NCBI GenBank assembly: GCA_028713935.1
Contig: JAQTNI010000004.1
Location: forward strand, 11,756 to 43,755
Direction of reading: 5' to 3'
DNA: 32,000 nucleotides
Source of the DNA: Candidatus Iainarchaeum sp.
Lineage (GTDB): Archaea > Iainarchaeota > Iainarchaeia > Iainarchaeales > GCA-2688035
Numbering within the stretch: position 1 is the first letter of the stretch; every line of letters begins with the position of its first letter. The notes beneath the pieces were generated by a model that was not told the DNA's origin, searched no databases, and worked only from the letters and a program-made list of their open reading frames with translations. The translations under genes were made by a program, and so were the position numbers. Below, one piece after another: positions 1 through 32,000 of the stretch.

Positions 1-1
1 C

Positions 2-424
2 TTGAAGAGACACACATACCCCAGAATATCATTAAGTGTATGCTCTAGAAATCTCTGGAGCGGCGTTTGTATTCTCCTGGCCAAAACAGGATTTCAGTTT
101 ACCGTCTCATATCAAAGACCAAAGAATAACGAAAGTCAAAAATATCTCGTGATGCTAAGAGGTGATGCTAATGTAATAAATTGGATTAATAACATTGGTT
201 TCAAAAATCCAATAAAATATAATCGGTTCCTAATTTGGAAAAAATTTGGATTTGTGCCCTCTGGATTAACTCATGAAGACCAAAAAAAAATTCTAAACGG
301 CACAATAGACCCAAATTCATACTATGTTGAAGAACTTCTGGAAAATGATGGTCTTGTTCCAATGCTAGTTAAACGAAGGCTTAAGGTCAGCCAAAACTTT
401 GAATCTTTTATTCCTAAAGATTAA
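2..424 (+). CDS. C-terminal part of a LAGLIDADG-type (homing-endonuclease-like) protein; the 5' end lies outside the window
   Basis: The ORF is open from the window edge to TAA at 422-424. The pattern RISLSVCSRNLWSGVCILLAKTGF...LRGDANVINWINNIGFKNPIKYNRF resembles the scaffold that follows the second LAGLIDADG motif in free-standing archaeal members. The motif itself would lie upstream of the window, so this is recognition from memory only. Confidence 0.4.
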   Translation: MKRHTYPRISLSVCSRNLWSGVCILLAKTGFQFTVSYQRPKNNESQKYLVMLRGDANVINWINNIGFKNPIKYNRFLIWKKFGFVPSGLTHEDQKKILNGTIDPNSYYVEELLENDGLVPMLVKRRLKVSQNFESFIPKD

Positions 425-453
425 AAACACAATTACCCAAAAATTCATTAGTT

Positions 454-529
454 GGGCCTGTAGCCTAGCCTGGATATGGGCGCTCCGCTTCGGACGGAGA
501 GGTCGGGGGTTCAAATCCTCCCAGGCCCG
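454..529 (+). tRNA. tRNA-Arg, anticodon UCG; CCA not encoded
   Basis: Hand-folded cloverleaf. Acceptor stem GGGCCTG (454-460) pairs with CAGGCCC (522-528). D stem is GCCT/GGGC. Anticodon stem is CTCCG/CGGAG with loop CTTCGGA (anticodon TCG at 490-492). Variable loop is 5 nt. T stem is GGGGG/CCTCC with loop TTCAAAT. Discriminator is G529, followed by CAG rather than CCA. Confidence 0.9.
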
Positions 530-554
530 CAGTTATTTTTCTTATTGAAGCAAT

Positions 555-1655
555 TCATACAAGTTGTTTGACTGCCCAATAGGTTGGGTGGTTCTTGGCA
601 CCCAAGCGACGCTTGAATGCATTTAGTTCAGGCGTTTCACTTCCCCCTAAATCAATTGTTTCAATTTCTGGCAATTGTTTTTTTGCTTCTGCAAAAACAT
701 TGAGAAGTGCAAATGTGCTTAATGCCCCAAACCCAGTTGCCTTTCTTGGAATGCCCAGTTCATTTAGCAGGTTTTGGCTTCTCTTTGAAATGCAGCAATA
801 GAAAGCAAGTTTGTCATTGGAAATTTTTTCTCCGACAAAAATGCTTGTTGGAATGTCTCTGCTTTTTCCGCATAACCTGCCAACAATGGCAAATTTTTTT
901 TCATAATCTGATTCTAAAAGATTCCAATAATCTTCCGGCATTGAACCAATGGTCTTGTGTTCTTCGCCAAGCATTTTGAAGTGAGACGCAACTATTTGCT
1001 TTGCTTCCGAAACTGAATATTCGCCCCATTGCCATTCAAGCCCGTGTTGTAACAGAAAGTTGCTGAATCTGTTATAGGAAGAACGGTTCCATTTTGATTT
1101 TATGTAAAGGTTTTCATGCCTGTGAAGGTTGTCAGAATAATTAAACATCTCGCTTAGCTGCAAGATTGAATAGGAAAAAGTTTCGTCTTCGGCAAAAGCA
1201 GTTTCATGCCAAGGTTGCTCTTGAACTGGGGAATAGCCGTGCGCCAAAAAGTGCCTGAATTGTTCCAGAGAAAGGAACCGTATATAAAAAAACTTTCCTT
1301 TGAGTTGCGGGCATGTTTCCAATGCGGTTTTCGCAAAGGCATTTACTGCCCTGAATGAATCTATTCCCCGTGGCGCAACTGCCATGAGATGCCCTCCATC
1401 TTTTTCTTTTTCTCTGCGGTAAACACTGATGCCAAAAATATTTTTTTTGTCAAAATAACGCAGCCCCATTGGATTCAAAATGCTCAAACCTCTTGGATTG
1501 CGGCCAGTGCAATATAAGAGAAACCCAAGATAAGAAAGCCCAAAGGTCCCGTCTTTGAAGTTGTTAATATATGCAGCGTCGCGCTCAGTTAATTGTTTGA
1601 CATGCTGCAATGTAAGAAGTTCTTTTTCTATAGACTCTCTGAAAGAGGCATTCAT
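555..1655 (-). CDS. Hypothetical protein, 366 aa; possibly a DUF2156-like (lysyl-phosphatidylglycerol synthase C-terminal / tandem GNAT fold) protein
   Basis: Long ATG-initiated ORF with protein-like composition. The overlapping + strand ORFs are short and low-complexity. The family assignment is only a weak resemblance in length and motif spacing (...ETFSYSILQL...KSKWNRSSYNRFSNF...) recalled from memory. Confidence 0.6.
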   Translation of the reverse strand: MNASFRESIEKELLTLQHVKQLTERDAAYINNFKDGTFGLSYLGFLLYCTGRNPRGLSILNPMGLRYFDKKNIFGISVYRREKEKDGGHLMAVAPRGIDSFRAVNAFAKTALETCPQLKGKFFYIRFLSLEQFRHFLAHGYSPVQEQPWHETAFAEDETFSYSILQLSEMFNYSDNLHRHENLYIKSKWNRSSYNRFSNFLLQHGLEWQWGEYSVSEAKQIVASHFKMLGEEHKTIGSMPEDYWNLLESDYEKKFAIVGRLCGKSRDIPTSIFVGEKISNDKLAFYCCISKRSQNLLNELGIPRKATGFGALSTFALLNVFAEAKKQLPEIETIDLGGSETPELNAFKRRLGAKNHPTYWAVKQLV

Positions 1656-1691
1656 TAATATGTTTTCTTGAACCTAAAATATATAATTTAA

Positions 1692-1735
1692 AATATTTTT
1701 TAACTAAAAAAGTAATATTTTTAATATTTTTTAAC
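1692..1735. promoter_or_regulatory. Repeated AATATTTTT(TAAC) boxes in the divergent promoter between the 366-aa gene and the Lrp/AsnC gene
   Basis: AATATTTTTTAAC occurs at 1692-1704 and again at 1723-1735. A shorter AATATTTTT sits at 1714-1722. All lie in the 94-nt intergenic spacer just upstream of the regulator ATG at 1750. Confidence 0.3.
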
Positions 1736-1749
1736 CAAAATGGTAAAAT

Positions 1750-2223
1750 ATGAAGTCAGATGCTGCTTTGGACAAGCAAGATTGGAAGATTTTACGGGCT
1801 ATTTCGCATGATGCTCGCATGCCTGTCAGCCATATTGCGAGACAAGTGGGCATGTCGCGCGAAACAGTCAAATATCGATTGAAAAAATTGAAATCCAATG
1901 GATTCATAAAGTACTTTCTTACTTTTTTGGATGTAGCAAAAATTGGTTATCCTGTCTGGGGGTTTATGCTTATTTCCTTCAAGGATTTGGATGCCAAAAG
2001 CGAGGATGAATTTGACAAATACATCAAAAGGAATCCTTATGTCCTTTTTGCTTACAGGGCATTAGGCGAATGGGATTATGGCATTGAATTTTTTGCAAAA
2101 ACCCCCCAACAGTTGTATGAAATCCAGCTTGAACTTAAAAAGCAGTTTTCAAAAATTATCAAAGATATACGGACAGGTTCCATTATTGAAACTGTAAAAA
2201 TAAATTATGTCCCCCAGATCTAA
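1750..2223 (+). CDS. Lrp/AsnC-family transcriptional regulator
   Basis: N-terminal HTH pattern LDKQDWKILRAISHDARMPVSHIARQVGMSRETVKYRLKKLKSNGFI, followed by an approximately 80-aa alpha/beta (RAM-like) C-terminal domain. The 157-aa size is typical. Confidence 0.88.
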   Translation: MKSDAALDKQDWKILRAISHDARMPVSHIARQVGMSRETVKYRLKKLKSNGFIKYFLTFLDVAKIGYPVWGFMLISFKDLDAKSEDEFDKYIKRNPYVLFAYRALGEWDYGIEFFAKTPQQLYEIQLELKKQFSKIIKDIRTGSIIETVKINYVPQI

Positions 2224-2284
2224 CGGCTCCGCAAATCGCCTTTTGTGCATTGTTTAATAAAATAATTCGCATTTTTATTGTTAT

Positions 2285-2566
2285 ATGCCCGAAGTTCCGA
2301 GAAAACCAAAGCCCAGGGAACAGCGAGTGGTTTCTACTTCTGTAAGGAATATTATCCCAAAGATTCGTGCATCGCAGGCAGCTGAAAAAAATGCTTTGCT
2401 TGAAGCCGAGAGGGCAAAAGACCCAAAGAGTAGAACGCTCTGGCTTGAACAGGCTGCAATGGAGAGAAAAATCCAGGAAGGCTTTGCTTTGGCAGCCAGG
2501 ATAAGAATAGGGTTTGACAATCCACGGGACACACGCCTAAGAAAGCTTGAGGCTAAATCCAAATAG
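2285..2566 (+). CDS. Small basic hypothetical protein (93 aa)
   Basis: ATG ORF with K/R/E-rich, helix-like sequence. An AT-rich TATA-like stretch lies about 25 nt upstream, consistent with a leaderless start. A fully open antisense ORF (2281-2562) is hydrophobic and low-complexity and is judged to be a shadow. Confidence 0.5.
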   Translation: MPEVPRKPKPREQRVVSTSVRNIIPKIRASQAAEKNALLEAERAKDPKSRTLWLEQAAMERKIQEGFALAARIRIGFDNPRDTRLRKLEAKSK

Positions 2567-2570
2567 CCGC

Positions 2571-3944
2571 TTACAAAAAGCTTTCTTTTCCTTTAAGGTA
2601 AGAAGTTAGGAATTCCGCGAATTCCTTGTTTTTTGAATAGAGCGCAAGAAGGTTTTTTTCATGCAAGATAACTGTTCTTTTTTTTATTGCTTTTGCAATA
2701 TCCCCGCTTTCCTCTTTTGCAAGGATTTTAAGGTAGGTTTCCAAAAATTTTTCCGCTGAAGTGAATTCCCTTTCTGTTTCAAGCACCCATCTTCCTTTTT
2801 CAATGCGGGGCCCTGACAATGGCTTTGGGTGTGCACGCAAAAATTTTTCACTGTGCTCTTTCATTGAGGCAAGCGGGCCAATTCTTTTCTCTGCTTTTTG
2901 GAGCAGGAGGCTTTCCAGTTCAAACAGGAAAACAATGCTGTTTTTTTCATCGCTCCATTCCGCTGTCTGGCTTGCCTTGAAAGCAGCCAAATCAAGCTGT
3001 TTTGCAATTTTGCAGCCTATCCTTTTTATCTGGCCCCACGCAATGTCAGGCAGTGTGCCTTTCGGATAGGCAATTTCAATTCCGATTAATTCTTTTTTTT
3101 GCAAAATTTTTCTTATTTTTTCAATTGGAAAGGGAATTGTTTTTTCCGGGAAAAAGAATTTCATTGAAGGCTTTTTTAAGAAAGCATTTGCAGCCGCAAC
3201 AATCCTTTCAAACTGTTCAAGCGAAAGCGCTGCAGCAACATTCCTGTTTTTGTCAACAGGGTCAATTATTGCCAGGTGCCCTGGAAATTTTTCCCTCGCC
3301 TCTTTTGGCGCATAATATTTTTCAATGTCAATAATTGTTCCGGGAACCCATTTTGAAATTGCTTTTATTGCCCCCTTGAAACTTTTGTATTTTAGCACAA
3401 GCAATTCAACAACATATCCTGGGACAGAGCTTGTTTTTATTTCAGCGCCATAACTGCCGATTCCCTTGAAAAATTGCCTCAAAAGCCTTGTTTCATTGCA
3501 CAATTTTTTTGAAAGCCTTTTTTTAAGGAAAAGATTGTGCAGAATGCTCCTGTCAACGCTGCTCTGCTTTTGCGATGCATTGCTTATTTTATAGCTTGGA
3601 ACAATTTCAACTTCAAAGCCATTAATCACACCGCGGATATAAGGGTGCTCTGAATACGCTTTTTCCCATTCATGGCCTTTGAAAATTGCTTTTCCTATCC
3701 GCAGGCCTTCTTTTTCAAATTCCCGCCTGCCAAGGCCTCTTGAAAACAAAACAAAAATATCAAGGTCCCTGTCGCCTTTCAAATGAGTGTTTCTTGCGCT
3801 GCTTCCTGCCCATGCAACTCCAATGTGCTTTCCTTCCATTGCCCTTATTTTTCCGATTATTTCTTTGGCAAGTTTTTTTTCAGATTTTTTTTCCTGCTCT
3901 GAAGGGACTGTCCTTTCAAGCACTTGTTTCAGCATAAGCTTCAT
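2571..3944 (-). CDS. cca: CCA-adding enzyme (archaeal class I tRNA nucleotidyltransferase)
   Basis: N-terminal class I nucleotidyltransferase signature GSSARNTHLKGDRDLDIFVLF. The 457-aa length and overall layout are typical of archaeal Cca. Confidence 0.9.
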   Translation of the reverse strand: MKLMLKQVLERTVPSEQEKKSEKKLAKEIIGKIRAMEGKHIGVAWAGSSARNTHLKGDRDLDIFVLFSRGLGRREFEKEGLRIGKAIFKGHEWEKAYSEHPYIRGVINGFEVEIVPSYKISNASQKQSSVDRSILHNLFLKKRLSKKLCNETRLLRQFFKGIGSYGAEIKTSSVPGYVVELLVLKYKSFKGAIKAISKWVPGTIIDIEKYYAPKEAREKFPGHLAIIDPVDKNRNVAAALSLEQFERIVAAANAFLKKPSMKFFFPEKTIPFPIEKIRKILQKKELIGIEIAYPKGTLPDIAWGQIKRIGCKIAKQLDLAAFKASQTAEWSDEKNSIVFLFELESLLLQKAEKRIGPLASMKEHSEKFLRAHPKPLSGPRIEKGRWVLETEREFTSAEKFLETYLKILAKEESGDIAKAIKKRTVILHEKNLLALYSKNKEFAEFLTSYLKGKESFL

Positions 3945-4049
3945 TTAAACCCAAAAATTAATGAAAAAACTAATTTATATAGGTTATTCCAATTATTACT
4001 ATTGCGTTTCTTGCAGGGATTCGGCTTGATTGAAAAAACACCAAAAAAA

Positions 4050-5579
4050 ATGTTCAGGAAAAGGCTCGATGCCTATGCCGACATTGAAATTTTTGAGGGC
4101 TTTCCGTTTAACCATTACATTGTTTCCGAAACAGGCCTTTCGCCAAAAGAAAAAACAATTGCGGGCGCCCTGATACAGCTTGCTTCTAGAAAATCTTCTT
4201 TTGGAGACCTGGAAACAGCGCTTGGAAAAAACTCTTCTTTGGTTGAGGACATAAGGCGGAAAATTGTCCAGCCAATTGACGCGGAAGAAATGATTCTCAG
4301 GTTTCCAAGCACTGAAAGTGCGGCTTCCATAAAAAATTCCCTTTTTGAAATTGCAAAAAAATTCGGTTCTGAAAACCCGGAATTGTTTTCGCAGGAAGTC
4401 ACTGACGAAACAATTGGCTTCAAAAAACTTTCACCTTTGATGAGAGACCCGAACCTTGAAGAAATAATGGTGAACGGCTTCAACAGGACTGTTTTTGTTT
4501 TCCACAGGAAATTCGGGTTTTGCAGGACAAATATTGTTGCAAAAGAAACAGGCTTCCTGAAAGACCTGATTGAAAGGATTGCCTCCAGTGCAAACAAGCA
4601 GCTTACTGAACAGCACCCCTTGCTTGATGCAAGGCTGCCCGACGGAAGCAGGGCAAACGCAACACTGGAATATGTAACGCCTTTGGGGCATTCCCTTACA
4701 ATAAGAAAATTCAACCAGGTTCCATTGTCAATTTCAGACATTGTCGCAAACAAAACAGTTTCAAGCGAAGTAGCTGCTTTCTTATGGCTAATGGTTGAAG
4801 GCATGAACATTGAGCCAAAAAACATTATAATAACCGGCGGCACAGGAAGCGGAAAAACAACTCTCCTCAATGTGCTCGGCTTTTTCATAAGGGCCCATGA
4901 AAGAATTGTTTCAATTGAAGACACTCTGGAAATAGACCTTGCAGGAAGAGAAAACTGGATTCAGATGGAATCAAGGCCAAAACTCAGGGACATAGCGGAA
5001 GTTACAATGGACGATTTGCTCAAAAATTCTTTAAGAATGCGCCCAGACAGGCTGCTTGTTGGAGAAGTCAGGGATGAGGCGGCCCAAACTTTGTTTGTTG
5101 CAATGGACACTGGCCATGACGGGATTCTTGGCACTTTGCACAGCAACAGTGCAAGGGAAATGCTGTTAAGGCTGAAAAGCCCGCCAATGTCTGTTCCAGA
5201 ACAAATGCTTCCACTGCTTGATTTTGTAGTTGTAATGCAAAGAAACTACAATGACAAAACAGGCGTTACAAGAAGCATAAAGCAGATTGCGGAAGTTTCA
5301 AGAATGGACGACAAAGTCCTGCTTGCAAATGTTTTTGAATTAAACGACAAAACAGGCCTGCTTGAAAGGACAGACATTCCGAGCCATGTTTTTGAAACCC
5401 TTGCGCAAAAATCGGGAATTTCAAAAAACGAGCTGAAAAGAGAGCTTCTTGTAAGGCAAAAAATCATTGACTGGCTGCAGATACAAAAAATCCATTCAAA
5501 CAAGGAAGTAAGCGAAATAATCCAGATGTATTATTATGACCCGGAAGCAATCCTAAAAAAAGTAAGCGGCTCACTCTGA
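4050..5579 (+). CDS. Type II/IV secretion-family ATPase (FlaI/ArlI/PilB-like archaeal type IV filament assembly ATPase)
   Basis: Walker A GGTGSGKTT, Asp box/Walker B RPDRLLVGEVRDEAA, His box GTLHSNSA. The start is placed at ATG 4050 (MFRKRLD...) because the track start at 3924 would overlap the divergent cca start. Confidence 0.88.
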   Translation: MFRKRLDAYADIEIFEGFPFNHYIVSETGLSPKEKTIAGALIQLASRKSSFGDLETALGKNSSLVEDIRRKIVQPIDAEEMILRFPSTESAASIKNSLFEIAKKFGSENPELFSQEVTDETIGFKKLSPLMRDPNLEEIMVNGFNRTVFVFHRKFGFCRTNIVAKETGFLKDLIERIASSANKQLTEQHPLLDARLPDGSRANATLEYVTPLGHSLTIRKFNQVPLSISDIVANKTVSSEVAAFLWLMVEGMNIEPKNIIITGGTGSGKTTLLNVLGFFIRAHERIVSIEDTLEIDLAGRENWIQMESRPKLRDIAEVTMDDLLKNSLRMRPDRLLVGEVRDEAAQTLFVAMDTGHDGILGTLHSNSAREMLLRLKSPPMSVPEQMLPLLDFVVVMQRNYNDKTGVTRSIKQIAEVSRMDDKVLLANVFELNDKTGLLERTDIPSHVFETLAQKSGISKNELKRELLVRQKIIDWLQIQKIHSNKEVSEIIQMYYYDPEAILKKVSGSL

Positions 5580-5587
5580 TTAAATTT

Positions 5588-6121
5588 TCAGCCGAGTTCC
5601 ACCGAAAAAACCTTTTTGTAAATGCTTCCTTTTGGAGACAATTTTGATTCCATGAGTTCAAGGCTTTTTACTGCTATTTTTTCCGAAAAATTTTTTGCGC
5701 CAAGTTTTTCAAGAACAGCATCAAACTCTTTTTTTGTTGCGCTTTTGTTCCGTGCAAGAGTAACATGCGCATGAAAATTTTCTTCATCAATGCCTATTGC
5801 CTCACACAATTTTTTTGCAAGCAGCTTTACTTCTTCAGAGCCTTTTCCAATGCCAAGCCACAAAATTCTTCCCTTAAAATGCCTTATTTCGCAAAGCTCT
5901 GCCTCAAAGCCTTTAAAATTTTTCAATTGCATTGCTTTTTCCCGCAATCCAGGAATTTTTTCTTTTGGAAAAAACCCTAAAAAAACCAGTGTAATGTGCA
6001 GGTTTTCCCTGCTTGTTTTTCCAAAGCCTTTTTCAGGAATTTCCACAGCAAGCTCATTGAAAATTTTTTCTTTCAGCTCTTCGGAAAAATTTACTGCAAA
6101 AAACAATCTTGAATTTTCCAT
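5588..6121 (-). CDS. thpR: RNA 2',3'-cyclic phosphodiesterase (2H phosphoesterase, ThpR/LigT family)
   Basis: Two HxT motifs with the correct spacing (LHITLVFLG and HAHVTLAR). The 177-aa size is typical. Confidence 0.85.
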   Translation of the reverse strand: MENSRLFFAVNFSEELKEKIFNELAVEIPEKGFGKTSRENLHITLVFLGFFPKEKIPGLREKAMQLKNFKGFEAELCEIRHFKGRILWLGIGKGSEEVKLLAKKLCEAIGIDEENFHAHVTLARNKSATKKEFDAVLEKLGAKNFSEKIAVKSLELMESKLSPKGSIYKKVFSVELG

Positions 6122-6264
6122 TTCAGATTTGAATTATTTTTATATTATAAAACTATCTGCAGGGAAGGAATTGCCTGTTTTGCTGTTGGCAATTGTCGAA
6201 TTTGGGAATATGTTTTTATACGCCTGCAAACACTATTTTTGTTATCATCTGAACAGGCGTCAAT

Positions 6265-6711
6265 ATGAAGGGAAGTTTTTTGATTAAGGCAAAAAAAGAG
6301 AGTATCATTACTGATAAGGGTGTGAGGGCATTTGTCATGGACCATCTGCTGAATTCGCCTTTTCAAAAAGCGAGCGTGACAAATATTGATAAAAAAACTG
6401 TTGAAGTAAAATTGGAAGGTGACGAGAAGCAGATAAAGGAATTCATTCAAAACCTGCAGAAAGCCCTTGTTGTTGAGTTTGGCAATCCAACAATTTCTTT
6501 CACTCCTTTTGAGGAAAATCCTGTTTTGGAAATTCCAGAACTAATGCGGGCAAGCCAGGCATTAATGGTTGGGCAATTGCACAAGGGTGTTAATGTGCAG
6601 TTGGAAATTTTAGGCGCCTTGAAACAAATGTCTCTCGAATTAAGAGGGATGTCAAAAGGCTTGAAAGAAATGCTGGGAGAAATTGGAAAAGTTTTAGGCA
6701 GGCAACAGTAA
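6265..6711 (+). CDS. Hypothetical protein with an acylphosphatase-like N-terminal domain and a helical C-terminal tail
   Basis: GVRAFVMDHLLNSPFQKASVTNIDKKTVEVKLEGDEKQIKEFIQNL follows the acylphosphatase-like pattern (GfR.fv...a....G.v.N...g.Vei.leG....i..f). The canonical catalytic VxGxVQGV motif is absent. Confidence 0.5.
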   Translation: MKGSFLIKAKKESIITDKGVRAFVMDHLLNSPFQKASVTNIDKKTVEVKLEGDEKQIKEFIQNLQKALVVEFGNPTISFTPFEENPVLEIPELMRASQALMVGQLHKGVNVQLEILGALKQMSLELRGMSKGLKEMLGEIGKVLGRQQ

Positions 6712-6718
6712 CCTTTTT

Positions 6719-7312
6719 TCATTTCAATGCCTTTCTGAATTCTTTTTCAAGCCTTTTTATTGCCTTGCCGTTTTTCTTCATTTTTTCATTGGCTCTTTTG
6801 ACAAGAAAATCCAGAAATTTTTTTTCCAGGAGAATTTTGCCATTGCTTTTTACTGGCACTGAAATTCTCTGCGTGCCTTCTATTTCAAACAAAAATTTTC
6901 CAGGCTTTGCAACAATAATTCCGCCTCTTTTCACTCCAGCTCTTTTCATTGCCCCAAGCGCAATATTGGCATTTTCAAGGTTGTTTGTGCCAAGATGCAG
7001 TATAAGGGGCTCCATTTTGAACCAGATTTCCCCTGAAGTGTTTTCTTGCAGCGCATTCCAAGCTTCTTCAGGCTTTACCTGCCTGTGCCATTTCCTGTGA
7101 AAATTTGAGCCAAGCTTTTTTTCGTCTTTTTGCAGTTCAAGCAGCAAAATTCTCCCTGAACAGCAGCTTGAAGTGAAAAAATTTTTTGTTTTTGCAACAA
7201 AACTGCACAAGGGAATAAATGCTTCATCAGCTTTTTTTTCCTTTACTGCCTTTTCAAATGTTTCTGCATGCCTTTTTTTTGTCATTCCAAACCTTGTCTC
7301 TTCAGAGTTCAT
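6719..7312 (-). CDS. taw3: tRNA wybutosine/wyosine-synthesizing protein 3 (Taw3/TYW3 methyltransferase)
   Basis: Diagnostic FFTSSCCSGRI motif. The start is chosen at ATG 7312 (MNSEETRF...), which removes a 38-nt overlap with the upstream gene that the 7378 start would create. Confidence 0.78.
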   Translation of the reverse strand: MNSEETRFGMTKKRHAETFEKAVKEKKADEAFIPLCSFVAKTKNFFTSSCCSGRILLLELQKDEKKLGSNFHRKWHRQVKPEEAWNALQENTSGEIWFKMEPLILHLGTNNLENANIALGAMKRAGVKRGGIIVAKPGKFLFEIEGTQRISVPVKSNGKILLEKKFLDFLVKRANEKMKKNGKAIKRLEKEFRKALK

Positions 7313-7340
7313 TGCAAAACCTTCCGGATTTTCCTGTTTG

Positions 7341-8390
7341 CTATACCCTTGGGTCAAATTTTTTCTTGAGAATTTCAAAAATTTCCGCGAAAGTTAGCTT
7401 TTGCAGGGTTTCTATGGGCTGCAAATCTTTAGGGAGCGGCGCAGTTCTTACTTTTTCAAAAAATTTGTCCTCGGGCAAATAACTGCCACCTGCCGCAGCA
7501 AATAGTTCCCTGAATGTCCAGAAATAATTTTTAAGCATGATTTCTATCCTTTGTTTGTAAGATAATTTTTGCATTTCACCTATCGCATTTTGTGTTATTT
7601 CAGAAATTCTCGCGCAGAATGAGTTTATTTCTTTGTGGGGCAAAAGTTTCCCGTCAACTATGCAATAAAGCTGCTTTACTGATTTTGGCCAGTTGCCTTT
7701 GCAATTAACATGCTGGAAATTGTCAATGCTGATTTCAAAGCTTTTTGCTATTTTTTCTATCAGGGACACTTTCTTGAACCAAAGCTCCCTTGTTGCTTCA
7801 AGGAAAGGGCTGTCAAAATCAAATAGGTCCATTACAACAAACCGGCCTTTTTTTGTTTCATACAGCCCATGAATTTCGCAGCCGTTCACTCGCCTGTAGC
7901 CATAGACCGTTTCCACAAGCGCAAAAAAATCAAGGTGCAAGCTTTTTAGTTTTTCCTCGCAGGCTTTTCCATCAAGAGTGGGGATTTTTCCATCAATAAT
8001 TGAAACAACCTGTTTTTCTGAAAAAACCGCGTTTTTGCCATTCCTGTTGTAAGGGGTCTGTTTCATTGTTTTGTAGATTGAATAAGCAAGCTCTGCAAAT
8101 TTTTTTCTTTCCTCCACTCTTAAGATGGAATCACTTTTTCTCCCAGGCAAAAGCCCCAGATATAAGAGGCGTGACGGCATAAAGAACATCCTTCCTATTT
8201 CTTCAATGGTTTTGCCTTGTGCAAGGAGCGTGTTTATTTTGCCATATGCCATTTTGCGTTGCGCTGTTGCGCCGAAGTGTTCTATGTGCCATGCTTCGGC
8301 AGGCCAGGAAGTCCAGCCTGATTGCTTGTTCTTCGCAGAGAGCTTTGCGAAATCACTGATTACCCTGTCTGTAAAATCATCAAATTTCAT
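7341..8390 (-). CDS. Hypothetical protein (349 aa), no recognisable motif
   Basis: Long ORF with normal composition. ATG 8390 (MKFDDF...) overlaps the stop of the upstream swivel-domain gene by 11 nt, which suggests translational coupling. Confidence 0.75.
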   Translation of the reverse strand: MKFDDFTDRVISDFAKLSAKNKQSGWTSWPAEAWHIEHFGATAQRKMAYGKINTLLAQGKTIEEIGRMFFMPSRLLYLGLLPGRKSDSILRVEERKKFAELAYSIYKTMKQTPYNRNGKNAVFSEKQVVSIIDGKIPTLDGKACEEKLKSLHLDFFALVETVYGYRRVNGCEIHGLYETKKGRFVVMDLFDFDSPFLEATRELWFKKVSLIEKIAKSFEISIDNFQHVNCKGNWPKSVKQLYCIVDGKLLPHKEINSFCARISEITQNAIGEMQKLSYKQRIEIMLKNYFWTFRELFAAAGGSYLPEDKFFEKVRTAPLPKDLQPIETLQKLTFAEIFEILKKKFDPRV

Positions 8391-8709
8391 AAACAAGCCC
8401 CCTATTTGCATCAACCACTATTTTTTGACCATCTTTGATTTGTTTGGTTGCCGTGCGTGTTCCAACTATGCAGGGAATTCCAATTTCTCTTGCAATAATC
8501 GCTGCATGGCAAAGAATCCCGCCTGAATCAGTGATGATTGCCGACGCCTTTTTTATTAAAGGGACAAAAACTGGCGAAGTAAATTCTGCTACAAGCACAT
8601 CACCATTTTCAAATTTTCCTGAGAGATTATTTTCGCTTACGACTCTTGCAATCCCAACGGTTTTGCCTTTTTGCGCTGTAATGCCGCGCAGTATTTCTTT
8701 CATTGCCAT
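8380..8709 (-). CDS. Stand-alone PEP-utilising-enzyme mobile (phosphohistidine swivel) domain protein, 109 aa
   Basis: DSGGILCHAAIIAREIGIPCIVG matches the phosphohistidine swivel signature (G-G-x-x-x-H-A-A-I-x-A-R-x-x-G-I-P). No ATP-grasp domain or PEP/pyruvate-binding TIM barrel is fused to it. Confidence 0.85.
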   Translation of the reverse strand: MAMKEILRGITAQKGKTVGIARVVSENNLSGKFENGDVLVAEFTSPVFVPLIKKASAIITDSGGILCHAAIIAREIGIPCIVGTRTATKQIKDGQKIVVDANRGLVYEI

Positions 8710-9350
8710 ACCTTTTTCCTTTCAAATTTTACTTCCCGGCTTTTTTCATCCAGTTCAAGCAACAATGCATTGCCGTCTTTTACTGGGCCTGCATTGATGC
8801 AGATTGTTTTCCCTATTTTGTCTTCGCCTGCCGCTTCATGGCAGTGCCCGCACAGGTTCACAATGGGTGAAAATTCCTCGATTATTTTTCTCACTGCCTC
8901 AGAGCCAATGTGAACGCCATTGCCCGACAAATCAATTTTCGTGTTTATGGGGGGAAGATGCGTGCACAAAACAATGTTTTTTTCGCCTTTGCACAATTTT
9001 TTTAATTCAGAAAAAATTTTTTCTTCTGAAGAATTTGTTTCTCCGGCATCTCCTGTTTTGCCGCCTCCGAAGCCAATGAATGCAAACCCTGAAATTTTTT
9101 TCTTTTTTGCGTGCAGGGAAATTCCTTTTTCTTCAAATGTTTCAAGCACTTCTTTTGTGTCAACATTGCCTGGCAAAGCAAGAATTTTTGGAAACCCGAT
9201 TGTTTCAATTATTTTTTTGGTGTCGCTTATTCCGCCATAATGCGTGTTGTCGCCAAGCAAAACAACCAAATCAACGCCTTTGGCGTGCTTTAATGCCTTT
9301 TCAAGCATTTTCAAGTCGGAATGAATGTCAGCAAAAACAGCAATTTTCAT
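8700..9350 (-). CDS. Calcineurin-like metallophosphoesterase (MJ0936/YfcE-like)
   Basis: Motifs ADIHSD, LGDNTHYG, PGNVD, CTHLPP and CGHCHE appear in canonical order. The start is placed at ATG 9350 (MKIAVFADIH). The 30 codons upstream in the track ORF cover a conserved non-coding element. Confidence 0.85.
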   Translation of the reverse strand: MKIAVFADIHSDLKMLEKALKHAKGVDLVVLLGDNTHYGGISDTKKIIETIGFPKILALPGNVDTKEVLETFEEKGISLHAKKKKISGFAFIGFGGGKTGDAGETNSSEEKIFSELKKLCKGEKNIVLCTHLPPINTKIDLSGNGVHIGSEAVRKIIEEFSPIVNLCGHCHEAAGEDKIGKTICINAGPVKDGNALLLELDEKSREVKFERKKVWQ

Positions 9351-9354
9351 AATA

Positions 9355-9445
9355 CCGCCCTTTTCTTTTTCTTTACAAGAAAAATAAAAGTATAGGGTGC
9401 CCAAAAGAAAAAGAACCCTAAACTTTTGATAAACAAACAATCACT
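9355..9445 (-). repeat. Copy A of a conserved ~85-90 nt non-coding leader element (Py tract / GGGCACC spacer / Py tract / 3-nt loop / Pu tract)
   Basis: Aligns position by position with 30205-30289, differing mainly by 1-nt indels in homopolymer runs that shift the reading frame. Contains a 14-bp hairpin with one mismatch at 9360-9390. On the minus strand it ends 9 nt upstream of the phosphoesterase ATG. Confidence 0.7.
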
Positions 9446-9507
9446 GTTCAATAATAACCTTTTTAATGATTTATTTTTATTAAATAATCGTCAGGTTGCG
9501 TTTTTAA

Positions 9508-10323
9508 TTGTTAAAGGGGTTTAATTTGTCCAAAGTTTTTTTTGTCAAAGGGGCTTTTTTTGTTTTTGCAGCAATAATGCTTTTTTCAGCTGCAAGCGCG
9601 TCCATCAGCGTTGTCCTGCCTGTCGATGTCAGGCTTGAGAACAAGGACGAATTTCAATTGGGAAATGTCGCCGTAGGGGAAACCTTCAGCGTTGTTATAC
9701 AAAAAAAATCCGGCAATGGTTTTGACTGGGATTCGCTTTCAGTAAATGGCCCTAACAGCTGGATTGTGAATTACAGGCTGAGCGACAAAACACTGATTGC
9801 TGACATTTCAATTCCTGGAAATGCACCTGAAGCAACTTCGATTTTGACATTTACTCTTTCTTCCTCTGAAAGGCCTTTGGCCAGCGAATCGTTCAAGGGA
9901 ATAGTTAATGTAAGGAAAAGCCTTTTGGCAGTCACAATGGATGACTTAAAACAGTTTGCCGCTGTCGGAGGCAATGTTTCCTACAGGTTTGTCGCAAGCA
10001 ACGATTCAATTGCAGAGCACAGGATTTCAATTGAATCTTCTTTGCCGAATTACTGGTTTGAACCAAAAGAGGTAATCCTTCAGCCAAAGCAGAAGCAGGA
10101 ACTTGCCCTCAATTTGACTCCAAGGGCAGATGGTTCGCGCAATTTTTCCTTTTTTGTCAAATCAAGGCAGAATTCCTTTTCAAAGTCTTTTAATGCTGAA
10201 CTGGATGTTTCTTCCACTCTCCAGGGAAAAATTTCAGCGCCTGCCTATGCCTTCCCGTTTTTTTCCTTTTCCAACTTTGCCTTTTACCTTTTCAATTCTC
10301 TCTGGGTAACGCCCTACCCATGA
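9508..10323 (+). CDS. Secreted/membrane-anchored hypothetical protein with Ig-like (CARDB/NEW3-like) beta-rich domains
   Basis: N-terminal hydrophobic signal (FFVFAAIMLFSAASA), a beta-rich S/T/N-rich body, and a hydrophobic aromatic C-terminal tail. It has a TTG start; an alternative TTG lies at 9526. Confidence 0.65.
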   Translation: MLKGFNLSKVFFVKGAFFVFAAIMLFSAASASISVVLPVDVRLENKDEFQLGNVAVGETFSVVIQKKSGNGFDWDSLSVNGPNSWIVNYRLSDKTLIADISIPGNAPEATSILTFTLSSSERPLASESFKGIVNVRKSLLAVTMDDLKQFAAVGGNVSYRFVASNDSIAEHRISIESSLPNYWFEPKEVILQPKQKQELALNLTPRADGSRNFSFFVKSRQNSFSKSFNAELDVSSTLQGKISAPAYAFPFFSFSNFAFYLFNSLWVTPYP

Positions 10324-10370
10324 ACAATTCTTAAATAATTCCTGTTTTTTATTAGTTAAAAGGTTTTTTT

Positions 10371-11948
10371 TTGTCCTCTGTAAAAAAATTTTCAAGGCAG
10401 ATAATTGCACTGGTTGAAGAAGGCAAAATAAAAAACAAGCAGGAGCTTAATAAAAAAAAGCTTTTTTTGTGCAAAAAATTTTTTTTGAAACAGGTGCCTT
10501 CAAACCCGGATATCCTGGCTTTTGCGAAAAACCCAAGCGCTGCAACAAGGCGCATTCTCGGGATAAAGCCGACAAGAACCCTTTCCGGAATTGCAATTGT
10601 GGCATTAATGCCCCCGCCTTCAAACTGCCCTGGCAAATGCATTTATTGCCCCAATTCTTTGATAAAAGAAAAAACACCAAAAAGTTATACTGGCAGGGAA
10701 CCTGCAACAATGCGCGCAGTAATGTCCGGTTTCAGCGCAAAAAAACAAATTTTTGCAAGGCTGAAATCACTGGAAGAAACAGGGCATAACACTGGCAAAA
10801 TTGAATTGGTTGTAATGGGCGGGACTTTTTTGGCTTCCCCTCTTCCAAAGCAAAAAAAATTTGTTCTGGACTGCCTGAACACTGTTTCAGGAAAAAAAAC
10901 TGTTTCGCTTGAAAAGGCGCGCCTCTTTTCCGAAAAATCAGAAAAGCGCATTGTGGGAATGGCTTTTGAAACAAGGCCTGATTTTTGCGGAAAAAAAGAA
11001 ATTGGCAATATGCTTTCTTTTGGAGCCACGCGCGTTGAGCTTGGAGTCCAAAATGTTTTTGACGATGTTTACAAAAAAATAAACAGGGGACATTCAGTTG
11101 CGGATGTTGCAAAAGCAACCCAATTGCTCAAAGATTCTTCTTTCAAAGTAACCTATCATTTCATGCCGGGCCTGCCTGGCAGTTCTTTCAAGAGGGATTT
11201 GCTTGGAATAAAAAAAATTTTTTCAGAACAACAATTCAGGCCTGATTCATTGAAAATTTATCCCTGCCTTGTAATTGAAGGCACAGAGCTTTTTGAGCAA
11301 TGGAAAAAAGGCCTTTTTGAGCCGCTTTCAACTGAAAGTGCTGTGAGGCTTGTTTCAAAAATAAAGGAATTTGTGCCTTCTTATGCGAGAATAATGCGGG
11401 TGCAGAGGGACATTCCCCATACTCTTGTAAAGGCGGGAGTGCAGAAAACAAATTTGAGGCAGCTTGTTGCAGACCACATGCACAAAACTGGCAGAAAGTG
11501 CAATTGCATCCGCTGCAGGGAAGCAGGCTTGCTTTCCCTCAAAAATGAGCCTGTTTCTTTTCTGGAAAAGGGAAAAATTTTTGTTGAGCCTTATGATGCG
11601 AGCAATGGAAAAGAATTTTTTATTTCTTTTGAAAATCCTTCAAAAAGCGTTTTGTATGGGTTTGCAAGATTAAGAATTCCTTTTCAGCCTTTTCGAAAAG
11701 AAATTTCAGCCGAAACCGCTGTTATCCGCGAGCTGAGGGTTTTTGGAGAATCCCTGCCATTGGCTTCTTCAGAGCCATCTGCTTTCCAGCACAAGGGCCT
11801 TGGAAAAATGCTTTTGCAGAAAGCAGGGGAAATTGCGCTTTCTCAGGATTCAAAAAAGCTCCTTGTAATTTCCGGCTTGGGCGTGAAACAATATTACTTT
11901 TCGCTTGGCTTTGAAAGTGATGGCTTTTTTGTTTCAAAAAAACTCTGA
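10371..11948 (+). CDS. elp3: Elp3-type tRNA U34 modification enzyme (radical SAM + GNAT)
   Basis: Radical-SAM cluster motif CPGKCIYCP, followed by the Elp3 core (VMGGTF, FETRPD, RVELGVQ). The C-terminal GNAT motif is HKGLGKMLL. It has a TTG start with no nearby in-frame ATG. Confidence 0.9.
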   Translation: MSSVKKFSRQIIALVEEGKIKNKQELNKKKLFLCKKFFLKQVPSNPDILAFAKNPSAATRRILGIKPTRTLSGIAIVALMPPPSNCPGKCIYCPNSLIKEKTPKSYTGREPATMRAVMSGFSAKKQIFARLKSLEETGHNTGKIELVVMGGTFLASPLPKQKKFVLDCLNTVSGKKTVSLEKARLFSEKSEKRIVGMAFETRPDFCGKKEIGNMLSFGATRVELGVQNVFDDVYKKINRGHSVADVAKATQLLKDSSFKVTYHFMPGLPGSSFKRDLLGIKKIFSEQQFRPDSLKIYPCLVIEGTELFEQWKKGLFEPLSTESAVRLVSKIKEFVPSYARIMRVQRDIPHTLVKAGVQKTNLRQLVADHMHKTGRKCNCIRCREAGLLSLKNEPVSFLEKGKIFVEPYDASNGKEFFISFENPSKSVLYGFARLRIPFQPFRKEISAETAVIRELRVFGESLPLASSEPSAFQHKGLGKMLLQKAGEIALSQDSKKLLVISGLGVKQYYFSLGFESDGFFVSKKL

Positions 11949-11997
11949 TTTTTGCCTTGGGAAAAAATAATTAAGCCCATTGCACTTATTTTACTGC

Positions 11998-12306
11998 ATG
12001 CCTGCACAGGATGACTGGGTTGTTTTTTTGGAATCAAACCCGGTTTATTGGAAAATTTCCCAGTCCAAAATAATGGTTAATATTTTGAAAGAATTTGCAA
12101 ATGAAGCGCTTACTCTTGAAGCGCTTTATTTCAAGAATCCCAAAATGCCTTTGCCTGAGCTTGAGGAAATCCTTAACACTTTTGTTTCAGTAAGGCTTGT
12201 TGTAAAACGCATGATTGCAGGCACAATTGTTTTTGCCTTGACTGCAGAAGGAAAAAAATTTTTGGAATTATACAAAAAAGCCGAAAAATCTTTTACCATA
12301 AAATAG
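11998..12306 (+). CDS. Small hypothetical protein, probably a winged-helix fold
   Basis: ATG 11998 (MPAQDD...). The pattern ILKEF..EALTLEAL....LPELEEILNTFVSVRLVVKRMIAGTIVFALTAEGKKFLELY looks like helix-turn-helix plus a beta wing. Confidence 0.5.
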   Translation: MPAQDDWVVFLESNPVYWKISQSKIMVNILKEFANEALTLEALYFKNPKMPLPELEEILNTFVSVRLVVKRMIAGTIVFALTAEGKKFLELYKKAEKSFTIK

Positions 12307-12392
12307 GCTTTTTCAAAGCAAATTGCCCGGGTTCTTACTAATTTATAATAATTATCAATTATAGAATAAATTAATTAATAATCAATTTTTGG

Positions 12393-12749
12393 GTGTTTTT
12401 TGTGTCAAAATCCTTGATTGCGGTTTTAGGCGCGGGAAAAGGGACCTGGGGTCATATTAACAGGCTTATTTCAGAAGAAGAATGGAGCAAGGCAATTCTA
12501 ATTTCAAACGAATGGGGCCAGCAGAATTTTTCAGCCGCAAAGCCAGTTGAATGGGTTCTTGTAAACAACCGTTCAGGCTTTGAAGTGTTGAAAAATGCGA
12601 TAATGGAAAAGCTGCCTGAAGACGAAATCTGCGTTTCTCTTGTGTCAGGCAGCGGAAAAGAGCACATGGCAGTGCTTGCTGCCCTTAAAGAGGCAAAAAA
12701 AAATTACAAGCTTGTAATTCTTACTGGGCAAGGCACTAAGTATTATTAA
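12393..12749 (+). CDS. Small Rossmann-like hypothetical protein (118 aa), weakly CARF-like
   Basis: Beta strand plus Gly-rich loop LIAVLGAGKGTWG near the N-terminus. A second strand-loop-helix, CVSLVSGSGKEHMAVLAAL, resembles the DxTGGTK-type motif of some CARF-like Rossmann domains. It has a GTG start, and 23 nt separate it from the next gene. Confidence 0.55.
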   Translation: MFFVSKSLIAVLGAGKGTWGHINRLISEEEWSKAILISNEWGQQNFSAAKPVEWVLVNNRSGFEVLKNAIMEKLPEDEICVSLVSGSGKEHMAVLAALKEAKKNYKLVILTGQGTKYY

Positions 12750-12772
12750 TTCTTTGGCATTTCTAATTTTCC

Positions 12773-13132
12773 ATGCTTGAATGGATTCTTTTTTTGGCAA
12801 TTGTTGTCCTTGCTTTGTTTCTTGTTTTTTTGCTTTACAGGCTGCAATCCCTCAGGAATTCCCTTTCTGACCTTGAATTCAGGAAAGGCAGCCAGTCAGT
12901 AAAATATGGAAAACTTACTGAGCAATGGATTCCTTTTTCAGAAAAATTTCCCTTTCCAAGCAATAATTTTCGCTTCCTTGGAAACCCGATTGATGGCATT
13001 GCCTTTAATGATGACAAAATTGTTTTCTGCGAATTCAAGGCAAATACAGCGGGATTGAGCGAAAAGCAGAAGCGCATAAGAGAATTAGTGCAGAACAAAA
13101 AAGTGGAATGGCTGGAGCTAAGAGTGGAATAA
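12773..13132 (+). CDS. Membrane-anchored endonuclease related to archaeal Holliday junction resolvase (COG4741/Endonuc_Holl-like, PD-(D/E)xK)
   Basis: N-terminal TM helix (ILFLAIVVLALFLVFLLY). This is followed by GKLTEQWIPFSEKFPF...FRFLGNPIDGIAF...IVFCEFKANTAGLSEKQKRIRELV, which contains a D...ExK nuclease core. Confidence 0.72.
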   Translation: MLEWILFLAIVVLALFLVFLLYRLQSLRNSLSDLEFRKGSQSVKYGKLTEQWIPFSEKFPFPSNNFRFLGNPIDGIAFNDDKIVFCEFKANTAGLSEKQKRIRELVQNKKVEWLELRVE

Positions 13133-14668
13133 TCATTCATAAGCCCTTTTTGTTTCTCCCTTGCTATAGTTTTCCCAGGCTGTTTTTTCAAGCTTTTCAC
13201 CAAAAGAAGTTGGATACCTGCCGTTTAAGCATGCCATGCACAAATCACTGCTTCCTGTTTCCAAGCCTATTCCTTTTACAAGGCCCTCAATTGGCTGGTA
13301 TGCAAGCGAATCAGCCCCCATGTGTTGCCTGATTTTTTCAAGCTCGCTTTCCGACAATTCAACCTGAATATTTTCAAGTGCAATGCCTTTTTTTGGTGCA
13401 GCAATAAATTCCCCAAATGTTGACATGTCAATTCCATAAAAACAGGGAAACCTTATGGGTGGGCAGCTTACCCTTACATGGACTTCTTTTGCTTTTCCTG
13501 TTTCCTTTATGTATTTTACAATTGCCTTTGTAGTGGTGCCCCTTACAATGCTGTCTTCCACTAAAATGACTTTTTTTCCGCTGACAACTTTTTTGTTTAT
13601 CCCGTATTTTTCCCTTGCTTTTTCAAACCTGTTATCCCCTTCTATGAAGGTTCTTCCCACATACCTGTTCCTGATTATGCCTTCCCTGCTTGGCGCGCCA
13701 AGTGAAAAGGCAAGCGCGTCTGCAGCCGGTTTTGCAGTGTCAGGCACTGGAACAACAATGTGCTCTTCTGAAATTTTTTCTGTTTCAATTTTTGCCAGTT
13801 CTTCTCCCAGGGCATAGCGTGCATTGTAAACATTGACTCCCTCTATTTCCGAGGCAATGTTTGCAAAATAAACCCATTCAAACATGCAATGCGCTTTTCT
13901 CTGGCTTTTGCAGAACCATTTTTTTTCAATGCAGCCATTGTGCATTTCAATCAGGGCGCCCGGCTTTACTGTTTCAAATTTTTCAATGCCAATGCTTTCA
14001 AGCGAAGCGCTTTCGCTTGCAGCCGCAATAACTCCGTCTTTTTTTCCTATGACAAGCGGCTTGAACCCAAGATGGTCTCTTGCAACAACTGTTTCGCCTT
14101 CGGCATTTACAAAGGCAATGCTGTAAGCCCCGTCAAGTGCAGGGTGCAAGCTGGAAAAAACATCCACTATTTTTGGCCTGGAATCCCCCCTGCAGCCTCT
14201 TGCAAGAAAGTGCATCATCAGTTCAGTGTCATTATCAAGGACAAAATGATACTGGTTTTTTTCCAGGTCTTTTTTTAATTCTGAAAAATTTGCAATGTTT
14301 CCGTTAAAGCAAAAGCTGAACCATTTCCATTTTCTGCCGTGTTTTCTTTCAAAGGGCTGTGCAAAAGCCTTTTTGTTGCCGCCAAAGGTTGAATACCTTA
14401 AATGCCCAATCCCCTTTGAACCAAAAAATTTTTTCATTGTGCCATTAAAAGCAGCAGTGTTCTGGACTTTGAAAACCTCATTTACAAGGCCTGTTTCCCT
14501 GAGAGTGCTCAGCAACTTTTTTTTTGAAGTGTTGAAAGTAGTTATTCCCGCGCTTAGCTGGCCCCTGTTTTGTTCCTGCAAAAGCATTTTGTACAAATAG
14601 TAAGCTGCATTTTCCTTTTCAGGAACGCAGGCAGCCGCAATTCCGCATTCTTCCTTTGCTTCTCCCAT
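13133..14668 (-). CDS. purF: Amidophosphoribosyltransferase (glutamine PRPP amidotransferase)
   Basis: A short propeptide precedes the nucleophile Cys (MGEAKEE|CGIAAA). Ntn glutaminase domain is present. PRPP-binding motif is VILVEDSIVRGTT. The C-terminal Cys residues are consistent with an Fe-S type PurF. Confidence 0.9.
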   Translation of the reverse strand: MGEAKEECGIAAACVPEKENAAYYLYKMLLQEQNRGQLSAGITTFNTSKKKLLSTLRETGLVNEVFKVQNTAAFNGTMKKFFGSKGIGHLRYSTFGGNKKAFAQPFERKHGRKWKWFSFCFNGNIANFSELKKDLEKNQYHFVLDNDTELMMHFLARGCRGDSRPKIVDVFSSLHPALDGAYSIAFVNAEGETVVARDHLGFKPLVIGKKDGVIAAASESASLESIGIEKFETVKPGALIEMHNGCIEKKWFCKSQRKAHCMFEWVYFANIASEIEGVNVYNARYALGEELAKIETEKISEEHIVVPVPDTAKPAADALAFSLGAPSREGIIRNRYVGRTFIEGDNRFEKAREKYGINKKVVSGKKVILVEDSIVRGTTTKAIVKYIKETGKAKEVHVRVSCPPIRFPCFYGIDMSTFGEFIAAPKKGIALENIQVELSESELEKIRQHMGADSLAYQPIEGLVKGIGLETGSSDLCMACLNGRYPTSFGEKLEKTAWENYSKGETKRAYE

Positions 14669-14708
14669 GTTACAACCCAAAAACAATAATACAATAAGAA
14701 TATGATTT

Positions 14709-15752
14709 TTAATACTGCAGTTTGAATTTTAAAATAGCAGCAATTCCGCCAAACCCTTCAAGTTTTTTTCCAGGTTCCTGTTCTGCATTGATTATGTGCA
14801 CAATGCCCTTGTTTTTTTCAGTTGCATCCATCAGGGAAATAATTTTTTCCCTGTTTTCAAAAAGCAGTTTGTCAAGCACAAGCAGTTCTTTTGCAGCGCC
14901 AAGTTCCACTGCTTTTTTCACCTGTTCAAATCCGTATTCCGCAAAACCAGTGTTTTTTCCCATGTTCAAAAGCAATTCTTCCAAAAGCCTTTCTTCAAGG
15001 ACAATCTGCTTTTGCCTTGAAATTTTGTCCAAAACATCGCTTTTCAATAATTCTCTCAGGCCAGTAATTCCAGTTGAATTTGTGCTTGCAAACAATGCCC
15101 CTGCAAAGCCTTTTTCCTGAAGCCATTTTTTCAAAGCATCTTTTTCAAAGCCAGGCCCTGCAAAAACAATTGTGCCCGCCTTGATTTCCTTTGCTTTTTG
15201 CAGGATTTCTGAAAAATATTTTTTTTGGGAGCCTTCTTCCTGTTCAAATCTTTTTCCTCTTGAAGAACCCCTTACAAGGCCTCTTGGTTCCAATTCAAAT
15301 TCCTTCAAGAGGCCAAAGCTTGCGCTTTCTTCATCCAGAACAATTAACAGTGTGTTTTCGCTTTGCGAAGCCTTTTTTGCCTTTTCAAGCCTTTCAACCT
15401 GGTAATTTTTCAATTCCTTTTTTTTGATTGAAACAGGCTTGTTTAATTCTATTTCAATTGTCTGGTGAGAGCCAAGCTCTTCAAATTCTGCAGGGGAACA
15501 TTCAACAAGCACTCCCTGTGCCCTTAATTGCCCTGAAAACCTGTGAAAATCAAGCTTTTCAATTTCAATTGAAACAAACAGCTTTACTCTTTCGGATTTT
15601 TGCTCAACATCCTTTGCCTTTATTCTCCTGTCAGTCTCTCCGCTGACCAAGTCTCCTTTTTCAATCACTTTTTCCAAATGCCACAAGTCATCTGCATTTT
15701 CTGGAACGACTTTTAGCAGATTAAGCTTCCTGTCAATTGAAAGAATTTTCAT
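14709..15752 (-). CDS. pelA: Pelota (aRF1-like mRNA surveillance / ribosome rescue factor)
   Basis: MKILSIDRKLNLLKVVPENADDLWHLEKVIEKGDLV is the typical Pelota N-terminal Sm-like domain. The eRF1-like central and C-terminal domains follow. The start is at ATG 15752. Confidence 0.9.
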   Translation of the reverse strand: MKILSIDRKLNLLKVVPENADDLWHLEKVIEKGDLVSGETDRRIKAKDVEQKSERVKLFVSIEIEKLDFHRFSGQLRAQGVLVECSPAEFEELGSHQTIEIELNKPVSIKKKELKNYQVERLEKAKKASQSENTLLIVLDEESASFGLLKEFELEPRGLVRGSSRGKRFEQEEGSQKKYFSEILQKAKEIKAGTIVFAGPGFEKDALKKWLQEKGFAGALFASTNSTGITGLRELLKSDVLDKISRQKQIVLEERLLEELLLNMGKNTGFAEYGFEQVKKAVELGAAKELLVLDKLLFENREKIISLMDATEKNKGIVHIINAEQEPGKKLEGFGGIAAILKFKLQY

Positions 15753-15835
15753 TTTCCCACAAAAAACAAGTGCAGGGAACAATTTAAAACTGTTTTAATG
15801 CACGATTATTTTGTTGCAAATTAACGTGATTTGAT

Positions 15836-15901
15836 ATGGCTGGTTTTACAAAAGGAAAGCAGCGAGTAGCTGTTGTTGACAAAGAAAAAGGTATCAATGG
15901 T
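15836..15901 (+). pseudogene. Diverged duplicate of the first 22 codons of abcE1 (non-functional 5' fragment)
   Basis: MAGFTKGKQRVAVVDKEKGING compared with MAGFSKGKMRVAVIDKDICING at 17527-17592: 16/22 aa and 46/66 nt identical by hand alignment. About 25 nt upstream are also similar, including a shared GTGATTT. The first Fe-S cysteine is lost, and the reading frame runs into unrelated hydrophobic sequence. Confidence 0.75.
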
Positions 15902-16046
15902 AGGTGTCATATTTGTTTTTTAATTGGGACAACGCTACTTTTTTTGTTATTTTCTTCCAATCTTCTCCGTCTCCAATTAACCAAATTTTTTCTTAGGGCT
16001 CGAATTTCATTAGCTTTGACGGCAATTGCCGTTTAGCGAGGAAGAT

Positions 16047-16098
16047 TTATAAATACTATTAATTTACTATTGATAGTAATCAATAGTAATTGATAGTG
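16047..16098 (+). promoter_or_regulatory. TATA-like box plus nested inverted and direct repeats upstream of the AlbA_2 gene
   Basis: TTTATAAATA lies at 16047-16056. The inverted repeat CTATTGAT (16067-16074) / ATCAATAG (16079-16086) has a 4-nt spacer. The direct repeat ATTGATAGT occurs at 16069-16077 and 16089-16097, 20 nt apart. The GTG start is at 16098. Confidence 0.4.
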
Positions 16099-17495
16099 TG
16101 ATTTTTTTGGATTTGAAGCAAGTTTTACAAGTCATTGATTCGGGGGAATCCCAAGAAATTGAGTTTAAGGAATCTTTTCATAGTTCTCAAAAGTTTTCCG
16201 AGATAATGTGTGGTTTTGCAAATACTTATGGGGGCATAATCCTATTGGGGGTTAATAACAAAAAGCAGGTTATTGGTGTTTTGGACAAAATTGATGAAGT
16301 GCAACAAAAAATATCGTGTTCTGCCCAGTCTGTTTCTCCTCCAGTACTGCCTTCTATTGAAGTTCATGAAGTGAACGGAAAAAAAATTGTTGCAATAGTT
16401 GTCCAGCGGGCTATTGATAGTGCTTTTCATACTTTTCAGGGGGTGATTTGGGTAAAAATAGGCAGCACTCTTAAAAAAATAGAAGGAAACCAAATTGTAG
16501 ATTTTTTGAGAGGCAAACAAATATTGTGTTTTGATGAAACTCCAACAAATGCTAAAATTGAAGACTTGGACATAAACAAGCTGAATGCATATCTCAAAGC
16601 AAGAAAGCAAGCAGATTATTTCGAATCGCATTCTATTGAGGATTTTCTTGTGAGTCTAAAGCTTGCTACAAAAAACGGGGATTTAAAAATAAAAAATGCA
16701 GCTTTGCTGGTTTTTGCAAAAGACCCCATTTTTTTTAATCCGCAAATAGAAATGAAACTAGTCCGTTTTGATGGCAACGAACCAGTAAAAATAATAGCTC
16801 ATGAACTGGTTCAATCTGGCTTAGTAGAAGGGATAGAAAAGGCACTTTCATTTGTTAAGTCAAATATTTCCAAAAGCATTCAAGTAAAGCTTGATGCAAA
16901 AAGAGAGGAGCAATTCCAATACCCAATAGATGTTATACGAGAAGCAATAGTAAATGCGGTTGCACACAGGGATTATTTCAGCAAAGATGCCATACAAATT
17001 TATATTTTTAATGATCGCCTTGAAATAACTAATCCGGGTTCTTTGCCACTGGGCCTGCCAAGAGAATTGTTTGGAACCCTCTCTGTTCAACGAAATCCTC
17101 TGACATATAGAATACTTAGAGACTATGGCTATGTTGAAGGCCTTGGCTCTGGGGTGCCGAGAATGATAAACAGCATGAGAAAACAGGGATTAGCTGATCC
17201 GGACTTTGGGATATATGAACATTTTTTTAGAGCAATATTAAAAAGCAGGCAAAGTTCATCAAAGCCAACCAAGAGTCATGCTGACCTTAATAAAAGGCAA
17301 ATAAAAGCAATAGAATTCTTAGGGAAAAACAAGTCAATAAAAACAAAAACATACATGAAAATAAACAATGTTTCATTTGGCACTGCAAGGCTTGACATTA
17401 ACGAAATGATAAAATTAAGCTATCTTAAAAAAATAGGTTCTTACAAGGGAGCTTACTATATACTAAAAACTCAAGAACCAAGTAAAGAGGATTAA
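16098..17495 (+). CDS. AlbA_2 (Schlafen-like) + HATPase_c_4 + C-terminal wHTH protein (COG2865-type 'RecG-like' putative regulator/ATPase)
   Basis: N-terminal AlbA_2 pattern ESQEIEFKESF...GFANTYGGIILLGV. Central REAIVNAVAHRDY...ITNPG (HATPase_c_4). The C-terminal LNKRQIKAIEFL...SYLKKIGSYKGAYYIL looks like a wHTH. Confidence 0.82.
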   Translation: MIFLDLKQVLQVIDSGESQEIEFKESFHSSQKFSEIMCGFANTYGGIILLGVNNKKQVIGVLDKIDEVQQKISCSAQSVSPPVLPSIEVHEVNGKKIVAIVVQRAIDSAFHTFQGVIWVKIGSTLKKIEGNQIVDFLRGKQILCFDETPTNAKIEDLDINKLNAYLKARKQADYFESHSIEDFLVSLKLATKNGDLKIKNAALLVFAKDPIFFNPQIEMKLVRFDGNEPVKIIAHELVQSGLVEGIEKALSFVKSNISKSIQVKLDAKREEQFQYPIDVIREAIVNAVAHRDYFSKDAIQIYIFNDRLEITNPGSLPLGLPRELFGTLSVQRNPLTYRILRDYGYVEGLGSGVPRMINSMRKQGLADPDFGIYEHFFRAILKSRQSSSKPTKSHADLNKRQIKAIEFLGKNKSIKTKTYMKINNVSFGTARLDINEMIKLSYLKKIGSYKGAYYILKTQEPSKED

Positions 17496-17526
17496 TTTTT
17501 ATTTTGCCAATTTGATGTGATTTCTA

Positions 17527-19317
17527 ATGGCAGGGTTTAGCAAAGGGAAGATGCGTGTCGCAGTTATAGATAAAGATATTTGCATTAATGGCAACGGATG
17601 CAATTTTTATTGCGCCTCAGTTTGTCCCATTAATCGAAGTGGAAAAGAGTGTATTGTTTTGGGAGAAGACAACAAGCCTATTATTAATGAAGATTTGTGT
17701 ACGGGTTGCGGAATTTGCCCTAAAAAGTGCCCTGTTTTCTGTATAACAGTCATCAATCTTGCCTCTGAAAAGCATTCAACTCCTGTTCACCAATATGGCG
17801 TGAATGCTTTCAGGCTTTTCAATTTGCCAAATCCAAAGCAGAATTCTGTTGTCGGCTTGCTTGGCAGGAATGGAATTGGAAAAACAACTGCCTTGAGAGT
17901 GCTTGCCGGGCAATTAGTGCCGAATTTTTCTGTTTTTGAAAAGCCTGCTGATTACAAAAAAGCAATTGAATCTTTTAAGGGAAAAGAATTGCAGGGTTTT
18001 TTTGAAAGGCTTTCAAAAAAGCAAATCCGGCTTTCTTACAAGCCGCAAAAGGTTGATGAGCTTGCAGAAATTTTCAAGGGCAGGGTAGTAAGGGAACTGC
18101 TTGAAAAAGCAGATGAAAAAAAGCAATTATCAAAAATTGCAGCAGAATTGGGAATTGATTCCATTCTTGGCAGTGAAATTTCAAAGGTTTCAGGGGGAGA
18201 ACTGCAAAGAATTGCAATTGCAGCCTGTATGCTGAAAAAAGCTGATATTTATTTTTTTGATGAGCCTTCTTCTTACCTTGATGTTAGCCAGCGCTTAAAG
18301 GTCGCGGAATTGATAAGGGGCTTGCTTGATGAAAGCACCAGCATTATTGTTGTGGAGCATGACCTTGCGCTTTTGGACTATTTGAGTGATTATATTCACA
18401 TTTTTTATGGCCAAAAATCTGTTTATGGCATAGTGAGCGGCATTAAAAGCGTGCGCAATGGCATAAACGAGTTTCTTGATGGATTTCTCCCTGAAGAAAA
18501 CACAAGATTCAGGGAAAAAGAGCTTTCTTTTGGAGTAAAACCCCCTGTACTTTCAGAAAAGCGCAGGATACTTGTCGAATACCCTGTTTTGCAAAAAAAA
18601 CTCGGAAATTTTTCAATGCAGACAAGCGCAGGAAGCTTTATGGAAGGAGAAGTAGTCGGGGTTTTGGGGCCGAATGCAATTGGAAAAACAACTTTTGTAA
18701 AATGCCTTGCGGGAGAAATCCTGCCTGACAATGCAAAATTAAATTTCAAATTAAAAATTGCCTACAAGCCGCAATACCTTAAGCCTCCGGAAGAAGTGCT
18801 GGTGCGGCAATTGTTTTCTGCAAAAGAGATTAATCAGCAATTGTTTGAAACAGAGATTGACAGAAAGCTTAATATTAAAACACTGTTTGAACACAAGCTT
18901 TCCGAGCTGAGCGGAGGGGAACTGCAAAAAGTCAGCATTGCCTATAACCTTTGCCTTGGCTCTGACCTGATTCTTTTGGATGAGCCCTCCGCTTTCATTG
19001 ACATTGAGGACAGGTTAAGGGTTGCCGACTGCATAAGAAGCGTTGTTTCAAGCACAAAAAAAATTGCCTTGGTTGTTGACCATGACATTTTGTTCCAGGA
19101 TTACATTTCAGACAGGTTAATTGTTTTTTCAGGCCAACCTGCAAAACAGGGAATTGCTTCAAAGCCAATGCCGATGCACGAAGGCATGAACCTCTTTTTG
19201 AAAGAAATGAATATTTCTTTCAGGAGAGACCCCCAGACAGGCAGGCCAAGGGCAAACAAAATTGATTCCCAAAAAGACAAAGAGCAAAAAAAGAAAGGAG
19301 AATACTATTACCAATAA
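17527..19317 (+). CDS. abcE1: ABCE1 / RNase L inhibitor-type ribosome recycling ATPase
   Basis: N-terminal double 4Fe-4S ferredoxin domain (CINGNGCNFYCASVCP ... CTGCGICPKKCP). Two ABC cassettes are present, with Walker A GRNGIGKTT and GPNAIGKTT and signatures VSGGELQR and LSGGELQK. Confidence 0.94.
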   Translation: MAGFSKGKMRVAVIDKDICINGNGCNFYCASVCPINRSGKECIVLGEDNKPIINEDLCTGCGICPKKCPVFCITVINLASEKHSTPVHQYGVNAFRLFNLPNPKQNSVVGLLGRNGIGKTTALRVLAGQLVPNFSVFEKPADYKKAIESFKGKELQGFFERLSKKQIRLSYKPQKVDELAEIFKGRVVRELLEKADEKKQLSKIAAELGIDSILGSEISKVSGGELQRIAIAACMLKKADIYFFDEPSSYLDVSQRLKVAELIRGLLDESTSIIVVEHDLALLDYLSDYIHIFYGQKSVYGIVSGIKSVRNGINEFLDGFLPEENTRFREKELSFGVKPPVLSEKRRILVEYPVLQKKLGNFSMQTSAGSFMEGEVVGVLGPNAIGKTTFVKCLAGEILPDNAKLNFKLKIAYKPQYLKPPEEVLVRQLFSAKEINQQLFETEIDRKLNIKTLFEHKLSELSGGELQKVSIAYNLCLGSDLILLDEPSAFIDIEDRLRVADCIRSVVSSTKKIALVVDHDILFQDYISDRLIVFSGQPAKQGIASKPMPMHEGMNLFLKEMNISFRRDPQTGRPRANKIDSQKDKEQKKKGEYYYQ

Positions 19318-19363
19318 TTTTTTTTGCAGTTAAATTTAAGTAGTAATTTGCTGGAATGCTATT

Positions 19364-22300
19364 ATGCGTGTTGCTAAAATTTTGCCTTTGTTTTTTCTTG
19401 CTTCCTTATTCCTGTTTCTTGGCTGTGTTGGCAACCCGACAGCAGAGTTTAATAAGGCTAATTGCAATAGGCTGAATTCCCTTTATGGCTCTTTTCAAGG
19501 CGCTGTTTGTGCAAAAGAATTGACAAAAAGCTTTGCAGTGGAATTATCGCAATTGCAGCAGGCAGGCCACAAGGATATTGCAGACAACGTTCGCGCGGCA
19601 GCAGAAAAAAATTCCATTGTTTCCTATTCCTGCAATCAAAATAATCTGGATGCAGGGGTTGTTTTTAAGGAAGCCAGCATTTGCAGTGAAAACCAGGAGT
19701 GTGTCCAGTCGCAGAATATTGCTTCCTGCAAATCCGCAGTTAAAGCAACAGAAATTCCTTCTCTGGAAGAAATTTTGGATTTGTGGGATAAGCAGGAGTT
19801 GCCTGTAGTAAAAATCGATGCTTTTTGCGATGACTTGTATTCTGAACACAATAAGGGCAACAAGGTCATTGAATATGGCGCCAATAGTTCAAAGCGGGCA
19901 GATGGCACTGTTGATTATGCTTATTGGGTTAAAGCTGGTTATTGCGATCCAAGGCAGGGAAAAGAAAATAACAAGGTTGAAGTTCTTTGTGAACAGTTGG
20001 TTGGGGCGCGGTGGAAAAGCCCTGAGAGAAGTTTTGAATGGAAACTTACAGCGGCTTATTCCCCCTGTAGTGAAACCGAATCTTGTTCTGTGGTTTCAGA
20101 GTTTAATGCAAAGTGCGTTGTTCCCAGTGCCCAAGAATTATTAGGCGATTGTGAAACAATTTCAGGGGAAATTGGGGTAACTGGGCCTGAAGCTGTTCCT
20201 CCTGTTTCTTTTAATTATTCTTTTTTTGACAATCCTGATTTGGATAATGAAAAAGTTTTTTTGGACGGAGAACAATTTTTGATTAAATTGTACAGGAAAT
20301 TGGCACAATTTGAAAATTCCTACAGAAATTCCGAGTATTCAAAAACAGCCTATGCAGGTGACGAAATTGCAGGCCTAAAAGGAAAAGGCGCTTTTGCCGG
20401 AAAAGAACTCAAAATAAAAATTGTGGCAATAGTCCTGACTGAAGCTGCAGTTACTGCTTACCAGGCAAGGATGGAGTTATATGACTCTGAAGGCAATTTG
20501 GTTGATACCCAAACAGTTGGCGCAGGGGCATTTTTGAGCGATTTGTTTGTAAGCAGTGAAAACTATGTCCTTGCTGAAACAGTGTCTGTCCCAACAATAA
20601 CAATTGACAATTCAACTGGCAAGGGTTTTGCAATAGTAACAGTCAGGACAAGCCCAGATGAAAAGCAATTCAATAAAGATTCTGAGTTTGTTGTGCGATT
20701 GAGAACAGAGCGTTACACAACCCAAATGCTGCGGGATTTTGCTGATTTGCGCAACACACAATTTTTTTCTACGCCGGAATCGTTCAATAATAAGTGGTAT
20801 AAGTTTTTTGAAGAGCCGATAATCGATTTTGGCTTTACAAATGTTTCTGCCGGGGAATACAGGGCAAAAATGGTTTTTGATTGGGCAGAAGAGCCTTACA
20901 ATTTTTTTGACAGTGCAGGTAAGCCTGCTGTTAAAAGTGTTGGGGTAACACTGCAAAAAATTTCTAATCCTGCAGAAAAAGAGAAAAGCCCTTTTTTGGA
21001 ATTTTCTTTGGATTATGATTTGGCAGGGCAAAACCAAGGCAAGGCAAAGGAGTATGGAGCGCAATTTACAGGCTCTTCAAGCCAGGAAAATCTTATTTTG
21101 TATCAGGCATCTGGGCAGCAGACAGCAATGACCAGCCTCCTGGCTGGCGAGGCATACAAGCAGATTTTGTTAACAAGCCAGAATGATTTTAGTGCTTTGA
21201 ACAGTGCTGGCCAGAGGGGAAATGTGCTGGCAATGCATAATTCTGCGTCAAGCATGGCTGTGAGTTTTTCCCGTGCAATTCCTGTTGGCGCCTTGATTGA
21301 TTTGTCCAATAAAAATTCCGGCAGTTATCAATTGGAAACAATTGCAGGGGAACCCGCTGTTGGGCCTGATGTTTCAAGTTTTAATGAATGGGCCAATGCC
21401 TGTTCTGATTCTGTTTCCTCTTCCCTCCTTACTGTGCAGGATTCAAAAATTTCAGAGGGCCAATCAAATGATTCCTGCATTGGCGGTTATAAAATTGTTT
21501 TTGATTCCGGCAATCTCGGAGAAATTTTTGCACAAGCAATGTTTTTCACTCCAACAAACAATAATGAACAGGCAATTCTTTTGTCAAATTGCGGCACTAA
21601 AACTAATTTTGCAACAACTGAAAATTCAGCCCTGGTCAGCGGAACAATTCAATTGAATACCGCAAAAAACGGCCCTGCAATTCAATCAATTGAAAACCTT
21701 TTTGTGCAAATCAAAAATAAAAACATTTGTGTTGTGCGAAGCCCTGACAAAACAATTTTTGCCTGGAACAAAAAGGCATTTGAATCACAGCAGGAAAACA
21801 TTCTGCGCAGCCTGGGCATGGCTGATTACAGCCAATTGCCTGGCAATGGAGCAGGGGGATTCCAGCAGAATTTTGATTGCAATGTTGGAGATGAAAGCAC
21901 AGATTACCTGCTTTTTGACATTGACTCAGCAGCTTCCGAAGGCGATAAGGTAAAGGTCAGCCTGCATAATTCAATTGGCCATGGCCTTGCAGCTGTTTTT
22001 GACTCGGAAAACAATTTGATAGAAAGAGCCCCAGTATTTGAGGGAAGCTATTTGCAAGTGGTTATCCGGGATAAAACTGCCCTCAGAATTGGCTTGGCTC
22101 CCAGTTATAAAACAAAATGGGAAGACACCAAAAAAGATTGTTCCCTTGAAATTAACAAGCAGCCAGGCCATGAATTTTCAGCAACTCCCCAAAAAGTGCT
22201 CCTGGATTTTGACGGGGGCAATGATATTGTTGTGTATGACAGGGGGCCTTATTCATTCGGGCCTATGGATGCAGGAGAACTTAACCCGGAATTTGAAGGC

Positions 22301-22762
22301 CAAACAGGCATAATGAAAGAGCTCATAACCCAACTTGTCAGGGAGCAATATGCAGGATACAATGTAGAAATTTCAACTACTGATGAGCCTCTTCCAGCAG
22401 AGCCGTATTCCACTATTTATTTTGCGCCCATTGGGGATAAACTTTACCTGGGCCTTGCTGACGACATAGATAATTATAATTTTTTTTCTTCAGACAATGC
22501 AATTATTTACCTTAAAAGTTTTTCCGTGGATTCAATTGAAAAAACATCGCAAATGCTGGGCAATACAGCAAGCCATGAACTCGGGCATTTATTGGGGCTG
22601 TACCATGTTTCAGACAATGAGGATATCATGGTCCAAGGCAGGCCTTCGTGGTCTGCTACTGAAAGGCATGATTTTAAAACGTCAAGGCTTGTGGAAGTTA
22701 TTTTTCCAATTGGCAACCAGAATGCGCCGCAATTATTGGCTTGGGGCGTTGGTAAAAAATGA
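19364..22762 (+). CDS. Large secreted lipobox protein (1132 aa) with a C-terminal metzincin-type zinc metalloprotease motif
   Basis: Signal peptide ending in the lipobox-like LFLGC (Cys21, 19424-19426). A Cys-rich N-terminal region has a recurring C-S-E-x2-3-C-x7-9-C motif. HELGHLLGLYH (HExxHxxGxxH) lies at 22574-22606, followed by a candidate Met-turn (DIMV). Confidence 0.8.
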   Translation: MRVAKILPLFFLASLFLFLGCVGNPTAEFNKANCNRLNSLYGSFQGAVCAKELTKSFAVELSQLQQAGHKDIADNVRAAAEKNSIVSYSCNQNNLDAGVVFKEASICSENQECVQSQNIASCKSAVKATEIPSLEEILDLWDKQELPVVKIDAFCDDLYSEHNKGNKVIEYGANSSKRADGTVDYAYWVKAGYCDPRQGKENNKVEVLCEQLVGARWKSPERSFEWKLTAAYSPCSETESCSVVSEFNAKCVVPSAQELLGDCETISGEIGVTGPEAVPPVSFNYSFFDNPDLDNEKVFLDGEQFLIKLYRKLAQFENSYRNSEYSKTAYAGDEIAGLKGKGAFAGKELKIKIVAIVLTEAAVTAYQARMELYDSEGNLVDTQTVGAGAFLSDLFVSSENYVLAETVSVPTITIDNSTGKGFAIVTVRTSPDEKQFNKDSEFVVRLRTERYTTQMLRDFADLRNTQFFSTPESFNNKWYKFFEEPIIDFGFTNVSAGEYRAKMVFDWAEEPYNFFDSAGKPAVKSVGVTLQKISNPAEKEKSPFLEFSLDYDLAGQNQGKAKEYGAQFTGSSSQENLILYQASGQQTAMTSLLAGEAYKQILLTSQNDFSALNSAGQRGNVLAMHNSASSMAVSFSRAIPVGALIDLSNKNSGSYQLETIAGEPAVGPDVSSFNEWANACSDSVSSSLLTVQDSKISEGQSNDSCIGGYKIVFDSGNLGEIFAQAMFFTPTNNNEQAILLSNCGTKTNFATTENSALVSGTIQLNTAKNGPAIQSIENLFVQIKNKNICVVRSPDKTIFAWNKKAFESQQENILRSLGMADYSQLPGNGAGGFQQNFDCNVGDESTDYLLFDIDSAASEGDKVKVSLHNSIGHGLAAVFDSENNLIERAPVFEGSYLQVVIRDKTALRIGLAPSYKTKWEDTKKDCSLEINKQPGHEFSATPQKVLLDFDGGNDIVVYDRGPYSFGPMDAGELNPEFEGQTGIMKELITQLVREQYAGYNVEISTTDEPLPAEPYSTIYFAPIGDKLYLGLADDIDNYNFFSSDNAIIYLKSFSVDSIEKTSQMLGNTASHELGHLLGLYHVSDNEDIMVQGRPSWSATERHDFKTSRLVEVIFPIGNQNAPQLLAWGVGKK

Positions 22763-23232
22763 AAAAACTATACTGGCTGGCTGCAGCATTGCTGGTGCTT
22801 GTTATTGCAATTGCTTTTGTTGTTTTTTCAGGCGCTTTTGTTGTTATTGCGGGAAACTTGTTTGGCTCAGCAGATAAGCCTGGAGCAGGGCAATTTTCTG
22901 TTCAGGAACAGGAAAAGCTTTCCCAGGCAATTGCTGTGCTTGAACAAAGCAGTGGCCAGGATATTCAAGGTTTTGTTGAATTGGCAAAAATCCTTTCTGT
23001 TGAAAAAATTCTTGAGGTTTGCAGGAAAAATTATTTTACTGACAACCAGGCTCTTTGCCTCAGGACAATGGCTTTGGGAAAAGAAAATCCAGAAGAGGTT
23101 AGTGCTGTTTGTGAAAAAATCAATTCTGATTTTTGCAGTTCCCTTTCTTCAACAGAAGAAGAAACCCAGTGCCGGGAAACTGTTTTGCAGCATAAAGAAG
23201 AGTGCCCTTTGCAGTTTCCCATCTGGCAATGA
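22759..23232 (+). CDS. Membrane-anchored Cys-containing hypothetical protein (157 aa)
   Basis: Its ATG overlaps the protease stop (ATGA). An N-terminal TM helix (LAAALLVLVIAIAFVVF) is followed by an acidic, helical, Cys-containing ectodomain. The alternative-frame ORF 22799-23251 is low-complexity. Confidence 0.65.
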   Translation: MKKLYWLAAALLVLVIAIAFVVFSGAFVVIAGNLFGSADKPGAGQFSVQEQEKLSQAIAVLEQSSGQDIQGFVELAKILSVEKILEVCRKNYFTDNQALCLRTMALGKENPEEVSAVCEKINSDFCSSLSSTEEETQCRETVLQHKEECPLQFPIWQ

Positions 23233-23283
23233 TTGCCTGATTTTTGATTAAACTTTTTATGCCAGGCCTGAAAAAATCCCTGC

Positions 23284-23802
23284 CTAAACAGTTTTTTGCA
23301 CTTCAACAATGCCTGATTGCAGGTCAGTAATTGTAATTGTGCAGCTTTCTGGCGCAGGAATATAGATTAATTCCACTTTTTTTGCAAATGCGACTATTTT
23401 TTCAAATTTTTTTATTTCAAATTCATTGCTGATTTTTTTAGAGCAAATCAGGGCAAAGTGTATTTCAAAATTGGCCTGTGCGCTTGAATCTATCTGCACA
23501 TCCTGAAAATTGCAATTTTTAATTGAATTGCCAATTGTGCTCCTGAAATAGGCGTCTATTTCAGAGGGAGCCGGCGCAGTGAAAGTGCATGCCGTCATGT
23601 CCACACTGTCAGCCAATTTGTCTGCAAGAGTTTTGTCAAGCAAATATCCTGCATTGTTCCATTCTTTTTTTATTTCCAGGATTTTGCCAGCAAAATCCTC
23701 ATTGCTGCTGTTTTTTACATTGGCACTTGTGGTGATGATTATTGCGCCTATTAGCATAATTGCAGCTGCCGCAATTATTCCGCTGAAAATTCCTTTGTTC
23801 AT
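23284..23802 (-). CDS. Pilin-like protein with class III-type signal peptide (last gene of a four-gene cluster)
   Basis: MNKG|IFSGIIAAAAIMLIGAIII N-terminus. Its start overlaps the upstream stop by 4 nt. Confidence 0.6.
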   Translation of the reverse strand: MNKGIFSGIIAAAAIMLIGAIIITTSANVKNSSNEDFAGKILEIKKEWNNAGYLLDKTLADKLADSVDMTACTFTAPAPSEIDAYFRSTIGNSIKNCNFQDVQIDSSAQANFEIHFALICSKKISNEFEIKKFEKIVAFAKKVELIYIPAPESCTITITDLQSGIVEVQKTV

Positions 23803-24119
23803 GTGCCATCACAATAATTCCTGTCTTCCGGAGCAGATTGTGTTCCAAGAGGACCATTATCAGGATTGTAATCAAAAATTCTTCCGCAAAAACCCTGTTT
23901 TGCACCGCTTGCAATTGAATTGTCCAGCCCCATGTCTGCAGGGCTTTTGCCAAGGTAAAAGCCCATTGTTGCGCTGTCAGAAGCATTCTGGTCCATTGCA
24001 TGAAAAATTTTTGGGCTGCTTGAATCCTGAAGGTAAAAAAAAGTCATGCTGGACATTGCAATAAAAATCACTGCTATTCCAATTGCGGCGTCAATGCTGA
24101 AAATAAATCCTTTTTTCAT
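23799..24119 (-). CDS. Pilin-like protein with class III signal peptide
   Basis: The start is placed at ATG 24119 (MKKG|FIFSIDAAIGIAVIFIAM), directly abutting the upstream stop at 24121. The longer track ORF would overlap that gene. Confidence 0.7.
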   Translation of the reverse strand: MKKGFIFSIDAAIGIAVIFIAMSSMTFFYLQDSSSPKIFHAMDQNASDSATMGFYLGKSPADMGLDNSIASGAKQGFCGRIFDYNPDNGPLGTQSAPEDRNYCDGT

Positions 24120-24120
24120 T

Positions 24121-24654
24121 CTAAACTCTCCAGACATAAATTGACAATTCCGTTTGCGACATTGGGCAGTTTCCCACTGAATTTCCCTTGCAAATTTCAA
24201 GGCCTTGTTTTTGCACAGGCCCATTGCTTATCACAACAATTCTTTTTTCCGAATAAATGTCTGCAGGCACGGGATTTGGAGAAATTGGCAAATCAGTGCC
24301 AGCAATTTTTGCGCCAGCTTTATAAACCGCAAAATCATACTGCCCGGGCCCTGTTGGAATTTCAAGATTTGTGGCAGTTATTTTTGAATAGTTTCCAGTT
24401 GAATCAATGCAATTTTCCAAATAGCCAATTTGGGACGGGGGAATTGTGGAATCCACAAGTTCACAAATTATGCTTGGGTTTCCAACAAGCATTGTTGAGG
24501 CTGTTTTTCCAATTCCTTCAAGCTCGTTTTGCAGGGTTTTTTCTTTCTGTGAATAAATCATTGTCTCATTAAACTGGATAAGCAGGCCAATGCTGAAAAC
24601 CACTGCAATCAGTGCAATCACCAAATCCATTGACAATAATTGTGCTTTTTTCAT
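24121..24654 (-). CDS. Pilin-like protein with class III signal peptide
   Basis: MKKA|QLLSMDLVIALIAVVFSIGLL N-terminus, followed by a beta-rich Cys-containing body. Confidence 0.7.
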   Translation of the reverse strand: MKKAQLLSMDLVIALIAVVFSIGLLIQFNETMIYSQKEKTLQNELEGIGKTASTMLVGNPSIICELVDSTIPPSQIGYLENCIDSTGNYSKITATNLEIPTGPGQYDFAVYKAGAKIAGTDLPISPNPVPADIYSEKRIVVISNGPVQKQGLEICKGNSVGNCPMSQTELSIYVWRV

Positions 24655-24661
24655 AATTTCA

Positions 24662-25108
24662 CTAGGAAATACTTGTAATGCTAATTGTTTCGCCGCAATT
24701 TAACTGTAAGACAGCGGGTGTAAAATTATTGTTTATTTTAATGCCACTGGGCTGGATAAGAGCGGCTTTTTCAGGAGGGTCTGTGCCAAGCTTTACCTGA
24801 ACTTCGGATGCAGTCACTGTAATCGTGCATTCTCCTGGCGCATCACCAAGTGTTTTTACTTTTGGAGTTTGGTAAGCAATTTCAAAGTCTGCGTTTCTTT
24901 CATTCAATGCCTGTGAAGCGGAAATTATCAATGCTGTGTTTAATGCAATTTCTTTTGTCTGCGCCCTTATTGCTGTTTCTTCCTGCAGTGCAATTACCTG
25001 GCCGCTTATGACTGAAAACGCCTGGAAAAAGATTATTGCAAACACAATTGCAATAAGGAAGTCAAAGCTCGACTGGCCCCTGTTATTTTTCTTGTTCATG
25101 CTATCCAA
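24662..25108 (-). CDS. Pilin-like protein with class III signal peptide
   Basis: MDSMNKKNNRG|QSSFDFLIAIVFAIIFF has Q at +1 and an acidic residue at +5. It is the first gene of the cluster. Confidence 0.7.
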   Translation of the reverse strand: MDSMNKKNNRGQSSFDFLIAIVFAIIFFQAFSVISGQVIALQEETAIRAQTKEIALNTALIISASQALNERNADFEIAYQTPKVKTLGDAPGECTITVTASEVQVKLGTDPPEKAALIQPSGIKINNNFTPAVLQLNCGETISITSIS

Positions 25109-25147
25109 TAACGATTTTATATTATTTAAAATTAGTTGTTGGCATTT

Positions 25148-26704
25148 TTATTGTTTTATCAGGCTTTTGCCTGTCATTTCTTTTGGTTTTTTCAGGCCCA
25201 TCAGATCCAGGATTGTTGACTCAATATCTGAAAGCCCGCCTTTTCCAAGCCTTGCGTTCCGCAGTTTTTTATCGTTGCTGATTAGTAAGAATGGCACTGG
25301 GTTTGTGCCATGGCTTGGCTTTGGCTCTCCGTTTGGGTAAAACATGCTTTCAATATTGCCATGGTCGCCTGTTATGATGCAAGTGTAATTTTTTTCAAGC
25401 CCCCGCTTGATTATTTTTCCGATGCATTTGTCAACTGCTTCGCATGCTTTTATTCCAGCTTCAAAGTTTGCTGAATGCCCGACAAGGTCGCCGTTTGCAA
25501 AATTGATTGCGACAAAATCGTATTTTTCTTTTTCAATTTCAGGCAGCACTTTTTCAGTTATTTCAAAGGCTGACATTTCCGGCTTTTCCGCATAAGAAGG
25601 CACTTTTGGCGAGGGAACCAGAATCCTGTCTTCTCCACGATAAGCTGTTTCTGCCTGGCTGTTGAAAAAAAATGTCACATGCGCATATTTTTCGGTTTCC
25701 GCAATTCTCAATTGCTTTAACCCTGCCTTTGACAACGCCAGGCCAAGGTTTGTATCCAATTTTTCCTGTTCAAAAGCAACTGGCAGCCCAAGCTTTTCAT
25801 CGTACCTGCTCATGCACACAAACACAATTTCAAGTTTTTTTTCCCTTTTAAATCCTGAGAAATCATTTTTCACAAAAGCATAAGCCAACTGCCTTGTCCT
25901 GTCGCTCCTGAAATTCCAGAAAACAATGGAATCCTTGTTTTTTATTGTTGCAATTGGCTCTCCTTCGGGGCCAACAATTGCAATTGGCCTTACATAATAA
26001 TCTGTTTTGTCCCCTTTTGCATACGCGTTTTCAATTGCCTTAAGGGGATTTGTTTCCTTTTCCCCCTCCCCTAAAGTTAGCAGCCTGTAGGCTTTTTCTG
26101 TCCTGCCATAATTTCCATCCCTGTCCATTGCATAGTATCTGCCCACAATTGTTGCTATTTTTCCAACTCCAATTTTAGAGGATTTTTCTGCAAACTCCAA
26201 AAAATATTTTTTTGCGCTTTTTTCTGGCACATCCCTGCCATCCAGGAATGCGTGCACAAAAACCTTTTCAATTTTGTTTTTTTCCGCAAGCTCTAACAGC
26301 GCGTAAAGGTGCTGTGTTGTCCCGTGGATGCCTTCATCTGAAAACAAGCCCATCAAGTGCAGTGCGGAATTGTTTTTTTTGCAGTTATTTATTGCAGACA
26401 GCAAAGCCTGGTTCTTGAAAAATTTTCCCGACTTAATCTGCCTGTTTATTAATTCAAGCGGCTGCCAGACTATCCTGCCAGCCCCAATTGTAATATGCCC
26501 GGCTTCCGACCCTCCCTGAGTCCCTTCAGGCAAGCCAACCGCATTGCCGCTGCATTTTAAAATTGCCATTGGAAAATTTTTTTCATAATAATTGTTATTT
26601 GGAACATTTGCTGCTTTTACTGCATTGCCCTTTGTTTCTTTGCTGTAGCCCCAGCCGTCCCTTATAATCAGGATAACCCTGTTTTTTGCTTTTCCTGTTT
26701 TCAT
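25148..26704 (-). CDS. gpmI: 2,3-bisphosphoglycerate-independent phosphoglycerate mutase, bacterial/plant GpmI type
   Basis: LIIRDGWG...GNAV..ANVP at the N-terminus. Catalytic Ser region is GGSEAGHITIGAGR. Also LHLMGLFSDEGIHG, FLDGRDV and GDHGN. Its 518-aa size contrasts with the ~400-aa archaeal ApgM type. Confidence 0.9.
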   Translation of the reverse strand: MKTGKAKNRVILIIRDGWGYSKETKGNAVKAANVPNNNYYEKNFPMAILKCSGNAVGLPEGTQGGSEAGHITIGAGRIVWQPLELINRQIKSGKFFKNQALLSAINNCKKNNSALHLMGLFSDEGIHGTTQHLYALLELAEKNKIEKVFVHAFLDGRDVPEKSAKKYFLEFAEKSSKIGVGKIATIVGRYYAMDRDGNYGRTEKAYRLLTLGEGEKETNPLKAIENAYAKGDKTDYYVRPIAIVGPEGEPIATIKNKDSIVFWNFRSDRTRQLAYAFVKNDFSGFKREKKLEIVFVCMSRYDEKLGLPVAFEQEKLDTNLGLALSKAGLKQLRIAETEKYAHVTFFFNSQAETAYRGEDRILVPSPKVPSYAEKPEMSAFEITEKVLPEIEKEKYDFVAINFANGDLVGHSANFEAGIKACEAVDKCIGKIIKRGLEKNYTCIITGDHGNIESMFYPNGEPKPSHGTNPVPFLLISNDKKLRNARLGKGGLSDIESTILDLMGLKKPKEMTGKSLIKQ

Positions 26705-27084
26705 TCAATTACTTCCATTTCAATTTCTTTTCCTTCTGCATCATATGCGCGTATGCTTGAAATACTGAAAGGAAGGCAAATTATTAAATGAATTTCCCCT
26801 GTTTTTTTGAAAAACCTTTTGTCAGCGCTGCTCGGCCTGTTGCTGTCAGAGGGGTGTGAATGCACGCTTCCCAATATGCTTTTGTCAAAAGGCAGCAAAT
26901 CAAGGTAAACAGATGAAAAGGAATCCCCAAAAGTTGCAGGAATTATTACAAGCTCGTCTATTATGCTATTTTTGCTTTTGCTTCCAAGCAGTGCAATGAA
27001 TTCTTTTGGAAAAACGTTTTTTGAGGCTTCCGCAATCGATTCCAGGGTTTGCCTTTTTACAAGAATTTTTTTCAGGTTATTCAT
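26701..27084 (-). CDS. Stand-alone JAB1/MPN/Mov34 (JAMM) metalloprotease domain protein, 127 aa
   Basis: Upstream Glu (KEFIALLG) plus HSHPSDSNRPSSAD, which equals HxHx7Sx2D. The start is placed at ATG 27084 (MNNLKK), which overlaps the upstream stop as ATGA. The track's N-terminal extension lies inside the DUF112 gene. Confidence 0.85.
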   Translation of the reverse strand: MNNLKKILVKRQTLESIAEASKNVFPKEFIALLGSKSKNSIIDELVIIPATFGDSFSSVYLDLLPFDKSILGSVHSHPSDSNRPSSADKRFFKKTGEIHLIICLPFSISSIRAYDAEGKEIEMEVIE

Positions 27085-28277
27085 AGTCCCAGGTAAAAAA
27101 ACAATGTTGGAATTATTAAAAAAGCCATGCAATTTGCCCTTCTTGCTTTTTTTGAAACAGCAATCAGGCCTATGGATGAAGCGGTTGCAAACGCGATTAT
27201 GCCGAAGCAGTTTGAGAGGAACAGTACAAGAGCGCACAGCACAAAAAGAATTGCAAGGTTTATCCTGCCATAATTTATTTTTTCCATTTTTCCAATAAAA
27301 AATTTTGCAATTGCCCTGGCTGCAATAAACCCAAAGCCAAGCCCGATTGCACATTCAGCCATTATCAGCACAAGGTTTTGCTGGTTTGATTCAATAAGGC
27401 CGCTTATTACGGCTGCACTTCCGTTGCGGGTTTTTTCCCAGGCAAACAATCCAGCAAACCCAAAAACCATGTTTGAAACGCTGCTCCCGCCGACAAGCAC
27501 AAGAAATTTTTTTGTTTTTATTTTTCCAAAAATTTTTTGCAGCAAAAAAGCTGCCTGGCTAGAGCCGGTTGCAGGCAGGATAGTGGTTATTATTCCTGCA
27601 GCAAAGCCAAGCGCCCCTCCCTCAATTGAATCCCCTAATCTTATTTTTGCATCTTTTTTGCTCTGTTCCGGCAAAATTGTTTTTTTCCTTATTGACTCGA
27701 TTATTGTTGCTGCCCCAAAAAAGCCTGCAATGCACACAAACAAGGGTTCCTGAACAAAATTTTTTCCATTCAAAACAACCAGGCCAAGGATTCCCGAAAG
27801 CGCAATTATTATAATTGCCCAGGCTTTTCTTTCAAATCCTTTTTCGCTGAGAACCATTGTTGCAAGGACAAAAACCAGTGCAAAAGGAATTATTGTGGAA
27901 AAAAATTTTTCCCCTTTCCGGATTAGCAGCAGGAAAACAGGCACAAAAGCAAGTGAAATTATTCCTGCAGAAAGGGCGCCTGTTGCGGCAAGCTTCACTG
28001 CAAGCAGGCCTTTCCCTTTAAGAAGAAGCCTGTGCCCTGGAAGCGCAGCCAAAAAATTTTCTTCTTCCGGAGCTCCAAGCAGAATGCTCGGGATTAAGTC
28101 TGCAAAACAATGCGTAATGCTCATGCTTGCAATCATGAGGCTTGTTCCAAGAGGGTTGGAAAAACTCATTGTTGAGGCAATTGCGGCAACAGTGTTTGCA
28201 TGGATTCCAGGCGCAAGCCCTGTCAATAGGCCTGCTATGCAGCCAAAAAAAACCCAGAAAAAAGCGCTTAAATCCAT
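27081..28277 (-). CDS. TctA-family / DUF112 polytopic membrane protein
   Basis: GLLTGLAPGIHANTVAAI...IPSILLGAPEEENFLAALPGHRLLLKGKG matches the DUF112/TctA N-terminal pattern. It is strongly hydrophobic throughout. The start is at ATG 28277. Confidence 0.78.
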   Translation of the reverse strand: MDLSAFFWVFFGCIAGLLTGLAPGIHANTVAAIASTMSFSNPLGTSLMIASMSITHCFADLIPSILLGAPEEENFLAALPGHRLLLKGKGLLAVKLAATGALSAGIISLAFVPVFLLLIRKGEKFFSTIIPFALVFVLATMVLSEKGFERKAWAIIIIALSGILGLVVLNGKNFVQEPLFVCIAGFFGAATIIESIRKKTILPEQSKKDAKIRLGDSIEGGALGFAAGIITTILPATGSSQAAFLLQKIFGKIKTKKFLVLVGGSSVSNMVFGFAGLFAWEKTRNGSAAVISGLIESNQQNLVLIMAECAIGLGFGFIAARAIAKFFIGKMEKINYGRINLAILFVLCALVLFLSNCFGIIAFATASSIGLIAVSKKARRANCMAFLIIPTLFFYLGL

Positions 28278-28281
28278 GCAC

Positions 28282-28659
28282 TTACCCCTGCCCTTGTCCA
28301 GGTTCAAGGGGAATTATTTTTTCAATTACAATTTCCGGTTTTTTTCCGTTGAATTCTTTTTTTCCTGTTATTTTCACGAATTTGTTTTCCCTAGCTGTTT
28401 TTCTTTCTTCTGCTGTTGGATTGAATTTTATTGCAAAAATTTTGTTGCCATCATACAATTCAAAAGAAAGCGTTTTTTCTGTTTCTCCAAGATTGTTTAT
28501 CCTGCCCTTTGTTTCAAAGCTTATTCCTGCTTTTGCTTTTTCAATTTCCCCTATTGCAAGCCTTTCCGCTGGAAAAAAATTTTGTGCAAAAAAAAGGCAG
28601 ATAATTCCCGTTATTGAAACAGCAAGCGCGATTTTTTCAGTGCCCAATTTTAATTGCAT
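28282..28659 (-). CDS. Membrane-anchored OB-fold (tRNA_anti-like) protein
   Basis: N-terminal TM (IALAVSITGIICLFF). This is followed by ISFETKGRINNLGETEKTLSFELYDGNKIFAIKF...FVKITGKKEFNGKKPEIVIEKI, a typical OB-barrel pattern. The start is at ATG 28659. Confidence 0.6.
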   Translation of the reverse strand: MQLKLGTEKIALAVSITGIICLFFAQNFFPAERLAIGEIEKAKAGISFETKGRINNLGETEKTLSFELYDGNKIFAIKFNPTAEERKTARENKFVKITGKKEFNGKKPEIVIEKIIPLEPGQGQG

Positions 28660-28763
28660 GAAAAAATCCAAAAAGAGAGAGAATAAAAACAGGCATTTGT
28701 TTTCGTTGAAAAGCGAATCTTCAAAAGTAGGTTTAAATATCTTTTTTTGTTATAGTTGTTTTT

Positions 28764-29351
28764 ATGGCTCCTGAAAGAAGGCCTTTGGGCAGAAAACCAA
28801 GCAGTGCCCCAATATCGCCTGAGCGGGCCAGGCTTATAGCAGCTGGCAGGATAATTCCTGCAAACCCAGCTGAAGCTGAAACTGCAAAGCAATTGCTTGA
28901 AGCATTGAAAAGGCAAGCTACGGCACAACCTGATATCAGAAAAAAAATTGATGCCCCTAGGGCCCCGGTAAGAGGAGTCAGGAATTACAGAACAATTCCT
29001 GAAACCCACCAAATTGTGCCTTTGGGAAAAAACACTTTTTTGACAAGGCTGGCCTTGCCAGTTAATTCATATACGGGCAAAGGCAGAGAAAACAAACCTC
29101 TTTTTCAAGGGGAACAGGTTTCTCTTGACTTGCTTGTAGAATTTACTGAGGCTGATTTGGAATCTTTGGGCAAACCTGCCACGCAAAAACGGATTCTTCA
29201 TGCCCAAACTGCAGATGGCAAACATTTGGTTAAAATAGTTGGCCAAGGCAAATATGATTTGCTAGGCAGAATAACTAAAATCAGGAAAGGGCAGGCGCCC
29301 TCGGAAAATTGGACCTGGCATCCTGCTTTTATAGAACCGCCATTGGAATAA
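28764..29351 (+). CDS. Hypothetical protein (195 aa) with a P/R/A-rich basic N-terminus; composition atypical for the window
   Basis: ATG ORF. The first 60 nt are 32/60 G+C by hand count, whereas the flanks are visibly AT-rich. The antisense ORF 28650-29012 looks non-protein-like. No motif was recognised. Confidence 0.6.
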   Translation: MAPERRPLGRKPSSAPISPERARLIAAGRIIPANPAEAETAKQLLEALKRQATAQPDIRKKIDAPRAPVRGVRNYRTIPETHQIVPLGKNTFLTRLALPVNSYTGKGRENKPLFQGEQVSLDLLVEFTEADLESLGKPATQKRILHAQTADGKHLVKIVGQGKYDLLGRITKIRKGQAPSENWTWHPAFIEPPLE

Positions 29352-29363
29352 TTTTTTATCTCT

Positions 29364-29720
29364 TTAACATTCAATGTTGTTTGCCCTTATTGTAACGCTG
29401 CCTGCTGAATAGCCTGCTTTTGCTATTATTAATTCCCTTGTTCCAGAGCCATTAATGTCCGAACACGCCATTGTATCCGGAATTGTAATAATGTTTAAGT
29501 CAATGTTTCCATTGCTTTCAACGCTTAAATCAATTTTTTCTATTGAAAAATTTGTTTGGGCTTTGTTCAGTGCATCAAGAGTGTTTGTTTTTGCAAGGCC
29601 AAGTGCAACAGTCTGCCCTTTTATGGAATTGAAATAACCAAGAATTGCAATGCTGATTACTATGACAAGTGTTGCAATAAAGAGCAATTCCAGGCTTGCC
29701 TGGGCTTTTTTGTCAGCCAT
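29364..29720 (-). CDS. Archaeal type IV pilin (class III signal peptide, Q+1/E+5)
   Basis: MADKKA|QASLELLFIATLVIVISIAILG N-terminus. The start overlaps the upstream stop by 8 nt. Confidence 0.8.
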   Translation of the reverse strand: MADKKAQASLELLFIATLVIVISIAILGYFNSIKGQTVALGLAKTNTLDALNKAQTNFSIEKIDLSVESNGNIDLNIITIPDTMACSDINGSGTRELIIAKAGYSAGSVTIRANNIEC

Positions 29721-30369
29721 ACTTTACACTTACTGCCCCTGAAGAACCTTTTTCAATCACAACATCCTTGAACTGCTTTCCGTTGATTACCTGGCTTCCA
29801 CTGTCAAAATCACAGGCAATTGCCACTGTTTGCGGGGCAGAAAGCATTGTTTCCCCTGTGCAGACAAGAGGTGTGCCGCTGCATGCAGTGGCATCTGGAT
29901 TGTACTGCGAAACAATCATTTCAGCGCTGAAATCTATTTTTTTGTTGAGAGGGTCTGTAAAATTGCAGGCAACAGAGCTTTTTTCTTCCACAAAAACCTT
30001 TATTGTTGATTTTGCATTGCTTGGCGCAATTGAAATCGCGTCAATTTCATTTGCAATCTTTTGCGCGGAAATTTTTGCATTGCCAATCCTTGAAATTTCT
30101 TCTGCGGAATTGTTCGCCATGTCAATAGCGGGAATTACAACGCTTGCAATAAAAATTATTACAAAAGACAGCAAAAACATGAATTCAATTGAAATCTGCC
30201 CACTCTGCCCTTTCTTTTCTTGAAAAGAAAAGAAAGTGCAAGGTGCCCAAAGAAAAGAATCCCGAATCTTTGATAAACAGGACAAATCCTTTTGCGGAGC
30301 AAAAGGCTCTTTTCCCGAGGCTTTTCTCTTTAGAGAAAAGGCTCTCAAATTGCAAATAACATGTTCCAA
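29713..30369 (-). CDS. Pilin-like protein; class III motif KKGQSG|QISIEFMFLLSFVIIF lies 55-60 codons into the only canonical ORF (start uncertain)
   Basis: The Q+1/E+5 pilin motif is clear. However, there is no in-frame ATG, GTG or TTG between ATG 30369 and the motif. The intervening codons coincide with copy B of the conserved non-coding element and overlap the peptidase 3' end. Confidence 0.65.
   Translation of the reverse strand: MEHVICNLRAFSLKRKASGKEPFAPQKDLSCLSKIRDSFLWAPCTFFSFQEKKGQSGQISIEFMFLLSFVIIFIASVVIPAIDMANNSAEEISRIGNAKISAQKIANEIDAISIAPSNAKSTIKVFVEEKSSVACNFTDPLNKKIDFSAEMIVSQYNPDATACSGTPLVCTGETMLSAPQTVAIACDFDSGSQVINGKQFKDVVIEKGSSGAVSVKYG
30205..30289 (-). repeat. Copy B of the conserved ~85 nt leader element
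   Basis: Homologous to 9355-9445. A perfect 12-bp hairpin CTTTCTTTTCTT-gaa-AAGAAAAGAAAG lies at 30210-30236. The third, mirror tract is at 30249-30259. GGTGCCC and TTTGATAAACA blocks are shared. Confidence 0.7.
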
Positions 30370-31475
30370 ATCACATCACCAAAAATGTTCAGCAAAATAT
30401 ATCCAATCAAAATTGCCGGCACAAGGGCCACGCTTTCCCTTATTGAAATTTCCTGCCCGATTTTTTTTTCCTTTGCCAGTTTTTTCAGTTCCCTTATTTC
30501 TTCTTCTTCAAGGCCTGCTGCCCTTGCGCTTGAAATAATGATTTTGCCTTTCGGGCTCAGCATGCTGTTCAATTCCCGCAATCTATTATGCATAAGGTGA
30601 TTAATAATTTTTTTGATTTCAAAATCAGGCGCTTTTTCGATTTTTCCGTTGTTTTCAACCAGGGTTTCAGCCGGAATCATTCCTTCTTCAAGGCTGTCAA
30701 TTCCAATTTTTTTTCTCATTAATTTTTTTGAAAGGGAATACAATTTGAAAAGCAGCCATGCCCCCATGAACAGCAAAACAAGCCATGCAAGCCACTGGGC
30801 ATCGGAAATGCTTTTCCACAATGCAAATCCAAACAGGGCAATTGCAATTGCAACGCGGAAAATTTTTTTTCTTATCAGGCTGAAAACAAAAATCAATGGC
30901 AAATCAATCAGGAGAGGCAATCCAAAAAACAGGAGAACTGCGCCTATTCCAATTATTGCCATTGAAAATTCTATTGTGGAAAAAAGCTTTTTTTTGAAAT
31001 CTACAACAAACTCTTTTTTTGCTTCCTTGTTTTTCAAAAGCCTTTGCGCGCTTACAAAAGCAGCGTATGGCGCCATTGAAAAAACAGAGAAAACAAAAAT
31101 TGAAAATGGGAAAACAGGCAGTTGCACTGCGCCGAACAAGCCAATTCCTGTCAAAGCAAAAATTCCAATGGCTGCAGGGTTAATCGGATTCAGTGCTGAA
31201 AGAGCAGTAATCAGTTTTACATCTCCGCCTGCCCAGACCCCGATTTTCCAGAGTGCATAGGAAAAAGCGAATGCGATTGCTGTTGCCGCAATGCAGAAAA
31301 CAAGAATCATTGCGTCATTTGCAAAAAAAGCCCAGACAGCATGGCCTGCAATTCCTACTGCAAGAATTCCGTAATTCAATTTGTTTGGGACAATTCTTGC
31401 CTTCAAATCAGTGTAAGAAGCAATTGCCAAAAAAACAATTGAAATTAAAAAAAAAAGAAAGGGAAAAGGAAACAA
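30345..31475 (-). CDS. Type IV prepilin/preflagellin peptidase (A24 family, PibD/FlaK/EppA-like) with a long C-terminal extension
   Basis: The two catalytic Asp contexts are present (IASYTDLKARIVPN and WAGGDVKL). Multiple TM helices are followed by a charged segment of about 110 aa and a final TM. It has a TTG start at 31475. Confidence 0.86.
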   Translation of the reverse strand: MFPFPFLFFLISIVFLAIASYTDLKARIVPNKLNYGILAVGIAGHAVWAFFANDAMILVFCIAATAIAFAFSYALWKIGVWAGGDVKLITALSALNPINPAAIGIFALTGIGLFGAVQLPVFPFSIFVFSVFSMAPYAAFVSAQRLLKNKEAKKEFVVDFKKKLFSTIEFSMAIIGIGAVLLFFGLPLLIDLPLIFVFSLIRKKIFRVAIAIALFGFALWKSISDAQWLAWLVLLFMGAWLLFKLYSLSKKLMRKKIGIDSLEEGMIPAETLVENNGKIEKAPDFEIKKIINHLMHNRLRELNSMLSPKGKIIISSARAAGLEEEEIRELKKLAKEKKIGQEISIRESVALVPAILIGYILLNIFGDVIWNMLFAI

Positions 31476-31494
31476 AAAACCACCAATTTCCTTT

Positions 31495-31665
31495 TTAACC
31501 TAAAATTGATTCAATGGTTTTGTTCCTGTAATTCAAAATTTTTGCCTGTGAAGACAATGAAATTGTGCGGAGAGTATCTAAAAGCAGGGCAGCAGCAATT
31601 GCCAGTATAATGGCAAAAGTAGCCAAAACCAGATACTCAAAAGAAATCTGCGCCCTGCAATCCAT
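31495..31665 (-). CDS. Small pilin (56 aa) with class III signal peptide
   Basis: ATG 31665 gives MDCRA|QISFEYLVLATFAIILAIAAALL with Q+1/E+5. It lies 11 nt downstream of the preceding pilin stop. Confidence 0.7.
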   Translation of the reverse strand: MDCRAQISFEYLVLATFAIILAIAAALLLDTLRTISLSSQAKILNYRNKTIESILG

Positions 31666-31676
31666 AAAAAAAACCT

Positions 31677-31976
31677 TTAAGCGCCTGATCCGCCAAAGCA
31701 ATCGGTTGGCCTGGTAGATGCCCCTATGCACTTATTATTTGTTGTCCAAGTGCAAGAAGCAATTGCGCAAGGTCCGTCTCCATCAGGGTCCAGAATTCCG
31801 CATTGCGTAGTTCCATCAACAAATTTTGCGCACATTGCGTCTGCGAGTGCCTGGTTTGTTCCGCCTTGCACTGTTGGCGCTGTTGTTATGAGCATTGTCA
31901 GGACTATTCCTGCCACTATTACTGCTCCGCCGATTATTAACAAGTATTCCAATGCGCCTTGTCCTTTTGTATTCAT
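31677..31976 (-). CDS. Archaeal type IV pilin, candidate major subunit, with a Cys-rich C-terminal domain
   Basis: MNTKG|QGALEYLLIIGGAVIVAGIVL is the canonical archaeal pilin N-terminus. A strong GGAGGT Shine-Dalgarno lies 6 nt upstream of the ATG (revcomp of 31983-31988). The roughly 65-aa globular part contains six Cys. Confidence 0.85.
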   Translation of the reverse strand: MNTKGQGALEYLLIIGGAVIVAGIVLTMLITTAPTVQGGTNQALADAMCAKFVDGTTQCGILDPDGDGPCAIASCTWTTNNKCIGASTRPTDCFGGSGA

Positions 31977-32000
31977 GCAATTAACCTCCTTGGATTTTTG

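Follow-up and report, generated by a model that had tools for sequence, protein, structure and literature searches.

Genomic context and organization of the elements

The window examined here, a 32,000-nucleotide stretch of DNA from Candidatus Iainarchaeum sp., encodes an archaeal Elp3, type IV pilins and a prepilin peptidase, and contains a single tRNA gene (tRNA-Arg, 454-530). Two complete copies of a structured element lie on its minus strand, one upstream of a phosphoesterase gene (copy A, 9355-9434) and one between the prepilin peptidase and a pilin (copy B, 30205-30278). A smaller relative in the opposite orientation (copy C, 30307-30344) is situated directly upstream of copy B and begins just past the peptidase stop codon. 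The phosphoesterase encoded next to copy A, on its downstream side, has a 100% identical counterpart in a Candidatus Iainarchaeum MAG, and copy A is found with identical sequence in an independent Logan assembly (L001). The covariance model R1 scores copy A at 61.9 bits (E=3e-12) and copy B at 81 bits (E=1e-16); both are complete B-type elements. All parts are described below as read on the minus strand.

Copy A opens with a 5' module (GTTTATCAAAAGTTTAGGG, 9434-9416), followed by a first tract (t1, TTCTTTTTCTTTT, 9415-9403) that is the parallel complement of the third and the candidate Hoogsteen strand, a linker (GGGCACCCTATA, 9402-9391), a second tract (t2, CTTTTATTTTTCTT, 9390-9377), the loop GTA and a third tract (t3, AAGAAAAAGAAAAG, 9373-9360); after t3 comes GGCGGTATT (GGCGG, then TATT), then the ATG at 9350. 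Copy B is composed of the 5' module GTTTATCAAAGATTCGGGA (30278-30260), t1 TTCTTTTCTTT (30259-30249), the linker GGGCACCTTGCA (30248-30237), t2 CTTTCTTTTCTT (30236-30225), the loop TTC, t3 AAGAAAAGAAAG (30221-30210) and the tail GGCAG (30209-30205). The second and third tracts form a hairpin of 14 bp with one A/G mismatch in copy A (9360-9390) and of 12 perfect bp in copy B (30210-30236). The runs of t1 and t3 correspond in parallel, T2.C.T5.C.T4 against A3.G.A5.G.A4 in copy A and T2.C.T4.C.T3 against A2.G.A4.G.A3 in copy B, with T/A run lengths of 5+4 in all three tracts of copy A and 4+3 in those of copy B. The longest t1:t3 match is 13 nt parallel and 12 nt antiparallel in copy A, and 11 nt parallel and 10 nt antiparallel in copy B. 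CCCTA of the copy A linker is also able to pair with TAGGG of its 5' module. When reread on the minus strand, the sequence thus bears out the three-tract layout given in the preliminary description, including both hairpins, the parallel register of t1 over 13 and 11 nt, and the possible antiparallel pairing of t1 with t3, which reaches 10-12 nt here. The view that conservation is at the level of nucleotides and not of protein also holds, as copies A and B are read in different frames.

Copy C consists of GAGC, CTTTTCTCT, aa, AGAGAAAAG, CCTCGGG and AAAAGAG. Between copies C and B is a hairpin (CCTTTTGCTCCGCAAAAGG, 30288-30306), a companion module (NNTTGCTYCGCAANN) that follows small units of the same subfamily elsewhere. 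No known RNA family was detected at the elements when Rfam 15 was compared with the window, in which the tRNA-Arg alone passes its gathering score, and a relaxed search gave just weak microRNA and sRNA matches far below threshold. RNA folds of the window copies are modestly better than those of shuffled sequences (z = -1.3 to -1.9), and in the combined RNA fold of copies C and B, t1 of the latter is paired with the distal purine tract of the former.

The tracts are simple T/C and A/G sequence and Logan contigs break near copy C, as might be expected of a low-complexity coincidence or an assembly artefact. Against this, a search for a Py/Pu hairpin of at least 9 bp preceded by a parallel-complement tract of no less than 9 nt gives two occurrences in the window, whereas such a motif appears in none of 200 dinucleotide-preserving shuffles. 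The anchors GTTTATCAAA and TTTGGGCACC, which are not simple sequence, have exact matches in the window at copies A and B alone, and the same element recurs in independent NCBI, Logan and JGI assemblies. Chance or artefact is accordingly a vanishingly improbable origin for these sequences.

A dispersed repeat family in DPANN archaea

Scanning of the degenerate pattern YYYYYYYTTTGGGCASCNNNNACTTTYWTTY against JGI metagenomes returned seven loci, and a complete, near-identical element is present in all of them (7/7). The core of copy B is identical (35/35) to copies in the loci L013, L014, L018 and L019. More copies were obtained from the relatives L003 and L005 with a scan for the hairpin plus third tract and with the covariance model R1, which recovers 14 full-length B-type copies. 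The set analysed comprises 18 copies, 17 of them non-redundant, from at least nine contigs; some are orthologous or belong to the same subfamily, and the copies are therefore not all independent. Copies A and B and the small copy C are members of one dispersed DPANN repeat family.

The repeat unit measures 40-80 nt across the family and has the order 5' module, t1, GGGCA linker of ~12 nt, t2, loop of 2-5 nt, t3 and GGGCAG. The connector between t1 and t2 is 12 nt long in B-type copies and 4-7 nt in a smaller subfamily; the hairpin loop of copies A and B has 3 nt. The shorter subfamily has the linker CCTYGGG or GAGG, and includes copy C, units in the intron and spacer of L014, the tRNA-Gly trailer of L017 and, in L005 (1-215), three units in tandem. 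The A/T-rich core is unchanged across hosts whose GC content ranges from 40% to 52%. The L017 contig is archaeal, with S19e and aIF6 present. The nearest named matches of the L014 PurD are Pacearchaeota and Nanoarchaeota MAGs but also CPR bacteria, and its taxonomy is indicative only.

A scan for the exact anchors gave no match in JGI metagenomes and one chance match in GTDB genomes (Flavobacteriales, L002), and no element was found among IMG/VR viral contigs. The element is likewise absent from L009, L010 and six other DPANN loci; loci of PurD relatives (L020-L025), which are non-syntenic, were used just as element-free controls. Searches of the literature for triple helices or mirror repeats in the tRNA introns of archaea gave no description of this family.

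Three-way covariation of the tracts

Because run-length indels break the alignment register, t1 was scored by run-length and longest-match statistics. Under run-length encoding, t1 and t3 agree in the length of their middle run (T in t1, A in t3) in 18/18 copies, and in that of their 3'-most run, in the same 5'-to-3' order, in all copies but L018a. The states observed (middle, 3'-most) are 5,4 in copy A, 4,3 in copy B and six others, 4,4 in L003c and L017b, 3,3 in the L005 copy at the pilin locus (L005-B), 3,5 in L013b and 3,4 in L018b. L018a combines T6.C.T4 with A6.G.A5, its 3' run being off by one, and in the small-type copies the terminal C/G run matches too. Summed over the 17 non-redundant copies, the within-element t1:t3 match is 197, as compared with 156 +/- 5.3 when tracts are re-paired between elements; the sum of 197 was reached in 0/20000 permutations. 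The t2/t3 hairpin is paired in 99.1% of cells; compensatory changes on both sides occur at 6/12 of its pairs, and one-sided (G.U) changes were found at none of them. The concerted change of three tracts, which the preliminary description had read from two copies, is accordingly extended to parallel-register covariation in 18 copies from at least nine contigs and many run-length states, and the triplex idea survived this collection of additional copies.

The longest exact t1:t3 match among the 17 non-redundant copies is longer in the parallel than in the antiparallel register in 13, equal in 4 and shorter in none. A switch between mutually exclusive hairpins had also been proposed for the element, and the comparison disfavours it, since no copy has an antiparallel match that exceeds its parallel match. 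Two further accounts of t1 were considered and rejected. It is not a direct repeat of t2, as its run order is reversed and not repeated; nor does templated copying yield a mirror repeat. Direct repeats bound by a protein are unlikely because the copies of one genome differ in run length but remain internally consistent.

We conclude from these comparisons of sequence that the property preserved is the parallel, Hoogsteen-compatible register. The target of selection would then be a fold of three strands; as both orientations of the element occur, single-stranded DNA is the most plausible molecule to form it. A fold at the level of DNA, either single-stranded or H-DNA-like, is favoured because an intrastrand triplex is possible on either DNA strand and because the hairpin has no G.U pairs. 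RNA transcribed in the orientation of the window copies could form a U.A-U / C+.G-C triplex, but RNA of the intron and trailer copies described below has one pyrimidine and two purine tracts, from which a U.A-U RNA triplex is impossible.

Association with tRNA genes

Related copies are mostly located within tRNA introns or adjoin mature tRNA ends, in either orientation. Applied to the tRNA-Ser(GGA) genes of L013/L016, L014 and L019, the Rfam tRNA model extends over 159-184 nt, and the 77-102-nt insertion that it places in the anticodon loop is the reverse-complemented element, beginning directly past position 37. Three tRNA-Ser(UGA) genes have introns made of the same kind of repeat units, as does a probable tRNA-Cys that was recognized by inspection and is called by neither ARAGORN nor Rfam. 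Outside introns, the element in window orientation ends in GGGCAG or GGCAG, flush with the 5' ends of the tRNA-Val and tRNA-Gly genes in L017, and one element in L018 stands before a probable tRNA-Cys; in L003, L014, L017 and L018, elements in reverse orientation begin 0-1 nt past tRNA 3' ends. The end nearest the tRNA is always the hairpin end, which is not expected under random insertion. Many tRNAs of the same contigs are without the element, as is the tRNA-Arg of the window.

The tRNA-Ser(GGA) intron is ~93% identical between L014 and L019, as compared with ~87% for exon 1. The intron stem that encloses the third tract (UGCAAGGUG / CACUUUGCA) includes G.U pairs that are valid on the transcribed strand only, and a 4-bp UGCC/GGCA helix, identified partly by inspection, closes the L014 intron with 3-nt bulges, a spacing like that of a bulge-helix-bulge (BHB) motif and a weak central helix. 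The conservation of the intron and the G.U pairs point to an in-situ function at the level of RNA, at least in introns. These features, together with the placement of hairpin ends 0-1 nt from mature tRNA ends and of intron copies right past position 37, would suit an archaeal RNA-processing module that acts at tRNA exon boundaries by aiding the presentation of splice or cleavage sites (BHB, RNase P, RNase Z), or a stable or circular intron RNA, of which the window copies would be strays. However, most tRNAs of the same contigs lack the element, that of the window included, and the element is also found at protein genes and in tandem arrays in spacers. The third tract is not known to play a part in the recognition of BHB motifs or in that by RNase P or RNase Z. 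A purine-motif triplex is, moreover, reported not to form in RNA (PMC4666352). A role in RNA processing is thus rather improbable, though the features of the introns lend it some weight.

We had also considered GTTTATCAAA as a promoter, with a TATA box ~30 nt before GGGCACC. This reading was abandoned since tRNA-Val has the module too, conserved as GTTTGCCAAAG on its upstream side, where a better TATA-like sequence stands ~125 nt farther upstream still. Within introns, the module and the linker form a stem. GTTTATCAAA is a conserved module of the repeat and not demonstrably a promoter.

Insertion at protein-coding genes

An A/T-rich block (aaaaataaatcattaaaaaggttattatt, 9450-9478, minus strand) that is conserved and common to relatives lies upstream of copy A, which sits between this block and the start codon of the phosphoesterase. 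In L004, whose protein shares 73% amino acid identity, the block directly adjoins a GTG start and there is no element. In L003 (85% amino acid identity) 52 nt separate the block from the start and hold a partial version from which tracts 1 and 2 are missing. Because it adjoins the GTG directly in L004, aaaaataaatcattaaaaaggttattatt is likely to be the ancestral promoter of a leaderless gene, a function suggested by its position. A frame of 34 codons on the minus strand (9347-9451), from a TTG at 9451 to a TGA at 9349-9347, spans the whole of copy A; it begins approximately at the leaderless start of the relatives, and its stop overlaps the phosphoesterase ATG (ATGA). This frame may be used in translation. 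Copy A is flanked by imperfect direct repeats (GGTTATTATTG / GGTATTATG).

Copy B is located in the region of the pilin signal peptide. An open frame on the minus strand (30181-30348) begins at a TTG overlapping the peptidase TGA and extends across both elements, C and then B, as far as the pilin (…QEKKGQSGQISIEF-MFLL…). The stretch over which the TTG stays in frame with the pilin measures 168 nt here and 123 nt in L005, and the read-through frame keeps ...KKGQSGQISIEF, a class III signal-peptide cleavage motif. In the outgroups L009 and L010 there is no element, and the pilin start overlaps or directly follows the peptidase stop (ctATGAaaaaaagggggcag = MKKRGQVSIEF). In the closer relative L005 the site holds an orthologous copy whose tracts differ from those of copy B, the two copies matching different subfamilies, and the sequence is different where the window has copy C. 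Imperfect direct repeats are found here also, GGGCAG...GGGCAG at copy B and the 13-nt TTGAAAAAAGAAA in L005. Splicing of copy B from the mRNA as a BHB intron was considered and set aside, no border pairing having been found. From these element-free, partial or differing orthologous sites, copies A and B are therefore lineage-specific additions, and such insertions may survive because translation reads through them.

These findings divide the original proposal of a candidate triplex or switch leader. The triplex geometry stands, but a leader or switch dedicated to two genes does not: the element is a dispersed repeat, commonest at tRNA introns and ends, that occurs in both orientations with respect to transcription and is lacking at orthologous sites of close relatives. 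Put as a mechanism, this idea is one of a cis-acting RNA leader, in which a U.A-U / C+.G-C triplex or a toggle between t1:t3 and t2:t3 pairing controls downstream stability or translation. Such a leader would be consistent with the Py-Py-Pu orientation of all copies upstream of genes or tRNAs (copies A and B, L005-B, L017a, L017b and L018a), with the adjacency of t3 to the start region, and with the expectation that both window elements are wholly transcribed, either from the upstream promoter block or with the peptidase gene. It is opposed by the intron and 3' trailer copies, every one of which is reverse-complemented, so that an RNA Y.R-Y triplex is impossible there, and by the downstream genes, which are unrelated and have orthologues that work without the element. 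The antiparallel register needed for a toggle is never the better one, the hairpin has no G.U pairs, and the RNA folds of the window copies reach the modest z scores given above only. We consider regulation by such a leader to be unlikely.

Archaeal RNA polymerase terminates at oligo-T, and the element could be envisioned as a bidirectional transcription terminator or insulator in which oligo-T is met first on either strand and is backed by a hairpin. T-rich tracts do lead on both strands, and copy C and several relatives are found directly past gene or tRNA 3' ends. Other copies, however, lie within tRNA introns or between genes that ancestrally overlapped and were co-translated, and at such positions termination would do harm. 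The T runs are mostly 3-5 nt long and broken by C, and the mirrored third tract is left unexplained. PIT elements, which are comparable in architecture, are without terminator activity in E. coli (PMC4666352). A role in termination is on these grounds very unlikely.

Proposed origin of the window copies

The explanation that we favour, and regard as reasonably probable, is that the element is a proliferating, tolerated, structured repeat with an intrastrand-triplex architecture in DPANN archaea. The repeat would spread by transposition or recombination and persist where extra sequence is tolerated, that is in tRNA introns, flush at mature tRNA ends and in intergenic spacers. In the window it appears to have inserted at two protein genes, in each case separating the body of the gene from its ancestral promoter or start, and expression was probably rescued by frames through the insertion. 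For the phosphoesterase, the rescue would be provided by the 34-codon upstream frame whose stop overlaps the ATG, and for the pilin by a cleavable class III signal peptide that is lengthened in frame. We infer that the family has spread as a selfish repeat, with no regulatory role specific to any gene. Neither a transposase nor terminal inverted repeats were found for the repeat, nor a clean duplication of its target site.

A stronger proposal is that the three-stranded fold is itself selected, the family representing a DPANN-specific triplex module for mobility or processing that drives the growth or gain of tRNA introns and also inserts at gene starts. This is possible but doubtful. If true, it would be the first sequence-conserved natural triplex with a defined archaeal genomic niche, namely tRNA exon boundaries.

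Comparison with known repeats and triplex-forming sequences

Classes of intrastrand triplex motifs have been defined by Hoyne et al. 2000 and Holder et al. 2015 (PMC4666352). The best known natural examples for comparison are the BoxC/PIT/TMECO elements of E. coli and other bacteria, which are highly conserved and dispersed in dozens of copies outside the bodies of coding genes, occur in both orientations and sometimes as inverted pairs, form a triplex in vitro but not detectably in vivo, have no promoter or terminator activity, and are associated with variable loci, with no assigned function (PMC4666352). The window family resembles them in having three consecutive homopurine/homopyrimidine blocks on one strand, with a class IV (Py-Py-Pu, pyrimidine-motif) gene strand, a class II (Py-Pu-Pu, purine-motif) complement and a third block that is the parallel complement of the purine block (13 nt in copy A, 11 nt in copy B). 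It is similarly conserved, multi-copy, dispersed, over-represented and present in both orientations, with inverted copy pairs and loci that vary between close relatives. It differs in sequence, being A/T-rich with single C/G breaks, whereas TMECO is G/C-rich with the consensus CCCTCNCCC N3-6 GGGNGAGGG N3 GGGNGAGGG, to which there is no match. The conserved 12-nt GGGCA linker that connects t1 and t2 is also too long for the ITxF definition (loops of 1-6 nt). Unlike BoxC/PIT/TMECO, the window family is found in DPANN archaea, prefers tRNA introns and ends, and has open reading frames that read through its copies. It is best described as an A/T-rich archaeal counterpart of the intrastrand-triplex repeats, of the same kind but a separate family.

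Other classes of sequence share some of these properties. The first two tracts are homopyrimidine mirror repeats with a short spacer, which is the sequence requirement of H-DNA; the window family adds a third tract on the same strand, so that a single strand can close the triplex, whereas H-DNA needs no such tract. With archaeal BHB introns the family shares the interruption of tRNAs at position 37/38, which is found with related copies in L013, L014, L018 and L019, and these copies form most of the 77-129-nt introns at that site in tRNA-Ser and the probable tRNA-Cys. In contrast, the window copies lie outside tRNA genes and show no BHB at their borders in folds, and the element occurs outside introns and in the opposite orientation as well. 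The near-identity of intron sequence in different tRNAs and hosts suggests a mobility associated with introns; 'transposed' tRNA introns of Thermoproteales were reportedly described by Fujishima and colleagues in 2010.

Like MITEs and REP/BIME sequences, the window family is short, non-coding, multi-copy and structured, with subfamilies, tandem or inverted clusters, and variation in presence and absence; orthologous sites are empty in L004, L009 and L010 and partially filled in L003. The ends of the repeat, GTTTATCAAAG... and ...GGGCAG, are not complementary, so the terminal inverted repeats of MITEs are lacking, and the direct repeats that flank copy A, copy B and L005-B are imperfect and of unequal lengths. 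No linked transposase or RAYT was identified for the family, and the mirrored third tract is absent from both MITEs and REP/BIME. The ENE/MALAT1 triplex is similar in its Py-Py-Pu orientation and in offering ~11-14 potential U.A-U triples broken by C+.G-C. In the ENE, however, a 3' A-rich tail is held by a U-rich internal loop, whereas the strands of the window family are contiguous; the family occurs equally in the orientation that is incapable of this RNA triplex, and is not placed at an RNA 3' end.

Work on intrastrand-triplex repeats has centred almost entirely on the G/C-rich BoxC/TMECO elements of enterobacteria, and an A/T-rich archaeal family with many run-length variants offers a richer natural experiment on the same kind of element. 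Run-length variants that keep the Hoogsteen register provide comparative evidence for a three-strand geometry and not for a hairpin alone. The concentration of copies at tRNA introns and tRNA ends ties non-B structures to the gain and enlargement of archaeal tRNA introns. The elements also bear on the annotation of DPANN genomes, as they give rise to long introns in tRNAs, missed by ARAGORN in this analysis, to false N-terminal extensions in predicted proteins, to hidden start codons such as that of the pilin, and probably to breaks in assemblies.

Gene starts adjoining the elements

An upstream frame of 34 codons (LNSDCLFIKSLGFFFFWAPYTFIFLVKKKKRAVL and a stop; window 9347-9451, minus strand) precedes the phosphoesterase gene, its end and the phosphoesterase start sharing the sequence ATGA. 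In a relative carrying the phosphoesterase locus (L003), the 18 corresponding codons continue in frame into the gene itself; LFIK is a motif that this counterpart retains, with synonymous changes. The upstream frame may represent termination-reinitiation coupling following insertion.

In the pilin region after copy B (window 29713-30348, minus strand), the class III cleavage motif of the pilin, KKGQSGQISIEF, is canonical and is located upstream of the gene's sole in-frame ATG (30180). The closest upstream start codons, a GTG in the window and an ATG in the relative with the orthologous pilin locus (L005), are both out of frame, and begin a 14-codon frame, M[G/A]RFQLNSCFC..., conserved between the two. 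The sole in-frame start upstream is a TTG that overlaps the peptidase stop, and the resulting leader comprises 56 residues. At this locus the 3' border of the element bears a tandem duplication, GGGCAGAGT followed by GGGCAGATT, of 9 nt in the window and 8 nt in L005. Precomputed Pfam hits place an intein with a LAGLIDADG domain inside the pilus ATPase (T2SSE) of one element-free outgroup (L010, 1-3057).

Element architecture and distribution

All B-type copies (alignment A4) carry GGGCA(G/C) after the pyrimidine tract t1 and likewise after the purine tract t3; in the triplex form, two identical G-rich tails would emerge from the same helix end. Elements of the small subfamily form tandem arrays with a period of ~57 nt (L005 60-215 and L014 692-823, plus strand; L019 2829-3038, minus strand), their units interleaved with short hairpins that share the conserved core TTGCTYCGCAA. 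A string of such hairpins makes up nearly all of the 129-nt intron of one tRNA-Ser(UGA). In the metagenome contig L013 (102-285 and 1212-1382), GC-rich tRNA-gene flanks contrast with A/T-rich intron elements; these share an identical core with the window's copy, which lies in 40%-GC sequence. The pattern points to horizontal spread or else to very strong constraint. The element-bearing contig L019 also encodes a fluoride riboswitch (crcB motif; 1560-1629, minus strand; 49 bits, E=1e-10), which has no relation to the repeat finding.

Probable annotation and possible assembly effects

The tRNA-Ser genes with long introns in L013, L014, L018 and L019 were not called by ARAGORN and were found by the Rfam tRNA model only, and a probable tRNA-Cys in L018, called by neither, was identified by inspection. 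Counts of tRNA genes in DPANN bins of this kind are probably too low. Short-read assemblies may also be broken by the repeats; all three independent Logan contigs with the window's peptidase gene (L006, L007 and L008) stop 29 nt past the peptidase stop, within the hairpin of copy C, a small-subfamily element (30307-30344, minus strand).

Follow-up and report, generated by a model that had tools for sequence, protein, structure and literature searches.

A Schlafen gene module bracketed by diverged direct repeats of the abcE1 5′ end in an Iainarchaeal genome: a candidate homology-driven insertion-duplication

In the stretch of DNA analysed here (32,000 nucleotides, hereafter the window), a promoter-plus-gene module encoding a prokaryotic Schlafen protein lies between pelota and abcE1 and is bracketed by two diverged direct copies of the abcE1 5′ end, one of which belongs to the intact gene. 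Relative to the uninterrupted sites of two close relatives (loci L006 and L001), the DNA between pelota and abcE1 is an insertion of about 1.7 kb, and repeat-flanked copies of the same module recur beside unrelated host genes. The account that we favour, with moderate confidence, is a homology-driven insertion-duplication, in which a single crossover with the DNA of a diverged relative would have brought in the module with no element-encoded recombinase. The features of the locus are as follows.

14709–15752, minus strand: pelota (eRF1-like), the native left neighbour (Pfam eRF1_1/2/3)
15753–15805, no strand: native sequence between the divergent genes, with TTTAAA as a promoter element; it is colinear with the intergenic sequence at the empty sites in L006 and L001
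15806–15919, plus strand: copy A, dead diverged abcE1 5′ fragment (ATG at 15836; it spans about 28 codons and about 30 nt before them), defined by alignment
15836–16036, plus strand: 66-aa ORF running from copy A into the spacer, with no Pfam match and a tail without homologue
15920–16037, no strand: spacer S1, presumed passenger DNA of the donor context, outside the conserved module
16038–16106, plus strand: module leader with a TATA box TTTATAAA (16046–16053) followed by operator-like direct and inverted TACTATYAAT repeats (DNA homology, motif map)
16107–17495, plus strand: cargo, a prokaryotic Schlafen gene with a TTG start (SLFN_AlbA_2, HATPase_c_4/GHKL and a C-terminal wHTH; Pfam)
17497–17610, plus strand: copy B, the promoter-proximal region and first 28 codons of intact abcE1, a native-like allele by comparison with L006
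17527–19317, plus strand: intact abcE1 (ABCE1/RLI, 596 aa; Pfam Fer4_21 and two ABC_tran)

In both L006 and L001, pelota (78–80% identical to that of the window) directly adjoins abcE1, the two genes being divergent and 68 and 54 nt apart, respectively, and the genes flanking the site on both sides are the same as in the window. Such empty sites were what an earlier note, made from the letters of this DNA, had proposed looking for when it read the locus as an insertion. The intact gene has the N-terminal 4Fe-4S di-cluster domain, two ABC ATPase domains and the orthology of ABCE1/RLI (85% and 82% identity to L006 and L001, Iainarchaeal proteins named RLI by their sources), and its N-terminus MxGFxKGK is kept in L006, L022 and L024. 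Sliding identity profiles against L006, L001, L022 and L024 revealed no clear recombinant tract along abcE1. The earlier note was also right that no integrase is present: neither an integrase nor a transposase was found anywhere in the 32 kb, Pfam searches of all large ORFs returning housekeeping families only. The sole tRNA of the window lies 15 kb away from the insertion, an Rfam search over 14500–18500 gave nothing but a chance sRNA match, and an exact-sequence look-up of the ABCE1 and Schlafen proteins of the window yielded no further contig.

Copies A and B align in register at an offset of 1691 nt, and over the first 22 codons they share 46/66 nt and 16/22 aa, which reproduced exactly the figures of the earlier hand alignment. 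The homology extends from about −30 (15806/17497; 16/25 matches in the 25 nt upstream of the start codons) to about codon 28 (15919/17610), with in-frame codon indels beyond codon 22. Searched against the remainder of the window without gaps, the copy-B segment had its highest local score (34) at copy A, against 10–15 in 30 shuffles and 12 on the reverse strand, and the longest exact run between the copies was 7 nt. A whole-window scan for other long direct repeats, with a seed of 10 that would miss the A/B pair as well, detected one weak pair only. Copy A carries Gly in place of the first Fe-S cysteine and an altered CxxxC spacing, and it does not qualify as ABCE1/RLI, having no complete frame with the cluster cysteines and homology that ends at about codon 28; it is a gene fragment. 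The 66-aa ORF that starts in it is probably not a gene. The 118-nt spacer S1 contains nothing coding, and neither blastn nor tblastx matched it to any fetched locus or to other parts of the window.

As had been proposed, a single gene with AlbA_2 and HATPase_c_4 domains lies between the copies (confirmed by Pfam). The module to which it belongs (16038–17495, about 1.46 kb) comprises promoter and gene, and in blastn comparisons with more than 15 loci of unrelated context the homology starts sharply at 16038–16046 and ends at the stop codon. What had been described as repeat-rich non-coding DNA does hold repeats, namely TACTATYAAT, which form part of a conserved promoter/operator leader of the inserted gene. 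The cargo protein has a Schlafen/AlbA_2 domain (PF04326, E=1.8e-21), whose Ex4ExK motif is ESQEIEFK at residues 14–21, and E17, E22 and K24 are almost invariant among 35 homologues. It also has a GHKL ATPase domain (PF13749, HATPase_c_4) and a weak DeoR-type HTH match at 396–452, and Foldseek matched its fold to SLFN11/12/13, 3lmm, wHTH and PDH-kinase. With an Ex4(E/D)xK domain, as the motif is defined for Schlafens (PMC13056530), fused to GHKL and HTH parts, it is a HisKinase-HTH prokaryotic Schlafen. The family has been described as tRNA-cleaving defence nucleases (PMC13056530), and the cargo may likewise serve in defence; PADLOC matched it to the SLFN-GHKL part of a pAgo model, and in at least 13 of 84 loci the module has restriction-modification or GmrSD genes as neighbours. 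A free-standing homing endonuclease gene was considered and rejected, as SLFN_AlbA_2 and HATPase_c_4 were the only domains found and no LAGLIDADG, GIY-YIG, HNH or similar domain was seen.

More than 60 contigs, belonging to several lineages of DPANN and Altiarchaeota (labelled Nanoarchaeota, Altiarchaeia, Micrarchaeota, Woesearchaeota and Diapherotrites), carry homologues of the module at 55–77% protein identity, in unrelated contexts. Between such groups ABCE1 is 43–52% identical, compared with 56–77% for the module, and the nearest relatives of the present module reach about 76% at best. GC content is 0.33–0.37 in the module versus 0.39–0.42 in its flanks. These comparisons indicate that the module is horizontally mobile and that the insert is foreign DNA. 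The module was absent from the IMG/VR viral contigs that were scanned.

Direct repeats of local host sequence, 48–233 nt long, bracket the module in 9 of about 55 distinct loci (the window, L027, L029, L038, L040, L049, L055, L083/L084 and L085), and about 85% of module loci have no flanking repeat. No such repeats were seen around any of 64 other genes in these loci (maximum score 23) or around two other accessory insertions. Other AlbA_2 genes flanked by gene-fragment duplications, a search for which had been suggested, thus exist, and the genes from which their repeats derive are unrelated among loci (abcE1, PoK, hsdM, hsdS and others). For one of these loci a second empty site was found: L027 carries the module within the 5′ end of the pantoate kinase gene, and the order fibrillarin-PoK-PPS is uninterrupted in L109 and L111–L113. 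One intact gene copy is always kept, with the fragment on the opposite side of the module. In the window, L029, L040 and L085 the downstream repeat lies flush against the stop codon. The left junctions are imprecise and contain 0 to about 200 nt of non-homologous spacer; imprecise junctions with variable spacers fit the insertion of random fragments, not transposition. On the other hand, the repeat-to-repeat distance spans merely 1577–1922 nt in eight loci, tighter than random fragments predict, which hints that excision is module-specific or that minimal inserts are strongly selected for. At L049, where two DDE_Tnp_1 pieces enclose the module, the flanking repeats are pieces of an IS transposase, and the locus should not be taken as a further case of the mechanism proposed for the window.

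Differences between the paired repeats fall at the three codon positions in the proportion 18/14/45, i.e. 45 of 77 at third positions (p=5e-6 against 1/3; p=0.008 against 0.44, our own estimate for one neutral and one constrained copy), and changed codons comprise 32 synonymous and 28 non-synonymous ones. Over 22 codons copy B is 82% identical to L006 versus 70% to copy A, and in quartet tests over 66 sites B grouped with L006 in 76–82% of bootstraps, A being sister to B in 0–12%. Copy B and the 16 nt upstream of it resemble L006 (0.79–0.82) as does the rest of the gene, with A as the outlier, and when L006 was used as polariser, 8 of 11 A-specific changes lay at third codon positions (hand count). 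Over 66–123 sites per locus, the third-position bias and the non-sister placement of A and B favour repeats that are donor and recipient alleles (hybrids) over copies made at insertion. These data support a foreign origin for one of the repeat copies, as opposed to local decay or faulty assembly, and so bear out how the divergence of about 30% had been read. The polarity of the earlier proposal, in which the incoming DNA brought a replacement 5′ end, is on the contrary probably reversed: because A is the outlier and it is B that clusters with the closest relative's orthologue, the incoming DNA most likely supplied the dead fragment, and copy A is probably the donor allele.

In the insertion-duplication that we favour, the donor would be a diverged relative that had the module immediately upstream of its abcE1, and the incoming segment of about 1.7 kb would contain the module, the 118 nt of passenger DNA, and the donor abcE1 promoter with the first 28 or so codons. 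We infer that this segment circularised and that the circle was taken in whole by one Campbell-type crossover close to the left edge of the 115-nt homology. The product would read pelota, a mostly donor-derived copy A, the spacer, the module, and native abcE1 behind its own core promoter (copy B); abcE1 would stay intact because the duplicated piece includes promoter and start codon. In E. coli, DNA with one-sided homology was mostly integrated by a single crossover of the circularised molecule, with duplications of 109–950 bp (PMC3240628). A donor-type arrangement, with the module directly upstream of an intact abcE1 and no repeat, was not found, the gene upstream of abcE1 in L024 being unrelated to the module, and a crossover in 115 nt at 70–80% identity would have very low efficiency if the donor had not been much closer at that time. 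Of the two routes that the earlier note had offered, integration by homology is thereby retained, and site-specific integration of the tRNA-rebuilding type is not, as there is no integrase or identical att core and the targets differ. To call this a new kind of cargo insertion would be too strong, since single-crossover insertion-duplication is experimentally documented (PMC3240628); what is new here is its recurrent tie to one defence-gene module in DPANN archaea. More speculatively, and with the chances against it, the module could travel as an integrase-less cassette circle (about 1.6–1.9 kb) whose captured short piece of a conserved host gene gives it a homology arm to carry along, in effect an att site by homology, for entering the same gene in other archaeal lineages, or its own nuclease-ATPase-HTH protein could act on the TACTATYAAT repeats to promote excision or insertion with long target duplications.

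Homology-facilitated illegitimate recombination (HFIR) of linear donor DNA would produce the same architecture with the same allele-like repeat differences, its abcE1-body end recombining by homology and its module-upstream end being joined illegitimately at about codon 28, so that A would be native and B, with some downstream sequence, donor-derived. The process is documented (de Vries and Wackernagel 2002; Prudhomme et al. 2002, as cited in PMC5361080) and has been put forward to explain the orphan modules of T6SS and Rhs arrays (PMC5361080; PMC3240628), and it accounts for the non-homologous spacer at the A/S1 junction. We nevertheless regard it as unlikely: it is B with its upstream 16 nt that is L006-like, abcE1 shows no recombinant tract, and in E. 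coli the duplications came from single crossovers, true HFIR giving deletions (PMC3240628). A doubtful alternative is that the module is an active mobile element, which would make widely staggered breaks and long, variable target-site duplications de novo, A then being a decayed duplicate of B. The specificity of the repeats for the module among the loci and controls examined, the narrow inserted length, the downstream repeats flush with the stop codon, the conserved repeats at the left end of the module and its combination of nuclease-type Schlafen, GHKL ATPase and DNA-binding wHTH would all suit such an element. It is opposed by the bias of the differences to synonymous third positions, A not being sister to B, by the unrelated left spacers, the absence of terminal inverted repeats and the many module loci without a repeat, and no Schlafen is known to act as a recombinase, the accounts of the family being of tRNA-cleaving defence nucleases (PMC13056530).

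We consider it improbable that the insertion and a local duplication are ancestral to the clade, with A an old paralogous fragment and precise loss by repeat recombination in L006, L001 and L024. Recombination between direct repeats would indeed restore a perfect empty site, and the position of A outside the B/L006/L024 cluster fits a duplication before the split, but at least three independent precise losses would be needed versus one gain, the third-position changes on the A branch and the in-frame indels are unexpected in a dead fragment, and the module is lower in GC than its flanks. The layout also resembles attL and attR with a rebuilt gene end, as a remnant of an integrase-borne element or a cis-mobilisable satellite would leave after bringing a replacement end to the abcE1 5′ end and losing its integrase. 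This we hold to be very improbable, as the window contains no integrase or fragment of one, the spacer has no coding content and the copies share no identical core; the insert amounts to the promoter-gene module known from other loci, repeats from unrelated genes leave no single att specificity, and the module is missing from viral contigs. A chimeric assembly of two strains is the most far-fetched of these explanations. The window does come from a metagenome-type contig, and the contigs of L040 and L055 end exactly in their repeats (which are non-identical, so that these are not circular contigs), but copies that are 70% identical share no assembler-length k-mers, and the architecture recurs in independent assemblies and pipelines (NCBI MAGs, JGI, ENA), being identical in two different samples at L083/L084. 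A DDE transposon or IS was rejected, as no transposase and no inverted repeats pairing the ends were found and the duplications differ in length, over 48–233 nt, L049 with its DDE_Tnp_1 pieces being the exception. A diversity-generating retroelement was rejected in the same way: no RT was found in the window, and the differences involve all bases and are mostly synonymous.

SXT/R391 in the prfC 5′ end, and e14 and phage 21 in the icd 3′ end, leave duplicated, partly diverged gene ends. Like these and tRNA islands, the present locus has an incoming homologous end that keeps the gene intact and a diverged partial duplicate that remains; unlike them, it has no dedicated integrase, short identical core or single fixed target. 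Campbell-type insertion-duplications, known from suicide plasmids and from E. coli conjugation (PMC3240628), similarly leave direct repeats of the target locus (50–950 bp), one copy intact and one truncated, with no recombinase of their own, but the present case would be a natural DPANN event with a diverged (xenologous) arm, recurring with one defence module at different host genes. HFIR shares with it one homologous anchor, an imprecise second junction and orphan gene fragments beside new cargo; classical HFIR, however, usually deletes recipient DNA, and duplication with a native-looking copy B fits a single crossover better. The cargo itself resembles the HisKinase-HTH pSlfn proteins (PMC13056530) in its Schlafen/AlbA_2 domain with Ex4ExK, its GHKL part, its C-terminal HTH and its frequent restriction-modification neighbours, whereas the conserved promoter/operator of the module and insertion at housekeeping gene ends are not described there, the word ‘mobile’ having no match in that paper.

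How DPANN archaea gain accessory and defence genes is little understood, and the abcE1 locus with its counterparts offers a concrete route. The genomes of these archaea are tiny, they have few mobile elements that can be recognised, and there are no cultured genetic systems for them. Here a promoter-plus-Schlafen module appears to cross phylum-level boundaries and to land in essential gene ends (abcE1, pantoate kinase) without an integrase, the disrupted end being restored by a duplicated xenologous gene fragment. If this is general, recombination-driven gene gain in uncultured archaea could be searched for by the scar that it leaves, a short, diverged duplication of a gene end, and the fragments would also preserve information on the donor lineage. 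In addition, an abundant archaeal Schlafen family now has its regulatory leader defined.

The motif GTGATTT does precede the ATG of both copies (15826–15832 and 17517–17523), as the earlier note had pointed out. It also stands ahead of the start of the inserted gene (16098–16104) and is not enriched in the window (10 occurrences versus 7.1 expected), and it was therefore dropped as a marker of duplication. It is probably a ribosome-binding or initiation signal, and so does not provide independent evidence that the abcE1 5′ end was duplicated.

Aligning the two copies of the abcE1 5' end at an offset of 1691 nt (15836-15901 and 17527-17592) gave 46 of 66 identical nucleotides and 16 of 22 identical amino acids, the values that an earlier note had obtained by hand, and 16 of the 25 nt upstream were also identical. 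When the segment at the intact gene (copy B) was scanned ungapped across the whole window, the dead fragment (copy A) gave the top local score (34, versus 10-15 for 30 shuffles); the duplication and the insertion are genuine. Homology between the copies runs from about -30 (15806/17497) through about codon 28 (15919/17610); past codon 22 the copies also differ by in-frame codon indels. The features of the locus are as follows.

15806-15919: copy A, a diverged abcE1 5' fragment; its 66-aa ORF has no family match and the first cluster cysteine is changed to Gly
15920-16037: spacer between copy A and the module
16038-17495: inserted module, comprising promoter, leader and Schlafen gene
16107-17495: inserted gene, encoding SLFN_AlbA_2 and HATPase_c_4 domains and a C-terminal winged helix
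17497-17610: copy B, heading the intact abcE1, which encodes an Fe-S domain followed by two ABC domains

The GTGATTT that had been noticed before both abcE1 copies is present there, and it also precedes the start codon of the inserted gene; it showed no enrichment across the window. Its most likely role is that of a translation-initiation signal. The public ABCE1 gene call (588 aa) begins at Met9 (window 17527-17550). Because the MAGFSKGK upstream of Met9 is kept as MxGFxKGK in copy A and in the related loci L006, L022 and L024, the correct start is probably 17527, giving 596 aa.

ABCE1 homologues assigned the window to Iainarchaeota/Diapherotrites, within DPANN, and the nearest genomes were those of L006 and L001 (ABCE1 identity 85% and 82%). 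Pelota and abcE1 are directly divergent in both (68 and 54 nt apart, respectively), so that the empty sites anticipated in the earlier note do exist. Synteny is shared on one side as purF-pelota in L006 (the L001 contig begins within pelota) and on the other side as a large ORF downstream of abcE1 in L001. The intergenic DNA beside the window pelota is colinear with these empty sites up to approximately 15805, and copy A occupies the expected position of the native abcE1 start, indicating that 1691 nt were inserted. The gap between pelota and abcE1 is a variable spot within this clade. In L022 (685-2243; ABCE1 77% identical) it holds another insert, three small genes including one for a PIN-domain protein, and gaps of 0.2-2 kb were also seen in L002, L003 and L005.

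The inserted protein has the Schlafen-HisKinase-HTH architecture, which is reported to rank second in frequency among prokaryotic Schlafen types, and prokaryotic Schlafens have been demonstrated to be anti-phage tRNA nucleases (PMC13056530). Its Ex4ExK motif, ESQEIEFK, is nearly invariant among 35 homologues, its structure model matches SLFN11/12/13 and 3lmm, and PADLOC matched it to that part of a pAgo model which covers Schlafen-GHKL. Homologues of the module number more than 1,200 proteins. Many with 56-77% identity are labelled Nanoarchaeota, Altiarchaeia, Micrarchaeota, Woesearchaeota or Diapherotrites, groups between which ABCE1 identity is only 43-52%, indicating that the Schlafen gene moves horizontally. 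By blastn comparison of the window with 80 metagenomic and several genomic loci, homology to the module was found in unrelated neighbourhoods with a sharp left edge at 16038-16046 and a right edge at the stop codon, which defines a mobile unit of about 1.46 kb made up of a TATA box, a leader in which TACTATYAAT repeats occur in both direct and inverted orientation, and the gene. Its GC content is a little lower than that of the flanks, and it was absent from IMG/VR. The repeat-rich non-coding DNA described earlier is this leader; before it lies the 118-nt spacer, for which a search detected no relatives.

Within the leader, an operator-like array at 16046-16106 consists of TTTATAAA, next TACTATCAATTTACTATCAATT, plus inverted ATTAATAGTA. 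The array is conserved at the corresponding position in almost all homologous loci, many of which have a second, distal motif cluster at -100 to -150, and it is presumably a candidate site for the module protein's own wHTH. L031 (1350-1690) carries about five tandem 76-nt copies of the module promoter/operator, with TACTATYAAT motifs from -338 to -24, a local leader amplification.

When the 900 nt preceding each Schlafen homologue were compared with the 900 nt following it, flank-repeat scores of 9-18 were typical (20-24 at a few loci), and nine distinct loci, one of them the window, stood out by direct repeats of 48-233 nt, so that the AlbA_2 gene is indeed flanked by gene-fragment duplications elsewhere. 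The repeated sequences at these loci were the following.

L027: about 160 nt, pantoate kinase (PoK) 5' end
L083/L084: hsdM start codon plus 16 codons, found in two samples
L029: at least the 35 final codons of the gene upstream
L040: part of hsdS encoding the conserved C-terminus
L085: 3' end of a convergent gene
L038 and L055: sequence without assigned identity
L049: IS transposase pieces, a different case

Where flanking genes were readable, an intact host gene lay on one side of the module and a fragment on the other. As controls, 64 other genes (300-800 aa) in the loci never gave a score above 23, and no repeats were found around two other small accessory insertions, the MNT-HEPN pair in L109 and the PIN-containing three-gene insert in L022. 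The distance between copies was 1577-1922 nt in the window, L027, L029, L038, L040, L055, L083 and L085, despite differing repeats and spacers. Empty sites were also found for L027: L109 and L111-L113 have uninterrupted fibrillarin-PoK-PPS with a kinase of 277 aa. The intact PoK 3' of the L027 module has gained a 38-aa N-terminal extension (7379-7492; 342 aa versus 277 aa in relatives) and its ATG lies one base past the Schlafen stop codon, which suggests that PoK and the inserted gene are co-transcribed or translationally coupled. The L109 pair (5892-6865; also in L110) consists of NTP_transf_2 (MNT) and HEPN genes between PoK and PPS, relative to L112 and L113. In L049, two DDE_Tnp_1 transposase pieces (214-888 and 2372-2941) with a common 227-nt repeat enclose the module and, with it, about 30 nt of the neighbour found downstream in L046; this arrangement looks like an IS-associated capture.

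Differences between copies in the seven coding repeat pairs numbered 18/14/45 at codon positions 1/2/3, an excess at third positions relative both to a uniform distribution (p=5e-6) and to the approximately 44% estimated for one neutrally decaying and one constrained copy (p=0.008); 32 codon differences were synonymous and 28 non-synonymous, with one AGT/TCT serine switch. Over the first 22 codons of abcE1, identities were 0.70 (A-B), 0.74 (A-L006), 0.77 (A-L024), 0.82 (B-L006) and 0.83 (L006-L024). In quartet bootstraps A and B were sisters in only 0-12%, while B joined L006 in 76-82%, and 8 of 11 A-specific changes, polarised by hand with L006, were at third positions. A and B therefore behave as alleles of different lineages. 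Copy B is congruent with the remainder of abcE1 and copy A is the outlier, so that the polarity proposed earlier, with the intact 5' end as the foreign replacement, is probably reversed.

At the left junctions lie unrelated spacers whose length ranges from 0 to about 200 nt, and the insert has no terminal inverted repeats. No integrase was found in the 32-kb window, as the note had remarked, and no transposase either; the only tRNA of the window lies at 454-530. The analogy to integrase-type elements fails, although the interpretation was otherwise largely right. The repeat and junction features fit a homology-driven insertion-duplication, in which donor DNA from a diverged relative, where the module abutted abcE1, would be circularised and integrate through a single crossover within a short homologous piece, giving the order fragment, module, intact gene. 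With promoter and start duplicated, the essential abcE1 would survive. The same type of outcome is known from E. coli conjugation with one-sided homology, where most recombinants arose by a single crossover of a circularised molecule, with 109-950-bp duplications (PMC3240628).

A closely related variant of the single-crossover model is homology-facilitated illegitimate recombination (PMC5361080), which includes an illegitimate join; it is not favoured, since it would make copy A native, against the allele comparisons. Insertion-duplication has weak points of its own: the donor arrangement was looked for and not found, which counts against it, A/B identity is today low for homologous exchange, and the narrow inter-copy spacing is unexplained by random-fragment uptake. 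Such tight spacing would allow for a step specific to the module, and on that basis the module could be an active or semi-autonomous cassette, which we consider less likely than insertion-duplication. The mechanism belongs to a known class. What was not found in the literature searched is that one Schlafen defence module in DPANN archaea makes recurrent natural use of it, and this recurrence, including insertions into essential gene ends, is the novel aspect.

Elsewhere in the window, a 1132-aa ORF (19364-22762) with a marginal Matrixin (zinc-protease motif) match close to its C-terminus is kept 3' of abcE1 in L001 (53% identity across the C-terminal 700 aa). A 47-nt direct repeat (11333-11379 and 11912-11958; 70% identical, 579 nt apart) surrounds the 3' end of an ELP3-like radical-SAM gene.
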